A model generated the notes under the pieces. It saw nothing but the letters and a program-made list of their open reading frames with translations, was not told where the DNA came from and made no database searches. A stretch of 59,256 nucleotides of DNA, the filler included. It is 7 parts of 7 records of this genome, joined end to end, with 100 filler letters (N's around TTAATTAATTAA, not from the genome) between each part and the next. Parts side by side here need not be neighbours in the genome. Positions count along the whole stretch, not along the records: positions 1 to 5,102 come from SRR31156797_35170; 6 more parts are not named here. The stretch is one strand, 5' to 3'. The translations under genes were made by a program, and so were the position numbers. The number at the start of each line of letters is the position of its first letter. Positions within the stretch are counted from its first letter, which is position 1. Below are positions 1 to 59,256 of the stretch, one piece after another.

Positions 1-1073
1 AGAAAATCGCCGACACCTATATGACGAGTCCGGTGACGATCACCGCAGGGCCGGCCAACAAAGCGGCAGAAAACATTTCCCACGACTGCTATGTTGTCAA
101 AGAAGAGAACCGGTATGCGGCCCTTAAACGGATGATTGATTTTCTTCCAGATATATTTGGTCTCGTTTTTTGCCGAACACGCCATGAAACGCAAAACGTG
201 GCCGATAAACTGATGAAAGACGGCTACAATGCGGAGGCGCTGCACGGTGACATGACGCAGATGCAAAGAAATCAGGTGATGATAAAATTCAGGCAGCGGA
301 CCCTCCAATTGCTGGTGGCCACCGATGTGGCCGCACGGGGTCTGGATGTGGATGATATCTCCCATGTCATCAATTACAACCTACCCGACGAACCGGAACG
401 GTATACCCATCGAAGCGGAAGAACCGCCCGTGCCGGCAAATCAGGCGTTTCCATTGTACTAATCAACAGTCGTGAGCTTCGGCGGATCAAAGCATTGGAA
501 TCTCAAAGCGGTATCCGGTTCAACCTCAAAAAGATTCCAAGTGGAAAAGCCGTTTGTGAAAAACAGCTGGTTGCGATGGTTGATCGACTGGTTTCCACAC
601 AGGTCAACGACAAAGAGATCGATTCTTTCCTTTCCCCGGTCCTCGAAACGCTTTCCGGCCTCAGCAAGGAAGAACTGATCCGCCGTTTCGTTTCAACGGA
701 ATTCAACCGTTTTCTGGATTACTATCGAGGGGCCGGAGACATCAATATCGATGTAAAAAAGAGAAAAGCCAAGGCGAATGGAAGCCAATATCGCAGCAGC
801 GGACCTACGCAGCGTTTTTTTATTAATGTGGGCCGTCTGGACAAGCTCAAGGAGGGCGCCATTGTCCGTCTGGTTTGCGACAACTCGGGTATTTCATCTA
901 AAAAACTCGGCCGCATTGAACTAAAAAGAGAGTTTTCATTTTTTGATGTCGACAAGCGTGTGGCAAATAAAGTTCTTAAATCCCTTAGGGGTGCAAAATT
1001 GGATGGCAGACAGATACGCGCTAAATTTGCCGAAAAAGATAGAAAAAGAGGCTGGGAAGGCGTAAATGCGTAA
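1..1073 (+). CDS. DEAD/DEAH-box RNA helicase, C-terminal part with DbpA-type RNA-binding domain (5' truncated at window edge)
   Basis: Helicase motifs IV-VI (LVFCRTR, LHGDM, VATDVAARGLD, YTHRSGRTARAG) plus a C-terminal RFFINVG...IGRIEL..FSFFDV-type domain. The frame is open to the window start. Confidence 0.93.
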   Translation, partial: KIADTYMTSPVTITAGPANKAAENISHDCYVVKEENRYAALKRMIDFLPDIFGLVFCRTRHETQNVADKLMKDGYNAEALHGDMTQMQRNQVMIKFRQRTLQLLVATDVAARGLDVDDISHVINYNLPDEPERYTHRSGRTARAGKSGVSIVLINSRELRRIKALESQSGIRFNLKKIPSGKAVCEKQLVAMVDRLVSTQVNDKEIDSFLSPVLETLSGLSKEELIRRFVSTEFNRFLDYYRGAGDINIDVKKRKAKANGSQYRSSGPTQRFFINVGRLDKLKEGAIVRLVCDNSGISSKKLGRIELKREFSFFDVDKRVANKVLKSLRGAKLDGRQIRAKFAEKDRKRGWEGVNA

Positions 1074-1202
1074 CCGAAAAGCCTTCAGGGGCAGATTTTC
1101 TCCCGCTTCCGCCTGCACCCTGCCCCAGGTACGATCACCGAGGATGCGGCGGCAAGTGGAGAATATTTTTTGATATGGATCGTTAGGGAACAATATCAGC
1201 AA
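1074..1202 (-). pseudogene. Possible 5' remnant of a selenobiotic-peptide radical SAM maturase (SbtM-like)
   Basis: KIFSTCRRILGDRTWGRV lies directly downstream of the Sec peptide and, from memory, resembles the SbtM N-terminus. After about 42 codons the frame runs into the antisense of the helicase, with no CxxxCxxC motif. Confidence 0.4.
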
Positions 1203-1208
1203 CTTCTG

Positions 1209-1225
1209 TCACGCGACCTGCGTGA
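1209..1225 (-). promoter_or_regulatory. Bacterial SECIS-like hairpin 3 (serves TGA at 1239-1241)
   Basis: Minus strand TCACGC-AGGTC-GCGTGA, a perfect 6-bp stem. The loop GGT starts 21 nt after the TGA. Confidence 0.75.
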
Positions 1226-1232
1226 AAAAAAG

Positions 1233-1454
1233 TCAGCCTCACCCGCTTTTTCCGGTCTTCTTTTTCTCATCGTCGGTGCCACCGGCACCGGAAGAATCGC
1301 CACTTCACCCGCTTGCGGAGCCACCGGCTCCAGCTTTATCGCCACTTCATGCACTTTTTCCGCTGGCGCAACTGCCGAGAGTAAAGGTGGAACCTGCGAT
1401 CAATCCGGCAATACAAAAACCTGCCAGGGCTTTTTTTAGGTCTTCTCCTGTCAT
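1233..1454 (-). CDS. Selenocysteine-containing small peptide, selenobiotic/SbtA-family RiPP precursor-like, 73 aa with 3 Sec
   Basis: RBS AAAGGAGG, then ATG at 1454. Translation with TGA=U: MTGEDLKKALAGFCIAGLIAGSTFTLGSCASGKSAUSGDKAGAGGSASGUSGDSSGAGGTDDEKKKTGKSGUG*. TGAs at 1347-1349, 1305-1307 and 1239-1241 are each followed by a SECIS-like hairpin. The leader DLKKxLAGxxIAGLxAG matches the family as I recall it. Confidence 0.85.
1275..1289 (-). promoter_or_regulatory. Bacterial SECIS-like hairpin 2 (serves TGA at 1305-1307)
   Basis: Minus strand GGTGCC-GGT-GGCACC, extendable by one C-G pair. The loop starts 22 nt after the TGA. Confidence 0.75.
1317..1331 (-). promoter_or_regulatory. Bacterial SECIS-like hairpin 1 (serves TGA at 1347-1349)
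   Basis: Minus strand GGAGCC-GGT-GGCTCC. The loop starts 22 nt after the TGA, with a compensatory A-T/T-A change relative to hairpin 2. Confidence 0.75.
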
Positions 1455-1877
1455 CGTTTCCTCCTTTCGAATGTAAAGGGCTCGATTGGCCGGTTTAAAA
1501 TCAGTCTCTTTCTACCCGGAACCAACCTAATTGATGACGACACTGACGCACTGCTTTCTTTCCAGCGAATGGCCGGAAATCCATGCCGCCCGTTTTACGG
1601 GCGGTCGTTGATCCCCCTGGGGCGGGAAGTTAATCATGCTTTAGAAAAAATTGACCCTGTATTAAAATTTTCGATCAGCGTCTTACAGCTGATTATAAAA
1701 ATCTATCAGGCCCTTCCTCTCCTGTCAATCGACGGTGGAAAGGAAGGTCCCCTGAATCGGTTTTAAAATTCAATGGATGAAAGAAGATGCCGATAAAGAT
1801 GTAAGGGAGATTGCAACCTGGTTTTCGGCACGTTGCCATTAGGAAGGTGAAGGATAAACCTGAGGAAATTTTGAGGA

Positions 1878-4442
1878 ATGAGTGAACCTTTGATCACAGA
1901 ATTTCTTGCCGGAAAGAGCAAGGAAATCAGAGATCTTGCCAGTAATGAAGCCGCCTTGGTTGGATTCTTGACCCTGATGAAAGGGGTTGACGATCTTCAA
2001 GGAATGGACCATCGATTCTATGAGGCAAAGCGTTGTCTGTACCAGGTTACCGCTGCAACCTATTCCATCGAAGCGCTGATAAAAATCCTTTCCGAGTTTT
2101 TCTGTGCTCCAGTTAAAGTCCCCGGCAAAGCGCTTCCCGTCAATTTTCGTTTTGATCAAACCGTAAAATTTCTAGGAGGTGTTCGAAAAGATCAGGCCCT
2201 TTTTCTAAAAAAACTTAAGACCGGATCATTTTTCGGAGCCCTGTGGCCATGGCAGCAAGATGGGAATAAAATCGAAATCCTGTTAGGCTATCACTCATCA
2301 ACGATGAATGCCTCGGATTACAGCGGTCTTAAGGCACTGGCGGAAAAATTTCTCAGTAGAAAGAAAATTGAATCCGTTTCCGGTGTCGGAGGGCAGATTC
2401 ACGGTATCAGCCTACCGTCCTTCTTACAAATGTCGGAAATGGAAGGGGCCACCTATACACTAAAGGTAAGCAGCGGGCCCCGCGTTGGATTTTTACACAT
2501 GGATGACGGGAACCTGATTGCTGCACAGCTCAACGAACAGACCGGAAACGAAGCCGCCAACCGGATCATCAGTTGGGATAACACGGCCATTCAGATTGAG
2601 CCTGCGGAACCTGGCCGGGTGAGGGAGATTCACGACTCTCTCATGCAAGTGATGATGGAATCCCTGAAACTTAAAGACGAATCCGAAGAGGAAACACCCC
2701 CTTGCGAATCGGATGCAGGCCCACTTTCATCCACCCCTCTTCTATTGTCGGATCTCCCCCCGACAGAGCAGAACATTCAAGAGGAAGATTCCAATAAGAA
2801 TTCGGTTCCGCCTCCTCCACCCGCCCCAGAAGCAAGCGATCCGCTTGAAAAACTGGAAGATCATTCCATCGCCAAGCAAAACAGAATGAGCAGAACGCAA
2901 AAGTTGCTGATTTTGCTGGGTTTGGTTATTCTTATCTCACTCATGGCAACCGGGGGCGGACAATGGTTGAAAAAAAGAGAGGCCTCTTTAAACTACGAAA
3001 AATTACAGGAAAACGTGGCTGGATCCGAAGCTTTGGATGAAAAAATCGTCTTACTGATGAAATACCTGAATGACCATCCCAAGGACGCCCATCGATCCAA
3101 ATTGGAGACTCGACTAATCGAGTTGAACAAAACCATTGAAATGTCGGACTACCAAAAGACGATGACCGATGTTGACAGCCTTCCCATTGACGAGAAATTT
3201 GAGAAGAGGGCCTTGTCCCTCTATACGGCTTTTTTAACGAAATACCCTAAAAGTGTCTATGCCGATCGCGTCAACGAAGCCATTGGCGGTATTGATCGGT
3301 TGGTGGGGACCGCCTACTTTGAAAGCCTCAAAAAGGTGTCCGCAACGGACTTTTTGGCCCGTTACAAAGCCTACCAGACTTACTTGGAACAGTTTCCCGA
3401 GAGCGAAGAGCGAGAGGCTGTTGAACAGATGATTTCCGACCTTGCAAACGAAACCGCATACGGAATCGAGCAGCAGATAGAAACTTGTAATAAAAAGCAG
3501 CAGTGGGCCCCCTGCATCGTCCGGTGCGACGAGTTTCTCTCCGCCTTTGACACTCCTTTGCCTACGGTTCAAAAAGTCATGCGGCTGCGCTCCGGGCTGC
3601 AAGATCGGAAAGACCTGGCAGAGTTGACGGCAAATGCGCGGCTTGCAACGGATGACCCCCAAAGGGCGCGTCAGATGTATAAGGACTATCTGATAAAACG
3701 GCCGGAAACATCAAAAAAGGAGGAGATCCTCCGCCGGATCGATCGGTTGACGGCCGACTTGGCTAAAAAAGAGATCTGGCTTTCAACCAAGGGATACGCT
3801 ACTGACACTGCGAACGACATCGTCAGCCGAATTCAGCGCCTGGAAAACTATCTAAATGATCCCGCCTCATCCCCTTATGAAGTGCAGGCAAGACAACTTA
3901 GAACACACCTTGAACCGGCGTTTCAGAAAGCAGTTTTCGATAAACGGGCCGAGGAGATCAAACGTGTGGTGGCGGCCCGGCAAAAGATGCAAGCTGAGAT
4001 CCAAAACAGAGAGATGCAGCGAATTCAACAGATCCGAAATCGGGTCCTCAGTACGCTGCAACCCTTGGGAAACAGGTATGCTGGACATCAAAACGGTACC
4101 GTCATCGATCAAGTGACAGGTTTAACCTGGTGTCTGTTGGACTCCTATCTGGTTTTCGATAAATGCATCTCTTATGACACGGCCAAAAACTATGTTCAGT
4201 CGCTGGATACCGGGGGCTACTCGGACTGGCGTCTTCCAACGGCAGGTGAACTTGCAACGATTTATAAAAACAGCCCTTCTTTCCCTGTTTCCGGGGCCCC
4301 CTGGTACTGGTCTTCGGAATCTTACGCCAGGGGATTTCATCGTGTTGTCGACGTTGTGACGCCAGACGAGGAATCCGAATTTAAAAGAATATCAAAACGC
4401 GAAGATCATTTGGGGGCCGTTCGTGCCGTGCGCCGGCAATAA
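1878..4442 (+). CDS. Membrane-anchored protein with DUF4388 (PATAN-like) domain, helical/coiled region and C-terminal DUF1566 (Lcl-type) domain
   Basis: GISLPSFLQMSEMEGATYTLKV...GNLIAA (DUF4388), a single TM segment LLILLGLVILISLMA, and NGTVIDQVTGLTWC...DWRLPTAGEL...YWSSE...VRAVR (DUF1566). Confidence 0.8.
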   Translation: MSEPLITEFLAGKSKEIRDLASNEAALVGFLTLMKGVDDLQGMDHRFYEAKRCLYQVTAATYSIEALIKILSEFFCAPVKVPGKALPVNFRFDQTVKFLGGVRKDQALFLKKLKTGSFFGALWPWQQDGNKIEILLGYHSSTMNASDYSGLKALAEKFLSRKKIESVSGVGGQIHGISLPSFLQMSEMEGATYTLKVSSGPRVGFLHMDDGNLIAAQLNEQTGNEAANRIISWDNTAIQIEPAEPGRVREIHDSLMQVMMESLKLKDESEEETPPCESDAGPLSSTPLLLSDLPPTEQNIQEEDSNKNSVPPPPPAPEASDPLEKLEDHSIAKQNRMSRTQKLLILLGLVILISLMATGGGQWLKKREASLNYEKLQENVAGSEALDEKIVLLMKYLNDHPKDAHRSKLETRLIELNKTIEMSDYQKTMTDVDSLPIDEKFEKRALSLYTAFLTKYPKSVYADRVNEAIGGIDRLVGTAYFESLKKVSATDFLARYKAYQTYLEQFPESEEREAVEQMISDLANETAYGIEQQIETCNKKQQWAPCIVRCDEFLSAFDTPLPTVQKVMRLRSGLQDRKDLAELTANARLATDDPQRARQMYKDYLIKRPETSKKEEILRRIDRLTADLAKKEIWLSTKGYATDTANDIVSRIQRLENYLNDPASSPYEVQARQLRTHLEPAFQKAVFDKRAEEIKRVVAARQKMQAEIQNREMQRIQQIRNRVLSTLQPLGNRYAGHQNGTVIDQVTGLTWCLLDSYLVFDKCISYDTAKNYVQSLDTGGYSDWRLPTAGELATIYKNSPSFPVSGAPWYWSSESYARGFHRVVDVVTPDEESEFKRISKREDHLGAVRAVRRQ

Positions 4443-4609
4443 AAAACCATTCATCCAAAAAAATGTATAATCGGGCAGTTGAAGCACAGGAAAATCGGTT
4501 CGATGAGGTTTACCACCATTTATTCATTGAAAAAAAATTCATTTGGGTTTATATCTGCAGCGTTTTTCAATATCCAAGACCTAAGAAAAAATTGAGGAGG
4601 GGGAAACGT

Positions 4610-5086
4610 ATGCGTAGCCTATCGTTAATCGGGGTGGTCTTGCTAATCGGTGTTATTACCTGTGCGACACTTGGAATCGCCATTGCCGAGGAAGAAGAGA
4701 TGTGTGTTCCCATGGGAATCATTACGCTGCAACCGCCAGCGTCGGTAGAAGCCAAGCGGGCTTCAGTAGCATTTGATCACAACCGCCATTTTGTTCTTGC
4801 CTGCAACGAATGTCATCATGCATGGGACGGCTCTCAGCCAGTCACCGGCTGTATGACGTCAGGGTGCCACGATCTTGAAGCCCTTCCTAGAAAAAAGGAT
4901 TCCAAAGCCGTCGACAAAGCGTTGGCCTATCGCTACTATAAAAATGCTTACCATGGACAATGCATCGGTTGTCATAAAAGCATGAAAGTAGAAATTGAAA
5001 AAGCGGCCAAGAGACTGGCCAGCATGGACAGCCCTGTAGGCACTACGGGTCCTACGGGATGTATCGAATGCCACCCGAAAGAGTAA
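4610..5086 (+). CDS. Class III tetraheme cytochrome c3
   Basis: RBS GAGGAGG, ATG at 4610 and a signal peptide. Four heme motifs CNECH, CMTSGCH, CIGCH and CIECH, plus VAFDH..H. Confidence 0.92.
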   Translation: MRSLSLIGVVLLIGVITCATLGIAIAEEEEMCVPMGIITLQPPASVEAKRASVAFDHNRHFVLACNECHHAWDGSQPVTGCMTSGCHDLEALPRKKDSKAVDKALAYRYYKNAYHGQCIGCHKSMKVEIEKAAKRLASMDSPVGTTGPTGCIECHPKE

Positions 5087-5102
5087 GGTCATTTTCACGG
5101 AT

Positions 5103-5202
5103 NNNNNNNNNNNNNNNNNNNNNNNNNNNNNNNNNNNNNNNNNNNNTTAATTAATTAANNNNNNNNNNNNNNNNNNNNNNNNNNNNNNNNNNNNNNNNNN
5201 NN
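5103..5202. other. Artificial contig spacer
   Basis: N runs flanking TTAATTAATTAA (stop codons in all six frames). Confidence 0.99.
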
Positions 5203-5623
5203 CGGAGCGTTAATGATCGACGACCTCGAAAAGGTACTGATAGGAACTGATATGAGGAATGGAAGAGGCAGAGGTGGATATTTCGTCGGAAATTTCACTG
5301 GATCTGAGGGATTTAAAAAGGATCTTCGGGATCCTTACAATCAAGTTCAACATGCAACAGCGGGCGTTGTCATAGGCTTTCGATACGGCATAGCGGGTAA
5401 ATGGTTTGCTATGTGGCAAGAGCAAGAGCCTCAAGATGACAGGCTTTACGAGGTTACATGTCCTTTGGGACGATGGCTTAATGATTCAAATTACCATAGC
5501 CTCGGAGATCGCCTTTGCTCGGCGATATGCGACGACGTTTCGGTCTGCCTTGGCCCCATTATAGGCCCAGGAGATTTTCCTGACATAACTACTTTCGAAA
5601 GAACCGCGAGTAGGATTGTATAA
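5203..5623 (+). CDS. Hypothetical protein, probably 5' truncated; possible polymorphic-toxin C-terminal domain
   Basis: Open frame from near the contig start, with GFKKDLRDPYNQVQHATAG. No confident family assignment. Confidence 0.55.
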
Positions 5624-5659
5624 CATTATAGAAAAATCCAATAGGACAGGATAAATCAT

Positions 5660-6007
5660 ATGAGATGGAAATGGATACTGGTGGGAGGATTTCTATTTCT
5701 TGCTATCATTGTGGGGATTACCATTGGTCTGAAACGCGAAAGAAGTCTGGCTGTCGAAGCTGCGACAATGCATTTGGCAAAAATGGCTTCCCCTGTATTC
5801 TCTGGAGAAGAGCAAAATAAGGTAACTTATACAATTAAGGATGTTGATAATTACGGTCGAAATTGGACTATTTGGGCTCTTGATTCAAAAAAAAATGCGA
5901 TTGCAGTAAATGTTCATTCAAGTAGAGGGGTTGGCCCGGTGCCACTTTTTAATACGTCTGGGTCTCTAATAATTACGGATGTTGAGACTCCGGTGCTTAT
6001 GGAATAA
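5660..6007 (+). CDS. Small hypothetical protein with N-terminal TM/signal segment
   Basis: AGGA RBS and a hydrophobic N-terminus WKWILVGGFLFLAIIVGITIGL. Confidence 0.65.
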   Translation: MRWKWILVGGFLFLAIIVGITIGLKRERSLAVEAATMHLAKMASPVFSGEEQNKVTYTIKDVDNYGRNWTIWALDSKKNAIAVNVHSSRGVGPVPLFNTSGSLIITDVETPVLME

Positions 6008-6456
6008 TGCGCCTATTTCGGCGTTGTTCCATGTATTCCAGGGCGGTTTCCTCTCTCAGCAGTTTTCGATGATATGATTGACAAGGTGCTTTTCAAGGAT
6101 GGCAAGCCCGTCGGTAATCATCCTGAACACCAGCCTGGTGGATTATTCGTAGAATCCTGGGGCCATCCGTTATACGAGTGCGAGATTCACTTATTCGGTG
6201 TACATCGTTGGGCATTACTGTGGGTGCAGGAGATTTCCTACAGTCAGGATTTTCATATATTTGTTTAAAAAAAACAATTTGTTCTGTATGTTTTCCGCTT
6301 TGTCGCTGCATGGTTTTTCCTACAATCCCGTTGATTGTTTTTTTTGCATATTCCCCATTGTTGCAGGTGGTTAGCGGGTGGTTCGGTTTGGTACGATATT
6401 TGAAATCGCTTTCACTGGAAGGATGGAACACTATTTCCCACCAGAAAGGAGATTTC

Positions 6457-7992
6457 ATGGAGAATCAAACCGTTTGGAAGAGAATGCGCGTCTCTTTCAT
6501 GAATATCAGCAAGGCATTACTGTTTTTTTTCGTTTTGGGGATACTGATGGGGATGCCATTTTCTTTCGCGAAAGCAACGCCCCTGTTTGTTTCACCCTAC
6601 GGTGAAGACAGCGCCGACGGGCTTTCCGAAGAAAACGCCATTCAGACAATTACGGAAGTTGTAAATCGATTGGCACCGGGTATGACGGTTGTTTTCCTGC
6701 CGGGTGAATATCCCATGACCCGGGACATCACTGTAAAGAAGAGTCATGTGACCTTCACCTCCCGGCATCCGGGAACAGCCATATTGAATATGACCGGTTT
6801 TTTTAAGGTGATAGCTAAAAACGTCACTTTTTCAGATCTGGTGCTTGATGGTAATTTTATTGGCGGGCGGGCTGTCAATGGTGTCGGGTATGGTGCCTCG
6901 GATTATTTTACCATTCAAAATTGCGAAGTGAAAAATTTTACAAGACATGCCATTGATCTTGACGGTGATAACTGTCTGGTAAAGGATAGTCATATTCATC
7001 ATATCCTTTGGTTTGAGAATGGCCAGCGGTTCGATGCACATGGGATCGTTATAAAATCGGCGCAGAATCTCACCATTGAAAATTGTGAAATCCACCATGT
7101 ATCCGGTGATAGTTTTCAGGCGGACAGGGGGGGATGGGAAAATGTATTGATCAAGGATTGTCATTTCTGGGATGGCCCTTTGGCAGAGGACACGGCCGGT
7201 TTCCAGGCAGGCGAGGTGCCGGGTGAAAATGCCGTTGACACCAAAAGGGGGTGGCGGGAAAGGTCCAGGATGACCTTGCTGGGATGTGATTTCCACGGAT
7301 TTCGAAGCAGTTATATTGCAAATGCAGCTGCCCTGAATTTGAAAGAGGCGGTTGAAGTGGTTGTGGACAGCTGCAGCATTTATGATTCCCATATCGCCCT
7401 CAGGCTCAGGGGAGACAGTTCAAAATCATATCTCAAAATGCAGCCCACCATTATGAATTCCCTTATTATTAATAACGACATCATGATGCGTCATGAGGAC
7501 AACCTTTCCTTTTGTAAAGTTCTTCACAATACCTTTTACAATAATTCAACCCTCTATGTAAGAGCCCCTCAAAGTACTGAATGGGGTGGGGATTGGGCGA
7601 CTGTTAATAACCTGTTTATTGAAACAGGTGCGCTTCCCGATGAGGCATCCGATCCGGAAAAAGGCGCCATAAACAATCTGACACCGGGACTTGATGCAGT
7701 GAATGCCCGGTTTATTCCCTTCATCGGTTCAAATTCGGTTGAGATCATCGGAGAAGTCCCGGATTGGTATGAAGCCGGCGGCAGGGTGTTGCTGGATAAA
7801 GAAGGGAAAACAAGATATCCCGTATCGGCAGTTGGTGCCTATGAGGCAATTGGGTCTTGTGAGCATGACCTTGACCAGGATGGTGATATCGACGGTATGG
7901 ATCTGGGGTTATTGCTGCAGGATTCGGAAAATTACGTGATATCTGAGTTTGCAGGGGAATTCGGAACCTTTCGCTGTGGGCAGGTTGACTAA
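6457..7992 (+). CDS. Secreted right-handed parallel beta-helix (pectate-lyase-fold) protein with C-terminal dockerin/EF-hand-like tail
   Basis: RBS AAGGAG and ATG at 6457, then a signal peptide. FVSPYGEDSADG...PGxTVVFLPGEY start, repeated TIENCEIHH-type rungs and a terminal DLDQDGDIDGMDL. Confidence 0.8.
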   Translation: MENQTVWKRMRVSFMNISKALLFFFVLGILMGMPFSFAKATPLFVSPYGEDSADGLSEENAIQTITEVVNRLAPGMTVVFLPGEYPMTRDITVKKSHVTFTSRHPGTAILNMTGFFKVIAKNVTFSDLVLDGNFIGGRAVNGVGYGASDYFTIQNCEVKNFTRHAIDLDGDNCLVKDSHIHHILWFENGQRFDAHGIVIKSAQNLTIENCEIHHVSGDSFQADRGGWENVLIKDCHFWDGPLAEDTAGFQAGEVPGENAVDTKRGWRERSRMTLLGCDFHGFRSSYIANAAALNLKEAVEVVVDSCSIYDSHIALRLRGDSSKSYLKMQPTIMNSLIINNDIMMRHEDNLSFCKVLHNTFYNNSTLYVRAPQSTEWGGDWATVNNLFIETGALPDEASDPEKGAINNLTPGLDAVNARFIPFIGSNSVEIIGEVPDWYEAGGRVLLDKEGKTRYPVSAVGAYEAIGSCEHDLDQDGDIDGMDLGLLLQDSENYVISEFAGEFGTFRCGQVD

Positions 7993-8555
7993 CCAGCAAT
8001 CCCGGTCGGATTTTTTGCCTGATCAACAATGTTCGGAAGGAGCGCAGGAGGATCCTCTTCGTTCTTTTGACGGTGATCCCTGGCGGAGCCTGTTAATTCC
8101 GTAAGTTCATGAACAAAGGATTTAAGCTGATCTGCTTGTGTAAGAAGAGATTGTGTTGTGGAAGCGGTCTCTTCCGCCTGATTTTGTCAAACGGTTCCAA
8201 GTGCGTTTCAGAAGATTTATTTTGATACTTCTGCCAGGGCCTGAGTTTATGGCAGGACCGACTATTACTGGGCCGGCATAATGCCGGTCCATTCTATTCA
8301 TGGCATCCTGTTCCCGGAGATGCTATTTGCCATCCCCGAAGACAGTCTGGCTAAATATTCCACAACCAATCGTCTGTATCGATAACAAGCATGCAAATAT
8401 TTCATTGGACTGAAGAAAAGCGATTAGATATCGTTACTTCAACTCAACCGTTGATTATCTGTGTTGGGTTTCCCATATTGCCTGCTGCCTGAGTTCATAT
8501 AAAACCGTTTCCCCGGGCAGCAATACTACAAGACCTTTCTAAAGGAGGGAAATCA

Positions 8556-9086
8556 ATGAACCTGAAAAAAAAGATTTTATGTTTACTTGTCCTGCTGACG
8601 TTTTCGCCTTGCCTGTCTGCAACTGTTTTCGCAAAGGAAAATGGAGCCGGGATCAAGACAAAAAAGCAGGTTGTGACAGATGGCAGAGCCGGAGTGCCCC
8701 AAATGAGCGCTGGAGAGCTGAAGCACTGGATGGATTCCAGTAAAAAGTACGTACTCGTGGATGTTCGCACGGAAAGAGAACGCGACGCAGGATATATAAG
8801 CGGATCGGTATGGCTGCCGAGGGGGGTGCTGGAATTCAAGATTCAAAGTGTCTGCCAAGATGCCGAAACGCCCCTTGTTGTATACTGCAGGAAGGGCGGC
8901 CGTTCCGTTCTGGCTGTCAAAGCCTTGCAGGAATTGGGTTATTTGAATGTCAGTAATCTTGATGGAGGCATAAACGCATGGGGAGAAAAAGGCTACTCTC
9001 TCTTTAACTGGCATGGCGAAATTAAAGTAGTTGCTTTCGATAAAAAAGACCCTGACCTGTCGACCTATGACATTTTCAAAAAATAA
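8556..9086 (+). CDS. Rhodanese-like sulfurtransferase domain protein with signal peptide
   Basis: VLVDVR..E...GYI.GS, active-site loop YCRKGGRS and LDGGINAW. RBS AAGGAGG. Confidence 0.9.
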   Translation: MNLKKKILCLLVLLTFSPCLSATVFAKENGAGIKTKKQVVTDGRAGVPQMSAGELKHWMDSSKKYVLVDVRTERERDAGYISGSVWLPRGVLEFKIQSVCQDAETPLVVYCRKGGRSVLAVKALQELGYLNVSNLDGGINAWGEKGYSLFNWHGEIKVVAFDKKDPDLSTYDIFKK

Positions 9087-9122
9087 GGATTTCCTGTCCC
9101 TGGTCAGGGATAGGAAATCCTT
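9085..9122. terminator. Bidirectional intrinsic terminator-like hairpin
   Basis: AAGGATTTCCTGTCCCTG-GT-CAGGGATAGGAAATCCTT between convergent genes. Confidence 0.75.
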
Positions 9123-9127
9123 TCTTA

Positions 9128-10243
9128 TCAACAGGAGCTTAGCGCTTCCCGCTCCTCGTCAAAATCGGCAAAGGACAGGGCCGTCTGCCTGAACTGCTCT
9201 TCAAGTTCCAGAAAGGCGTCCGTGATGTCCGGATCAAAATGCTTCCCCCTGCCTTCGGCAATGATCTTCACAGCCTTTGGGTGGGGGAAGGGCGGTTTGT
9301 AAATCCGTTTGCTGATCAGGGCGTCATAGACATCGGCCAGGGCCATGAGTCTTCCCGACAGGGGAATTTCCTCCCCGTGAAGTCCTTCCGGGTACCCGGT
9401 GCCGTCCCACTTCTCATGGTGGCTGTAGGCGATTTCCCTGGCAAGGGTCAAAAATGTGTTGTCCCCGGGAATGTGGGCCGCGTTCACAAGGGCGTCCCTG
9501 CCGTAAACGGTGTGCCGCTTCATCTCTTCAAACTCTTCCTCCGTAAGGCGGCCCGGCTTGAGCAGGATGCTGTCGTGGACCCCCACCTTGCCGATATCGT
9601 GGAGGGGGGCGCATTTGTACAGAAGCTCGATGGTCGCGTCGTTGAGCTGGTGCCGGAACCGTTCATGGTGCTTCAGGCGGGTGGCGAGCAGTCTGACATA
9701 ATTCTGGGTCCGCCTGATATGCCCGCCGGTTTCCGGGTCCCGGGTCTCAGCCAGGTTCGTGAGGCTGAAGATGGCCTGTTCCTGGGTCAGGGCAAGTTCC
9801 CGGGTGCGCTCCCGTACCCGCTGTTCCAGGAGCTCTTTCTGGTGCAACAGCTGGTCGTTGGCACGTTTCAACCGCAGATGGTTCGCAATCCGGGTCTTGA
9901 CCCGCGGGGGGCTGATGGGTTTTGTGATATAGTCCACGGCCCCCAGTTCAAATCCCCGGATCTCCTCTTGGGTGTCATTCATGGCTGTCACGAAAATGAC
10001 CGGAACTCCCCGGCTCTTCCCATTGGCCTTGATTCGCCTGCACACCTCATAACCGTCCATGCCGGGCATCATCACATCCAGGAGCACCAGGTCCGGCAGG
10101 TTGTTTGCCATGTCTTCCAGGGCGGTTTCCCCGCTTGTGGCCACGCTCACTTGATAATCATCACCCAGGATATCCACCAGGATATCGATATTTGTTTCAT
10201 TATCATCCACAACCATGACGTTGCATTGGGATAAATCTTCCAT
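9128..10243 (-). CDS. Response regulator with HD-GYP c-di-GMP phosphodiesterase domain (RpfG family)
   Basis: REC domain (VVDD, LLDVMMP, DYITKP) plus LHDIGK, HHEKWDGTGYP and ADVYDAL. Confidence 0.93.
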   Translation of the reverse strand: MEDLSQCNVMVVDDNETNIDILVDILGDDYQVSVATSGETALEDMANNLPDLVLLDVMMPGMDGYEVCRRIKANGKSRGVPVIFVTAMNDTQEEIRGFELGAVDYITKPISPPRVKTRIANHLRLKRANDQLLHQKELLEQRVRERTRELALTQEQAIFSLTNLAETRDPETGGHIRRTQNYVRLLATRLKHHERFRHQLNDATIELLYKCAPLHDIGKVGVHDSILLKPGRLTEEEFEEMKRHTVYGRDALVNAAHIPGDNTFLTLAREIAYSHHEKWDGTGYPEGLHGEEIPLSGRLMALADVYDALISKRIYKPPFPHPKAVKIIAEGRGKHFDPDITDAFLELEEQFRQTALSFADFDEEREALSSC

Positions 10244-10249
10244 TGCTGT

Positions 10250-13042
10250 TTACCTTTGAAACTTCAATTGATTGATGAGAGATTCAAGAACGGTCTGACT
10301 CTCTTTGAACTTATAGGTTTTGATCAGTTTTTCCAGCCGGGTCAATTCTGCTGCCCCTTTGCCGTGACAGCAGCGTTGTTTCGCCTGCTCCAGGATTTTC
10401 CGGCAGGGTTTTGGCTGGCGTTTGCCGACATGAATAGCCAACTCTTCCAGGGTTGTCAACAGCTCTTTGCTGTCCGGGCCCGGCTGGCCATCCGGCTCCG
10501 AAACCGTGGCAGGTTTCACTGGAACGCTTGCCGGTTCAGGCCCGAGATTCGTTATTGTCAGCTGTTCCATGGGAGCGTCCGGGCCCCGGTCCGGGGATAC
10601 CCCTTCCCCGGGCAGGCCGAACCGGGCCGTAAACCTGAATACGCTGCCTTTTCCAGGGGTGCTCTCCACGGTGATCTTTCCGCCCATGAGCGCCACCAGG
10701 CGCTTGCTGATGGTCAATCCAAGGCCGGTTCCCCCGTATTTGCGTGTGGTGGAGACGTCGGCCTGGCTGAACGGTTTGAACAGTTTCTCTTTCTGTTCCC
10801 TTGTGATCCCTATGCCCGTGTCATGGACGCTGAACTTCAGGGTGGCCGTGGCGGTTTCCAGTTTTTCCGGCGCGATGGCGATGTTGATCGTCCCGGCTTC
10901 CGTGAACTTGATGGCGTTGTTTACAAGGTTGGTGAGCACCTGCCCCAGGCGCAGGGGATCGCCCATGAGCACCGGCGGAATCGTTCCCATGGTCCGGATC
11001 TCGACAGCCAGGCCTTTTTCCCGGGCCCCAAGGCAGACCAGGCTGGAAATGGATTCGATCACCTTATCGATCTCGAATGGCACGGATTCGAGTTCGATTC
11101 TTTGGGCATTGAGTTTTGAGACGTCCAGGATCTTGTTCAACAGCCCCATGAGCAGATGGGAGGACGATTCTATCTTGCTGATGTACTCATGCTGTTTTTC
11201 GGTCAGTTTCGTCTGCAGGGCAAGGTGGGTGAGTCCGATAATGGCGTTCATGGGGGTCTTGATCTCATGGCCCATGCCTGCGAGAAGGAAGCTCTTGGCC
11301 TTGCTGGCCTCCTCGGCCAGGCGCCTTGCCCTGTGAAGTTCCGATTCAATCTCTTTCCGTTTGGTAATGTCGTCCACAATGCCAAAGGAGCCCTGTTTTT
11401 TTCCGGATTTATCATAATAGGGGGATGCGGCCCAGCAGACCGTAATCTGTCGGCCATCCTCCTTGGTCATGCATAACTCATAGTTGCTTTTTTTGCCCAG
11501 GTCCCGCAGTTTCAGCTGCTCCTTGAAAATAGCGGTGTTCTTTGGGTCCAGGAATTGGTAGATATTCATTCCCATGAGCCGTGCTTTCTCCTGGTTGAGA
11601 ATTTCGCACATGGCCGGGTTCAGGTCTTTGATCACGGCATCATTGTCGACGAAGATAAATCCCCGGCTGGAGCCTTCGAGAATGCTCTTCAGGTAATCCT
11701 GATTTTGTTTCAATGCGGCTTCAGCCTGCTTTTGACCGGTGATATCGAGGATGATCCCATCGATCCACTGGATTTCTCCCCGGGCGTCTTTCACCGATGT
11801 CCCCCGTTCAAGGAGCCGGCGGATTTCACCATCTGCCCGGATGATCCTGTACTCAATTTCAAAGCAGCCCTCTTTTTCCCGGGCCTTGGCCCGGATGGCC
11901 TTGAAACGCTCCTTGTCTTCGGGATGGATGATGGACAGATAGGACCGGCGGTTGTTTCTAAAATCCGAACCGGGGTATCCCGATATCTCTTCCACCTTGT
12001 CGCTGATAAAGTAAGCGGTGTTTTCAGAATTGCAGGGGAGGCTGTATACGATTCCCGGCAGGTTTGAAACCAGGGCGCGAAAGCTCTGCCGGCTCTTTTC
12101 CAGGGCGCTTTCCGTGCGCCTGTGCTCGGTTATCTCCAGGGAGAGCCTTTTTTTCCACTTGAGGAAGATAAAAATCACGAATACGGAGACCGCCAACAGG
12201 GTGGCAATGCTTGTGATGATTCGGCCAACCCAGTCCAGTTCCGGTTCAAACGGCGCCCCGAACCACTTGTCGTAGATTTCGTTTTTTTCTTTATGCGACA
12301 GGAGCGTAAGTTGCTTGTCAAGGATGGTGACAAGTTCGGGCCAGTCCTTGCGAACCCCGATGGAAAGCTCGTATTCATAGGGGGTAAGGGCTGCGACCTT
12401 CAGGTGGAGCAGCCCCATCTTGCGGGTCAGATAGCTGATCGGGGCAAGGTTTCCCACCACGGCATCCGCCTTTCCATGGGCAACGGCTTTCAGGGCCGTC
12501 CCGATATTCTCCGTCAGCAGCAGGCGAAGACCGGGGTAATCTTTCCGGAGGAATTCCTGGGGATAGCTGTTTTGCGGTGTGGCGACGACCTGGTTCTCCA
12601 GGTCCTTGAGACCGGTGATTTTTGGCGAATTCTCCCGGGTCATGATGACGATGGGAAAGTCCAGAAACGGCCGGGTAAAGAGCATATGTCTGGACCGTTC
12701 AGGGGTATTGACGGAAAAGGGCAGCATATCCACTTCTTTTGAGGCGGCTTTTTCAGTCACTTCTCTCCAGTTCCTGAACTTGAGCGGGGTGATGGTGATG
12801 TTCAGCTGCCGGGAAATGAGCCGGGCATAATCCGATGCCATTCCCGAATAGGTGCCGTTTGCATCGACAAATTCAAGGGGCGGCCAGTTGGGATCCACAC
12901 CAACCCTGATCACAGGGTGATCCTGAAGCCATTTTATCTCGTCCGCCGTGAGCGCCGTTTCATTCCCGGTCTCCGGGAAGGCCTGGGCGGCAAAGAGGGT
13001 GAGGGCGGCTGCGATTATCGTAATCCGGATAGTATTCTTCAT
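10250..13042 (-). CDS. Sensor histidine kinase: periplasmic SBP family-3 domain, TM, two PAS/PAC, HisKA, HATPase
   Basis: VGVDPNWPPLEF (SBP), H-box HEIKTPMNAI, NLVNNAIKFT, DTGIG and GGTGLGL. ATG at 13042 overlaps the LysR stop (ATGA). Confidence 0.9.
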   Translation of the reverse strand: MKNTIRITIIAAALTLFAAQAFPETGNETALTADEIKWLQDHPVIRVGVDPNWPPLEFVDANGTYSGMASDYARLISRQLNITITPLKFRNWREVTEKAASKEVDMLPFSVNTPERSRHMLFTRPFLDFPIVIMTRENSPKITGLKDLENQVVATPQNSYPQEFLRKDYPGLRLLLTENIGTALKAVAHGKADAVVGNLAPISYLTRKMGLLHLKVAALTPYEYELSIGVRKDWPELVTILDKQLTLLSHKEKNEIYDKWFGAPFEPELDWVGRIITSIATLLAVSVFVIFIFLKWKKRLSLEITEHRRTESALEKSRQSFRALVSNLPGIVYSLPCNSENTAYFISDKVEEISGYPGSDFRNNRRSYLSIIHPEDKERFKAIRAKAREKEGCFEIEYRIIRADGEIRRLLERGTSVKDARGEIQWIDGIILDITGQKQAEAALKQNQDYLKSILEGSSRGFIFVDNDAVIKDLNPAMCEILNQEKARLMGMNIYQFLDPKNTAIFKEQLKLRDLGKKSNYELCMTKEDGRQITVCWAASPYYDKSGKKQGSFGIVDDITKRKEIESELHRARRLAEEASKAKSFLLAGMGHEIKTPMNAIIGLTHLALQTKLTEKQHEYISKIESSSHLLMGLLNKILDVSKLNAQRIELESVPFEIDKVIESISSLVCLGAREKGLAVEIRTMGTIPPVLMGDPLRLGQVLTNLVNNAIKFTEAGTINIAIAPEKLETATATLKFSVHDTGIGITREQKEKLFKPFSQADVSTTRKYGGTGLGLTISKRLVALMGGKITVESTPGKGSVFRFTARFGLPGEGVSPDRGPDAPMEQLTITNLGPEPASVPVKPATVSEPDGQPGPDSKELLTTLEELAIHVGKRQPKPCRKILEQAKQRCCHGKGAAELTRLEKLIKTYKFKESQTVLESLINQLKFQR

Positions 13043-13914
13043 TGGTTTGCCATGAATTGGGTTTTTGTCAGCTTGATCAGTTCCTTCATTGCGGGGGAGA
13101 TCCATTTGCCCCTGTGATGGGCGATCTGGAGGAGAACGGGATCATTGGTTTGCCAGGGAATCGTTCGAACAAGATCCTGCTCGATCTCCCTGTTGACCAC
13201 GATGGTCGGCAGGAACGAGATGCCAAGGCCGCACAGGATGTATCGCTTAATCACCTCCACGCTGGACGTTTCGATGATGTTCTCGGGCTCGATCCGCTTT
13301 TGTGCAAGCATGTCCGTGAAAATCTTCCGGTAGCTGCATCCCTTTTCCGTGCAGAGAACGGCATGGTCCCGGGCGTGGGTAAGCTCTTTATCCGGGTAGT
13401 CCCCGGGCAGGATGATGCCCATGGGCTCCGCCATCAGGGGCTCGATGACAAGATCCCGGTCCGTGCGCTCCTGTTCCAGCAGCAGGGCGATGTCCAGTTC
13501 CCCTGCCTTGAGTGCGGCCCTCATCTCCCGGCAGGTGGCGTTCACCATGATGATTTCAACCCCCGGATAGAGCTGTTTGTAACGTTTCAGCACCGGTGAA
13601 AACCGGTAGAGCATGGTGGATTCCGGGACCCCGATCCGGATCCTGCCCGAGGGCATGGACGTGTCCTGTCTAAGGTCACAAACACGGTCCCAGGCGTCCA
13701 GCAGGGTCTGGGCCTGCCGGTAGACCTCCCTGCCAAAGGCGTTGACCACCACACGCTTGCCGATCCTGTCAAACAGGGGCTGTCCGTAGAAGCTCTCCAT
13801 GGCCTGGATATGGGAGGTGACAGACGACTGGGCGTAGTTGAGCACTCCGGCCGCCTTGATAAAGCTGCCAACGTCCACAATGGTCTTGAATGTCTTGAAA
13901 TGGCGAATGTCCAT
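13039..13914 (-). CDS. LysR family transcriptional regulator
   Basis: HTH GSFIKAAGVLNYAQSSVTSHIQAME...LFDR, followed by a substrate-binding domain. Confidence 0.95.
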   Translation of the reverse strand: MDIRHFKTFKTIVDVGSFIKAAGVLNYAQSSVTSHIQAMESFYGQPLFDRIGKRVVVNAFGREVYRQAQTLLDAWDRVCDLRQDTSMPSGRIRIGVPESTMLYRFSPVLKRYKQLYPGVEIIMVNATCREMRAALKAGELDIALLLEQERTDRDLVIEPLMAEPMGIILPGDYPDKELTHARDHAVLCTEKGCSYRKIFTDMLAQKRIEPENIIETSSVEVIKRYILCGLGISFLPTIVVNREIEQDLVRTIPWQTNDPVLLQIAHHRGKWISPAMKELIKLTKTQFMANQ

Positions 13915-14053
13915 GGGGTCTCCTTGTTGAAAGTCAGGGGGCTTATATCAAAAACGCTGAATAAATCAATCGAAAAATTCGGTTTTACAGATATGAGACT
14001 CCCTGGTAGGGTCGCCAGTCAATATTGACACATCCACAAAAAGGAGATGGCTG

Positions 14054-15295
14054 ATGCAACAGAAAAAACTGGGACCCCTGCTCTTGAGCGCATTGATGAC
14101 CGGTCCCATCCTCGGGTCGGGGATCATTATCCTGCCGCCCATTGCCCAGGCGCTCTTCGACAGGTTCGCCATACTTGCCTGGGGGGTGATGATGTGCCTT
14201 GGCGGGCTCTTTGCCATGGTGTTCGCAAACCTGGCCCTGAAGTTCCCCGGGGCGGAAGGCGCCGCCATCGCCGTCAGAAAGGCCTTTGGGGCCCGGATCG
14301 CCTCCCTTGCCGCCACCTATGTGATCCTGGCGGTCTGTGCAGGCCCCGTGGGCATACTGATCACGGCCGCGGAAACCGTTGTCCGTGCCTTTTCCCTGCC
14401 CCAACCCTTGCTGCCCGGTGTGGTGGCGCTGCTGCTCCTTGTTTCCGTCACCCTGCTGCTGAGGGAGGTGACGGCGGTGGGGAAGATCCTGCTGGTTGCA
14501 AGCTCCGCCATTGCCCTGGCCCTGGTGGGGGGAAGCGCCATGACCATTGCCTCATCGGGCATGGACCTTGCCGGCACCGGCGGCCTTGACCCGGTCCGGT
14601 TTGTCCGGGATCTGCCCATCCTGTTCTGGGCCATCACCGGATGGGAGATCCTCGGCAACTACTCTTCGGAGGTGAACGATCCCAAAACCACCATTCCCAG
14701 GGCCGCCGTGTTCAGTGTGGCCGGGATCAGCTTTGTCTACATCCTTGTGGCCCTGGCCCTGAACGCCCTGGACAGCCCGGACTCCGGTGTGGCCGGGGTG
14801 CTCGCCCCCCTGCTGGGAGCCGGGTCGGATACGGCCCTGATGGTCATGACCCTGGCCCTGTGCCTCTCCACCTACCTGATGATCGTGGGAGGGGTGGCCC
14901 GGCTGATCCGGACCCTTGCCCGGACCGGCAGACTTCCCAACGCCCTTGGCCGGGAGAATCAACAGGGGGCGCCCCGGGGAGGAATTCTTGTCCTGGCCGC
15001 TGTCCACGGCCTGGTCATCCTGCTCCTTGCGTTTCATCTGGCCTCCCTGGAATCGATCATCTCCTTTGCGAACATCTTTTTCCTGGCCAATGCCCTGGTC
15101 GGCATCCTTGCCGCGGTACGATTGTCATCCTCCCTGGGGTTCCGGCTGCTGGCGCTCCTTCCGGGGACAGGCTTTCTCGCCCTGATCCTGGTTTCCTCCC
15201 CCTGGCTGCGCTGTCTTCTGGCGGGTGTGACCCTGGTTTTTCTTGCCGTCAGTGCCCAAAGATCGAGGGTTCAATCCGGGCCTTCCACTCCTTAA
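14054..15295 (+). CDS. APC family amino acid permease (YjeH-like exporter)
   Basis: GPILGSGIIILP, FWAITGWE...SSEV.DPK.TIPRA and about 12 TM segments. Divergent from the LysR gene. Confidence 0.85.
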   Translation: MQQKKLGPLLLSALMTGPILGSGIIILPPIAQALFDRFAILAWGVMMCLGGLFAMVFANLALKFPGAEGAAIAVRKAFGARIASLAATYVILAVCAGPVGILITAAETVVRAFSLPQPLLPGVVALLLLVSVTLLLREVTAVGKILLVASSAIALALVGGSAMTIASSGMDLAGTGGLDPVRFVRDLPILFWAITGWEILGNYSSEVNDPKTTIPRAAVFSVAGISFVYILVALALNALDSPDSGVAGVLAPLLGAGSDTALMVMTLALCLSTYLMIVGGVARLIRTLARTGRLPNALGRENQQGAPRGGILVLAAVHGLVILLLAFHLASLESIISFANIFFLANALVGILAAVRLSSSLGFRLLALLPGTGFLALILVSSPWLRCLLAGVTLVFLAVSAQRSRVQSGPSTP

Positions 15296-15436
15296 TTTGT
15301 ATTTTTTCCGGTTTTACCGGTTTTCCATATAGCCAGAAGGCATGGAATTGTGTTAATGAAGAACTCTTACACTTATTCAGATTACTGGTTTTTTTCAGTA
15401 TCGGTCACAAAACATATACAAGCAAAGGAGTGAACA

Positions 15437-15680
15437 ATGAAAAACGTTGGAATTGTTGGTTGGCGCGGGATGGTTGGTTCCGTACTGCTGGAAAGAATGA
15501 TCAAGGAAGATGATTTCAAGAAGTTCACCCCGCTTTTTTTCACCACCTCCCAGGCCGGAATGAAGGCGCCTGACGTGGGAGTCGACGCACCGCCCCTGGT
15601 GGATGCCTATGACATCGACGCATTGATGGGCATGGACATCATCGTTTCCTGCCAGGGCGGCTCCTACACCGAGGCAGTTC
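15437..15680 (+). CDS. asd: Aspartate-semialdehyde dehydrogenase (3' truncated)
   Basis: VGIVGWRGMVGSVL...FFTTSQAG...DIIVSCQGGSYT. Confidence 0.93.
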
Positions 15681-15780
15681 NNNNNNNNNNNNNNNNNNNN
15701 NNNNNNNNNNNNNNNNNNNNNNNNTTAATTAATTAANNNNNNNNNNNNNNNNNNNNNNNNNNNNNNNNNNNNNNNNNNNN
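15681..15780. other. Artificial contig spacer
   Basis: N runs plus TTAATTAATTAA. Confidence 0.99.
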
Positions 15781-17611
15781 CGGCATCACCAAGAGTGCCG
15801 CCGTATGCCGGCTGTCGCCAGCTGACGCGAACCGTGCCGTTGCCCAGATTGCGTACCGCCAAGTGGGTTGGCGGTTCGGGCAGGAGGGTGTCGTTCAGGC
15901 TTTGGGAAGAGTATGGTCCATCATGGTCGTTGTACCACCACTTCACGGTTGCCTGGTAGATGGAGCGTGCCATCATGTCCCGGAATCGTGGATCGAGGAT
16001 CGATTCAGCATCGACTTCACTGTCATGAAACGCTGTTTCGACCAAGACACCGGGGGTTTCGTTGTTATAGCTTGGATTGAGCTCGCCAAACCAGGCCGTG
16101 TAGAGGTTGGTCGGCCAGCTCGGGTCGTTCCAGTCTGCCCGGAGGTCGGTTCGGATTTCGCTTTCCATGCGGACGGCAAGTGAATCAGAGCCAGCGATAC
16201 CGCTGAATTCACCAAACGGGCTGGGTGGGCCGTTCGGGCCGTAGACATAGATGTCGGTTCCGTGTCCTACCCATGAGCTGCCCGTGGCGTTCGAGTGCCA
16301 GGAGATGTAAATGGCGTCTTCCCAGCTTTCACGTTCCCAGTCCACGTATTTGGGCATAGCGGAGACCGTGCCTCCGTTGTTGCCTGTATTGCCCATGAAG
16401 GGGGCGAAGTACAAGCCGGATTCTTCCCAGCGGGGATGACCGCTTGTTCCGGAGCCACCTCCGAAACGGACAGCGTCTGCGATGACGTACTTGTCGGTTT
16501 CCGTTCCCTGGTTCGAGAGTACGACGGAACCGATACTGGCGTCCCGTCCGTTTTCGAAGTGGTACATGCCGATGAAACGCCAGGTGTTACCATCCTGCTG
16601 CATGTTGATGACATGCTCGGTTGTTCCACCCGTATGGTTGACGCGGACCTTTGCTTGCGTTGCGCGGTTGGATGAGGAAGGCGTCCAGACGTAGACTGCG
16701 TAGAAATCGGAGGTCGGGAACGAAGGTGCGTACGTTGCCGTAGCGGTTTCGGTTGTGCTGACGGCGCTGTATTTGTATTCGGTACCGTACCAGTTGCCGG
16801 CTGCAGATCCGTTGGTCCATGTGCCGGTCGTGGTGAAGGATGGGGAAGCGTCACTGTTGTCCACAATGACCATGTTGGTGTTCATGTCGCGTTCGCGACA
16901 GGGCCAGACATTTGCGCCGGCGTTATGGAAGTAGCGGGCCAGATGGAGCAGGCAGGCTTCGCCGTTGCTGTGATCTTCGATGATTCCCCAGCTGTTTCCG
17001 CGCTGGGTGGCCCATCTTCCAAGTGTGTCCGAGTAGTACCAGCCGTGTCCCGGGCTGATGAATACCGTCTTTCCAGTGAGGGCGCCCTGAGGCTGTCCCG
17101 GGTTGTAGGTTGGGATTCCACCACCGCGGAGACCTGTTGGTTCCGGTTTTTCGATCTGCGGGGGAGGGGCAGGAAGATATTCAGGGAGAGGTTTGTATTC
17201 GGCGTTGGGGTCGCCTTCAGGACGTGCCCAGATGCCGAATCCTTTGAGGTTCTCTACTCGTCCCAGGACATCTGCCTGCTCGCGCAGGATGATTTCGCAT
17301 GATTCTTCGCTGAGGTTTTCCAGGAAATCAGATGGCAGCGTCAGGAAGACACCTGCGAAATTTTCTTTGACTTCTGCTTTTTCCAGAACGGTCGTCGCCG
17401 GAAGAATCGTCGTGATGCCCTGGTTGCGAAGTCCATTGCTGAGCCAGGTTTCCGTCAGTTCGGGAACCTGCTCCTGTGCGAAAGAACCTGTAGTTGCCGG
17501 GATCGGCAGAGGTTCTTTCTCGCCAGCGGCGAGCGATGCCAGTGGTACGCAAAGGCATATGAGTAAGGCTATTCGATTCAGATTCAGTTTCATTTTGGTG
17601 TTTTGCTCCAC
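15781..17611 (-). CDS. Secreted N-acetylmuramoyl-L-alanine amidase (Amidase_3) with inserted golvesin/xanthan-lyase-type CBM-like domain and FN3 (3' truncated)
   Basis: Zn motifs ISPGHG, ISWHSNA and VLVETAFHD. Inserted VIVDN...YAVYVW...NMQQDGNTW...VIADAVRFGGG domain. PEPPTHLAV...VRVSW begins an FN3 domain. Confidence 0.8.
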
Positions 17612-17960
17612 GCGTAAAATCAGTGATGAACCCCAAACTCCGATAAACTTCTACCGGATCCCACCTTATTGTATCACATCGGCATTCCGGAAATCCGAAT
17701 GAGGGTACAAAATCTTTCGATTTGACCATATGGAAACACTGTTAATCCTTGTTGTTCCTGACGTATGCAGTCAGTGAGAGCATCTCCAAGGGAAACAGGT
17801 TCTGTTGTAAATGGTTTTTCTGTAATGGATTATGTCCTCTGTTCTTCAGGGAGTCTTCTGGGATCACATTGGAACCCGATTGCGTCAGAATGTGTACCGG
17901 GATCGAAATTTGTTTGATTGTTCTATTGAATTGTCGCTTTTCTGAGGATGTCTGTCTCTC

Positions 17961-20780
17961 TCAGTTTGACAATCGCTGCTTGAGGAAATGTCCTGTGAAG
18001 CTGGCACCGCATGCTGCGATTTCTTCCGGTCTTCCTTCGATGACGATCTGACCGCCGCCAGTGCCACCTTCAGGGCCGAGGTCGATGACCCAGTCTGCGA
18101 CCTTGATTACGTCAAGGTTGTGTTCGATGACCAGAACCGTGTGTCCCAAGGCGACGAGTCGGTTGAGGACGTTCATCAGTTTGTGGATGTCGGCGAAATG
18201 GAGTCCTGTCGTGGGTTCGTCGAGGACGTACATGGTGTGGCCGGTGGGGGTTTTTCCCAGTTCGGCTGCGAGTTTGACACGTTGCGCTTCGCCTCCGGAC
18301 AGAGTTGTGGAGGATTGTCCCAGGGTGATGTATCCCAGTCCCACATCCTGAAGGGCACGGAGGAGTTGTTTGATCTTTGCGAAGCTGTCGAAGAATTTTG
18401 CTGCTTCTTCCACCCGCATTTCGAGGATGTCGGCGATGCTTTTGCCGCGGTACCGAATCTCAAGGGTTTCGCGGTTGTAGCGGGTTCCCTTGCAGACGCC
18501 GCATTGAACGAAGACGTCCGGGAGGAAGTGCATCTCGATGCGCTTGGTACCCTGGCCCTGGCATTCTTCGCAGCGTCCGCCTTTGACGTTAAAGCTGAAC
18601 CGGCTAGCGGAGTAGCCGCGGATCTTGGCTTCGCGGGTTTTGGCGTAGAGCTGGCGGATGAGGTCGAAGGCGCCGACGTAGGTGGCGGGGTTGCTTCGTG
18701 GCGTTCGGCCGATCGGGGTCTGGTCGATCTGGATGACGCGATCGACGAAGGAAGTTCCGACGAGTCTGTCGTATTTTCCGGGTTTGGGGCCGGAACCGTT
18801 GATGACGCGGTTGAGGGATTTCAGCAGGATTTCATTGACCAGTGTGCTCTTGCCGCTGCCGGACACGCCTGTCACGCAGACGAAGCATCCCAGCGGAAAT
18901 TTGACATTGATGCTCTTCAGGTTGTTTTCATTGGCTCCGCAGACCTCGACACGTCTGTCGAGGTTGATTTCTCTTCTTTCTTCGGGGATGGGGATCGCGT
19001 GTTTGCCTGAGAGGTATTTGGCCGTGACGGATTCTTCTGATTTCAGGATGTCTTCGTAGTTTCCCTGGGCGACCAGCTTTCCGCCGTGTGCACCAGCGCC
19101 GGGGCCGATGTCGATGAGGTGGTCGGCGGCTTCGATGCATTCCTCGTCATGTTCTACAACGATGACCGTGTTGCCTATGTCCGCGAGATGGCGAAGCGTT
19201 GTGACCAGTCGCTGGGTGTCACGCTGGTGGAGACCGATGGTGGGTTCGTCCAGCACATAGCAGACGCCGACGAGGCCTGAACCGATCTGGGTTGCGAGGC
19301 GGATTCGCTGGGATTCTCCTCCTGACAGGCTTGAACTGGCACGGCTGAGGGACAGGTAGTCCACACCTACATCGCAAAGGAAGGTCAGACGCTGGCGGAT
19401 TTCGCGGAGGATCGGAGCGGCGATATCTTCGGAGTCTCCGTTGAAGGAAAGCTTGTCGAAGAATTGGTGTGCGTCGTCAATGTTCATGCCACAAAGGTCT
19501 GCGATGTTTTTTCCGCCGATGAACACGTTCAGGGATTCCGGGCGAAGTCTTGCGCCTTTGCAGTCCTCGCAGGGCGATTCGCTGAGGAAGGTGTGCATTC
19601 GCTGTTTGACGGATTCGGATTCAGTGGATTCCCAGCGGCGTTTGAGGTTCGGGATGATGCCTTCGAAAGAGGCTTTGTGTTTCTTTTCGTCTTTGGATGT
19701 GGTCCCTTCGAAGAGGATCTTTCGCAGTTTAGCCGGGATGTTGCGGAACGGGATCTCCGGTGCAACTTTGAACGCCATGCAGAAGTCGCTGATCATTTTG
19801 GAGTAGGCGGCGTTCATTCGCTTTCCGCCGTGCTGCCAGGCGGCTACGGCTCCTGCGCCGAGGGGTTTGTCCTGATCGGGAACGATGAGTTCGGGATCGA
19901 ACTCCAGAACGGTTCCCAGACCATGGCAGGTCTCGCAGGCGCCGTGTGGAGAGTTGAAGCTGAACATCCTGGGAGCCAGCTCCGGGAGGACGACATCCGG
20001 ATGGTTCGGACACGCGTAGCTGGAGCTGAAGAGATAGTCTTTGCCTTTTCCTTCGCGGGGTTGTTCGGTGACGATGATGCGTCCTTCACCCAGGGAGAGT
20101 GCCAGTTCGACGCTGTCGGCCAGACGTTGCTCGATGCCGGATCGTATGACGAGGCGATCGATGACGACTTCGATGGTGTGTGGTTTTGTTTCGTCAAGTT
20201 GCGGTGGCTCTTCCAGCAGGCAGACTTCGTTATCGATTCGTGCCCGGACGTATCCCTGTTTCATCATGCGCTGCAGGAGTATCTCGTGCGTACCCGGCTC
20301 TTCGTAGATCACAGGGGCGAGAATCAGGATGCGGGCGTCTTCCTTGAAATCCTGGATGGTGTCGACGATCTGGCTGACGGACTGGCTACTGATCGTGGTT
20401 CCGCATTTCGGACAGCAGGGGGTGCCTACGCGAGCGAAGAGCAGTCGCAGGTGGTCGTAGATTTCGGTGGTCGTGGCGACTGTTGATCGCGGGTTGGAGC
20501 TGGTTGTTCGTTGTTCGATGGCGAGCGTCGGGCTGGAGCCTTCGATGCGGTCGACGTCTGGTTTCTGCATTTGTTCGAGGAACTGGCGTGCATGGATCGA
20601 GAGGGACTCGACGTACTTGCGCTGGCCTTCGGCGTAGATGGTATCGAACGCGAGGGAGCTTTTGCCGGATCCGGACATTCCCGTGATGACGGTCATTCCC
20701 GTTCGTGGGATTTCCACCGTGATGTTCTTGAGGTTGTGCTGTCTGGCACCGACGACCCGGATGACGCTGGGTTCGCTCAC
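17961..20780 (-). CDS. uvrA: Excinuclease ABC subunit A
   Basis: GARQHNLK, GMSGSGKSS, Zn fingers, LSGGESQRIRLATQIG and a second ABC domain (GVSGSGKST, LSGGEAQRVKLA). GGAGG RBS before GTG at 20780. Confidence 0.97.
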   Translation of the reverse strand: MSEPSVIRVVGARQHNLKNITVEIPRTGMTVITGMSGSGKSSLAFDTIYAEGQRKYVESLSIHARQFLEQMQKPDVDRIEGSSPTLAIEQRTTSSNPRSTVATTTEIYDHLRLLFARVGTPCCPKCGTTISSQSVSQIVDTIQDFKEDARILILAPVIYEEPGTHEILLQRMMKQGYVRARIDNEVCLLEEPPQLDETKPHTIEVVIDRLVIRSGIEQRLADSVELALSLGEGRIIVTEQPREGKGKDYLFSSSYACPNHPDVVLPELAPRMFSFNSPHGACETCHGLGTVLEFDPELIVPDQDKPLGAGAVAAWQHGGKRMNAAYSKMISDFCMAFKVAPEIPFRNIPAKLRKILFEGTTSKDEKKHKASFEGIIPNLKRRWESTESESVKQRMHTFLSESPCEDCKGARLRPESLNVFIGGKNIADLCGMNIDDAHQFFDKLSFNGDSEDIAAPILREIRQRLTFLCDVGVDYLSLSRASSSLSGGESQRIRLATQIGSGLVGVCYVLDEPTIGLHQRDTQRLVTTLRHLADIGNTVIVVEHDEECIEAADHLIDIGPGAGAHGGKLVAQGNYEDILKSEESVTAKYLSGKHAIPIPEERREINLDRRVEVCGANENNLKSINVKFPLGCFVCVTGVSGSGKSTLVNEILLKSLNRVINGSGPKPGKYDRLVGTSFVDRVIQIDQTPIGRTPRSNPATYVGAFDLIRQLYAKTREAKIRGYSASRFSFNVKGGRCEECQGQGTKRIEMHFLPDVFVQCGVCKGTRYNRETLEIRYRGKSIADILEMRVEEAAKFFDSFAKIKQLLRALQDVGLGYITLGQSSTTLSGGEAQRVKLAAELGKTPTGHTMYVLDEPTTGLHFADIHKLMNVLNRLVALGHTVLVIEHNLDVIKVADWVIDLGPEGGTGGGQIVIEGRPEEIAACGASFTGHFLKQRLSN

Positions 20781-21115
20781 GAGAAAACCTCCGTGCTCGC
20801 TGTTCATATGGGCAGGATCTGGATAGCGATCCTTTGCTCCAGCCGGGGACAGGTTGAAAGTCGTCCCATTGCCCTGACTGGAATCGGTTTACGCTATCCC
20901 CGGAAACGTTTTTTTGCAATTGACTATTTGGTGATAGAAACGCGGTGAGTCTGTAACATTCTGTAAATAAATGGCTTAAGGTGTGTTGAGTGGCGTTTGA
21001 TGTTTATGGTCCGATATTTTTTTCGGTTTTTTCCACTTTTTTGAAAAGTGCGTGAAAGAAAACCCTCCTTATTTGCGACCACACTTACGGAGAGAGGGCG
21101 AACTATTTGAAGCGG

Positions 21116-21290
21116 CCTGGGATGAAGAGAGGGAGAGCAGCCTCAAAACCCCGGGATGGTCAGTTCTTCAGCCACCACTGGCTGGCTGAAGGCTGACCCG
21201 GAACGGACCGAACAGAACACACAAAAGCTCAGGGTTGTCAGGGTCTCCCGGCAGTTCCGGGAGACACCCTGCGGCCCGGCCGGACTCCAT
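21116..21290. ncRNA. Candidate structured non-coding element (unassigned)
   Basis: Three consecutive GC-rich hairpins (about 21116-21155, 21158-21198, 21232-21277) in a gene-free stretch. Confidence 0.35.
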
Positions 21291-21498
21291 GCATACAATC
21301 AATTGTATCTTTCTCGATTGAAGGTGAATCGTGAAATACCATCAATAGTAATGCCTGATGGTATTGAAAGTGAAGTGTTAAACGGTGGCTCTATGATGTG
21401 CCAATGGTAGTTTTGGGTTGAGGGGATCTTGAGTTTAGGTTTTTGGCTGGATCATGGGACCATAGAAACCCTCTCTGTCAACCATGTATATGGTTGAA

Positions 21499-21598
21499 NN
21501 NNNNNNNNNNNNNNNNNNNNNNNNNNNNNNNNNNNNNNNNNNTTAATTAATTAANNNNNNNNNNNNNNNNNNNNNNNNNNNNNNNNNNNNNNNNNNNN
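21499..21598. other. Artificial contig spacer
   Basis: N runs plus TTAATTAATTAA. Confidence 0.99.
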
Positions 21599-22582
21599 GG
21601 CCATGGCCAGCTCTTCCATGCCGTAGGAACCCGTCTTCAGTGAAATCCGTTTGAAACCCAACCCCCGCAGGTAATCCACGCTGCTCATGAAATCTTCCTG
21701 CACCTGGGCAACGGTATCGAGATTGGTGCCGCCCAGCCGGCTGTGTCGCGCAAAGGATTTGATGGAACCGTTTTCAAAGGCTTCCTGCACTTCGGGCAGT
21801 GTGGGATCGGGATCCACCACATAGCCCCGTTCCTTGAGAAAAAGGGCGTATTCAAGGCTGGTCACCTGGATCTCGCCGCCGATATCCTTGGCACCCTGGC
21901 CCCACTTCAATTCAATAATGCATTTTTCTCCATATTTATCAACCACATACTCCGCAACTCCATTTCGGGTGTCTTCCACGTTGAGTTGCACGATGATGGC
22001 GCCGTATCCGTCAAAGTACCTGAGATAGGTATTGATACGCCGGTCCAGCTCGGGGGATACTTCAATCTTGCCTTTTCGGGTTTCACCCGGTTTGATCTTG
22101 GATTTACGATCGACCCCAACCACGTTTTCCCCTATCACCACGGGAAGGCCCACAAGTGCGCCGCCGATGGCAAAGGAATCCCAATACTTTTCAGCCACAA
22201 AGGTGGAACCCAGGGCGCCCGTCATGAGGGGCATCCGGATCTTGGTCTTCACTTCATTGCCGAACTCGGTTTCCAGATTCACATTGGGAAAAATGCAGTC
22301 GTCGGGATTGTTGGTCAGGCTGTTCGCCAATCCGGAAACGCCGTAGGCGTATCCCTGGATTCGGAGGGAGTTGTAGGAGACGCCCACGTGGGTGGTGTTA
22401 TTGGCGCCCGCGGTGACGATGCCGAAGCTTCTCGGATAGAGCAGTTTCCTGCCCACCAGGCTGGAGAGCCACGTTTCACACCGCCCATTACAGTCAGCGC
22501 GGCAAAGGGTACAAAGACTGGATTCGGCGGGATTGCCTCGGTTGGTGGTTCCCAGGACGTCGTTGCTTTTTGAAAATCGCAT
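21599..22582 (-). CDS. FMN-binding glutamate synthase family protein (stand-alone GltB2 type; 3' truncated)
   Basis: CTLCRADCNGRCE Fe-S motif, PLMTGALGST, IELKWGQGAKDIGGEI and ISLKTGSY. Confidence 0.88.
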
Positions 22583-22624
22583 GGTTGAATCTCCTTTGTT
22601 AAAATATGGAAAATTAGGTTAAAC

Positions 22625-22718
22625 AAAAAAAAGGCGTCCTTCTCCTAAAGAGAAATTGGACGCCTTTGTCACTTTCCTAATGAAAACTTTCCCACGCCAT
22701 TGTAGGAAGAGTTCATTA
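22625..22718 (-). promoter_or_regulatory. ANTAR-responsive leader: dual hexaloop hairpins overlapping an intrinsic terminator
   Basis: Minus strand: TTCCTAC-AATGGC-GTGGGAA (22689-22708) and GAC-AAAGGC-GTC (22659-22670), both loops with A1/G4. The second overlaps the terminator AAAGGCGTCC...GGACGCCTTT-TTTTT (22625-22667). Confidence 0.88.
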
Positions 22719-22739
22719 TGCCTTCACATTAAGCACACA

Positions 22740-22768
22740 TTTTTAGTCTGGCTAATCACATTTGTCAA
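22740..22768 (-). promoter_or_regulatory. Putative sigma70-type promoter for the ANTAR leader
   Basis: Minus strand TTGACA-17 nt-TAAAAA just upstream of hairpin 1. Confidence 0.5.
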
Positions 22769-22846
22769 GATTTTTTTACTGAAAAATGTAACGGGATTGT
22801 TAGGCAGGCTTAAGAAATGTGTCCTTCAAGAAAAATGAACTGGGAA

Positions 22847-23557
22847 TCAGATTTCATCTGAAAGCAGAACCGCCTCAGCAATGTGCCCGATGGATTTTCG
22901 CGAATCCATGGCACGTTTCTGCATCCACCGGTAGGCCTGTTCACCGGTCATGTTGCGTTGTCTCATGAGCACTTCCTTGGCGCGTTCAATGAGTTTTCGC
23001 GCCTCCAGCTCTTCCTGGATGACCTTGGTCTGTACCATGAACTGGGTGTTCAGGATGGCCACGGCTGCCTGGTTGGCCACCGCTTTAATGAGATTGACCT
23101 CTGTTTCCGGAAAATTGTGTGGTTCCGAGGTAAAACAATTGAGAACGCCGATGACCTTTTCATCCTGGACTTCAAGGGGGACGCTGAGCATGGATACAAG
23201 CCCCAGCTTTTTGGCCATCTCTTTTTCCTTGAATCGGGGTTCCTCCAGAACATTTTTGAGGATCAGCGGCTGATTATGAGTGGCCACGAAACCCACGACC
23301 CCTTCATTCATATCGAGGGATCGGTCCTTTAAATATTCGTGTTCAATGGCCTGGGTTGCTTTTAGGCGAATTTTATTCGGGGTCTCACTTTCATCGATGA
23401 GCCAGAGGGAGCAGATTTCAACGCCGGTAACCTTGGCGGTGACCAGGACGATCAATTTCAGGATGTCTTCCAGATAAAGATCCGAAGTGATGGCCCGGCT
23501 GATATCCGTGATGGCCTTGATGTATTTGTCATATGTTTTGGGAGAGATTTTTTCCAT
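22847..23557 (-). CDS. GAF and ANTAR domain RNA-binding antiterminator
   Basis: GAF domain (EGVVGFVA...SMLSVPL...IGVLNC) plus ANTAR domain (LEARKLIERAKEVLM...AYRWMQKRAMDSRKS...IAEAVL). Confidence 0.93.
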   Translation of the reverse strand: MEKISPKTYDKYIKAITDISRAITSDLYLEDILKLIVLVTAKVTGVEICSLWLIDESETPNKIRLKATQAIEHEYLKDRSLDMNEGVVGFVATHNQPLILKNVLEEPRFKEKEMAKKLGLVSMLSVPLEVQDEKVIGVLNCFTSEPHNFPETEVNLIKAVANQAAVAILNTQFMVQTKVIQEELEARKLIERAKEVLMRQRNMTGEQAYRWMQKRAMDSRKSIGHIAEAVLLSDEI

Positions 23558-23620
23558 TATCTTGAGAAAAAAAGAATCATGCAGATTTAAAAACGCTTTA
23601 TCGGACCGAAAGTTAAGGTT

Positions 23621-24034
23621 TCAAGCTTTTCGGATGACGGATTTGATGTCTATAACCGGGGTTTTGTCCACCACTTCGAGGGCCTGTACTTTGATCTTCA
23701 ACGGTTGTTCCAGGCCGGTTATGCGAGTCTGGTGAAAACCGATGGGATTGGGTCGACTTGGGGAACGGGTGGCAAAGACACCCTTGAGGGGATTTTCCCG
23801 ATTCCCCCTGGGATGGACCTGCAATGTATGGCGATTCGCCAGATGCATCCAGGTGAGCACAATAATCTCATCCCCCGGGCGCAACCCGTAAAGGCCCTTG
23901 GCATAAAGCGGATCCATCTCAATCAATGCTTCAGGCGCCCCTTCCCCTTCCTGCAAAGGGCAATCCCGCCTGTCCTTGAGGCTGGAACGGACCGTGCCGA
24001 TCTGTTGCAGTTCAAATCCCGGCATATGTTCCAT
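23621..24034 (-). CDS. tsaA: tRNA (t6A37-N6)-methyltransferase TrmO/TsaA family
   Basis: IGTVRS, GVFATRSPSRPNPIG and TPVIDIK. Confidence 0.9.
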   Translation of the reverse strand: MEHMPGFELQQIGTVRSSLKDRRDCPLQEGEGAPEALIEMDPLYAKGLYGLRPGDEIIVLTWMHLANRHTLQVHPRGNRENPLKGVFATRSPSRPNPIGFHQTRITGLEQPLKIKVQALEVVDKTPVIDIKSVIRKA

Positions 24035-24041
24035 GGCTTTG

Positions 24042-24572
24042 CTATTTTTTCAGGTTTTTGCGAATTAACCCCGTGAGTTTTTTGATATCCTGTGGGGTCA
24101 GTTTGCCGGCTTTCATGAAGATCAATTTTCCATCCTTGTCAAATGCCAGAACATCACTGTTGTCATCGGCCAGGTCCCATTCCTTAACCAGGATTTTATC
24201 ATAGTCCCGTACGTAGATGGCGTTGGGATATTTTTTTTGTTTGTCTTCCAGGGCGGAGGAGATGGCAAAATTGGGAAGCCAGGTGGCATCCATATTGATG
24301 ATGGCGTAGGATTGGTATTGATCCCGTGGGAAATTTTCCAATCGAAGGGCTTCACTGGTATCGTTGTTGAGATCCTTCTCATCGGGATCCACGTAAAAGA
24401 CCACATGGACTTTTCCGGCCAGTTCATTGCTGCTCCATGGGCTGCCGTCCAGACGTCCGCCCTGGTCGCCCTTCAGTTCCACTTCTTTAGGCATTTGTCC
24501 CACTTCCAACCCTGCCCATGCGGGCGAAGCCATAACACATACGGCCAACAGAATAATCGCCAGATATCTCAT
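24042..24572 (-). CDS. YtfJ family secreted protein
   Basis: RBS AAGGAG, ATG at 24572 and a signal peptide. PWSSNELAGKVHVVFY...YAIINMDATW. Confidence 0.8.
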   Translation of the reverse strand: MRYLAIILLAVCVMASPAWAGLEVGQMPKEVELKGDQGGRLDGSPWSSNELAGKVHVVFYVDPDEKDLNNDTSEALRLENFPRDQYQSYAIINMDATWLPNFAISSALEDKQKKYPNAIYVRDYDKILVKEWDLADDNSDVLAFDKDGKLIFMKAGKLTPQDIKKLTGLIRKNLKK

Positions 24573-24704
24573 GATGGTTCTCCTTGTTATGGGGTACATT
24601 TTTTTCAGGCAAACGGGCAACCTTTCGCCTAGCGAACTTGGAGAAATAGATCATAACCCGGGTGCTCATGTCAATGAGAATCGCTGATTATGAGTATGTT
24701 CTTT

Positions 24705-25931
24705 TTAGAGGTATCGTCCGAATTCAAGGGATTTTTTGTTGATGGCAAGCCCGGTATGGGGTTGGATCATTTCATGGACCGTTTGATTGAAGGGGAGATA
24801 TATGAGTGTGGCCCCTTTTACCGCCATGTTGATTTGGGGAAGTCTGGGCAGGATTTCTTTTTTGTTGACCGTTGAATGCGCCAGGGTCAGCTTGATCCCC
24901 TGAATGGCTTCCGCCAGGGGAAGGGTCACCGGATGACGGGTTAGATCCGGGAATTCCTTGCTGCCATCCGGATGCTCCTGAGCCAGGGTCAGTTGTCTTG
25001 ATATGGCCAGAAAAAGTTTAGGCCGAATTTTAAAGGCCGGCGCCCAGAACGCCATGTCTTGATTGTGCCATGTCTTTTGAACCACTCTCGGCTGGTTTGT
25101 AATCCGTATGAAGTCTGCAAATGAGTTGATGTCAGTCCCTTCGGTTCGAACCGACATTTTCCAGAACGGGAGATATGTCACACCCGGAAGGTCACCCGGA
25201 ACCACCAGAAAATCAACGGACATAAATCTCCCCCGCCGGGCTTCCCAGGCGGTTTGGCAGTTGGTGCAGGTCAGGATGACGCTGTCCTTTTTGCCTTCAA
25301 GATTCCATCCGCACCGGGGACACAGTGTGGCCAGGAATGTGAGTTTCCAGGGTGAGATGTTTTCCGTGATGGATGTGAATTTTTTTCTGTCCCTGGGGAG
25401 CCTTGCCACGGGGTTGTGGGTGATGGCATCAAAAAGGGCGCCCTTGTTGATGTAAAGCGGCAGATAGATGAGATTGATGGCTTCACCCACATAGGCCCGA
25501 TGAAAAATCTCCTCTGAAATTGCGGCCGAAGACTGTTTTTCAGCCCGGGCCAGCATTTCGGAAGTTTTGAGGAAGCATTTAAGAAAAGATCCTTGGGTTT
25601 CCCGGCTCACAAAACTCATTTTCATGGCCTGTGGCCTAAGTCCGAGGGAAATGGGGAAGCGTTTAAGGGGGACCGCCAACCTTGTGATATCCACGATCCG
25701 ATATGCCACCTTGCGGGTGTGGCAGGCATAAACAACCCCCCGAAATCGGAGATAGGGGACATATAGGATTTTTTTATTCCGCGTTTTGTGGGGAAGCACA
25801 AACCTGAAAGGTTCGTCGGAGAAAAGAAAACTCTTTACATCACAGTATGGGCACTGAAGGATGTGGTCGGTTTCGGCCAGTTCAACAGGCCCGCCGCACT
25901 GGGGGCATTCCTGTTTAACCAAAAAACCCAT
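24705..25931 (-). CDS. Hypothetical protein with two zinc-ribbon modules
   Basis: CPQCGG..CPYC and CPRCG..CTNC, each followed by a YxP(Y/F) motif, suggesting an internal duplication. Confidence 0.75.
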   Translation of the reverse strand: MGFLVKQECPQCGGPVELAETDHILQCPYCDVKSFLFSDEPFRFVLPHKTRNKKILYVPYLRFRGVVYACHTRKVAYRIVDITRLAVPLKRFPISLGLRPQAMKMSFVSRETQGSFLKCFLKTSEMLARAEKQSSAAISEEIFHRAYVGEAINLIYLPLYINKGALFDAITHNPVARLPRDRKKFTSITENISPWKLTFLATLCPRCGWNLEGKKDSVILTCTNCQTAWEARRGRFMSVDFLVVPGDLPGVTYLPFWKMSVRTEGTDINSFADFIRITNQPRVVQKTWHNQDMAFWAPAFKIRPKLFLAISRQLTLAQEHPDGSKEFPDLTRHPVTLPLAEAIQGIKLTLAHSTVNKKEILPRLPQINMAVKGATLIYLPFNQTVHEMIQPHTGLAINKKSLEFGRYL

Positions 25932-25943
25932 TGCGGCTCCGGA

Positions 25944-27059
25944 TTAAAGCCTTTCTCCACATTGGTTGCAGAATGTGGCGTCGGGCAGGTTTTCTCCCTT
26001 GCAGTTGGAGCAGGTCTTTTTCGCCGGCTTTTCATTGGCGGGTTTCCCGCATTTAGGGCAGAACCTGGCGTTGGGAGGCAGGTTTTTGCCGCAGTTTCCA
26101 CACTGGTCAAAGACCAGTTGCTGATGACCGCAGTGGGGGCAGAATTTGGCTTCCTTGGGAATAGCATATTTGCAGTCAGGGCAAAATGCTTCGGGGGGTG
26201 CTGTTTTTCCCTGCTGTCTGAAGGTGTCCGAGAACATGGCCGGCATCATGAACCCCAGACCCATGCCCAATCCGGCACCCGCTTCTCCCTGGGATTCCGC
26301 TGCCTTTTCCATGGCCATGGCCGCCTTCATTTTCACCAGGCGGTCCAGGTCGGGAATCACATTCAGGCGGCTTTTGTCGTCGATGGTCGCCTGTACCTCG
26401 GGCGGCGGTGTTATGGAGGTGATATAAAGGTGGGTCAGGCCGAGACCGAAGTGCCCGAGATCCGCCTTCAGGGCTTCCTGAAGTCCGTTTGAGAGTTCAT
26501 CGTAGGTTCCGGGCAGGTTGAGGAGGCTGTCTAAATGTTCGCCCAGATGGTCGTTAAATCTGGAGACAATAACCCGTTTCAGATATTCCCCGATTTGCTC
26601 AGTGGTGAACTGCCCCATGGTGCCTACCAGGGTGTTGATGAAAAGGAGCGGCTGGATGACCTGAATATTGAAAACCCCATGGGCCCGAAGTCGGATGAGT
26701 CCCAATTCAGAGTCCCTGAAAGCCACCGGTTCCCGGGTGCCCCATTTAAGATTGGGAAAGACTTTCATGTTAACCATGTAAACTTCCGCCCGAAGCGGAC
26801 TGGTCATGGCCCAGGGTACGGCCAAAATCTTGGTGAGGATGGGAATGTTGGCGGTTTTCAAGGTATGGCGGCCGGGTCCGAAGGCATCGCATGCCCGGCC
26901 TTTGTAAAAGAGGATGCCCGCCTGACTTTCCCTTACGGTGAGCTGTGCCCCGTATTTGATTTCCCCGGAGCCTTTTTCTGGGATTCGGTGGACCAGTTCT
27001 CTGCCGGTCTCATCAAACCATTCGATGACTTCAAGAAAAATCACATTGTCCATTCCCAT
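25944..27059 (-). CDS. SPFH (band 7) domain protein with C-terminal double zinc ribbons
   Basis: GAQLTVRESQ, FGPGRHTLKTANIP, KWGT..P and GAGLGMGLG, plus three CxxC...FCxxCG ribbons. Confidence 0.88.
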   Translation of the reverse strand: MGMDNVIFLEVIEWFDETGRELVHRIPEKGSGEIKYGAQLTVRESQAGILFYKGRACDAFGPGRHTLKTANIPILTKILAVPWAMTSPLRAEVYMVNMKVFPNLKWGTREPVAFRDSELGLIRLRAHGVFNIQVIQPLLFINTLVGTMGQFTTEQIGEYLKRVIVSRFNDHLGEHLDSLLNLPGTYDELSNGLQEALKADLGHFGLGLTHLYITSITPPPEVQATIDDKSRLNVIPDLDRLVKMKAAMAMEKAAESQGEAGAGLGMGLGFMMPAMFSDTFRQQGKTAPPEAFCPDCKYAIPKEAKFCPHCGHQQLVFDQCGNCGKNLPPNARFCPKCGKPANEKPAKKTCSNCKGENLPDATFCNQCGERL

Positions 27060-27256
27060 GGCTTTCCCCCTTTCCGTTGACCATTTTTGGAAGTTTATCC
27101 GTTATTTTTATAAATCTCAAGGGAAGAATGATCCTTGAATTCTTGTTTGACATGACGTTTTAGCAGGGCTACTATGCTCTCCTTAAATATGAATTTTAAT
27201 CCGCAGATTACACGGATTGGATACGGAATCGCTGTAATGTTCATGTGGAGAATAAG

Positions 27257-28756
27257 ATGAAACAGCAGGATGAAACGGCCGATAAACTAACAGATCTTAA
27301 AACCATTTTTTGTCCCGGGAATATTGCTGTAATCGGGGCATCAACCTCATTCGCCAAGTGGGGGCAGACTATTTTTTCAAATATTGCGGCGGGCGGTTTT
27401 AAGGGAAAGATTTTTCCGGTAAATCCCAAGGGTGGTAAGATGTTCGGCCGGGACGTGTTTCCGAGTATCAGGGATATCCCGGATGACGTGGACCTGGCAT
27501 TTATCACCACGCCGGCCGGGACGATTCCGGGATTGCTGGAGGAATTGGGTGAAAAAGATGTTAAGGGCGCGGTGATCATCACATCCGGTTTCAGCGAGAC
27601 GGATGTATCCGGAAAAATTCTCGAAAGGAAGATCGCCCGTGTTGCTCGAAAAAACAACGTTTGGATTATCGGTCCCAATACCATGGGGATTATCTGCCCC
27701 CATGCAGGTCTTTTTGCCACGGGCTCTCATCCGCGGCCGCAGAAAGGGTCGGTGGCTTTTGTTTCACAATCCGGAAATCTGGGCAACCAGCTGGTTCACT
27801 GGGCCGAGCAGCAGGGGGTCGGTATTTCCCTCTTTGTGGGGTCCGGCAATGAGGCCATGCTGACCTGTCCCGATTATCTGGAATACCTGGAAAATGATCC
27901 TCATACCCGGTTTGTCGTGCTCTATGTGGAAAATGTGGAAGATGGGACCCGGTTCATGGAAACGGCCGGCCGGATCAACCGAAAAAAGCCGGTGATTCTC
28001 CTCAAGGGAGGGAGTACTCAGGCGGGGAAAAGGGCAGCGGCATCTCATACGGGCGCCATGAGCGGAGAGGATACCATCTTTAAGGGTGCCTGTCGTCAGG
28101 CGGGAATCTTGAATGTGAATGTTCCAACAGACTTGCTGAGCCTGTCGGCCGGGTTCTCTTCCCTTCCGCTTCCCGTCGGAAATCGGGTGGGCATCGTGAC
28201 CCTGGGCGGTGGATGGGGTGTTGTAACGGCCGATGAATGTGCCAAAAAAGGGCTCATAATTCCTGAAATTCCGGAACGGATTGTGGCAAACATCGGAAAA
28301 TACCTGCCCGAATTCTGGAGCAAGGGGAATCCCGTTGATTTGGTGGGAACCCGTAATCTGGAAGCTCCCGTGGTGGCCGTGGAGGAGTTGATGAAATGGG
28401 AGGGGATTGATGCGGTCATTTGTCTGGGTATTGTGGGACGGCATGAACTGGTGAAACAACTCCTGGAATCCACCCGGACGGCGGACCCCGATGTATCTTT
28501 GGGATTTTTGGCCCATGTGGAAAAAAGAGATCGCGAGTTTGAAGAAGGTTTTATTGCCCGGATGGCGGGGTTTATGGAGGCTTATGAAAAACCCGTTATC
28601 GGGGTTTCAATGGCCGACGGCGGTAAGGGAACGGTGCGGCCCGTTCCGGAGAGCCGGTACAGCGCTGTGATGTACCAGACGCCGGAAACTGCGGTGAATG
28701 TGCTGGCGGGGATGGTATCTTACAGTCGATTCTTGTCGAAAACCGGCGGTCGTTGA
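27257..28756 (+). CDS. Acyl-CoA synthetase (NDP-forming) alpha-type / CoA-binding protein
   Basis: IAVIGAS, PVNP, IIGPNTMG, VSQSG, GNEA, phospho-His SHTG and NPVD. No ATP-grasp domain in this ORF. Confidence 0.88.
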   Translation: MKQQDETADKLTDLKTIFCPGNIAVIGASTSFAKWGQTIFSNIAAGGFKGKIFPVNPKGGKMFGRDVFPSIRDIPDDVDLAFITTPAGTIPGLLEELGEKDVKGAVIITSGFSETDVSGKILERKIARVARKNNVWIIGPNTMGIICPHAGLFATGSHPRPQKGSVAFVSQSGNLGNQLVHWAEQQGVGISLFVGSGNEAMLTCPDYLEYLENDPHTRFVVLYVENVEDGTRFMETAGRINRKKPVILLKGGSTQAGKRAAASHTGAMSGEDTIFKGACRQAGILNVNVPTDLLSLSAGFSSLPLPVGNRVGIVTLGGGWGVVTADECAKKGLIIPEIPERIVANIGKYLPEFWSKGNPVDLVGTRNLEAPVVAVEELMKWEGIDAVICLGIVGRHELVKQLLESTRTADPDVSLGFLAHVEKRDREFEEGFIARMAGFMEAYEKPVIGVSMADGGKGTVRPVPESRYSAVMYQTPETAVNVLAGMVSYSRFLSKTGGR

Positions 28757-28896
28757 AACAGTCCACCGGTGTTCTTTACCAATGAGAGATACACGAGGCA
28801 TGGGTGAAGAATTTCCATTTTCCACTCAGATTGTAAACCCGCGGTTCCATTTTTTTACTCTTTTGCTTTTTCCGGGATTGCAGGGCGCACGGGTTC

Positions 28897-29553
28897 TCAT
28901 GGGGGCGCGGCGCCTCCCTGAAGAACCGCATTTAGAACGGACTCGACATCGGTTACATGCACGCCGATATTTTGCATTTCTTCCTTTCCCTTGGGGTATA
29001 AACCGGAAACGGCGTCTTCCATCAGCACAATCCTGAAATCCCGCTCACTCGCCTCGTAGATGGAAGTCCTCGGGCAGTTGGGGAAATTGCACCCCGCAAA
29101 AACAAGCGTATCCACCTGAAGCGCTTTCAAGTGAGATTCCAACGGCGTTTTAAAAAAAGCGCCCCATCTCGGTTTATAGATGATCGCTTCATGGGGGGTG
29201 ACGCTCTGGGTTTTTCCGGACAGGAGCAATCCGGTATCCAGACGGATAGGGTCGGGGTGAAACATCTCGAGGGCCGGTTCACATCCGATGCTCCCTTCAA
29301 GCAACATTTCCGCTCCGTTTTCGATTTCTTCTTTCCGGCACATGTCCACATTGCCGCCGTCTTTTTGATATATCCTCACCACATGCACGATGGGCATTCT
29401 TTTTAGTCGATATACGTCCAATATTTTCCTGACACGGGGGAGCATCGCCGATGTTCCGGACACTTCCAACGGTTGTCCGTCCAGGGTATCGCATTGGATA
29501 TCAATGGTGACAAGGGCCGAGGATCCGAAGTTTGCTTTGGTGTATTTGTTCAT
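28897..29553 (-). CDS. Isochorismatase-family cysteine hydrolase
   Basis: ALVTIDIQ, YKPRWGAF and GCNFPNCPRTSIYEASERD. Confidence 0.9.
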   Translation of the reverse strand: MNKYTKANFGSSALVTIDIQCDTLDGQPLEVSGTSAMLPRVRKILDVYRLKRMPIVHVVRIYQKDGGNVDMCRKEEIENGAEMLLEGSIGCEPALEMFHPDPIRLDTGLLLSGKTQSVTPHEAIIYKPRWGAFFKTPLESHLKALQVDTLVFAGCNFPNCPRTSIYEASERDFRIVLMEDAVSGLYPKGKEEMQNIGVHVTDVESVLNAVLQGGAAPP

Positions 29554-29619
29554 ATGCCGAAATGACCGTCCTGGACGGGACCGTTATAACCCGAAAAGCT
29601 GATTGTTATTTAGAATGTC

Positions 29620-29826
29620 TTACTTATGGATCGCGGCAAGGCCGATGCCGGCACCGATAAAAGTGCCGCCGATAATCCGTTTTGCATATATTCCAACGAT
29701 GTTTTTTTTAAAAGGGAGACAACCTTCTCACCGCCGACGGCATAAATCATAAAGCAGGCAAAGGCGATGAACGCGCAAATGCCCATCAAAAGACACGGTT
29801 GCGATAAATAATTGGTAGAATCAATA
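29620..29826 (-). pseudogene. LysE/RhtB translocator 3' remnant with frameshift
   Basis: One frame gives IDSTNYLSQ..CAFIAFACFMIYAVGGEKVVSLLKK. After an A-run near 29702-29709 another frame gives NIVGIYAKRIIGGTFIGAGIGLAAIHK*. There is no 5' half. Confidence 0.6.
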
Positions 29827-29864
29827 GTATGAAGTTTAAAGACATCAGAACCGGTCCTTATGGT

Positions 29865-30356
29865 TTATTTTGATTTGGTGCTCATGCAGATGTCGACAAT
29901 ATGGTGTTTTTCCGGATGCTCATCCGGATTATTCAGATAAATCTCATAGCTGGGTCGCGACATATCAATTTCATGATCATTCTCGTTCATCCATTCCACC
30001 ACGGTATTCCATGCCGGGCCGTATTCCTCCGGCCCCGTCAGTTCCGCCCGCATGACCGCATATTTTCCGCCGGGTAGAACTTTCCGCCCCATATGGCCAT
30101 CCACTTGGGTATCACCCGGTATACCCATGCACAATTCCAATTTCAGTTCATCGGGCGGGGTAATATTGGGATCATCCCGGTAGGCGGACAAAAACACCGA
30201 TTCCGGGGTGATCAATCCCTTGGGACCCGCCCACCCGCATAGCTTATCAAACAGGTCCTGGAAAATTTGGGGGTTGCCCATATAGTTGCCGGTAAAGGAA
30301 ACAAATGCAACCTCCCGTTCCGCTAGTTCCTTAATTTCAGGCTGTTCGGTTTTCAT
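29865..30356 (-). CDS. GyrI-like (AraC effector-binding) domain protein
   Basis: DDPNITPPDELK, LPGGKYAV, AWN.VVEW and PSYEIYLNNP. Confidence 0.9.
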   Translation of the reverse strand: MKTEQPEIKELAEREVAFVSFTGNYMGNPQIFQDLFDKLCGWAGPKGLITPESVFLSAYRDDPNITPPDELKLELCMGIPGDTQVDGHMGRKVLPGGKYAVMRAELTGPEEYGPAWNTVVEWMNENDHEIDMSRPSYEIYLNNPDEHPEKHHIVDICMSTKSK

Positions 30357-30602
30357 TGTTTTTCCCCTTCTCTTTGGAATGTGTCGGAATATTATCCGAA
30401 CTACCGGCTGAAGACAAGGGGAAACCCAAGGAGGCCCTGTTTGATGCGCACAAACCTATTTTCCGATTTCGCTTCACGTTGTACCGGCCGATTCAAAGAG
30501 TCATTTGATTTCCGATATATCCAGAACGTATGTAACCATTGTTTCAAGCGCCGCCAGACGGCTGGCCAAATTGGTGTTCGAAACATCTTAATTCCGGAAA
30601 AA

Positions 30603-31520
30603 TCAACGAATGACATTCCCTTTGCTTCCTGTTTTTCCCGGTTGTTCAGGCGGCATCCGTTTCAGATGTTCGGAAAAGAATTTCTTGGTGGATTCCCAGG
30701 CTTCAAGCCACCCCTTGTGACCTTTTTCAAGCATGTGTCCGCCCCCTTTCACCAGTTGAAGTTGGACCTTTTTGCCGCAATCCAACATGGCTTTGGCCAT
30801 GTTGAGGCTTTGATCCATGGGAACCCGCATGTCCCGGTCCCCGTGAATCAACAATGTGGGGGCGTTAATGGCGCAGACGGCATTTATGGGGGATTTGGCT
30901 TTTAATCCCAAATCTTTGGCGCAGACATCGGGGACATAGGCGTCTTTGATGCCGGGGGCCCGGGTGGTCTGGGCCCACCTTGAAAGATCTGTGACGGGAA
31001 AAAAGGACACCACGGCTTTGACTTTTGGGGTAAGGCCTGCCGCCAGGAGGGCCACCTGACCCCCTTGTGAGAATCCGAGCAGGCCCATGCGGTGGGGATT
31101 GACACCGGGTTGACGAGAAAGCCATTGAACCGCATTGACCACATCAAAGGGTTGCTTGCCGCCGCAATCGTCCAGGCCCCCCGTGTCGGGCCACCCGCGC
31201 ATGGAAAGGGCCAGGGCCACGTAACCCTCCCGGGCCAGATGCCAGGCCACAATGCTCACCATGTCGGCGCCGTTTTCCTCCGGCTCAAGCCAGCCATGGA
31301 GCACCACAATGGCCGGATCACTTTCGCCCGGGTCACCCGGGGTGTAGAGAATGCCGGCCATGGAGATATCATCTCCGGGGATGGTGACGCGGGTTCCCTC
31401 TTTCAGAATTTCTTGTTTGTCGATACAGGCGTTAGGGATAAAAATGAAAAGAAGGGTCAGAAAATACCCCCCGTATTGGGAGAGCCTCCAAAAGATTCGT
31501 TTGCGGGCGGGGGTTCGCAT
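30603..31520 (-). CDS. Alpha/beta hydrolase, S9 peptidase-like
   Basis: HGW, nucleophile elbow GFSQGG, LLIHGDRD and GGGH, with an N-terminal membrane anchor. Confidence 0.88.
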   Translation of the reverse strand: MRTPARKRIFWRLSQYGGYFLTLLFIFIPNACIDKQEILKEGTRVTIPGDDISMAGILYTPGDPGESDPAIVVLHGWLEPEENGADMVSIVAWHLAREGYVALALSMRGWPDTGGLDDCGGKQPFDVVNAVQWLSRQPGVNPHRMGLLGFSQGGQVALLAAGLTPKVKAVVSFFPVTDLSRWAQTTRAPGIKDAYVPDVCAKDLGLKAKSPINAVCAINAPTLLIHGDRDMRVPMDQSLNMAKAMLDCGKKVQLQLVKGGGHMLEKGHKGWLEAWESTKKFFSEHLKRMPPEQPGKTGSKGNVIR

Positions 31521-31545
31521 TTTTGTTTAAATGCTCACAACCTCT

Positions 31546-33000
31546 TTAAACGTTCAGTTTACGGTGAATCAGCTTGATGACCGATTTGGGATTGGCTTTC
31601 CCTTTGGTTTTTCTCATGATCTGTCCCACCAGAAAATCAATGGGTTTGAGGTTCCCCTCCCTGATTTGAGAAACCACCTTGGGGTTTTCATTCACGACCT
31701 CATCCAGAAAGGTTTCCAGTTGATCTTCATCCTGAATGGGTTTCAAACCCTTTTTATGGATGATCGCTTTAGGCTCCTCGCCGGTCTTGAACATGTCGTC
31801 AAGAATTTCTCTACCGATTCCGGGGGTTATTTCACCCTGGGACACGAGATTGACCAATTCCGCGAAGTTAATCGGCGTGATGGGGCATCCTCCAATGGCA
31901 AATGATGCTTCTTTGAGAAGCCTGAAAAGTTCTTTGATAATCCAGTGACTCAGTTTTCTGGGATCCCGGCAATGGGATACGCAGGCGGTGAAATAGTCCG
32001 AGATGTCCCTGTCCTTGGTCAGAATCAGTGCATCGTCCCTGGGAATGGCATATTCATCCATGATCCGCCTGACCCTTTGGTGGGGGAGTTCGGGCAATGC
32101 ACTTTTGATGTCGGTGATGAACTTGTCTTCAAGGTTTACTTCCAACAGGTCGGGATCCGGAAAATATCGGTAGTCCGGGGCATCCTCCTTGCTCCGCATG
32201 GGACGGGTAACGCGCTTTGTCTCATCGAAGAGGAGTGTTTCCTGGTGAATGGTGCCACCCGATTCCAGGATTTCCGCCTGCCGCTTCATTTCGTATTCCA
32301 GTGCTTCCATCATGAATCGGAAAGAGGACATGTTTTTGACCTCGGTCCGGTTGTTGAATCCCTTGGTCCCCCTGGGGCGAATGGATAGGTTTACATCACA
32401 CCGAAGCTGCCCTTTTTCCATTTTGCAGTCACTGATGCCGATGTAGCGGAGGATCTGCCGCAACTTTTCAAGGTAGCTCCGGGCCTCCTGAACGGAGCGC
32501 AAAGGGTTTTTTTCATGGTCTCCCACAATCTCAAGGAGCGGTACGCTGCTTCGATTGTAGTCCACCAGGCTGTAGTCGGCATCATCAAAGGAATCGGATG
32601 AGTGCACCAGTTTTCCCGCATCTTCTTCCAGGTGAATCCGTTTGATGCCGACGGAGTAGGGCTGGCCGTCATCACCGGTGATTTCGAGGCATCCGTTTTC
32701 ACAAAACGGGAGTTCATACTGGGAGATTTGATATCCTTTGGGTAGATCAGGGTAGAAATAGTTTTTCCGGGCAAACCTCGAACGCCGGTTTATGGTGCAA
32801 TCAAGGGCCAAGCCTGCGGAAACGGCATATTCCACGGCCTTTTTATTGAGCACGGGAAGCGCTCCCGGCTGCCCGGTGCAGACCGGACAGATTTCCGTAT
32901 TGGGAGGGATATCATAAGCCACCCGGCAATTGCAGAACAGTTTTGTTTCGGTTTTCAGCTCGACGTGTGTTTCAAAGCAGATAATCGCATCATATTCCAT
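31546..33000 (-). CDS. gatB: Asp-tRNA(Asn)/Glu-tRNA(Gln) amidotransferase subunit B
   Basis: ETHVEL.T.TKLFC, FARKNYFYPDLPKGYQISQ, HLEEDAGK and DYRYFPDPDL. Confidence 0.97.
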   Translation of the reverse strand: MEYDAIICFETHVELKTETKLFCNCRVAYDIPPNTEICPVCTGQPGALPVLNKKAVEYAVSAGLALDCTINRRSRFARKNYFYPDLPKGYQISQYELPFCENGCLEITGDDGQPYSVGIKRIHLEEDAGKLVHSSDSFDDADYSLVDYNRSSVPLLEIVGDHEKNPLRSVQEARSYLEKLRQILRYIGISDCKMEKGQLRCDVNLSIRPRGTKGFNNRTEVKNMSSFRFMMEALEYEMKRQAEILESGGTIHQETLLFDETKRVTRPMRSKEDAPDYRYFPDPDLLEVNLEDKFITDIKSALPELPHQRVRRIMDEYAIPRDDALILTKDRDISDYFTACVSHCRDPRKLSHWIIKELFRLLKEASFAIGGCPITPINFAELVNLVSQGEITPGIGREILDDMFKTGEEPKAIIHKKGLKPIQDEDQLETFLDEVVNENPKVVSQIREGNLKPIDFLVGQIMRKTKGKANPKSVIKLIHRKLNV

Positions 33001-33019
33001 GGTTGGGTTTTTCCACCTT

Positions 33020-33434
33020 TTAGCCGTTGGTTACCGGAGTTTTCACATTTGCCGTTCCAGCGATCCGCTCATAGGCCGCACCCACCCGAAGGACCATCTC
33101 TTCATCAAAGGGTTTTCCCACGATTTGAAGTCCCACCGGCAAGTCATCCACCGTGCCGCAGGGCAGGCTCATGCCGGGCAGTCCCGCCAGGTTGAGGGAA
33201 ACGGTGTAGATGTCCACCAGATACATTTGCAGGGGATCGGTCATTTTTTCACCCAGTGCGAAGGGGAGGCACGGTGTGACCGGGGTCATGATGCAGTCCA
33301 CTTTCTTGAATGCTTCGTCAAAATCCCTCTTGATCAATGCCCTGGCCTTCTGGGCTTTCAGGTAATAGGCGTCGTAATAGCCTGCCGAGAGAACATAAGT
33401 CCCCAGCATGATGCGCCGTTTGACCTCCATGCCG
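33020..33434 (-). CDS. gatA: Amidotransferase subunit A (5' truncated)
   Basis: [27 protein letters not shown] and [11 protein letters not shown]. Confidence 0.96.
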
Positions 33435-33534
33435 NNNNNNNNNNNNNNNNNNNNNNNNNNNNNNNNNNNNNNNNNNNNTTAATTAATTAANNNNNNNNNN
33501 NNNNNNNNNNNNNNNNNNNNNNNNNNNNNNNNNN
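33435..33534. other. Artificial contig spacer
   Basis: N runs plus TTAATTAATTAA. Confidence 0.99.
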
Positions 33535-34669
33535 CGGGAAAGGTGTACTTGTCCACTTGGGGTTTGATATTGAGTTTCTTCACCCCCTCGGCAGCCTCCA
33601 GTTCGGCCATCTGAATCTCGTTGTCGAAGTGACCGATATTGCAGACAATCGCCTGATCCTTCATTCCCTTCATATGTTCAAGAGTGATCACCCCCCTGTT
33701 TCCGGTGGTGGTCACATAGATATCGCCGATTCCCAGGGTATCCTCCACGGTTTTTACCTCATATCCGGCCATGGAGGCCTGAAGGGCGCAGATCGGATCA
33801 ATTTCGGTCACAATCACCCGGGCGCCCATGCCCCGCAGAGATTCGGCGGATCCTTTACCCACATCGCCGTAACCGCAGACAACCGCCACCTTGCCGGCGG
33901 TCATCACATCGGTGGCCCTTTTGATGCCGTCCACCAAAGACTCCCGGCAGCCGTAGTAGTTATCGAATTTGGATTTGGTTACCGAATCGTTCACATTGAT
34001 CGCCGGGATCAGGAGTTCGCCGTTTTCCATCATCTGATAGAGCCGGTGAACACCGGTCGTGGTCTCCTCGGAAACCCCCTTCCAGTCGGCAACGACGTTT
34101 TTCCAGCGGTCGGAGGATTCGGCGAGAATCTGTTTCAACCGGATCTGAAGCTGCCTTTCATCCTCACCGCCGGCCGGAGCCTCCAGGATGGAAGGGTCCT
34201 TTTCGGCTGCATAGCCCCTGTGGATCATCAAAGTGGCATCCCCGCCATCATCGACGACCAGCTGGGGTCCCAGACCGTTCCCGAAATCCAGAGCCCGCTC
34301 GGTACACCACCAGTACTCCTCCAGAGTCTCACCCTTCCAGGCAAACACCGGTATCCCGGCGGGGACCTCTTCGGTCCCAGGACCCACAGCAACCGCGGCA
34401 GCGGCGTGATCCTGGGTGGAGAATATATTACAGGAACACCAGCGGACATCCGCCCCCAGGGCGATCAGGGTTTCGATCAGCACAGCTGTCTGAATGGTCA
34501 TATGGAGGGAACCCATAATCCTGACCCCTTCCAGGGGTTTCCCCGAAAGGGCTTCCGCACTCCCGTACTTCTCCCTCAAAGCCATAAGCCCGGGCATTTC
34601 CCGTTCGGCAATATCCAGTTCCTTCCGGCCCCAGGCAGCCAGAGAGATGTCCTTGATTTTATATTCCAT
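33535..34669 (-). CDS. ahcY: Adenosylhomocysteinase (3' truncated)
   Basis: [40 protein letters not shown] and KSKFDN.YGCRESL. Confidence 0.97.
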
Positions 34670-34742
34670 AATAATCTCCCTTTTTGCAAATTTTACTACT
34701 AATGGTTTAAGTTGACAATAGAACTGCTCTTCATTATGCTAT

Positions 34743-35843
34743 ATGAAAATAACAACCGGGCGTGGTATAATTATTATAATGAATTTAACAACGATTTTGA
34801 CTGCATTCTGCATTTCCCTCGCTGTCTCAGCGATTTTAATACCTATAATTATTCGAATCAGTCACCGAAACGGGTGGTACGACTCTCAGGATCATCGGAA
34901 AATCCACGATGGAGACATTCCCAGACTCGGGGGGATCGGAATTTTCGCAGGTTTTTTAGCCGGTGCCCTGATTCTTTTCTTCACAGGATTGAAGAATTGT
35001 ACCGACTACTCCTGCCCGCCCCTTTTTCGGGTTCTTGTGTTTATGATCACAGCCGCAGGAATTCACGTTACCGGGCTGATAGACGATTTTACAAATATGC
35101 GGCCCCGGAACAAGTTTATTATTCAGATCCTGGCAGCGGTTCTGGCGACGGCCGCTGGTCTGCGGTTCTATGGACTCCATCTGATTTTCACCGATATAAC
35201 GATTGATATTCCGGTTATCTCCTGGGCCCTTTCCATCTTCTGGATTGTCGGGGTATGTAATGCGGTCAACCTGATCGACGGGATGGATGGTCAATCCTCC
35301 ACTGTAAGCGTGATAGCCGCTGCGGCCTTCGGGGTTATCGCCCTCGCGACCGGTGCCTATCTGACGGCTATCATCGCTTTCGCCCTGGCAGGCGGAATCA
35401 TCGGATTCCTGATCTACAATAAGCCGCCAGCAAAAATCTTTATGGGCGACTCGGGCTCCCTCTTTCTCGGATTCACCCTGGCGATTCTGCCCCTCCTGGA
35501 AATCTCATCCGGAACAAACTACACCTTAAGCATTTCGATCACGATCCTGCTTATACCGATAACTGATACCCTCTTTGCCATCACCCGGCGCATCGCCCGT
35601 AAAAAGGCCATATCCTCCCCCGATCGGGAGCATATCCACCATACCCTTCTGGATCTGGGCTACTCCAACGTCAAGATCCTCTTTATGATCGGATTCTACG
35701 CTGTTCTTCTGGCGGCGGTTCCCTTTCTCCTGATGAAGATAAGTGACTTCTGGGTGGAGCTTCTGATGATGGCCCTCTGGGTATTTTCGTTCTACCTGTT
35801 CTACTGGCTGCACAAGCTGGTCAGAAATCGAAATAAACAGTAA
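34743..35843 (+). CDS. MraY/WecA-type undecaprenyl-phosphate GlcNAc-1-phosphate transferase (start may be 34779)
   Basis: RKIH...PRLGG, GLIDD, NAVNLIDGMDG, IFMGDSGS and PDREHIHH. Confidence 0.92.
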   Translation: MKITTGRGIIIIMNLTTILTAFCISLAVSAILIPIIIRISHRNGWYDSQDHRKIHDGDIPRLGGIGIFAGFLAGALILFFTGLKNCTDYSCPPLFRVLVFMITAAGIHVTGLIDDFTNMRPRNKFIIQILAAVLATAAGLRFYGLHLIFTDITIDIPVISWALSIFWIVGVCNAVNLIDGMDGQSSTVSVIAAAAFGVIALATGAYLTAIIAFALAGGIIGFLIYNKPPAKIFMGDSGSLFLGFTLAILPLLEISSGTNYTLSISITILLIPITDTLFAITRRIARKKAISSPDREHIHHTLLDLGYSNVKILFMIGFYAVLLAAVPFLLMKISDFWVELLMMALWVFSFYLFYWLHKLVRNRNKQ

Positions 35844-35860
35844 ACGTCATTATAGGATAA

Positions 35861-35919
35861 ACATAAAAAAAGCAGACTGAGCATTCGCCTTTAGACACGC
35901 GCAGGTCTGCTTTTTATGT
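35861..35919. terminator. Bidirectional terminator-like inverted repeat
   Basis: AAAAAGCAGAC...GTCTGCTTTTT between convergent genes. Confidence 0.65.
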
Positions 35920-35941
35920 GCACTTTCATTATCTATTGCGA

Positions 35942-38053
35942 TTACTTTCTTTTCTTTCTTCTGTCCTCTTTCGCCTTCATTAAATCCGCCAGCGTAGTTC
36001 CTCCAGTCTCCTCGGCCTCTTTGTTGACCTTCTTGATCATGGAGCGTGCGATCGACTGTTCCCTCCGGGAGGGGCGTTTGGATCCGTAAAGGTTTCCCTT
36101 ATCCTCTCCTTCGTCCTCGTAGCCGCAGGAGCGGGACTGGCAGACCAGGAGTTCCCGGCCCTTCTTGTCGTGAACTTTCATCATCCGCTTGCCGCAGAGG
36201 AGGCAGGGTTTTGTGGTGAGGTTGTCGGGCTTGTACTCTTCCTTCGAGGCCTTCACCTCACCGACTAACTTCTTCGCATAGGCCCGCATATCGGCAATGT
36301 AGGCGCCGCTTTTTTCCTTGCCCTTGGCGATGGCATCGAGCCGGGCCTCCCAGCGGGCGGTCAGTCCCGGAGAGGTCATCTCCTGGGGGACCAGCTTGAG
36401 GAGCTGCATCCCCGCCCCTGTGGGCACCAGCTCCCGGCCCCGCCGTTCCACATAGTAGTTGTTTATCAGTTTTTCTATAATATCCGCCCTTGTGGCGGGG
36501 GTGCCCAGACCGAAACCCGGGGCCGAGGCTTTCAGCGCCTTGTCTGTAACAAACTTTCCCGGATTCTCCATGGCCGAGAGAAGGGTCCCCTCGGTGTACC
36601 GGGCCGGTGGTTTGGTAAAGCCCTGCTTGACCTTCACATCCGCCACATTCAGCTCCTCACCTTCCCTGTGATCCTTCAGATGCTGATCGGGCATCTCCGA
36701 CTCTTCCTCATCATCCCGGGTAAAACCATGCTCCACGGCCCGCCAGCCCCGATCGATCACCCGGCTTCCCCGGGTTATAAAACGGTCAGTGATTTTACCG
36801 CCCTCTCCCTCGGTCACAACTTCGGTGATGATTTCGACCGACTCGGAAATCTCCGACGGAGAGAGGACCGCGAGGAAACGCATGGCGATAAGGTTCCAGA
36901 GGGATTTCTCTTCCCCGCTTAACCGATCCATCCTGACCAGCTCTTCAGTGGGAATAATCGCATGGTGATCGGAGACTCCGGCGTCGTTTATCAGCCTCTT
37001 CCCCGGCTTCAGCTCCTTCTTTAAAAGCTCCTCCGCCCCGCGATTCACAGGTGTGCCCCGGAGGGCTTTCAGCCGATCCTTCAGGGTCGACTCCATATCC
37101 GAGGTGATATAGCGTGAATCGGTACGGGGGTAGGAAACGATCTTGTGCCGTTCATAAAGCCCCTGAAGAACCTGAAGGGTTTTCTTGGCCGACCAGCCGA
37201 GACGCTTGTTTGCCTCCCGCTGCAGATCGGTCAGATCATAGGCCAGAGGTGGAGGCGTCGACTTCTTTTTCCGCTTGACGGCGGTAATTCTGGCGGTCTG
37301 CCCCGCTAGACGCGCCGCAATCTCCCGGGCCCGGTTCTGATCGAAGTGACGTGTCAGGCCCTTATCCCCCTGCCAGAGACCATTGTAGGCACCGAAATCC
37401 GCCTGTACATTCCAGTAGGAGCGGGGCGTAAACCCCTCAATCTCCCGCTCCCGGGAGGCCAGAATCGCCAGGCTCGGGGTCTGTACCCGTCCCGCCGAAA
37501 GCCGGGCGTCCCATTTGCAGCTCAAGGCCCGGGTCAGATTGATTCCCACGACCCAGTCAGCCTCCGCCCGGCACTCGGCCGCCCGGAAGAGGTTTTCATA
37601 ATCCTTGCCGGGCTTCAGGTTTTTAAAACCGGTCTTGATTGCCGCGTCGGTCTGACTGGAGATCCAGAGTCGGTCGGTCTTCCCTTTCCAGCCGGCCAGC
37701 CGCATAATCCAACGGGCCACAAGCTCCCCCTCCCGGCCGGCATCGGTGGCGATAATAAGCCTGTTCACATCCCGCCGTTTCATCAGATCCTTGATGGTCC
37801 GAAACTGGCGGGAAGTTTTTCCGATAACCTTATGCTTCATCCGCTCAGGTAACATGGGCAGGTAGTCCATTTTCCAGGCGGCAAATCGTTCATCGTAGGC
37901 CGAAGGATCTGCCAGCTCCACCAGATGCCCCATGGCCCAGGTGACAATGTACTCCTTCCCTTCCAGATGGGATTTTGTCTTATTCGTACAACCGAGGACC
38001 CGGCCCAGTTCCCGGCCTACCGAAGGTTTTTCCGCCAATACAAGTGCTTTCAT
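35942..38053 (-). CDS. topB: DNA topoisomerase III
   Basis: AEKPSV, ATDAGREGELV, SAGRVQTP, catalytic SYPRTDS and GLGTPATRA. Confidence 0.93.
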   Translation of the reverse strand: MKALVLAEKPSVGRELGRVLGCTNKTKSHLEGKEYIVTWAMGHLVELADPSAYDERFAAWKMDYLPMLPERMKHKVIGKTSRQFRTIKDLMKRRDVNRLIIATDAGREGELVARWIMRLAGWKGKTDRLWISSQTDAAIKTGFKNLKPGKDYENLFRAAECRAEADWVVGINLTRALSCKWDARLSAGRVQTPSLAILASREREIEGFTPRSYWNVQADFGAYNGLWQGDKGLTRHFDQNRAREIAARLAGQTARITAVKRKKKSTPPPLAYDLTDLQREANKRLGWSAKKTLQVLQGLYERHKIVSYPRTDSRYITSDMESTLKDRLKALRGTPVNRGAEELLKKELKPGKRLINDAGVSDHHAIIPTEELVRMDRLSGEEKSLWNLIAMRFLAVLSPSEISESVEIITEVVTEGEGGKITDRFITRGSRVIDRGWRAVEHGFTRDDEEESEMPDQHLKDHREGEELNVADVKVKQGFTKPPARYTEGTLLSAMENPGKFVTDKALKASAPGFGLGTPATRADIIEKLINNYYVERRGRELVPTGAGMQLLKLVPQEMTSPGLTARWEARLDAIAKGKEKSGAYIADMRAYAKKLVGEVKASKEEYKPDNLTTKPCLLCGKRMMKVHDKKGRELLVCQSRSCGYEDEGEDKGNLYGSKRPSRREQSIARSMIKKVNKEAEETGGTTLADLMKAKEDRRKKRK

Positions 38054-39065
38054 TATTTATCTTCCTCCATAATTTCAGCCGTCGCCTTATGGCCGGTCAA
38101 ATCGTTAATCCATTTCCCCGAAAGCATCCGGGGCATACCCAGGACATTCTTGAAAAGCTCCTCGCTTCCGGCGAGGAAATAAACAAGGGGAACAGCCAGA
38201 CCCAGGTGAAGTCCGCCGATAAGGGTGATAGGTATCCCGATGGCCCAGACCCCCAGGAGGTCGAGCATCAGTCCCCAACGGGTATCCCCGCCGCCCCGAA
38301 AAATACCGACAACAATATGGATCGAAGTGGCCTTGAAAGGGAGCCAGATAGCCGTCAGCATCATAATCATGGCGGCGCTGTCTTTGACCGCCTGTTCCAC
38401 ATTAAAAAAGAGGGTCACCGGCCGGGCCACAGCCACAACCCCCAGCCCGATGAAGAGACCGATCACCGGCCCCAGGGCGAGAAACCGGAAACCGTACTCC
38501 CGGGCCTTTTTTTGATCCCCCTGGCCAATCACCTTACCGATCATCGCAGCGGCTGCATTGCTCGATCCCAGAAGCATAACAAAAAGCAGGTTTATCACCG
38601 TCTCGGCAATATTGATCGAAGCCAGAGCCTCGGTTCCCACACGGGCATAGATCGCCTTGTAAACAGTCATACCCCCGCCCCAGGCAATCTCGTTCAGAAT
38701 CACCGGAGCCGCTGTGGTCAGGTACCTCTTGACCAACCCCCTGTCGAAAGTCATAAGCTCCCGGAAAGAAGCAGCCGCCGGTGAGGCCTTCCGCCTCTCC
38801 GTTCCATTTTCAAAACCCTTTCGGGGTCGGTAGATAAGAAAAAGCAGAACCCCGAGTTCGATCCCCCGGGCAATCGTCGTTCCCAGAGCAGCCCCGGCCA
38901 CTCCCATGGCCGGGATAAAACCCATTCCGAAAATGAATATATAATTGAGGATAACGTTGAAAATCAGGGAAATAACTGTCGTGTAGAGTGGCAGACGCGC
39001 CTGCTCCACCGATCGCAGAACAATCGAATAGATAAATGAAAATGCCATAAAGAGGTAGCTTACAG
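38053..39065 (-). CDS. MATE family efflux transporter (5' truncated)
   Basis: NVILNYIFIFG...MGVAGAALGT and GIFRGGGDT. Confidence 0.9.
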
Positions 39066-39165
39066 NNNNNNNNNNNNNNNNNNNNNNNNNNNNNNNNNNN
39101 NNNNNNNNNTTAATTAATTAANNNNNNNNNNNNNNNNNNNNNNNNNNNNNNNNNNNNNNNNNNNN
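39066..39165. other. Artificial contig spacer
   Basis: N runs plus TTAATTAATTAA. Confidence 0.99.
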
Positions 39166-39329
39166 CGACCAATCCTGAAATTCTGCCAAGGGACCCTTTC
39201 AATCAACCTCCTGTATTCAAAAAAAACCCAGAATAACAACAGATTAACAATTTCCCTCGAATCCCCGTTACGACCTGCAATGCCTTTCAACGACGGCGCC
39301 CCGATGCCGCGCGCCGGTTCGGGACCGGC

Positions 39330-40127
39330 CTAAAGCGTGCTCGCCAAAAACTGCCGGCAGCGGTCGCTGTTCGGATTTTCGAAGACCTGTGACGGCGGCC
39401 CCTGTTCCTCGATCTTGCCTTCGTGCAGGAAAACGATCTCGTCCGAAACCTCGCGCGCGAATCCCATTTCATGGGTGACCATAATCATCGTCCGGCCTTC
39501 TTCGGCGAGATCGCGAATGACCTTCAGCACCTCGCCGACAAGCTCCGGATCGAGGGCCGACGTCGCCTCGTCGAACAGCAGCAATTTCGGCTCCATCGCC
39601 AGCGTCCGGGCGATCGCGCAGCGTTGCTGCTGCCCGCCGGAAAGCTGCGACGGATAATGATCGCGCTTGTCGCCGATGCCGACCTTGGCCAGCAGGGCCT
39701 CGGCTTTTTCGATCGCGACCTTCTTCGGCGTCTTCAGGACGTGGACCGGTGCCTCGATGACATTTTCCAGGATCGTCATGTGGGACCACAAATTGAAATT
39801 CTGGAAAACCATGCCGACCCGCGATCGGATGCGGTCGACCTGCTTCTGGCTGGCCGGCACCGAACTTCCGTCGGCAAGCCGGCGCATTTCGATCTCTTCG
39901 CCGGCAACCTCGATCCGTCCCGAATCGGGAATCTCGAGCAGGTTGATGCAGCGCAAAAACGTGCTCTTGCCCGATCCGCTGGACCCGATGATCGAAATGA
40001 CATCGTGTTCCTTGGCCCACAGGTCGATGCCCTTCAGCACCTCCAGATCGCCGAACCTCTTATGGATGTCGCGGACCGCCAGCGCCGGTTTTTTGTCGAT
40101 CAATTTTCCCTCAACTCCTGAATTCAA
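39330..40127 (-). CDS. Polar amino acid ABC transporter ATP-binding protein (HisP/OccP-like)
   Basis: GSSGSGKST, MVFQNFNLWSHMT, LSGGQQQR and FDEATSALDPELVGEVL. Confidence 0.93.
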   Translation of the reverse strand: MNSGVEGKLIDKKPALAVRDIHKRFGDLEVLKGIDLWAKEHDVISIIGSSGSGKSTFLRCINLLEIPDSGRIEVAGEEIEMRRLADGSSVPASQKQVDRIRSRVGMVFQNFNLWSHMTILENVIEAPVHVLKTPKKVAIEKAEALLAKVGIGDKRDHYPSQLSGGQQQRCAIARTLAMEPKLLLFDEATSALDPELVGEVLKVIRDLAEEGRTMIMVTHEMGFAREVSDEIVFLHEGKIEEQGPPSQVFENPNSDRCRQFLASTL

Positions 40128-40142
40128 CCCGCCGCATCGTTC

Positions 40143-41390
40143 TCAAGCGCCGGTCTCGATCTCCGTGTCCAGGCGTTCGATCAGCCGGTTGACATCGGCT
40201 TCGCTGTTGTAGTGCACCATGGACGCACGGATGACGCCATTCTGAGGCCTGACCCCGAGGGCGTCAATGCAGCGCGCCGCATAGAAATCCCCGGCCTTGA
40301 CCGCGATGCCGTCGTCCTGAAGGCGTCCGGCCACTTGCGCCGAATCGCGGCCGTCGACGACGAAGGAAAAAACGGATACCCGTTCATCGGCATTTCCGTT
40401 GGCGCGTCCGAACAGCCGAACCTTCGGGTTCGATGCCAGATAATCCGCCAATGGCGCCGCCAGGCGCGCTTCATGGTCGCAAAACAATTCGAACATGCGG
40501 GCTTGGCGTTGCCGCGCATCGACGACGCCGTCACCGAAATGATGCTCGTGCAAGGCGTCAAGATAATCCCGGATGCCGACGGCGCCGGCGGTCAATTCGT
40601 GGTTCGGCCCGCCGGGGCTCAGCATCAGGGCGGGATTGCCTTCGACGAAGTAATGGTTCTGGTTGCGCGCCTTCGTCAGATGATCGGGCTTGGCGTACAG
40701 CACCGCCGCGTGCGGCCCGAAGATCTTGTAGGCGCTGAACAGGAAAAAATCGACGTCGAGCGCACCGACATCGACCGGCCTGTGCGGCGTATAGGCGACG
40801 CCGTCGACGCAAACCAGGGCCCCGGCGTCGTGAACCAAACGCGTGATCGCGGCGACGTCGTAGATGGTGCCGACGATGTTGGAACATGCCGTGAAACAGA
40901 CCAGCCGGGTGTGATCGGTCAGAAGGCCGGCCAGATCCTCGGCCCGCAATTCGCCGGTCTGCGGGTCCATGCACCATTCCTTGATCGTCAGGCCGGTCTC
41001 GGCATAGCGCCGCCAGGCGCCGTTGTTGGCCTCGTGGTCCTGGTTGGTGACGATGATCTCGTCGCCTTCGGCAAACCACGGCCGCAAGGCGTTGGCCAGG
41101 ACGTAGACATTGTTGGTGGTCGAAGGGCCGACGACGATGTCGTCGGGACCGGCGCCGATCAGGCCGGCCAGAACCTCCTTGCCGGCCGAAATCCGTGCCG
41201 TCGCTTCACGTGACTGTGCAAATTCGGCGCCGTAATAGACCTGGCATTCCGCCATGTAGGCGCCGATGCGCCCGATCACCGTTTTCGGCACGAAGGTGCC
41301 GCCGGCGTTTTCGAAATAGGACCAGGAATCGTTCAGCGCCGGGAAAAACCGGCGCACGAAGTCGACATCCAGATTGACATTACCAGACAC
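40143..41390 (-). CDS. Aminotransferase class V / cysteine desulfurase-like protein
   Basis: GGAGG RBS and GTG at 41390. YFENAGG, DHEAN, VDGVAYTPH and PLP lysine FSAYKIFGPH. Confidence 0.88.
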   Translation of the reverse strand: MSGNVNLDVDFVRRFFPALNDSWSYFENAGGTFVPKTVIGRIGAYMAECQVYYGAEFAQSREATARISAGKEVLAGLIGAGPDDIVVGPSTTNNVYVLANALRPWFAEGDEIIVTNQDHEANNGAWRRYAETGLTIKEWCMDPQTGELRAEDLAGLLTDHTRLVCFTACSNIVGTIYDVAAITRLVHDAGALVCVDGVAYTPHRPVDVGALDVDFFLFSAYKIFGPHAAVLYAKPDHLTKARNQNHYFVEGNPALMLSPGGPNHELTAGAVGIRDYLDALHEHHFGDGVVDARQRQARMFELFCDHEARLAAPLADYLASNPKVRLFGRANGNADERVSVFSFVVDGRDSAQVAGRLQDDGIAVKAGDFYAARCIDALGVRPQNGVIRASMVHYNSEADVNRLIERLDTEIETGA

Positions 41391-41633
41391 GGCATTCCTC
41401 CAGTTTGGTGCGGGTTTGGCGAAGCTGCCCGTTCCCCGTCGTTCCTGCGCGAACCGGCCGTTGGCACGACCGCTTCGGCATCCTCTTCCCGCCGTTTGAG
41501 CAAATCCCGGCCGGTCACGCAAGGCCCCTCTTCTCGGTGTTTTTGCGAATTGGAATGATCCACCATGGGATTGGACACGTGCCGCTGAAATCGCTATATT
41601 TCCTATTGAACTTTGAAGGCAGTAAAAACCGCC

Positions 41634-42179
41634 ATGTTTGCCGACAATACCCTGACCCCGAAGGAAGCCATACGCCTCTGTGCCTTGGGCACGCTGGCGC
41701 TGGGTCCGTGTCGGTACGGCGGCCTTGCCAATGCCGTGCGTCACTTCACCGGCCATATGCTGGGTCCGTCGCTCGATCTCATGGGCACCTCGATCGAGCT
41801 TCTGAAATACGAAGGCCTGATCGAATCGGCCGGCAACGATTCCGATCCCAACGGCACCGAGCTTCGCATCAACGCCGACGGTCGCCGGGAACTGAACACG
41901 CTTCTGACCGCTGGCCTGCGGTCCGGCGCCGCCGAATTGAACAAGCTGGTGGTGGCGCTGAAGTTCCGCTTCCTGCATTTGCTCGACCGCGACGATCAGA
42001 TCGCCCAGGCCGACCTGCTGGTCGAGGTCTGCGAGAACGAACTGGCGCGCCTTGACGACCTTCGTCAGCACCATGCCGACGACGACGGTTTCGTCATCGC
42101 CTGGCTCGACCACGAAATCGGCCAGGCCGAAGCGCGCCTGGGCTGGCTCGAAAGCTTCCGCGACGGTCTGTCGAAATAA
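41634..42179 (+). CDS. Conserved winged-helix (PadR-like) protein
   Basis: Clean ORF from ATG at 41634. ELLKYEGLIE...INADGRREL wing and helical C-terminus ending WL. Confidence 0.6.
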   Translation: MFADNTLTPKEAIRLCALGTLALGPCRYGGLANAVRHFTGHMLGPSLDLMGTSIELLKYEGLIESAGNDSDPNGTELRINADGRRELNTLLTAGLRSGAAELNKLVVALKFRFLHLLDRDDQIAQADLLVEVCENELARLDDLRQHHADDDGFVIAWLDHEIGQAEARLGWLESFRDGLSK

Positions 42180-42204
42180 CCGGAATTAATATCGGAATTC
42201 AGCG

Positions 42205-42227
42205 GGCTGCCGTTCGGCGGCCTTTTT
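42205..42227 (+). terminator. Intrinsic terminator
   Basis: GGCTGCC-GTTC-GGCGGCC-TTTTT. Confidence 0.6.
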
Positions 42228-42717
42228 ATTTGGCGACCTTGTCGTAGACCAGGCCCAGCCCTTCCAGCAGGGCCTGCGCCTGCTGGCTGTCGGCATCCTT
42301 GATCTTGCCGCGGATGACGACGCCGACGGCATTAACGTATAGCGAAATGATCTCGATTTCCGTCGGGCTCGGTTCCTGTTCGATCTTTTCGATGTACCGG
42401 CACAACTGGTTGCAGATGGCGGTAATCAGCGGATAACCGAAGCTGCCGCCCTGGCCCTTCATGTCGTGGGCAATCAGGAATACGGCCTTCATGCGCTTTT
42501 TGCCGTTGCCCGGATCGGCTTTCAGGGCCTCGGTCGCCTTCATCAGGTTGGCCAAGTCCAGATCGGCAACCGCGACATATTTTTCGGCCAGGTTGGAGAT
42601 AACGGTTTCGGCTTTCTTGATGGCGCGCAGATCTTCGGCCGACGGGCCAAGCGCGCCGACTTTCGCTTTCAACGTACCGGGGGCCTTGATGAATTCGGCT
42701 TCGTCGTTTTCGGCCAT
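42226..42717 (-). CDS. Hpt (histidine phosphotransfer) domain protein
   Basis: AHDMKGQGGSFGYPLIT. Confidence 0.85.
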   Translation of the reverse strand: MAENDEAEFIKAPGTLKAKVGALGPSAEDLRAIKKAETVISNLAEKYVAVADLDLANLMKATEALKADPGNGKKRMKAVFLIAHDMKGQGGSFGYPLITAICNQLCRYIEKIEQEPSPTEIEIISLYVNAVGVVIRGKIKDADSQQAQALLEGLGLVYDKVAK

Positions 42718-42850
42718 GGTATCCGCGCCTCTTTAAGCAACCACAAGGGCAACCGGACCGATACATCCGATTGGCGTAACCAACCCTACACCGGAAGCCC
42801 TGAAAAAGGGTTAACGGCTTGACCGTATTTGGTGGCGGAAGGCAGGCGGT

Positions 42851-43741
42851 TCAATCGATCACGCCGAGGGATTCAAGAACCCGGCGCACCTCGGCCCGCC
42901 CCTCCGCCGACAGCGCCGGTTGCGGCGCCAGCGGCCGTCCGACCTCGAAGCCCATGATTTCGAGCCCACCCTTGATGCAGGCGGCCAGCGAATACTTGGC
43001 GAAAACCTGGTTGACCGACCACAGGCGGTGCTGCAGTTCCATCGCCTCGGTCCACGACCGGGCCCGGCAAAGATCGTATAGGCGAACGCTCAGTTCCGGC
43101 ACCAGGCAGGCCGGCCCGGCCATCCATCCGGCACCCCCGATCATCATCACGCAGGCCGGAATGTGCGACGACGCCGCGAAGATGCCCAGGCGCCCCTCGA
43201 CCGCGTTCAGAATCGACAGCAGGCGCCCGGTATTGGTCGAGGCGTCCTTGAGGTGGGTGATGTTGGCTACGTGCGACAGCCGCTCGATGACCGGCAGCGA
43301 AAGGTCCGAACGCTGGAAATTGGGGTTGGTGTACAGCACCACCGGGCACGACACGGTATCGGCAATGGCACGGAAATAGGCCTCGACGCCGGCATCGTCG
43401 ATTGGGAAATATGCTTCCAGAACGGCCAAAATGCCATCCACACCCATGGCTTGATAGGCACTTGCCTGGGCAACGGCGTCGGCGATCGTCGTCGCCGCGA
43501 CACCGGCCACCACCGGGACCCGCCCATTGGCGGCTTCGACGACGGTGCGAACGATTTCGGCCCGCTGGTCGCGATCCAGATAGGCGAATTCCCCGGTGCT
43601 TCCCAATGGCGTCAGCCCATGCACGCCCCGCTCGATCAGATAGTCGACCAAATCGGCAAGGACGCCGGAATTGACCCTTCCGTCATCGCCGATGGGCGAC
43701 ACCAGATAAGGGAATACCCCGTGGAAACCCGTCTCGATCAT
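42851..43741 (-). CDS. Dihydrodipicolinate synthase family lyase
   Basis: LGSTGEF, VVLYTNP and Schiff-base lysine LKDAS. Confidence 0.92.
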
Positions 43742-43777
43742 CGAACCCTCCCGGTCAATCCTTTCAAAGCTGGCCTT

Positions 43778-44215
43778 TCAAAGCAGGCCCAGCGCCTTGA
43801 GCTCCGACACCATCTCGGGCGGCAGGTCGCCGTTTCCGGTCGGCCGCCCGGCGACATCCGGCGGTGCCTTTTCCGCCGGCAGATAGCGCCATCCCTGGAA
43901 CGGCCGGGCCGGGCGCAGTTCGGTCCGGACCAGTTGCGGACCCAGGACCAGTCCGCAGGCGGGCCGCCCTTCGGCATTCGTGCATTCCTCGCAGGCCAGA
44001 ATGCGCTGGCGGACGGCGATAAATCCGCGCACCACCCAATAGAGCGAGCCGTCCTCGCACAATTCGGCGGCGCGGCGCGGCCGGTTTCGGGTGACATGAC
44101 GCAGCACTTCGGCTTCGCCCATTTCGCGGGCGCGCTCCAGCCTGGCTTTCTGCAATGCTGCCAGATGCCGAACGCTATCGACCCCGACGCACATCTTGAC
44201 CAGGTGAACGGTCAT
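43778..44215 (-). CDS. DUF1489 family protein
   Basis: MTVHLVKMCVG, GSLYWV and RPFQGWRYL. ATG overlaps the RidA stop. Confidence 0.88.
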   Translation of the reverse strand: MTVHLVKMCVGVDSVRHLAALQKARLERAREMGEAEVLRHVTRNRPRRAAELCEDGSLYWVVRGFIAVRQRILACEECTNAEGRPACGLVLGPQLVRTELRPARPFQGWRYLPAEKAPPDVAGRPTGNGDLPPEMVSELKALGLL

Positions 44216-44613
44216 GATTTCGGAACCGGCGAAACCGTTCGTCTCGCCGTCACCTCGATTTCCACCTTCATGCGTTCGTCGACCAGCGCGCTGACCACCG
44301 TCGTGTTGGCCGGCCGGATACCGCGGAAAGCGGCGCCGAGAATGGGTGCGAGCGCCTCGAAATCGCTTCTTTCGGCCAAAAAAACGCGAACCCGCACGAC
44401 GTCCGCCATGTCCGCGCCGGCCTTCCGCAAGGCTGCCTCTATGTTGCGCAAGGCCTGTTCGGCCTGTTCTTCGATGGAGACCGCAATGGTTCCGGCGGCG
44501 TAGTCGAAACCGGTGGTGCCGGAAACGAACACCCAATCGCCGTCGACGACGGCACGGGAATAGCCGGCCAGTTCCTCGAAGGAAGACCCCGATGAAATCA
44601 GTTTACGCACCAT
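44212..44613 (-). CDS. RidA family protein
   Basis: GYSRAV..GDWVFVSGTTG, RPANT and KVEIEVTA. Confidence 0.92.
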   Translation of the reverse strand: MVRKLISSGSSFEELAGYSRAVVDGDWVFVSGTTGFDYAAGTIAVSIEEQAEQALRNIEAALRKAGADMADVVRVRVFLAERSDFEALAPILGAAFRGIRPANTTVVSALVDERMKVEIEVTARRTVSPVPKS

Positions 44614-44776
44614 CCGCCGTCAATCCTCGGTAACGCCTCGTTCCTTGCAGGCCCGATGCTGGCGCTTTCCAGTCCGGCTGTAAAGCCCGCCCCTTGATGC
44701 TCTCTATTAATTGGGGATTTAAGGCGTTTTCGCCGCTTCCGAACCGGCCTGAAGATCGCCTGCCAGCCCTTCTTTT

Positions 44777-44848
44777 ATGAACGCACGTTCATTTTAATTA
44801 TTGACACATTCACCATCTCATCCCATTATTATGAACGTATGTTCGTAA
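44777..44848 (+). promoter_or_regulatory. Promoter 1 with paired palindromic operators (ATGAAC-N4-GTTCAT)
   Basis: ATGAACGCACGTTCAT (44777-44792), TTGACA (44801-44806) and TTATGAACGTATGTTCGTAA (44829-44848). Confidence 0.75.
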
Positions 44849-44866
44849 CTATGAAGGCAGAACGAG

Positions 44867-45256
44867 ATGCCCCGCCCGACCAAACCGCGCTGGGTCGAAT
44901 GCCATCCGGTGGCGGATTTTTTCGTGCCGCGCGGCGTTCCGCTCGAACGGCTCGAGGGCACCGTCCTTCCCGTCGAAGGGCTGGAGGCCTTACGCCTCGC
45001 CGACGCCGAAGGTTTCGACCACGAAACCGCCGCCGCCTTGATGGGGGTTTCGCGACCGACCTTTTCCCGGATCCTGGCCGATGCCCGCGCCGCCGTCGCC
45101 AATGCCTTGGTCAACGGCTGGGCGCTTCGCATCTCCGGCGGCGACTTCCGCATTGCCGGAGATGGAGCCCGCCAACCGGGACACCATGGCGGTCGTCGCG
45201 GCAAGGGAATGGGGCGCCGTCGTGCCGCCTTCGGACGGGCCCGCGGGGAACCGTGA
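44867..45256 (+). CDS. DUF134 (UPF0251) HTH protein
   Basis: MPRP...F.PRG.P...EALRLAD.EG....AA..MGVSRPTF.RIL..AR..VA.ALV.G..LRI.GG. Confidence 0.92.
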   Translation: MPRPTKPRWVECHPVADFFVPRGVPLERLEGTVLPVEGLEALRLADAEGFDHETAAALMGVSRPTFSRILADARAAVANALVNGWALRISGGDFRIAGDGARQPGHHGGRRGKGMGRRRAAFGRARGEP

Positions 45257-45285
45257 AGGGCCCGCCTCCAACCAGGAGAAAAAAG

Positions 45286-45624
45286 ATGCCGAATTTTGAC
45301 AGAACCGGCCCCGAGGGGCTTGGATCCATGACCGGACGTGCCGCCGGTCCGTGCGGCGGCAATGCGACGGCCAGAATTGGCAATCGGCCCAGGGCCGGGC
45401 GCCGTAGCGGTCGTGGCCGAGGCCGTGGACGCGGCTTCGGCGGTTTTCAGGCGGTCGATCCCGCCTTCGATTCCATCGAAACCGTCGCCCCCCTGACCGA
45501 AGCGGAAAAGCGTCGGGCACTTAAGGCCGAGCGCAACCGCCTGAAGGCGATGCTGCGCGAGGTCGAAGAAAAATTGCAGGGAAAAGCGCCGCCGCAGGCT
45601 TCCGAAACCGACGAGACGGGCTGA
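45286..45624 (+). CDS. DUF5320 family protein
   Basis: AGGAG RBS. MPNFDRTGPEGLGSMTGRAAGPCG, a GR-rich stretch and a C-terminal coiled coil. Confidence 0.85.
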   Translation: MPNFDRTGPEGLGSMTGRAAGPCGGNATARIGNRPRAGRRSGRGRGRGRGFGGFQAVDPAFDSIETVAPLTEAEKRRALKAERNRLKAMLREVEEKLQGKAPPQASETDETG

Positions 45625-45721
45625 AATCCAGCCTTCCGCCACTGCGCCGGCAATTTCAGCGGGGCCCCCATCCCCGCCGGCCGGCGCAGACCGGGGCAAG
45701 CCTGAAACAAAGAATCCGATA

Positions 45722-45791
45722 ATGATCCGATGATTGATATTTACCTGGACAGAAAACAGGTTCAGAATATATGTTTCAATCATTCGATCAT
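45722..45791 (+). promoter_or_regulatory. Promoter 2 with paired operators (ATGATC-N4-GATCAT variant)
   Basis: ATGATCCGATGATTGA (45722-45737), TGGACA (45746-45751) and TCAATCATTCGATCAT (45776-45791). Spacing is the same as promoter 1. Confidence 0.6.
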
Positions 45792-45811
45792 AATTGAGAA
45801 GGCCGATTTTG

Positions 45812-46504
45812 ATGCCCAGACCGCGCAAGTGCCGCCGCGTAGCCGCCCCTCCCGGCGTCGTCAGTTTCAAGCCGCGGGGCATCCCCATGCGGGAACTGCA
45901 GGAAATCTATCTTTCCCATGAAGGGTTCGAAGCCCTGCGCCTGACCGATATCGAAGGCCTCAATCAGTCCGAGGCGGCCCAGCAGATGGGCATCTCGCGG
46001 CAGACCTACGGCCGGGTGCTTGCCGCCGCCAGGCAGTCCGTTTCGCGCGCCGTTATCGAAGGCAAGGCCTTGTCCGTCGAAGGGGGCGATTTCGAAATCG
46101 ATTCCGAAAACAAATCCGTCCAACCACCACGAGGACAAAAACAAGAAGGAAAAAAGGAAATGAACCTGATCGCCGTCACCGCCGAGGGCAACACCCTCGA
46201 GTCCTCCGTCGACCCGCGTTTCGGGCGGGCCGCCGGGTTCATCCTCTATGACGCCGACAACAACACTTTCCGCCACCTGTCCAATGCCGAAACCGCCGCC
46301 GTCGCCGGCGGGGCCGGCATCAAGGCGGTCCAGACGATCGCCGATGCTGGCGTCCGGGTCCTGCTGACAGGGGCCGTCGGGCCGAAAGCGATGAGTGCCC
46401 TGGAAGCCGCCGGCATCCAGGTCGTCCAGGGCAATAACGGCCTGACGGTAAACGAGGCCATTGCCCAATTCACCGCAATCGGCGAACCCGTTCAATCGGA
46501 GTAA
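45812..46504 (+). CDS. DUF134 HTH fused in frame to NifB/NifX-family (MTH1175/ORP-like) domain
   Basis: MPRPRKCR...EALRL.D.EG...MGISRQT, then IAVTAEG...VDPRFGRA..F...GAGIKA...LTGAVGPKA. Internal RBS plus ATG at 46160. Confidence 0.88.
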   Translation: MPRPRKCRRVAAPPGVVSFKPRGIPMRELQEIYLSHEGFEALRLTDIEGLNQSEAAQQMGISRQTYGRVLAAARQSVSRAVIEGKALSVEGGDFEIDSENKSVQPPRGQKQEGKKEMNLIAVTAEGNTLESSVDPRFGRAAGFILYDADNNTFRHLSNAETAAVAGGAGIKAVQTIADAGVRVLLTGAVGPKAMSALEAAGIQVVQGNNGLTVNEAIAQFTAIGEPVQSE

Positions 46505-46509
46505 CCCAG

Positions 46510-47394
46510 ATGATCGTCGCGATTGCCAGCGGCAAGGGCGGCACCGGAAAAACCCTCGTTACCGCCGCCCTGGCCAGAACATGGCCGGATCCGGTGATTG
46601 CGGCGGACCTGGATGTCGAGGCGCCCAATCTTCATCTGCTGCTGGAACCGGATACCGACACCGTTGGCGAGGCCCGCATCGAAGTCCCCAAGGCCGAACC
46701 GGAACTCTGCAACGGATGCGGCGAATGCGCCCGTTTGTGCCAGTTTCGGGCGATCGCCGTATTCGGCACCTTTCCGGCCGTTTTTGCCGACATGTGCCAC
46801 GGGTGCGGAGGCTGTCTCGCGATCTGTCCGACCGGCGCCCTGACTCCCGATTTCCGGCCCCTTGGCGAAGTCCGCCGCGGACATTGCGACAACGGCCTTT
46901 TCCTGATGGGTCGAATGCGTATCGGCGAAGCCATGAGCCCGCCCCTGATCCGGGACGTCCAGGCCCATCTTCGCCACATGGTGGCGGAAACCGGACGCGA
47001 TGCCTTGCTCGACTGCCCGCCCGGCGCCAGTTGTCCGGCCGTCACGGCGGTCGGTCCGGCCGACATCGTCCTGTTCGTCACCGAACCGACACCGTTCGGC
47101 CTGCACGACCTCAAGCGCGTCCGCCAAGCCTTCGCCGGCCTCGGCAAAGCCATGGCCGTCGTCATCAACCGGGCCGGTATCGGCGATGGCCGGGTCAGGG
47201 ATTACTGCCGGGTTACGGGCCTGCCGGTCCTGGCCGAAATTCCCTTCGATCGGGAAATCGCCGGCGCCGAAGACGCGCGTACCCAGGTCCGCGCCCTGAT
47301 CGACCGGCACGGCTCGGCAATCGCCAGGATGATAACCGCTCTTCACCGCCTGGCCGACGGCACCGCCGTCGACAAGGAGGCCGTCCATGCCTGA
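46510..47394 (+). CDS. MinD-superfamily P-loop ATPase with inserted 2x[4Fe-4S] ferredoxin (COG1149 type)
   Basis: ASGKGGTGKT, DLDVEAPN, CNGCGEC...C, CHGCGGC..ICP, DCPPG and TEPTPFGLHDL. Confidence 0.92.
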   Translation: MIVAIASGKGGTGKTLVTAALARTWPDPVIAADLDVEAPNLHLLLEPDTDTVGEARIEVPKAEPELCNGCGECARLCQFRAIAVFGTFPAVFADMCHGCGGCLAICPTGALTPDFRPLGEVRRGHCDNGLFLMGRMRIGEAMSPPLIRDVQAHLRHMVAETGRDALLDCPPGASCPAVTAVGPADIVLFVTEPTPFGLHDLKRVRQAFAGLGKAMAVVINRAGIGDGRVRDYCRVTGLPVLAEIPFDREIAGAEDARTQVRALIDRHGSAIARMITALHRLADGTAVDKEAVHA

Positions 47395-48274
47395 GATCCT
47401 CGTTGTCAGCGGCAAAGGCGGAACCGGCAAGACGACCGTAACCGCCGCCTTTGCCCAATTGGCCGGCGGCGCGGTGATTTGCGACCTTGACGTCGATACC
47501 CCCGACCTGCATCTCATCCTTGCACCTGCCGTTCGGGAAAGCTGGGATTTCCACGCCGGCCATCGGGCCGAGATCGACGGCAATCTGTGCGACGGCTGCG
47601 GCGCCTGTTTCGACGTCTGCCGGTTTGACGCCATCAATGCCGATGACGGCGTCTATCGCATCGATCCCGTTTCGTGTGAAGGGTGCAAGGTCTGCGCCAC
47701 CGCCTGCCCGGCCGATGCCATCCGCTTCATACAACCCCGGCGCGGCCGCCGATACCGATCGACGACGCGCTTCGGGCCGATGGTTCACGCCCAGATATTC
47801 CCGGGAGAGGAAAACTCCGGCCTTCTGGTCTCGCTGCTTCGCGACGAGGCCCGCGCCGTCGCCGAAAGTCGCGGCAACGGGCTGATTCTATCGGACGGCG
47901 CGCCCGGCATCGGCTGCCCGGTCATCGCCTCGCTGACCGGTGTCGATCTGGCGGTCGCCGTTTGCGAACCCAGCCCGGCCGGCCGTCACGACCTGGAACG
48001 CATCGCCAATCTGGCCGACCATTTCCGCATTCCCGTCGCCGTCGTTCTCAACAAGGCCGACATCAATGTGCCGCAGCGGGCCGCGGTTCTGCGGTTCTGC
48101 GCCTTGCGGAAATTACCCGTCATTGCCGAAGTCCCCTTCGATCTTGCCGCCGTCGACGCCATGGTTCACGGCCGGACGGTCATCGAACAAGGCGCCGAGA
48201 CCCTGGCCGCGCCGTTGCGCACCGCCTGGGCCGAAATCAACCGAATGACCGCGGCAACGGTCGCCGCGGCGTAA
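47387..48274 (+). CDS. Second MinD-superfamily ferredoxin-containing ATPase (COG1149 type)
   Basis: SGKGGTGKTT, DLDVD.PDLHL, CDGCGAC, CEGCKVC..ACP, GEENSG and DG.PGIGCPVIAS. Confidence 0.92.
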   Translation: MPEILVVSGKGGTGKTTVTAAFAQLAGGAVICDLDVDTPDLHLILAPAVRESWDFHAGHRAEIDGNLCDGCGACFDVCRFDAINADDGVYRIDPVSCEGCKVCATACPADAIRFIQPRRGRRYRSTTRFGPMVHAQIFPGEENSGLLVSLLRDEARAVAESRGNGLILSDGAPGIGCPVIASLTGVDLAVAVCEPSPAGRHDLERIANLADHFRIPVAVVLNKADINVPQRAAVLRFCALRKLPVIAEVPFDLAAVDAMVHGRTVIEQGAETLAAPLRTAWAEINRMTAATVAAA

Positions 48275-48320
48275 GCACACGAAAACCGATTAAAAGAAAA
48301 CCCAAGAAAGGAAACGTTAC

Positions 48321-48707
48321 ATGCCAACCATCGTCGCCGTTCCCTCCAACAACCCGGGTGGCCTCGAAGCCGGTCTGTCCGATCATTTCGGCCATTGCGA
48401 TGCCTTCACCCTGGTTTCGGTCAACGACAATCGTATCGACGAGGTCACGGTGCTGCCGAACGAAGGCCACGAACAAGGCGGCTGCCTGGCGCCGGTGCAG
48501 TACCTGTCGGCGCACGGCGCCCAGATTCTGATCGCCGGCGGCATGGGTATGCGTCCCCTCGCCGGTTTCCAGGACGCTGGCATCATGGTTCTGCACCGTG
48601 GCGAAGCCAGCACGGTCGGCCAGGCCGTCGACGCCATGACCAAGGGCCAACTGACCTATTTCGGAAGCAACAAGACCTGCGGCGGCGGCGAAGGCCACTG
48701 CCACTAG
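48321..48707 (+). CDS. NifB/NifX family (dinitrogenase FeMo-cofactor biosynthesis domain) protein
   Basis: HFGHCDAF, GHEQGGCLAPV, GGMGMRP and a C-terminal CGGGEGHCH. Confidence 0.9.
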   Translation: MPTIVAVPSNNPGGLEAGLSDHFGHCDAFTLVSVNDNRIDEVTVLPNEGHEQGGCLAPVQYLSAHGAQILIAGGMGMRPLAGFQDAGIMVLHRGEASTVGQAVDAMTKGQLTYFGSNKTCGGGEGHCH

Positions 48708-48786
48708 GAAAGTGAAACGATCCCCCGGCGCGCCGAGGTTCGCGGGATAAACCTCGGCGCCGGGCAACCGATGAAAGGCCAGTCCC

Positions 48787-49749
48787 ATGTCCCATGTTTA
48801 CGGGCCAGTGCCGTCGCGCCGCCTGGGCCGTTCTTTGGGAGTCGACCTTGTTCCGTTCAAGGCCTGTCCCTACGACTGCATCTACTGCCAACTTGGCAGG
48901 ACCACCGACCTAACGCTGGACCGCCACAACTGGTTTCCGCTCGAAGACGTCGTCGACGACCTGAAGGACCGGATCGACCTCAAACCCGATTACATTACCC
49001 TTGGCGGGTCGGGCGAACCGACCCTTTATGCCCGCATCGGCGATCTGATCGATTCCATCCAAACCATGACCGATATCCCTATCGTGGTTCTGACCAACGG
49101 CGCCCTGCTGTGGCAGCCCGAGGTTCGTCGGCAACTGCGACAGGCCGCCATGGTCATCCCTTCTCTCGATGCCGGCGATGCCGACATGTTCCGGGCCGTC
49201 AACCGTCCCCATAAAAGCCTGGAATTCGAACAGGTCCTTGAAGGTCTGATCACCTTCCGCGAGGAGTACTGGGGCCAATATTGGTTGGAGGTTATGCTCC
49301 TCCAGAATTACACGGCGGCCGAATCCCAGGTCCGCAGGATCGCCGCCTGTACGGAACGCATCAGACCCAACAGGGTACAGATCAATACGGCAACCCGACC
49401 GACCGCCGAAGCCTTCGCCGAAGCCATCGATCCGGCCCACCTTCAGCGAATCGTCCGGTTGTTCCCCGGCAAGGCCGAGGTTATCGGCCGGCATGCATCG
49501 ACCGGGATCAAGTCGTCCCTTCACGACGGCGGCACCGCCATTCTCGATCTGTTGCGCCGGCGCCCCTGTACCGTCGACGATATCGCCACAGCCCTTCAAT
49601 CGCATCGCCTGGAAATCCTCAAATACCTGGACGAGCTGCTTCGAAAACGCCTGATCGAACGTCGGCGGGCCGGCAATCGGGTGTTTTTTTGCGCCTCCTG
49701 GCGATCGTCATCCGACCGGCAAGGAACGGCGGCAAAAAGCGAGGTCTGA
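48787..49749 (+). CDS. Radical SAM Fe-S oxidoreductase (COG0731-like) with C-terminal HTH
   Basis: YGPVPSRRLGRSLGVD, CPYDCIYC, GSGEPTL and LLRRRPCTVDDIA. Confidence 0.9.
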   Translation: MSHVYGPVPSRRLGRSLGVDLVPFKACPYDCIYCQLGRTTDLTLDRHNWFPLEDVVDDLKDRIDLKPDYITLGGSGEPTLYARIGDLIDSIQTMTDIPIVVLTNGALLWQPEVRRQLRQAAMVIPSLDAGDADMFRAVNRPHKSLEFEQVLEGLITFREEYWGQYWLEVMLLQNYTAAESQVRRIAACTERIRPNRVQINTATRPTAEAFAEAIDPAHLQRIVRLFPGKAEVIGRHASTGIKSSLHDGGTAILDLLRRRPCTVDDIATALQSHRLEILKYLDELLRKRLIERRRAGNRVFFCASWRSSSDRQGTAAKSEV

Positions 49750-49751
49750 AA

Positions 49752-50567
49752 TTGTCGAAGACAGGTTCACGGGATTTTCCGAACATCCGATCGATGATCG
49801 CCATCGCTTCCGGCAAGGGAGGTGTGGGGAAGTCATCGGTCGCGGCCAATTTGGCTGCCGCATTCGTAAACCGCGGCCAGCGAACCGGGTTGTTGGATGC
49901 CGATCTTTACGGCCCCTCGATTCCCCGGATGCTCGGAATCTCCGGCACGCCACTGTCATCCGACAGCCAACGGATCATTCCCCTGCGAGCCCATGGCATA
50001 ACCTGTATGTCGATCGGCTTCGTCGTCGGCGAGGTCGAAGCCCTGGTCTGGCGCGGCCCGCTGATTGCCAGAACCCTCTCGCAGCTTCTCACCGAGGTTG
50101 AATGGGGAGACCTGGACGTGCTCGTCCTCGACTTGCCGCCCGGCACCGGCGATGCCCAACTTACCGTCACGCAAAATGCCCCGCTTACCGGTGCCGTCAT
50201 CGTTTCGACACCCCAGGACGTCGCCCTGACCGACGCCCGCAAGGGGTATCATATGTTTGCCAAAGTTGGGGTGCCGGTATTGGGGTTAATCGAGAACATG
50301 AGCTATTTTCAGTGCCCCAATTGTGGCGGGCGGACCGACATATTCGCCCATGGCGGCGCCCGCCGCGAAGCCACGCGGCTCGGAACGGAATTTCTGGGCG
50401 AGGTCCCCATCGATATCCGAATCCGTGAAACATCGGATGGTGGAACGCCGCTCGTGATCGCCGATCCATCTTGCCCGTCCGCCCGGGCTTTTCTGGAAAT
50501 CGCCGATCGGATTTCATCAATGATCGCCGAACCGCAGCCACCGCAGCCGGTCTTGAACCCCGCCTAG
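49752..50567 (+). CDS. Mrp/ApbC/NBP35 family Fe-S carrier ATPase (no N-terminal DUF59 domain)
   Basis: ASGKGGVGKS, DADLYGPSIP, WRGP, DLPPGTGD and IENMSYFQCPNC. Confidence 0.92.
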   Translation: MSKTGSRDFPNIRSMIAIASGKGGVGKSSVAANLAAAFVNRGQRTGLLDADLYGPSIPRMLGISGTPLSSDSQRIIPLRAHGITCMSIGFVVGEVEALVWRGPLIARTLSQLLTEVEWGDLDVLVLDLPPGTGDAQLTVTQNAPLTGAVIVSTPQDVALTDARKGYHMFAKVGVPVLGLIENMSYFQCPNCGGRTDIFAHGGARREATRLGTEFLGEVPIDIRIRETSDGGTPLVIADPSCPSARAFLEIADRISSMIAEPQPPQPVLNPA

Positions 50568-50596
50568 CAGGGTGCTGAAGAACGCATTTTCCGCTT

Positions 50597-51040
50597 TTAC
50601 GCCGGGCGCGGAATCGCCTCGTGCTCGGCCAGCGCGGCGCGGGCGCGGGCCAGGATATCGGCGTCGAACGGGCACGACTTGCGCGTTCCCGTGTCCATGT
50701 GCACGGCTGTGACTTCGGCGGTTGCCGCCAGGATGCCGGTCTGATCGGCCGTCATCTCGTGGCAATAACGGATCACCTTGTCGCGCACCTCGAGAATGCG
50801 CGAACGCACCGTCAGGGTGTCGCCCGTGCGCATCTCGCGAAAATACCGGATATCGTAGCGCACGGCGCCGACGCCGACGTCGTTGGCCTTCATGAAATCG
50901 ACCGTGAAGCCGATGGACGCGAACATCGGCCAGGTCGCCTGATCGAACTTCGCCGTGTAGAAGGTGACGTTCATGTGCCCCATGTAGTCGCATTCCCAGG
51001 GCATGACGGCGCCGCGGTGGGTAATCGGCAGTTCGGCCAT
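50597..51040 (-). CDS. Acyl-CoA thioesterase (4HBT/hot-dog fold)
   Basis: WECDYMGHMNV.FY...FDQA. Confidence 0.85.
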   Translation of the reverse strand: MAELPITHRGAVMPWECDYMGHMNVTFYTAKFDQATWPMFASIGFTVDFMKANDVGVGAVRYDIRYFREMRTGDTLTVRSRILEVRDKVIRYCHEMTADQTGILAATAEVTAVHMDTGTRKSCPFDADILARARAALAEHEAIPRPA

Positions 51041-51078
51041 CTCTTGAGTCTTCCTTCCCTCTTTTTCTTATTCCAAGC

Positions 51079-52563
51079 TTAAAGCAGCAGCCAGGCGGCC
51101 AGGCCCAGGAACACGAAGAATCCGGCGACGTCGGTGACCGTGGTCAAAACGACGCTGGATGCTACCGCCGGGTCGATCTTCATGCGATCGAGCGCGATCG
51201 GAATGGTCGCGCCGGCAAACCCGGCGACCACCATGTTGACCACCATGGCCAGCGCGATAACGATGCCGATGTCCGATCTGCCGAACCAGACCCAGGCGAC
51301 GAAGCCGGTCAATACGGCGAACAGAATGCCGTTGAAGGCGCCGACGATCAGTTCCTTGCCGACCACCCGCAGGGCGTTGGTCGCGGTCAGTTCGCGCATG
51401 GCAATCGCACGCACCGCAACCGTCAGGGTCTGGGTGCCGGCATTGCCGCCCATCGAAGCGACGATCGGCATCAGTACGGCCAGCGCCACCATCTGTTCGA
51501 TGGTACCCTGGAACAGCCCGATGACGATGGAAGCCATCACCGCCGTACCCAGATTGACCAGCAGCCAGGTAAAGCGCGAACGCGTGGTATCGACGGCGGC
51601 GGCATACAGATCGTCTTCCTGCACACCGCCCATACGCATGATGTCTTCTTCGTGTTCTTCGTGGATGACGTCGACGACGTCATCGATCGTGATGCTGCCG
51701 ACCAGACGCCCCGATTCGTCAACCACCGGGGCCGACACCAGGTCGCGCTGGCTGAACAGGAAGGCCACCTCCTCCTGGTCGGTGGTAGCCGAAATCAGCT
51801 TCATGTCCGGTTCCATGATGTCGGTCACCGCGACCGGACGGCGGGAGCGCATCAGGCGCGACAATGAAATCGTGCCGACCGGGCGGCGCGCCGGATCAAT
51901 GACGTAGATGTCGTAGAAAACCTCCGGCAGGGTTTCGTCCTCGATGTCCTGATCGGCGGTTTCGCGCATGAAATCGATGGCTTCGCCGACGGTCCAGAAT
52001 TCCGGCACCGTCACCACTTCGCGCTGCATCAGGCGTCCGGCGCTGTCTTCGGGATAGGCCAGGGCCTCCTCGATCAGTGCCCGGTCGCCGGCCGGGATCG
52101 CTTCCAGCAGCTCCTGCTGCTCGTCTTCGTCCAGTTCCTCGATGATCTCGACGGCATCGTCGGTTTCCAGCTCGGCAATGGCAGCCGCCGTTTCCTCGAC
52201 GCCCAAGTCCTCGATGACGTCGTCGCGGACCTCTTCGTCCAGCTCGGGCAGGATATCGGGATCGAAATCGCCGCGCAGGGCCTCGACCACCGCGGTGCGG
52301 TGATCGGGTTTCAGCCGTTCCAGAAGGTCGGCGGTGTCGGATGTATGAAGATCGTCGAGAAACCCGCGGACGGCCGGTAGATCCCCGGCGTCCAACGCAT
52401 CGACAATACGTTCCTCGAGCTCAGGGTCCAGACCGTAGACGGCCTCGTCGGTCGCCTCGGTGTCCTGCCCTTCCTTGTGAAGTGCCGGATCCGTCACGTC
52501 CAAATCCCCCGATTGTGTCAAGGACTGCGCGCCGCCTCGGCGGGATCGCTGTTCAACCCCCAA
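51079..52563 (-). CDS. mgtE: Magnesium transporter MgtE (true start may be GTG at 52497)
   Basis: YPEDSAGRLM, a CBS pair, LMPIVASMGGNAGTQ and DPAVASS..LTT.TDV.GF. Confidence 0.95.
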   Translation of the reverse strand: MGVEQRSRRGGAQSLTQSGDLDVTDPALHKEGQDTEATDEAVYGLDPELEERIVDALDAGDLPAVRGFLDDLHTSDTADLLERLKPDHRTAVVEALRGDFDPDILPELDEEVRDDVIEDLGVEETAAAIAELETDDAVEIIEELDEDEQQELLEAIPAGDRALIEEALAYPEDSAGRLMQREVVTVPEFWTVGEAIDFMRETADQDIEDETLPEVFYDIYVIDPARRPVGTISLSRLMRSRRPVAVTDIMEPDMKLISATTDQEEVAFLFSQRDLVSAPVVDESGRLVGSITIDDVVDVIHEEHEEDIMRMGGVQEDDLYAAAVDTTRSRFTWLLVNLGTAVMASIVIGLFQGTIEQMVALAVLMPIVASMGGNAGTQTLTVAVRAIAMRELTATNALRVVGKELIVGAFNGILFAVLTGFVAWVWFGRSDIGIVIALAMVVNMVVAGFAGATIPIALDRMKIDPAVASSVVLTTVTDVAGFFVFLGLAAWLLL

Positions 52564-52637
52564 AACGTCCGGGGGCCTTGTCCGGTTCCTTTACGAAACA
52601 AGGCCCGTCAATTTGTCTCACGGGCCTTGATTAAGGA

Positions 52638-52666
52638 TGGTGCGGTCGAGAAGACTCGAACTTCCA
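52638..52666 (-). tRNA. 3' part of a tRNA (probably tRNA-Leu), cut by the contig end
   Basis: Minus strand TGGAAGTTCGAGTCTTCTCGACCGCACCA contains a T-arm (GTTCGA), the 3' acceptor strand and CCA. The anticodon is not in the window. Confidence 0.85.
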
Positions 52667-52766
52667 NNNNNNNNNNNNNNNNNNNNNNNNNNNNNNNNNN
52701 NNNNNNNNNNTTAATTAATTAANNNNNNNNNNNNNNNNNNNNNNNNNNNNNNNNNNNNNNNNNNNN
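52667..52766. other. Artificial contig spacer
   Basis: N runs plus TTAATTAATTAA. Confidence 0.99.
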
Positions 52767-53120
52767 GGGCTATTGGTGCAATTGGTTTCGGGTATCGGAC
52801 TTACTTTAGCAGTATTAGCCCCGGAACCTCAGCTTTGGGCCGTTTTTGTTTCCATTGTTTTATTCGTTGGCAGTTTAGGATTGGTATTTGGAAACGGAAC
52901 CGCAATGATCTTAAATTACAATCCGGAAGTAGCCGGGTCGGCAAATGCAACAATTGGAATAATGCGTTTCTTGTTAAGTTTTATTATTGGAAGTGTAATG
53001 GCGTTGTTTCATACCGGCGATTTAATTCCATTTGGCATTATTTTATTAATTGTATCATTAAGCGGAAATGTACTTTTACATATTGCTTTAAATATAAAAA
53101 AGAACGCTGTTGTTAAGTAA
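52767..53120 (+). CDS. MFS multidrug transporter (Bcr/CflA-like), C-terminal fragment
   Basis: GLVFGNGTA...AGSANA.IG..RF and TM helices. Confidence 0.7.
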   Translation, partial: GLLVQLVSGIGLTLAVLAPEPQLWAVFVSIVLFVGSLGLVFGNGTAMILNYNPEVAGSANATIGIMRFLLSFIIGSVMALFHTGDLIPFGIILLIVSLSGNVLLHIALNIKKNAVVK

Positions 53121-53129
53121 ACTGTTTTG

Positions 53130-54617
53130 CTAGCTTCTTTTTGCAGATATTTTCTGAACCAGAAATCCCACAAGAAAAATAACCAAGGTTCCAAAAACAA
53201 TAGTAAGGTTACTGTGGAACGAACTCTTGAACTTTAAAAGGTTTCCGTCAGTAAAATAAAGAGGAGACAGGCTCATCCAGGTAATTACCACAACACCAAT
53301 TACTACACCAATTGCAGCATCGATATTTCGAACCTTTTGCGATAAAAATGCCAGCAGGAAAAGACCGAGCATCCCGCCACTAAATATAGATGCAAGCGAC
53401 CACCAGGCATCCAGAACACTCTCAACCCCAACCAGTGTAAGTGATATAAGAATACCTAAAAAACCAAAAATTACAGAAGCCACATGTAGCACATTCATCG
53501 ATTGTTTTTCACTTGGAGTGGTATTAATGTAGCGTTTATAATAATCCGACAAAAATATTGTGGCAGTACTATTTACACTGGTTGAAACAGTACTCATACC
53601 TGCTGCAAAAATGGCTGCAATTAATAGTCCTGTAATTCCTGTTGGTAGTGCATTTACAATAAAAAACGGGAAAATTTTATCTCCTGTTCCCGCAACCTTT
53701 AATTCTGCCGGTAATAAATCGGATTGAGCGGTGTAATAAGAATACAAAGCTGTTCCGATGTAGAAAAAAACAAGCGAAACAGGCAGGTACAACAGCGATC
53801 CAAACATCGTAGAAAAACGGGCTTTCTTGGTGGAACTTGTTGTCATGTAGCGCTGAACAAAATTCTGGTCGATACCAAAGTTTTGCAGGTTAATAAACAG
53901 GCTGTAAATCAGCACCACCCAAAATGTGGATTCCGAAAGGCTGGCGCCAAAACTTCCGAGACTGAATTTGTTTTCTGCTGCTGCAATCTGAAATAACTGA
54001 TCAGGGCCTTCCGGCATCGAAAAAGTCAGAATCCCGGCACAAAGCAAAGCTCCTGCAATTAGTATAATTCCTTGAATGGCATCGGTCCAGATTACTGCCT
54101 GGATACCACCCAACATGGAATAAATGGTTACTGCAATTCCGGTTACGATTATAATGGTTTTTATATTCCAGCCAAACAATGCATTTAGTGGAAGAGCCAA
54201 TAAAAGCAATATGGCACCGGTTCGCATCAATTGTGTAAGAATATAACACAACGAAGCATAAATACGTGCCCAGGCACCAAAACGTACTTCAAGGAAGTTA
54301 TAAGCCGAAACACTATTCATGCTACGGTAAAGTGGTACAAAAAACTTTACAGCAAGAATAGAAGCTATGGGGATTGAAAAACTAAAAACCAGTGCGTTCC
54401 AGTTTGATGAATATGCTTTCCCGGGCAAGGCCAGAAAACTGATACTACTTACGAAGGTGGCAAAAATAGACATGCCAACAACCCAGGCTGGAAGTTTTCC
54501 CCCACCAGTTGTAAATTGATCGGCTGTTTTGTTTCGAAAGAAAAAACTTGCCCCAAATACTACATTGCCAAGGGTGATGATAAGAAATACGATTACATCA
54601 AAAACAGGAAGCTGCAT
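53130..54617 (-). CDS. Sodium:solute symporter (sugar/sugar-acid type)
   Basis: GMSIFATFVSSISFLALPG, GGIQAVIWTD, DQNFVQRY and AAGMSTVS. Confidence 0.92.
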   Translation of the reverse strand: MQLPVFDVIVFLIITLGNVVFGASFFFRNKTADQFTTGGGKLPAWVVGMSIFATFVSSISFLALPGKAYSSNWNALVFSFSIPIASILAVKFFVPLYRSMNSVSAYNFLEVRFGAWARIYASLCYILTQLMRTGAILLLLALPLNALFGWNIKTIIIVTGIAVTIYSMLGGIQAVIWTDAIQGIILIAGALLCAGILTFSMPEGPDQLFQIAAAENKFSLGSFGASLSESTFWVVLIYSLFINLQNFGIDQNFVQRYMTTSSTKKARFSTMFGSLLYLPVSLVFFYIGTALYSYYTAQSDLLPAELKVAGTGDKIFPFFIVNALPTGITGLLIAAIFAAGMSTVSTSVNSTATIFLSDYYKRYINTTPSEKQSMNVLHVASVIFGFLGILISLTLVGVESVLDAWWSLASIFSGGMLGLFLLAFLSQKVRNIDAAIGVVIGVVVITWMSLSPLYFTDGNLLKFKSSFHSNLTIVFGTLVIFLVGFLVQKISAKRS

Positions 54618-54643
54618 ATCTCGTTTTATTTAGTTTGATTTTA

Positions 54644-56671
54644 TTATTGGGCAAATGGAATCCACACGCTCATTTCACTAGCTCCGCGGTTGTTCCACGC
54701 GTAGTAAGGCACTAATTGTATTTTGGTTTTTAACGTTTTAGCGCTTGAAACTTCACGGTAAAGTTTGTTTTTCCAATCGGTTGGCGAAGTAGTAATTAAT
54801 TCTCCTTCCAACACCATCATCGTGGCATCTGCAATTTTTGTTTCTTTGGGTTGGAAATTAATGTTTGCCGGAATTTTATAATCAAACACGCGTTTGCCAT
54901 TTTCCACATCAGGTGATTCCAGGCAGTAAACAACTGGGCCCCGCTTAACTGCTACCTGGTTGCGGATTTCTTCCACCAAAGGATTGGCTTCTACTAAAAC
55001 TGCTTCCATTGGAAGATCAAGTTCTATAAGGTCTCCTTTTTTCCATTTTTTTGTCAGATTGGCATAGGCTGCGGAATTAACCGGTGAAGAAATTTTTTCT
55101 CCGTTAATTTTGATCGTAGCCTTTTTGGCCCATCCCGGAATACGAAGTTTAAGGGTGTAATCAGCAGGTAATTTTTCAATCTGAATTTTTACTTTTCCGT
55201 TCCAGGGGAAATTGGTCGTCTGGGTTAATTCGATTTTTGATTCTTTTTTATTTCCTGTTGAAAGTTTGTTGGCACCATAAAAATTCACCCAAAGTTCCTT
55301 TTCACCCAAAGAATAAGCATACTCTTGTATTTGAGCGATGGTACGGATGGTGTTGGGAGGGCAGCAGTTACAATAGCTGATATAGGGTTCGCGATCTTTT
55401 GACCAGCGCAGGTCGTGACTAAGTTCATCGGCTACGCATAAGGGATTGGTATAAAAATAGCCCTTTCCATCAAGGCTAACTCCTGCCAACAGGCTGTTAT
55501 ACATAACCGTTTCCATCACATCAGCATAAGCTGCTTCTCCGGTAACCTGCAACATTCGCCAGTTCCAAAGTAAATTCCCAATGTTGGCGCATGATTCGTT
55601 ATGGGCCGAAATATTTGGTAATTCGTAATCGGCACCGTACGATTGATGAACCTGCTGAATGGAAGGCTGATCGTAGGTTGTCCCGTTTGGTGAAACACCA
55701 TCGTACAGGGCGCCACAAGCACCGGTTATATACATTTTGCGTTCTACCAGGTCGTGCCAGATGTTTTCCAGTGCAATCATTAAAGAGTCATCACCTGTTT
55801 CGGCAAAAACATCTGCAACACCGGCATACAAGTAATTGGCACGTACTGCATGCCCCTCTGCTTTGGTTTGCTGTTTAAAAGGAATCCTGTCTTGATTGTG
55901 GTCGGTTCCGTTGGTAACCAGGCTGCGTATCTCAACCAGGCTTTTGGCCAGCTCAAGGTATTTTGGATTTTGAGTGGTTCGGTACATCTCAATTACACCC
56001 ATATAATGCGATGGGCAAATTGCATTTCTTGCTAATTCTGCCGATGCCCGTTTATAAAAATCATACAAAAAATCGGTAGCTTTTTTAGCTATATCCAATA
56101 ACTCAGCTTTTCCGGTAATACGGTAATGTATGCAAGCTGCTGTCATTAAATGACCCATGTTGTAGGTCTCAAAATCAAGCCTTTCGTTAAATTCGTGTTT
56201 AATATCCGGATTTTGCATTTCTTTAATTGAAGTAGGTGTGTGGATATAACCATCCGCACGCTGCGCTTTCCCGATCATTGTTATGATCTCATCGATTTGC
56301 TTCCCTAACTTTTCATCTTTGGTAAGCGCATAAATCATAATCTCGGCTTCCAGTATTTTGTAAAAATCACCATCGTGAAAGGGAGGGCCAACATGTGATC
56401 CGGTATCCAATCCAGCGGCAATTTCAAAGTTTTTGTATGCATGACTGATTTCATCGTCGAGGTAACAACCCATCATATGAGGAACCATTGCGTTTTTACA
56501 AACCTCAAAACGTTCGGCCCAAAAACCATCTGTCCAATGCACATCGCCAATATTTGTGCTTTGCAATTTTGCAAATTTACTTTTGGTGGTGTTCATTAGC
56601 GCTTTCTCCTGAGCCCAAAGACTACCGGAGACTAGTAAACATGCTGTTATTAATAATGTAAATCGTTTCAT
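54644..56671 (-). CDS. Glycoside hydrolase family 127 (beta-L-arabinofuranosidase / aceric acid hydrolase-like)
   Basis: Signal peptide from ATG at 56671. GHAVRANYLY, ESCANIG, CCPPN and RGPVVYCLE. Confidence 0.9.
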   Translation of the reverse strand: MKRFTLLITACLLVSGSLWAQEKALMNTTKSKFAKLQSTNIGDVHWTDGFWAERFEVCKNAMVPHMMGCYLDDEISHAYKNFEIAAGLDTGSHVGPPFHDGDFYKILEAEIMIYALTKDEKLGKQIDEIITMIGKAQRADGYIHTPTSIKEMQNPDIKHEFNERLDFETYNMGHLMTAACIHYRITGKAELLDIAKKATDFLYDFYKRASAELARNAICPSHYMGVIEMYRTTQNPKYLELAKSLVEIRSLVTNGTDHNQDRIPFKQQTKAEGHAVRANYLYAGVADVFAETGDDSLMIALENIWHDLVERKMYITGACGALYDGVSPNGTTYDQPSIQQVHQSYGADYELPNISAHNESCANIGNLLWNWRMLQVTGEAAYADVMETVMYNSLLAGVSLDGKGYFYTNPLCVADELSHDLRWSKDREPYISYCNCCPPNTIRTIAQIQEYAYSLGEKELWVNFYGANKLSTGNKKESKIELTQTTNFPWNGKVKIQIEKLPADYTLKLRIPGWAKKATIKINGEKISSPVNSAAYANLTKKWKKGDLIELDLPMEAVLVEANPLVEEIRNQVAVKRGPVVYCLESPDVENGKRVFDYKIPANINFQPKETKIADATMMVLEGELITTSPTDWKNKLYREVSSAKTLKTKIQLVPYYAWNNRGASEMSVWIPFAQ

Positions 56672-56672
56672 T

Positions 56673-59256
56673 TTAATCAATTTTAGATTCAAAAACAGTT
56701 GTGCCAGAGCCAATCTCATGCGAGGTGTGTATATTTCCTTTTTCAGGAACAAAAACAGTGGCAGTGGTATTTGGAGGAACCGTAACTTTTAGTTTCAGTT
56801 TTCCGTTGTTTCTTTCCCAATGCGATTCTATTTCTCCGTACATAGAATTTATAGAAGCCTTGGCAAAATTTAGTTTTTCGCTTAATTCAGGTTTGATTAC
56901 AATTTTTTTGTAACCGGGATAATCCGGGTGACTTTGAATTCCTGCAGCTCTTGTGTAGAGCCAGTTGCCGATTGCTCCATAGGCATAATGATTAAACGAG
57001 TTCATGCCCTCATTCTGGAATGTGTCATCGGGTTTTATGCCATCCCAACGCTCCCAAATTGTGGTAGCTCCCATGGTAACCGCATACAGCCACGACGGGT
57101 ATTTTTTGTTAAACAAAAGGTTATAGGCCAAATCAGTTCTTCCAATATCTGAGAGGGCATCGCAAAGCACCGGTGTACCCAGAAAACCAGTTGTAAGATG
57201 TTGAAAATGCTCCACATTTTTTGCCAATAATTCAGCTGAAGTTTCAATATATTCCTGCGGAATTATGCCAAATGTAAGTGCAATAGCATAGGCCGCTTGT
57301 GTGTTGGAGAGCAAGCGCCCGTTAGGTGTTATGAATTCGTTTTTAAATGCTTCTTTTATTTTTGGAAGTAGTGTTTTGTATGTAGTGGCATCGTCTTTAT
57401 GCCCTGTAAGTTCAGCAATTTGTGCCATCAACTTTGTGGAGTAGTAAAAATATGCTGTGGCAATTAAATCCTTTTCTGTATGTGCTCCAGCAAAACCATA
57501 ATCGGGTGCGTTGTATATGTAGCTTGAATATTCAGCAAACGACAACCAATCGCCAAAATGGAATCCTGTATTAAACAAGTAACTGTCTCCGGCTTCGCGT
57601 ATCATAAACTCTTCCCAGGCTTTCATCGATTTGTATTGGGCTTTCAGAATCGCTGTATCGCCATAAGCGCGGTAAACCTCCCAGGGTATTATAATAGCTG
57701 CATCGGCCCAGCCTGTAGCTCCAAATCCATCCGACCAGCCGGTACCTCCGCCATCTTCAACCAGGTTTGGAACTACCCAGGGGACACTGCCATCTTCGCG
57801 TTGTTCGGCTTCCATGTCTTTCATCCACTTTGTAAAGAAAGGTGCTGTATTGGAGTTAAAACAAGCTGTTGAGGCAAATACCTGTGCATCACCTGTCCAG
57901 CCCATACGCTCGTCGCGCTGCGGACAATCGGTAGGCACGTCCAGGAAATTACCACGTAGTCCCCACTGGATGTTTTGCTGAAGTTGGTTTATAAGCTCAT
58001 CAGAACATTCAAAGGTTCCTGTAAATGGCATGTCTGAATGGATAACTTCGCCTGTAAAGTCTTCCGGATTTATTTCTCCCTGATAATCTTCAATTTTTAT
58101 GTACCGGAAGCCCATAAATGTAAAATGCGGGCTGTATGTTTCTAGTTCTTCTCCTTTAAATATGTACTCTATCCGTTGTTTGGCCATACGCAGATTGGTA
58201 GTATAAAAATTTCCATCTTTGTTCAGCACTTCAGCATGATAAATTGAGATTTTTTCACCTGTTTTTCCCTTTAATGAAAAACGAATCCGACCAACCATGT
58301 TTTGGCCAAAATCCAATACTGTTTCACCTTTTGGAGTAATTATTTTCTCAATAGGTTTTAGCTCCTGAGTAACTTTTACTTTAGCTCCTACGGAATCTGT
58401 CAGGTTTTTAAAACCATAGTCTTTTTCAAGAACGTTACACCATTCAGCATCGTTGAACCCAGGTAAATCCCAGCCTGTTTTTTCCAATTGGGCATTGTAA
58501 ACTTCTCCATGATAAATTTCAGATTCCCGAATAGCTCCGGTTGAGGCTTTCCAACAATTATCGGAAACTATAGTTTGAGTGGAGCCATCAGTGAAGGTAA
58601 CAGAAAGCTGAAGCAATAATGCTGTTTTTTCACCATAATGGTTTTTTTTGCCTTGCCAGCCAAAAAATCCACGATACCAACCATCGCCTAAAATGGCACC
58701 AATAGCATTTTTCCCGGTACGAATTAGTTGTGTTACATCGTAAACCTGATATTGCAAACGCTTGTGGTAGGTGGTCCATCCCGGTGCAAACTCTTCGTCG
58801 CCAACCTTTTGTCCATTTAGCTGAAGTTGATACAAACCGTGTGAGGTTGTATAAATTCGTGCCTGTTTAATTTCTTTTTCCAGGGTGAATCCTCTTCGTA
58901 GAATGGGGCAGGGATTGGACTTTGAAAGGTCTTCTTTTAAGTCCGGTTCTATCCACCTGGCTGTCCAGTCCGATTTGTTTAGCAAACCCATTTCCCAAAA
59001 GGCAGTTTCGCTCCAATCCGATTCTTCACCTGTATTGCTCCAAAACTTTACCTGCCAAAAAACACGTTGGGCGGAAGTTAGCTTTTTACCTTCATATTTA
59101 ACATGAACGGATTGGCTCGATTCTACTTTGCCGGAATCCCAAAGCAGCTCACTTCCTTTTTTAAACTCGTCGGCAGAAAGTCCACATTGGATACGGTAAG
59201 CAGACTGAACAATATTGTTTTTATCGCTCTTCAGCTTCCAGCTTAATCTCGGTTGA
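56673..59256 (-). CDS. Alpha-L-rhamnosidase, GH78 (5' end beyond window)
   Basis: PTDCPQRDERMGWTGD, GATTIWERW and NSFNHYAYG. The frame stays open upstream (PRLSWK...AYRI...WDSGKV). Confidence 0.95.
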   Translation of the reverse strand, partial: QPRLSWKLKSDKNNIVQSAYRIQCGLSADEFKKGSELLWDSGKVESSQSVHVKYEGKKLTSAQRVFWQVKFWSNTGEESDWSETAFWEMGLLNKSDWTARWIEPDLKEDLSKSNPCPILRRGFTLEKEIKQARIYTTSHGLYQLQLNGQKVGDEEFAPGWTTYHKRLQYQVYDVTQLIRTGKNAIGAILGDGWYRGFFGWQGKKNHYGEKTALLLQLSVTFTDGSTQTIVSDNCWKASTGAIRESEIYHGEVYNAQLEKTGWDLPGFNDAEWCNVLEKDYGFKNLTDSVGAKVKVTQELKPIEKIITPKGETVLDFGQNMVGRIRFSLKGKTGEKISIYHAEVLNKDGNFYTTNLRMAKQRIEYIFKGEELETYSPHFTFMGFRYIKIEDYQGEINPEDFTGEVIHSDMPFTGTFECSDELINQLQQNIQWGLRGNFLDVPTDCPQRDERMGWTGDAQVFASTACFNSNTAPFFTKWMKDMEAEQREDGSVPWVVPNLVEDGGGTGWSDGFGATGWADAAIIIPWEVYRAYGDTAILKAQYKSMKAWEEFMIREAGDSYLFNTGFHFGDWLSFAEYSSYIYNAPDYGFAGAHTEKDLIATAYFYYSTKLMAQIAELTGHKDDATTYKTLLPKIKEAFKNEFITPNGRLLSNTQAAYAIALTFGIIPQEYIETSAELLAKNVEHFQHLTTGFLGTPVLCDALSDIGRTDLAYNLLFNKKYPSWLYAVTMGATTIWERWDGIKPDDTFQNEGMNSFNHYAYGAIGNWLYTRAAGIQSHPDYPGYKKIVIKPELSEKLNFAKASINSMYGEIESHWERNNGKLKLKVTVPPNTTATVFVPEKGNIHTSHEIGSGTTVFESKID

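Follow-up and report, generated by a model that had tools for sequence, protein, structure and literature searches.

A probable SbtA precursor gene with three in-frame UGA codons, each followed by a SECIS-like hairpin, beside a truncated sbtM gene

Organization of the locus

The analysed DNA (59,256 nucleotides, referred to as the window) consists of seven contigs joined by six linkers, and the real context of the gene described here, sbtA, is therefore limited to positions 1-5102. The GC content of the individual segments ranges from 0.41 to 0.62, which marks a heterogeneous bin. The features of the sbtA contig are collected in Table 1. On the minus strand, sbtA is followed by a short remnant of sbtM, and the convergent helicase gene ends with a TAA codon (1071-1073) 3 nt from the end of this remnant. 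The gene for the 854-aa protein has the same divergent position in the loci L001-L008, where the cytochrome c gene is syntenic as well. As this synteny is confined to L001-L008 among the 16 genome loci, it may reflect inheritance within a clade and not function. A consensus scan placed a promoter-like site upstream of sbtA, about 245 nt before its ATG; an RNA-library contig from a near-identical relative extends to position 1614. A terminator scan near sbtA found none.

The radical SAM ORF at 48787-49749 was considered as context and set aside, as it encodes a generic 320-aa protein on a different contig. The whole stretch was also searched for other selenoprotein genes in the form of ORFs that join across a TGA. 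The two best candidates proved to be merely neighbouring genes, namely a cysteine-desulfurase-like gene beside an ABC ATPase and an unnamed ORF beside a DapA-like gene.

Table 1. Features of the contig that carries sbtA, in window positions
Feature	Position	Strand	Basis
DbpA-type DEAD-box RNA helicase gene, 3' part, convergent	3..1073	+	Pfam Helicase_C and DbpA; NCBIfam; sequence
sbtM remnant, first ~37 conserved codons (PNDPYQKIFSTCRRILGDRTWGRV...LKAF)	1077..1187	-	BLASTP; N-terminal alignment
SECIS-like hairpin 3, UCACGC-AGGUC-GCGUGA, beyond the stop codon	1209..1225	-	inverted repeat, folding, covariation
sbtA coding sequence, 73 codons, predicted Sec at 36, 50 and 72	1233..1454	-	translation with TGA=U; TIGR04081; 50 related loci
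Putative Sec codon 72, KSG-U-G	1239..1241	-	TGA here in 43 loci
SECIS-like hairpin 2, CGGUGCC-GGU-GGCACCG	1274..1290	-	inverted repeat, folding, covariation
Putative Sec codon 50, ASG-U-SGD	1305..1307	-	TGA here in 47 loci
SECIS-like hairpin 1, GGAGCC-GGU-GGCUCC	1317..1331	-	inverted repeat, folding, covariation
Putative Sec codon 36, KSA-U-SGD	1347..1349	-	TGA here in 50/50 loci
Conserved leader, codons 1-28, lipobox-like L-G-S-C at its end	1368..1454	-	HMM match of residues 3-26; alignment columns
Shine-Dalgarno sequence AAAGGAGG	1460..1467	-	sequence; 5 nt before ATG
Promoter-like site TTGACA-17-TAGATT, TG before -10	1700..1728	-	consensus scan only; weak
854-aa protein, DUF4388 and Lcl_C domains, divergent neighbour	1878..4442	+	Pfam
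Class III (c3-type) multihaem cytochrome c	4463..5086	+	Pfam
Artificial linker, N44-TTAATTAATTAA-N44, where the sbtA contig ends	5103..5202	.	sequence

The sbtA reading frame and its family

The preliminary description had proposed that a ribosome binding site and an ATG at 1454 open a minus-strand frame with TGAs at codons 36, 50 and 72, and the inspection of the sequence and its translation with TGA as U confirmed the frame as well as the codons and their contexts. The frame starts at 1454-1452, and a GGAGG element also precedes the start codon in relatives. The translation reads MTGEDLKK...KSA-U36-SGD...ASG-U50-SGD...KSG-U72-G and is closed by a further TGA (codon 74, 1235-1233). The predicted product comprises a hydrophobic, conserved leader of 28 residues, whose alignment columns are invariant or almost so, followed by a Gly/Ser-rich core with the three UGAs in [SA]-[AG]-U-[SG]-G contexts. 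The codon of Cys29 lies at 1370-1368. The first two putative Sec units form a 42-nt direct repeat with 76% identity.

The peptide exceeds the curated threshold of the NCBIfam model TIGR04081 (SbtA thio(seleno)oxazole RiPP precursor), with 40.7 bits at a cut-off of 30.5 (E 1.4e-10) and residues 3-26 aligned to profile positions 3-26 of 27; both the family (selenobiotic/SbtA) and the model number had been named correctly beforehand. A Pfam search with the peptide gave no match, though the 19 database homologues carry the tag PF27804, and several of them were named by JGI as a 'radical SAM modification target selenobiotic family peptide'. The SbtA/SbtM system is reportedly the subject of work by Haft and Basu in 2011 and by Lewis et al. 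in 2021. The three contexts in the window, all of which have a hairpin behind them (KSA-U-SG, ASG-U-SG and KSG-U-G), agree with the family motif, which appears in the available text of PMC9204691 and PMC13188914 as SGUG/GGUG. The same text of PMC9204691 ascribes 'at least two SeCys' to the family and, for a minimal peptide, thio(seleno)oxazole formation at Gly-Cys/Sec to SbtM, while a table row of PMC13188914 lists 2 Sec; PMC11002830 also treats the system in the part available. The window gene is a further member of this already known family, and its three Sec codons are an increment on what these parts of the literature give. The Sec density had been called very unusual, which holds for bacteria in general and not within the SbtA family, where multi-Sec peptides are already in print.

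Conservation of the reading frame in related loci

For comparison, 50 related loci were fetched, 47 of which are complete at the 3' end. All three core TGAs are present in 42 of the complete loci, and 40 of the 47 end with U-x-TGA; beyond this TGA the frame is not conserved. The proposed frame is kept through indels in the 50 loci. After the TGAs, variation is highest at third codon positions and follows the triplets of the proposed frame: behind TGA36 and TGA50, the entropy is 0.98 and 1.00 at codon position 3 and 0.16 and 0.43 at position 2. The frame extends three to five codons past the third TGA to a TAG in two distant members (L015 and L016), and L031 has a TAA exactly where the other loci have the fourth TGA.

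A search for homologues with Cys aligned to the TGA positions had been suggested; in the core, Cys at sites 36, 50 or 72 was absent from all 50 loci and from the 19 database proteins. Site 36 is Q, G, S or P in four of the 19 database proteins and site 50 is G in one, so that an individual site may be able to do without Sec. A Cys/Sec pair was found at position 29 only, where most loci have Cys and nine have an extra TGA in place of this conserved residue. Alternation of Cys and TGA at one site is the classic form of Cys/Sec pairing. The clade with this replacement would have four Sec in 72 residues. A two-tier stem-loop is predicted for TGA29, with z of about -3.5 in three of the five TGA29 loci folded; the Cys29 relative L037 shares this type of stem-loop, and the variation among the sequences is too small for a covariation test.

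Among the related genomes, selB was detected above the cut-off in all five and tRNA-Sec in three of five. In L001-L008, TGA closes 27 of 70 long ORFs, which identifies it as an ordinary stop codon in the lineage. A class-wide survey found matches in 34 of 401 sampled genomes, every one with at least one in-frame TGA; the 'stops inside' figures of this survey were not taken as Sec counts, as they undercount, many alignments ending at residue 71, before the third TGA.

Hairpins downstream of the UGA codons

In bacteria, a SECIS element is a stem-loop that follows its UGA within about 11-20 nt and carries G/U at a fixed distance in its apical loop. A perfect-stem hairpin with a GGT-containing loop had been noted after each TGA, and the analysis bore this out with stems of 6-7 bp. 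The arms lie at 1331-1326/1322-1317 (hairpin 1, loop GGT), at 1290-1284/1280-1274 (hairpin 2, (C)GGTGCC/GGCACC(G), loop GGT) and at 1225-1220/1214-1209 (hairpin 3, loop AGGTC). Numbered from the first base of the respective TGA (T, +1), the stems of hairpins 1, 2 and 3 start at +19, +18/19 and +17 and the loop GGU occupies +25-27, +25-27 and +24-26, respectively; the spacing is alike in relatives, and all three elements agree with the general description of spacing and loop given above.

Covariation was analysed for all three hairpins. For hairpin 1, on 41 sequences, 84.0% of the cells are paired and five of eight tested pairs change on both sides; the values are 98.6% and five of seven pairs for hairpin 2 and 99.6% and five of six pairs for hairpin 3, in which 34 cells show two-sided changes. 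The observed covariation score was reached by none of 500 shuffles for any of the three hairpins, and slid controls were paired to 5-68%. Hairpin 3 is kept as DNA though the reading frame past the stop codon varies from locus to locus. Folding of the window alone gave z-scores of -0.34, -1.79 and -2.41 for hairpins 1, 2 and 3, so that hairpin 1 folds no better than shuffled sequences. Folding energy of a single sequence is not decisive by itself, and at the level of sequence the case beyond chance is a comparative one. An Rfam scan of positions 1-3000 (E up to 10) returned no SECIS or other meaningful family, which weighs little since Rfam holds few bacterial SECIS models. The hairpins are small, with loops of 3 nt in two of three, and as the DNA of hairpins 1 and 2 also specifies the residues G-A-G-G-S/T, some of the conservation of these two could be at the protein level. 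Structure and conservation were observed, and a role of the hairpins as Sec-recoding elements is suggested by them.

Recoding model and alternatives

Taken together, the frame at 1454-1233 on the minus strand is most probably sbtA from the already described SbtA/SbtM system of thio(seleno)oxazole RiPPs, with three UGAs that would be recoded as Sec via their own hairpins (estimated probability about 0.88). The earlier proposal of three Sec with one hairpin each is thus supported by conservation and covariation in relatives. Each hairpin starts 16-18 nt downstream of its UGA and displays GGU at a distance of 24-27 nt from the first base (U) of that UGA. In the model, SelB with Sec-tRNA(Sec) would bind the hairpins in turn, and the UGA belonging to each hairpin would be read as selenocysteine. 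Judging by the comparison of loci, translation would end at a further UGA, two codons past the third Sec codon; it is located in the spacer ahead of hairpin 3 and would be about 6 nt too close to the hairpin for recoding. In relatives, the next gene encodes the radical SAM/SPASM enzyme SbtM, which according to published biochemistry converts X-Sec/Cys to a 5-seleno/thio-oxazole.

If the TGAs were ordinary stops, the locus would encode only a 35-residue leader peptide, and the downstream repeats and hairpins would control sbtM as a regulatory RNA such as an attenuator. Attenuators typically do consist of hairpins placed between a short ORF and the next gene, 13 of the 19 database homologues were called as proteins that stop at the first TGA, and neither a terminator nor a SECIS family was detected. 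Against this stand the period-three variation in the proposed frame after the TGAs, the survival of the frame through indels in 50 loci, its closure by TAG or TAA after the third TGA, homologues that stay in frame with a sense codon at site 36 or 50, the Cys/TGA pair at position 29 and the lack of U-runs after the hairpins; the family is also treated as Sec peptides in the available text of PMC9204691. A regulatory RNA behind a leader peptide is therefore very improbable. Readthrough without selenocysteine, through a reassigned code or a near-cognate tRNA that inserts Trp, Cys or Gly, would explain why the gene call of the database homologue P0002 has W in place of its four TGAs and would suit the G or S at site 36 in other homologues. 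However, TGA ends long ORFs in the closest genomes at the frequency given above, the stop of sbtA itself is a TGA 6 nt after one that is read through, a covarying hairpin at fixed spacing accompanies each read-through TGA and only those, and relatives carry selB and tRNA-Sec, all of which makes such readthrough highly improbable.

Truncation of sbtM

SbtM had been named as the maturase of the peptide, which fits the related loci, and on the window contig its gene is not intact and amounts to an N-terminal stub. In BLASTP, the remnant matched residues 5-41 of the D. alkanivorans SbtM (21 of 37 identical, E 2e-12); Desulfosarcina alkanivorans PL12 (locus L005) is a cultured relative whose genes are arranged alike. 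In an alignment with six SbtM N-termini the likeness is lost after about position 1077, and no further SbtM-like sequence was found within 1-5102. A complete sbtM adjacent to sbtA is accordingly missing on this contig. By comparison, sbtM adjoins sbtA in five of five related genomes (TIGR04082, 689-709 bits at a cut-off of 350) and lies within 1 kb downstream in 44 of the 50 loci, the other six having at most 182 nt of downstream sequence. With sbtM cut to about 37 codons, the peptide may be matured by a copy elsewhere or made unmodified, or the gene may have been orphaned recently.

The truncation could also be an assembly artefact, in which case a false join at about 1075 would make the contig 1-5102 chimeric, and the usual sbtA-sbtM pair would be present in the organism. 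The same sample contains at least two other related sbtA-sbtM contigs in which sbtM continues as expected, the junction is only 3 nt from a gene end, and the bin has the heterogeneous GC content described above. This is judged unlikely in view of a 17,186-nt contig that a second assembler built from the probable source run, which runs across 500-2000 without a break, has 0 differences there and shows an even depth of 23; the second assembly uses the same reads and is thus not independent DNA. It is a less than even but serious prospect that the window sbtA is a relic, unused since the loss of sbtM, in which damage has not yet accumulated. Besides the shortened sbtM, the N-terminus is the most divergent of its clade (MTGED..KKA against the consensus MDVDD..KKI), and the lipobox LGSC was seen once among 42 distinct N-termini. 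Yet the ribosome binding site, ATG, three TGAs, three perfect stems and stop are all intact, and positions 1320-1614 are covered by RNA-library contigs with 98-99% identity to the window sequence, which is a hint only against a relic. The lack of RNA-contig cover over the helicase and the 854-aa gene is not evidence of silence, and sequencing runs with small shares are uninformative on habitat. The window copy, with its sbtM truncated, may be on its way to decay.

Comparison with known systems and implications

The window gene shares with the SbtA/SbtM system a leader that passes the curated HMM, an SG-U-G-type Sec motif whose TGA has a hairpin immediately 3', a host lineage within the Desulfobacteria and, in relatives, sbtM as the next gene. 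It differs in its truncated sbtM, in its first site, which is KSA-U and not G-U, and in its three Sec, compared with the numbers in the excerpts of PMC9204691 and PMC13188914 quoted above.

The SECIS of E. coli fdhF is a hairpin shortly 3' of the UGA within the coding region, with an apical G and U about 22-26 nt from the UGA. The window hairpins resemble it in their position and in presenting G and U at the apex, and the loop AGGUC of hairpin 3 is similar to the fdhF loop. In contrast to fdhF, three elements are packed into 130 nt, two of them with loops of only 3 nt, and hairpin 3 lies beyond the stop, which is itself a UGA between Sec codon and hairpin. More than one UGA per mRNA is also recoded in other bacterial multi-Sec genes; these mostly encode enzymes or fusions of hundreds of residues, whereas three Sec would fall within 73 residues here.

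A lipobox follows patterns such as [LVI][ASTVI][GAS]C after a hydrophobic stretch, with the Cys at residue 15-35 and Lys/Arg in the n-region. With U counted as C, the strict lipobox fits 34 of the 42 distinct N-termini; LGSC of the window fits the looser PROSITE-like pattern and not the strict one. The n-region of the leader contains KK with a negative net charge, and the lipobox Cys is a TGA in nine loci. In the available parts of 10.1101/2025.11.18.689057 and PMC12538549, bufferins and related 'captophorins' are described as copper-binding 5-thiooxazole RiPPs made by MNIO enzymes, the bufferins being directed to the periplasm by N-terminal signal peptides, and 'modified SbtMa' is grouped with these peptides in both papers by its absorbance at about 305 nm. 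Bufferins and captophorins share the heterocycle type of the SbtM product and several modified Cys per peptide, and they differ in an oxygen-dependent MNIO enzyme in place of a radical SAM enzyme, in sulphur in place of selenium and in having no lipobox. As a tentative and rather doubtful suggestion, SbtA peptides might be exported by the Sec pathway and anchored in the envelope through the lipobox, with three to four selenooxazole/selenol groups, as an anaerobic radical-SAM selenium counterpart of bufferins and not as secreted 'selenobiotics'. If so, the lipid-attachment Cys itself would be selenocysteine in one symbiont-related clade, and the maturase-less window copy would make a plain tri-selenol lipopeptide and offer a natural test of what the heterocycles contribute.

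With three or four in about 73 codons and a minimal hairpin for each, the SbtA family would hold one of the densest runs of recoded UGAs in bacteria. Standard annotation had been predicted to truncate such genes, as is the case for the 13 database homologues that stop at the first TGA, and the SbtA core and its Sec count are consequently under-reported. A UGA stop 6 nt after a recoded UGA would provide a compact natural system for the spacing by which SelB separates 'Sec' from 'stop', and the genes would likewise be a system for the tandem action of several SECIS elements. The maturase-less copy and the lipobox-like leader are leads on the role of the SbtA natural product.

A new SbtA precursor with three selenocysteine codons

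The sbtA frame (minus strand, 1454-1233) was translated with TGA read as selenocysteine (U), which gave MTGEDLKKALAGFCIAGLIAGSTFTLGSCASGKSA-U-SGDKAGAGGSASG-U-SGDSSGAGGTDDEKKKTGKSG-U-G. A preliminary description of this frame and its hairpins proved accurate, with RBS, ATG at 1454, TGAs and perfect stems all found, and no damage to the gene was seen. Its interpretation as a Sec-containing SbtA-type precursor, to be checked with the precursor HMM, is supported by comparison with 50 related loci and by a match to NCBIfam TIGR04081 ('SbtA family thio(seleno)oxazole RiPP natural product precursor'; 40.7 bits, E 1.4e-10, curated cut-off 30.5 bits) over leader residues 3-26 of the peptide with C for U. 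Window sbtA is a new member of this known family. According to PMC9204691, the sbtA/sbtM pair is confined to Geobacter and 'Desulfbacteria', Sec lies within a GGUG motif of SbtA, and the radical SAM/SPASM maturase SbtM removes four hydrogens to form a thio(seleno)oxazole at Gly-Cys/Sec. A 2026 review lists 'Selenobacteriocin, TIGR04081, SGUG, 2 [Sec]' (PMC13188914). A literature search with family names and multi-Sec terms found no SbtA with three Sec codons and three SECIS elements; the primary papers may contain one.

Features of the sbtA region and linkers of the window, with covariation results for the hairpins
Feature	Position	Strand	Sequence and remarks	Cells paired	Pairs with both-side changes	Shuffles reaching score
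Shine-Dalgarno box	1467-1460	minus	AAAGGAGG; 5 nt upstream of ATG 1454
Hairpin 1	1331-1317	minus	GGAGCC/GGCTCC, loop GGT; perfect stem 3' of first TGA	84.0%	5/8	0/500
Hairpin 2	1290-1274	minus	CGGTGCC/GGCACCG, loop GGT; perfect stem 3' of second TGA	98.6%	5/7	0/500
Fourth TGA, codon 74	1235-1233	minus
Hairpin 3	1225-1209	minus	TCACGC/GCGTGA, loop AGGTC; perfect stem 3' of third TGA	99.6% (34 double-change cells)	5/6	0/500
Linkers	5103-5202, 15681-15780, 21499-21598, 33435-33534, 39066-39165, 52667-52766		N44-TTAATTAATTAA-N44, six-frame-stop

The comparison covered 16 reference-genome loci (Desulfosarcina spp. including the complete D. alkanivorans PL12 genome, other Desulfobacteraceae, a Desulfococcaceae MAG, a Syntrophaceae MAG and an Olavius symbiont) and 34 metagenome loci; the window's own contig was absent and the best identity to the window was 83%. 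TGA was present at site 1 (codon 36) in 50/50 loci, and 42 of the 47 loci with the 3' end present contained all three core TGAs. The other five (L032, L046-L048 and L053) contained two, and the number of repeat units appears evolutionarily plastic. L032 is without the middle unit, and L046-L048 and L053 close with TAA after the second unit. After TGA36 and TGA50 most variation falls on the third positions of codons in the proposed frame, with a mean entropy of 0.98 and 1.00 at position 3 and 0.16 and 0.43 at position 2. Beyond the third TGA, the frame of the two most distant loci runs a few codons further to a TAG stop (U-SGTKK-TAG in L015, U-GGS-TAG-TAA in L016). TGA closes 27/70 long ORFs in L001-L008, eight Desulfosarcina-type genome loci, and serves this lineage as a normal stop codon. 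Among five relative genomes tested, selB scored over the cut-off in all and tRNA-Sec above the gathering score in three. The three-Sec, three-hairpin architecture is typical of the clade of window sbtA, though under-described in the accessible literature. A 12.5-Mb assembly (G002) carries near-identical sbtA-sbtM pairs 1.7 Mb apart on one contig (L012 and L013); the gene pair is truly duplicated or the assembly is mixed. On a 1.1-kb metagenome contig (L052:715-750) the core is normal with three Sec and the leader N-terminus is swapped for unrelated sequence; this contig may be chimeric or rearranged.

A large protein collection held 19 homologues, every one tagged PF27804 and several bearing the JGI name 'radical SAM modification target selenobiotic family peptide'. 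Thirteen stop at the first TGA (...GKSA, ...GKSG or ...GASA), which bears out the earlier claim that standard annotation truncates such genes. Three end at the second TGA, their residue at site 36 being Q, G or S; one ends at the third, with P at site 36 and G at site 50; and in one gene call W stands at each of the four TGAs. Homologues with Cys aligned to the TGAs, proposed earlier as a check, did not appear, as none of the 19 proteins has Cys at a core site. Proteins with P, Q, G or S in place of the stop at site 36 (P0003-P0006, known as proteins only; one with G at site 50) reflect either true loss of single Sec sites or odd gene calls.

The locus comparison also points to the fourth TGA as the probable stop codon of sbtA. 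A U-x-TGA ending was found in 40/47 loci complete at the 3' end, L031 has TAA exactly at this codon, and in five loci TAA or TAG follows immediately. Past the fourth TGA the reading frame varies among loci and hairpin 3 is kept as DNA. With the fourth TGA as stop, the product would comprise 73 residues, ending KSG-U-G. The start of hairpin 3 lies 16-17 nt beyond the third TGA, measured from its T, and hairpins 1 and 2 have the same spacing; from the fourth TGA the distance is only about 10 nt. This last SECIS-like element has the terminating UGA in its spacer.

Conservation of the hairpins and hints of expression

With the T of the respective TGA numbered +1, the GGU of the loop lies at +25-27, +25-27 and +24-26, and units 1 and 2 form a direct repeat of 42 nt. 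Folding energies of the window sequence alone were weakly better than those of shuffles (z -0.34, -1.79 and -2.41), so the case for the hairpins rests on the relatives. Distinct sequences were anchored on each TGA (41, 40 and 39 rows for hairpins 1, 2 and 3) and pairs were counted for the window's own stems, with 500 shuffles as control. When the 3' partner was shifted by 1-3 columns, 5-68% of cells were paired. In hairpin 1, pairing scored lowest at both outer pairs and at the pair that closes the loop. Compensated stems include GGAACC/GGTTCC (L004), GGATGC/GCATCC (L015) and CGACGC/GCGTCG (L016) for hairpin 1, and CCACGC/GCGTGG, GCCTGC/GCAGGC, TGCGCGC/GCGCGCA and TAGTGC/GCACTA for hairpin 3. 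Since the L004 compensation entails an Ala to Thr change, the RNA constraint is not a mere shadow of the protein. Judged by this covariation, all three hairpins appear to be under selection as RNA. A scan of 1-3000 against curated Rfam families, SECIS included, gave no meaningful match (E up to 10).

Two marine metatranscriptome libraries from a single study yielded contigs that align to 1261-1614. Two of the contigs match the window at 98-99% identity (1320-1614, 6 differences; 1341-1500, 2 differences), and a third, from a less similar relative, links the sbtA core with the start of sbtM. These contigs hint at sbtA expression and could also reflect DNA carry-over.

Probable loss of the maturase gene

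As the window consists of seven linker-joined contigs, only 1-5102 counts as sbtA context. The GC content of the segments spans 0.41-0.62 and points to a mixed bin; rhamnosidase and aceric acid hydrolase genes lie on the last segment. The divergent neighbours of sbtA (1878-5086), encoding an 854-aa DUF4388/Lcl_C (DUF1566) protein and a c3-type cytochrome, are syntenic in L001-L008 and not in L009-L016.

The special feature of the window locus is its maturase, which appears to be lost except for the SbtM N-terminal part. SbtM (TIGR04082, 689-709 bits, cut-off 350) is encoded directly after sbtA in 5/5 relative genomes, and by tblastn 44/50 loci have an sbtM start on the sbtA strand within 1 kb downstream; the remaining six extend no more than 182 nt downstream. 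The window frame 3' of sbtA encodes PNDPYQKIFSTCRRILGDRTWGRVQAEAGENLPLKAF, corresponding to D. alkanivorans SbtM residues 5-41 (21/37 identical, E 2e-12). Likeness to six SbtM N-termini stops at about 1077; a convergent DbpA-type helicase gene has its TAA (1071-1073) 3 nt away. An assembly chimera at this junction could be imagined, as the probable source run holds two other related sbtA contigs in which sbtM continues normally, but it is unlikely: a 17,186-nt contig built from the same run by a different assembler spans 500-2000 without a difference, so the junction is present in the reads. Besides the window locus, this run (X1) holds at least two diverged sbtA-sbtM loci (contigs aligned at window 1109-1363) with a longer spacer between the genes (151-187 versus 103-136 letters). 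Several SbtA-bearing strains coexist in the probable source sample.

The leader end and a possible function

Leader residues 26-29 form a lipobox-like L-[SGN]-[GSA]-C; 34/42 distinct N-termini fit the strict lipobox, and the window fits the looser pattern only. In nine loci (L011, L032, L042, L043, L051, L054-L056 and L058), TGA takes the place of the otherwise invariant Cys29. They belong to a symbiont-related clade, one member of which is an Olavius symbiont MAG; another member, L037, retains Cys. With TGA29 counted, the roughly 72 codons of these loci include four in-frame TGAs, or three in L032, where one core unit is missing, and the product of about 72 residues would carry as many Sec. 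A two-tier stem-loop is predicted after codon 29 in this clade, with TGA36 inside the loop. Alternatively, Cys29 could be a fourth SbtM site.

No transporter- or protease-like genes flank D. alkanivorans sbtA-sbtM. Given the lipobox-like leader and the lack of a dedicated exporter, SbtA may be exported by the general pathway and perhaps lipid-anchored. Two reports (10.1101/2025.11.18.689057, PMC12538549) class the heterocycle produced by SbtM with the 5-thiooxazoles of copper-binding peptides, among which the bufferins bear signal peptides. Because of this grouping, a metal-binding role of SbtA in the envelope is a reasonable guess.

Follow-up and report, generated by a model that had tools for sequence, protein, structure and literature searches.

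A probable sbtA gene with three selenocysteine UGA codons, each with its own SECIS hairpin

We analyzed a stretch of DNA of 59,256 nucleotides (the window) and identified on its minus strand a gene that is very probably sbtA with three UGA codons for selenocysteine (Sec), each served by its own SECIS hairpin (Table 1). The SbtA family, the presence of a SECIS behind a stop codon and the multi-Sec nature of these peptides have already been published, and the window gene is an ordinary, well-supported example of them. The result alters no concept, since family, SECIS and chemistry are all in print. It does bear on annotation, as genes like sbtA are usually called as 35-residue stubs or overlooked entirely. 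It also provides a clean, quantified natural case of a rule that is known yet seldom displayed so clearly: a bacterial Sec codon must bring its own in-frame hairpin, so that the RNA fold spells part of the peptide, and a further Sec comes from joint copying of codon and hairpin.

Translated from its ATG with TGA read as U, the gene gives MTGEDLKKALAGFCIAGLIAGSTFTLGSCASGKSA-U-SGDKAGAGGSASG-U-SGDSSGAGGTDDEKKKTGKSG-U-G-TGA, the final TGA being the stop codon. The leader scored 41.2 bits against NCBIfam TIGR04081 (SbtA, thio(seleno)oxazole RiPP precursor), above the cut-off of 30.5, and a Pfam search of the precursor returned no family. In-frame UGA codons within a Gly/Ser-U-Gly/Ser motif were found in the window gene and in 54 distinct homologues, and in all of these the frame stays open beyond the UGAs. 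Relatives also keep the KSG-U-x-stop end, with TGA, TAA or TAG as the stop. We considered the second TGA of the U-G-TGA end as a fourth Sec codon and rejected it: the hairpin is only 7 nt away, and relatives show TAA or TAG at this place about as often as TGA.

Table 1. Features of the sbtA locus, in window positions
Feature	Position	Strand	Remarks
sbtA CDS	1233..1454	(-)	73 codons; Sec at 36, 50 and 72; stop TGA 1235..1233; TGA translated as U
Shine-Dalgarno AGGAGG	1460..1465	(-)	5 nt 5' of ATG 1454; direct sequence reading
Leader, residues 3-26	1377..1448	(-)	NCBIfam TIGR04081 match, E 9.8e-11
UGA 1 (Sec36), KSA-U-SGD	1347..1349	(-)	in frame with ATG 1454
UGA 2 (Sec50), ASG-U-SGD	1305..1307	(-)	in frame with ATG 1454
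UGA 3 (Sec72), KSG-U-G	1239..1241	(-)	followed by stop TGA 1235..1233
SECIS hairpin 1, UGGAGCC-GGU-GGCUCCG	1316..1332	(-)	14 nt after UGA 1; encodes (A)GAGGS
SECIS hairpin 2, CGGUGCC-GGU-GGCACCG	1274..1290	(-)	14 nt after UGA 2; encodes (S)GAGGT
SECIS hairpin 3, UCACGC-AGGUC-GCGUGA	1209..1225	(-)	13 nt after UGA 3; untranslated, behind stop; possible lower stem
sbtM remnant, about first 21 codons	1109..1171	(-)	blastn 80% identity to Desulfosarcina MAG contig L001, 6330-6392
Promoter-like TTGACA-17-TAGATT	1700..1728	(-)	consensus scan; weak lead

Standard decoding would end the ORF at 1347, so one could read the UGAs as true stops that yield a 35-residue product, and the hairpins as attenuators or terminators. 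We consider this extremely unlikely. Indeed, the frame, the codon-wise nature of the indels and the KSG-U-x-stop end are all kept past the UGAs in dozens of homologues, the hairpins are not followed by a T-run, and a scan gave 0 terminator-like sites. Furthermore, SelB was found above its cut-off in 5/5 relatives tested, and both NCBIfam and the published literature class the family as selenoprotein.

The three hairpins have GC-rich stems of 7, 7 and 6 bp and a loop of the GGU type, and in units 1 and 2 the loop G lies at nt 22 after the UGA. This is in good agreement with the bacterial SECIS as outlined in passages of PMC4605307, namely a stem of 6 to 8 bp whose loop carries a conserved G some 20 nt past the UGA. 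Single-sequence folding was unremarkable for unit 1 (-13.3 kcal/mol, z -0.6, 56/200 shuffles as good) and modest for unit 2 (z -1.7); hairpin 3 folded at -16.1 kcal/mol (z -2.4). A search of Rfam with window positions 1000-1700 at E values up to 10 returned only chance matches (mir-263, DUF805b and a snoRNA) and no family for the hairpins.

The hairpins clearly belong to the same type as those of the E. coli fdhF and Moorella SelB-RNA SECIS elements, in that they lie just 3' of the UGA and have stems of 6 to 7 bp with a conserved loop G. The SECIS of E. coli fdhF has a long lower stem and a bulged U. The window hairpins are, in contrast, compact and lack both. They also differ from the fdhF and Moorella elements in that three of them occur within 140 nt of one mRNA, one behind the stop codon, and in that Rfam does not recognize them.

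To place the gene among its relatives, we scanned genome contigs and recovered five relatives, all of them Desulfosarcina or Desulfobacterales MAGs, the closest being a Desulfosarcina MAG with 82% identity. Among 401 genomes sampled from the order, 52 contained a TIGR04081 match (50 over the cut-off); among 401 sampled from the phylum, 30 did (27 over the cut-off). We extracted 54 distinct sbtA genes, or 84 after adding the phylum sample.

The position of the hairpin was strongly conserved among these genes. Among 97 internal Sec sites, 68 have the loop center 22 nt after the UGA, 24 have it at 19 nt, 4 at 25 nt and 1 at 20 nt, indicating that the position shifts almost always by whole codons. 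The first loop G, located at nt 22 or 19 after the UGA, was invariant in 125/125 aligned hairpins. A hairpin score of at least 14 at the SECIS position was reached at 129/141 Sec-context UGAs compared to 56/1927 other TGA triplets of the window, and a GC-N5-GC form with at least 5 bp at 125/141 compared to 5/1927. In the phylum sample, the same two criteria held for 51 and 43 of 63 Sec sites, respectively, and most misses concerned the leading UGA of a close doublet or doubtful genes. Additionally, untranslated terminal hairpins of like shape were found in relatives. A scan of the window for other TGA-readthrough ORFs with a hairpin gave 14 candidates; the two that we inspected, at 16884 and 38812 (-), lie inside open ORFs of another frame.

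A preliminary description of this DNA, made from the sequence alone, had noted a repeat with a 14-codon period. The two 39-mers it quoted are exact reverse complements of window positions 1317-1355 and 1275-1313, which places the feature on the minus strand, and the first two TGAs are indeed spaced by 42 nt and in frame with the ATG at 1454. Both UGAs that it had seen are real, but it missed the third one together with the hairpin behind the stop codon, and it did not recognize the SbtA family. Units 1 and 2 share 29/39 bases as cut in that description and 29/42 when counted from the TGA. When we compared the 59-kb window to itself at an offset of 42 nt (mean, 11.5 matches per 42; standard deviation, 3.3), no other 42-nt stretch reached at least 29 matches except at the six artificial N linkers, which score whatever the offset. 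Tandem Repeats Finder reported no array at the units and none elsewhere in the window, indicating that the repeat is real but diverged and old.

The difference between the two units was also as described. The linkers have diverged (AAAGCT and TCTTCC), and the pair A1329-T1319 of unit 1 is replaced by T1287-A1277 in unit 2, which changes TCC (Ser) into ACC (Thr). Among 16 genes with the 14-codon spacing, the likeness between genomes was higher (mean, 0.74 for unit 1 and 0.72 for unit 2) than that between the two units of one gene (0.56). This indicates that the compensatory difference is an old, fixed one between paralogues. Accordingly, the pair is A-U in 13/16 copies of unit 1 and U-A in 13/16 copies of unit 2. 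The proposal that the cassette had been amplified thus holds in part: the unit can be copied, as relatives show, but the two units of the window are old paralogues present in at least 13 genomes rather than the product of a local amplification.

It had further been proposed that RNA pairing, rather than the protein sequence, is under selection. We aligned 125 distinct hairpins from homologues as 23-nt windows centered on the loop and counted a 6-pair stem. In this alignment 96.3% of the cells pair, compared to 71.2% in shuffles, a percentage that is biased upward because the windows were picked by the best stem near each UGA. The covariation score was 0.714 compared to 0.209 in shuffles and was equalled by 0/500 shuffles. 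A total of 198 cells were changed on both sides and 5/6 stem pairs had double changes, many of the cassettes being orthologues, so that the cells do not represent independent events. Moving the 3' partner by 1 to 3 columns decreased pairing to 20 to 50% of the cells. Furthermore, RNAalifold applied to 90 distinct UGA-anchored 45-mers, a run that is free of the best-stem selection bias, recovered all 6 of these pairs without guidance, with compensatory changes in 5. Both the shuffle-based count and RNAalifold therefore detect the compensatory changes expected of a bacterial SECIS. The pair that is swapped between units 1 and 2 was never unpaired in the 125 hairpins (UA 60, CG 45, AU 16, GU 2, GC 1, UG 1).

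Pairing also constrains bases that are silent in the peptide. At the G8-C16 pair, the 125 hairpins carry GC in 114, AU in 8, GU in 2 and another combination in 1. The third base of codon 4 is thus C in the 114 rows and U only opposite A (8 rows), meaning that a synonymous site tracks its nonsynonymous partner. The same could be seen within a single gene with 10 Sec codons (genome G119), in which a G-to-A change in one unit leaves an A.C mismatch and another unit harbors the same G-to-A change plus a synonymous GGC-to-GGU change that restores the pair. Together with the untranslated terminal hairpins, which are alike, these findings bear out the view that pairing is selected.

Since hairpins 1 and 2 lie inside the reading frame, they dictate the peptide after each Sec. 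In the sbtA frame, the first codon of the stem is paired to the fifth and the second to the fourth. A stem of GGA..UCC thus encodes G...S, GGU..ACC encodes G...T, GGC..GCC encodes G...A, GAC..GUC encodes D...V and AGU..ACU encodes S...T, and the motifs G-A-G-G-S and G-A-G-G-T are two spellings of one stem. This agrees with the earlier suggestion that the GAGG spacer is a by-product of the SECIS.

The opposite reading would be that the repeat exists at the peptide level, as a multi-core RiPP precursor with Gly/Ala/Ser cores, and that the palindromes are a side effect of codon usage devoid of RNA function. The codons of GAGGS and GAGGT (GGN/GCC/NCC) are partly self-complementary by nature, the single-sequence fold energies are not exceptional, and six sites that lack a UGA retain both motif and stem (see below), all of which would fit. 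Nevertheless, we find this reading highly improbable, as it leaves unexplained why synonymous third positions track their partners at G8-C16, why the peptide motif varies as the stem demands (D..V, S..T, G..S/T/A), and why untranslated terminal hairpins have the same geometry. Moreover, the Cys cores of the family occur without such a spacer or stem.

The latter point had been predicted, in that homologues encoding Cys should lose the stem. We found Cys-type cores with a period of 5 to 10 residues in seven genes (L036, L043, L037, L085b, L086, L095 and L096) and single Cys replacements in three (L041, L089 and L091). Taking all Cys codons beyond residue 30 in a [SGTA][SGTA]-C-[SGA] context, we obtained 52 codons, about nine of which lie outside repeated cores (e.g., L003/L007 behind the stop, L014, L025, L027, L054 and L075). 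The hairpin score reached 14 at only 1/52 of these Cys codons and the GC-N5-GC signature was present at 0/52, compared to a score of at least 14 at 129/141 Sec sites.

Sites at which the UGA had been replaced by another codon or deleted gave a different picture. Among ten such sites, a perfect hairpin was retained in 6, with TCA (L016 and L048), GGA (L051 and L031) or AGC (L055) in place of the UGA or with the codon gone (L060). The hairpin was gone at the other four, which carry TCT (L053), AAA and AAG (L021 and L035, probably one event) or TGC (L041). Loss of the UGA thus does not rapidly erase the stem. Several of the six sites that keep it are a single-base change away from TGA and may be recent.

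In several relatives, two UGAs lie 2 to 5 codons apart and share one hairpin, which is placed for the second UGA (L052/L081, L077, L079, L082, L085, L074, L078 and L083). If both UGAs of such a doublet encoded Sec, one SECIS would serve two distances. From the six perfect stems at UGA-less sites and the at least 8 relatives with a shared hairpin, one could speculate that the hairpins work together or at more than one distance, perhaps by concentrating SelB-Sec-tRNA on the mRNA. Separately, the intact sbtA beside a destroyed sbtM could make an unmodified poly-Sec lipopeptide that is functional. We regard both ideas as improbable. If true, joint or variable-distance action would open a hairpin-first route to new Sec codons.

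The preliminary description had also regarded the UGA and its SECIS as a module that can be duplicated. We counted Sec sites in 47 genes of the order sample, leaving out 7 of the 54: two degenerate genes (L057 and L061), one below the cut-off and with no Sec (L063), one cut by a contig end (L042) and three of the Cys type (L036, L043 and L037). The number of Sec codons ranged from 1 to 10, with 1 in 1 gene, 2 in 10, 3 in 32, 4 in 3 and 10 in 1. In the gene with 10 in-frame UGAs (L064, 534-1184; genome G119), a 60-nt unit consisting of UGA and hairpin is repeated 8.5 times at 91% matches. In this gene the UGA and its hairpin have recently been multiplied in tandem, and the modular view is therefore well supported.

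These numbers can be compared to those in the literature. A table in a 2026 review lists "Selenobacteriocin, TIGR04081, SGUG, 2" Sec, and the same review states that a single Sec is found in most families of prokaryotic selenoproteins and 2 to 3 in a small subset (PMC13188914). The window gene has three rather than two, three being the most frequent number (32/47 sampled genes), and the 10 Sec of the G119 gene far exceed the 2 to 3 per protein of that review. Vertebrate selenoprotein P similarly has several Sec codons in one short message (PMC5727441). The mode of decoding is nevertheless different between the two. In SELENOP, distant SECIS elements in the 3' UTR serve all UGAs, whereas in sbtA each UGA owns an adjacent hairpin, so that an extra Sec requires a copy of the hairpin as well.

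For the SbtA/SbtM system, PMC9204691 cites Haft and Basu (2011) and Lewis et al. (2021). Passages of PMC9204691 and PMC11002830 relate that Haft and Basu predicted the radical-SAM enzyme SbtM beside a peptide whose stop codon is directly followed by a SECIS and that SbtM converts Gly-Cys or Gly-Sec to a thio(seleno)oxazole in vitro. According to passages of PMC9204691, the SbtA precursor has a SECIS directly 3' of the stop codon and likely at least 2 SeCys, and the enzyme work was done on synthetic peptides of another family member; these passages contained no demonstration of Sec insertion into SbtA within cells. Likewise, the portions of the SbtA/SbtM literature retrieved by full-text search contained no analysis of covariation or cassette number. 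The window gene resembles this system in its leader match over the cut-off, its Sec in a Gly-Sec-Gly/Ser context, the SECIS behind the UGA and the presence of several Sec, and its closest relatives are Desulfobacterales genomes with sbtM next to sbtA.

We thus propose that sbtA encodes a ribosomally made precursor in the SbtA/SbtM family of thio(seleno)oxazole peptides. Its mRNA presents three UGAs in a Gly/Ala-U-Ser/Gly context, each followed 13 to 14 nt on by a hairpin whose loop holds the invariant G at a distance of about 20 nt from the UGA, and these hairpins very probably act as bacterial SECIS elements. SelB carrying Sec-tRNA(Sec) would bind the hairpin as the ribosome meets the UGA just upstream, Sec would be inserted in place of termination, and oxazole formation would come later. 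UGA and hairpin represent one copyable functional unit, of which two internal copies were fixed long ago in this lineage and one was recently multiplied in a relative.

The window locus differs from the known system in that its sbtM is truncated. SbtM of the closest relative (L001), used as a tblastn query against the window, matched with residues 3-47 only, and homology to sbtM breaks off at 1109. A convergent DEAD-box helicase gene (21-1073) has its stop codon 36 nt from this point. No match to TIGR04082 (SbtM) was found among 40 large ORFs of the window. In relatives, sbtM lies directly downstream at 48/51 sbtA places, the remaining 3 being interrupted by the end of a contig. The upstream side of sbtA is syntenic with L001 through an 854-residue ORF (1878-4442). 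By tblastn, the window helicase had no match in the regions behind sbtM of seven relatives (L001, L002, L003, L005 and L066-L068), so that no shared gene order explains the junction.

From this, one may ask whether the locus is a relic that has lost sbtM and retains an intact sbtA but makes no mature product. Such a history would be compatible with the SECIS reading, and we consider it possible, if rather unlikely. It is favored by the fact that only about 21 codons of sbtM are left, at a place where nearly all relatives have sbtM. However, the start codon of sbtA, its Shine-Dalgarno sequence, the three UGAs and the three stems are all intact. Furthermore, six linkers of the form N44-TTAATTAATTAA-N44 (5103-5202, 15681-15780, 21499-21598, 33435-33534, 39066-39165 and 52667-52766) show that the window is a chain of seven contig pieces, in which the piece with sbtA ends at 5102 and linkage is proven no further; a second sbtM could thus be present elsewhere in the genome. 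Indeed, the probable source run contains a second contig, at about twice the depth, in which a related sbtA continues into sbtM beyond 1109. A 17-kb contig of the same run spans the 1109 junction, but this does not represent independent support, as the junction is known only from assemblies of that single run.

With regard to the translation machinery, the only tRNA in the window is a tRNA-Arg. With regard to transcription, run X3 yielded no match, and RNA contigs from two marine metatranscriptome runs (X2 and X4) cover positions 1109-1163 and 1261-1614 only, with 95 to 99% likeness and few fixed differences, and may come from a close relative of the window organism. The match to 1261-1614 weakly hints at transcription of sbtA, with a long 5' leader, in this organism or a close relative.

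The leader peptide appears to be signal-peptide-like, judging from its KK, followed by a hydrophobic run and then LGSC. The region 1368-1448 (-) resembles a lipoprotein signal peptide. One clade of homologues retains the Cys of LGSC, whereas a second clade has '...PGAHAGSG-U' instead. In the gene of the Olavius Delta-4 symbiont, the lipobox-like Cys codon of the leader (LSxC) is TGA (L002, 6085-6087). This TGA has no hairpin at SECIS distance and could be due to premature termination, to an error or to unusual recoding.

Finally, tandem sbtA-like genes were observed in three genomes. In one of them (L085, G702), a Cys-only copy with SG-C-GG cores adjoins the Sec copy, and in the two others (L075, G722, and L084, G460) a copy without such cores adjoins it.
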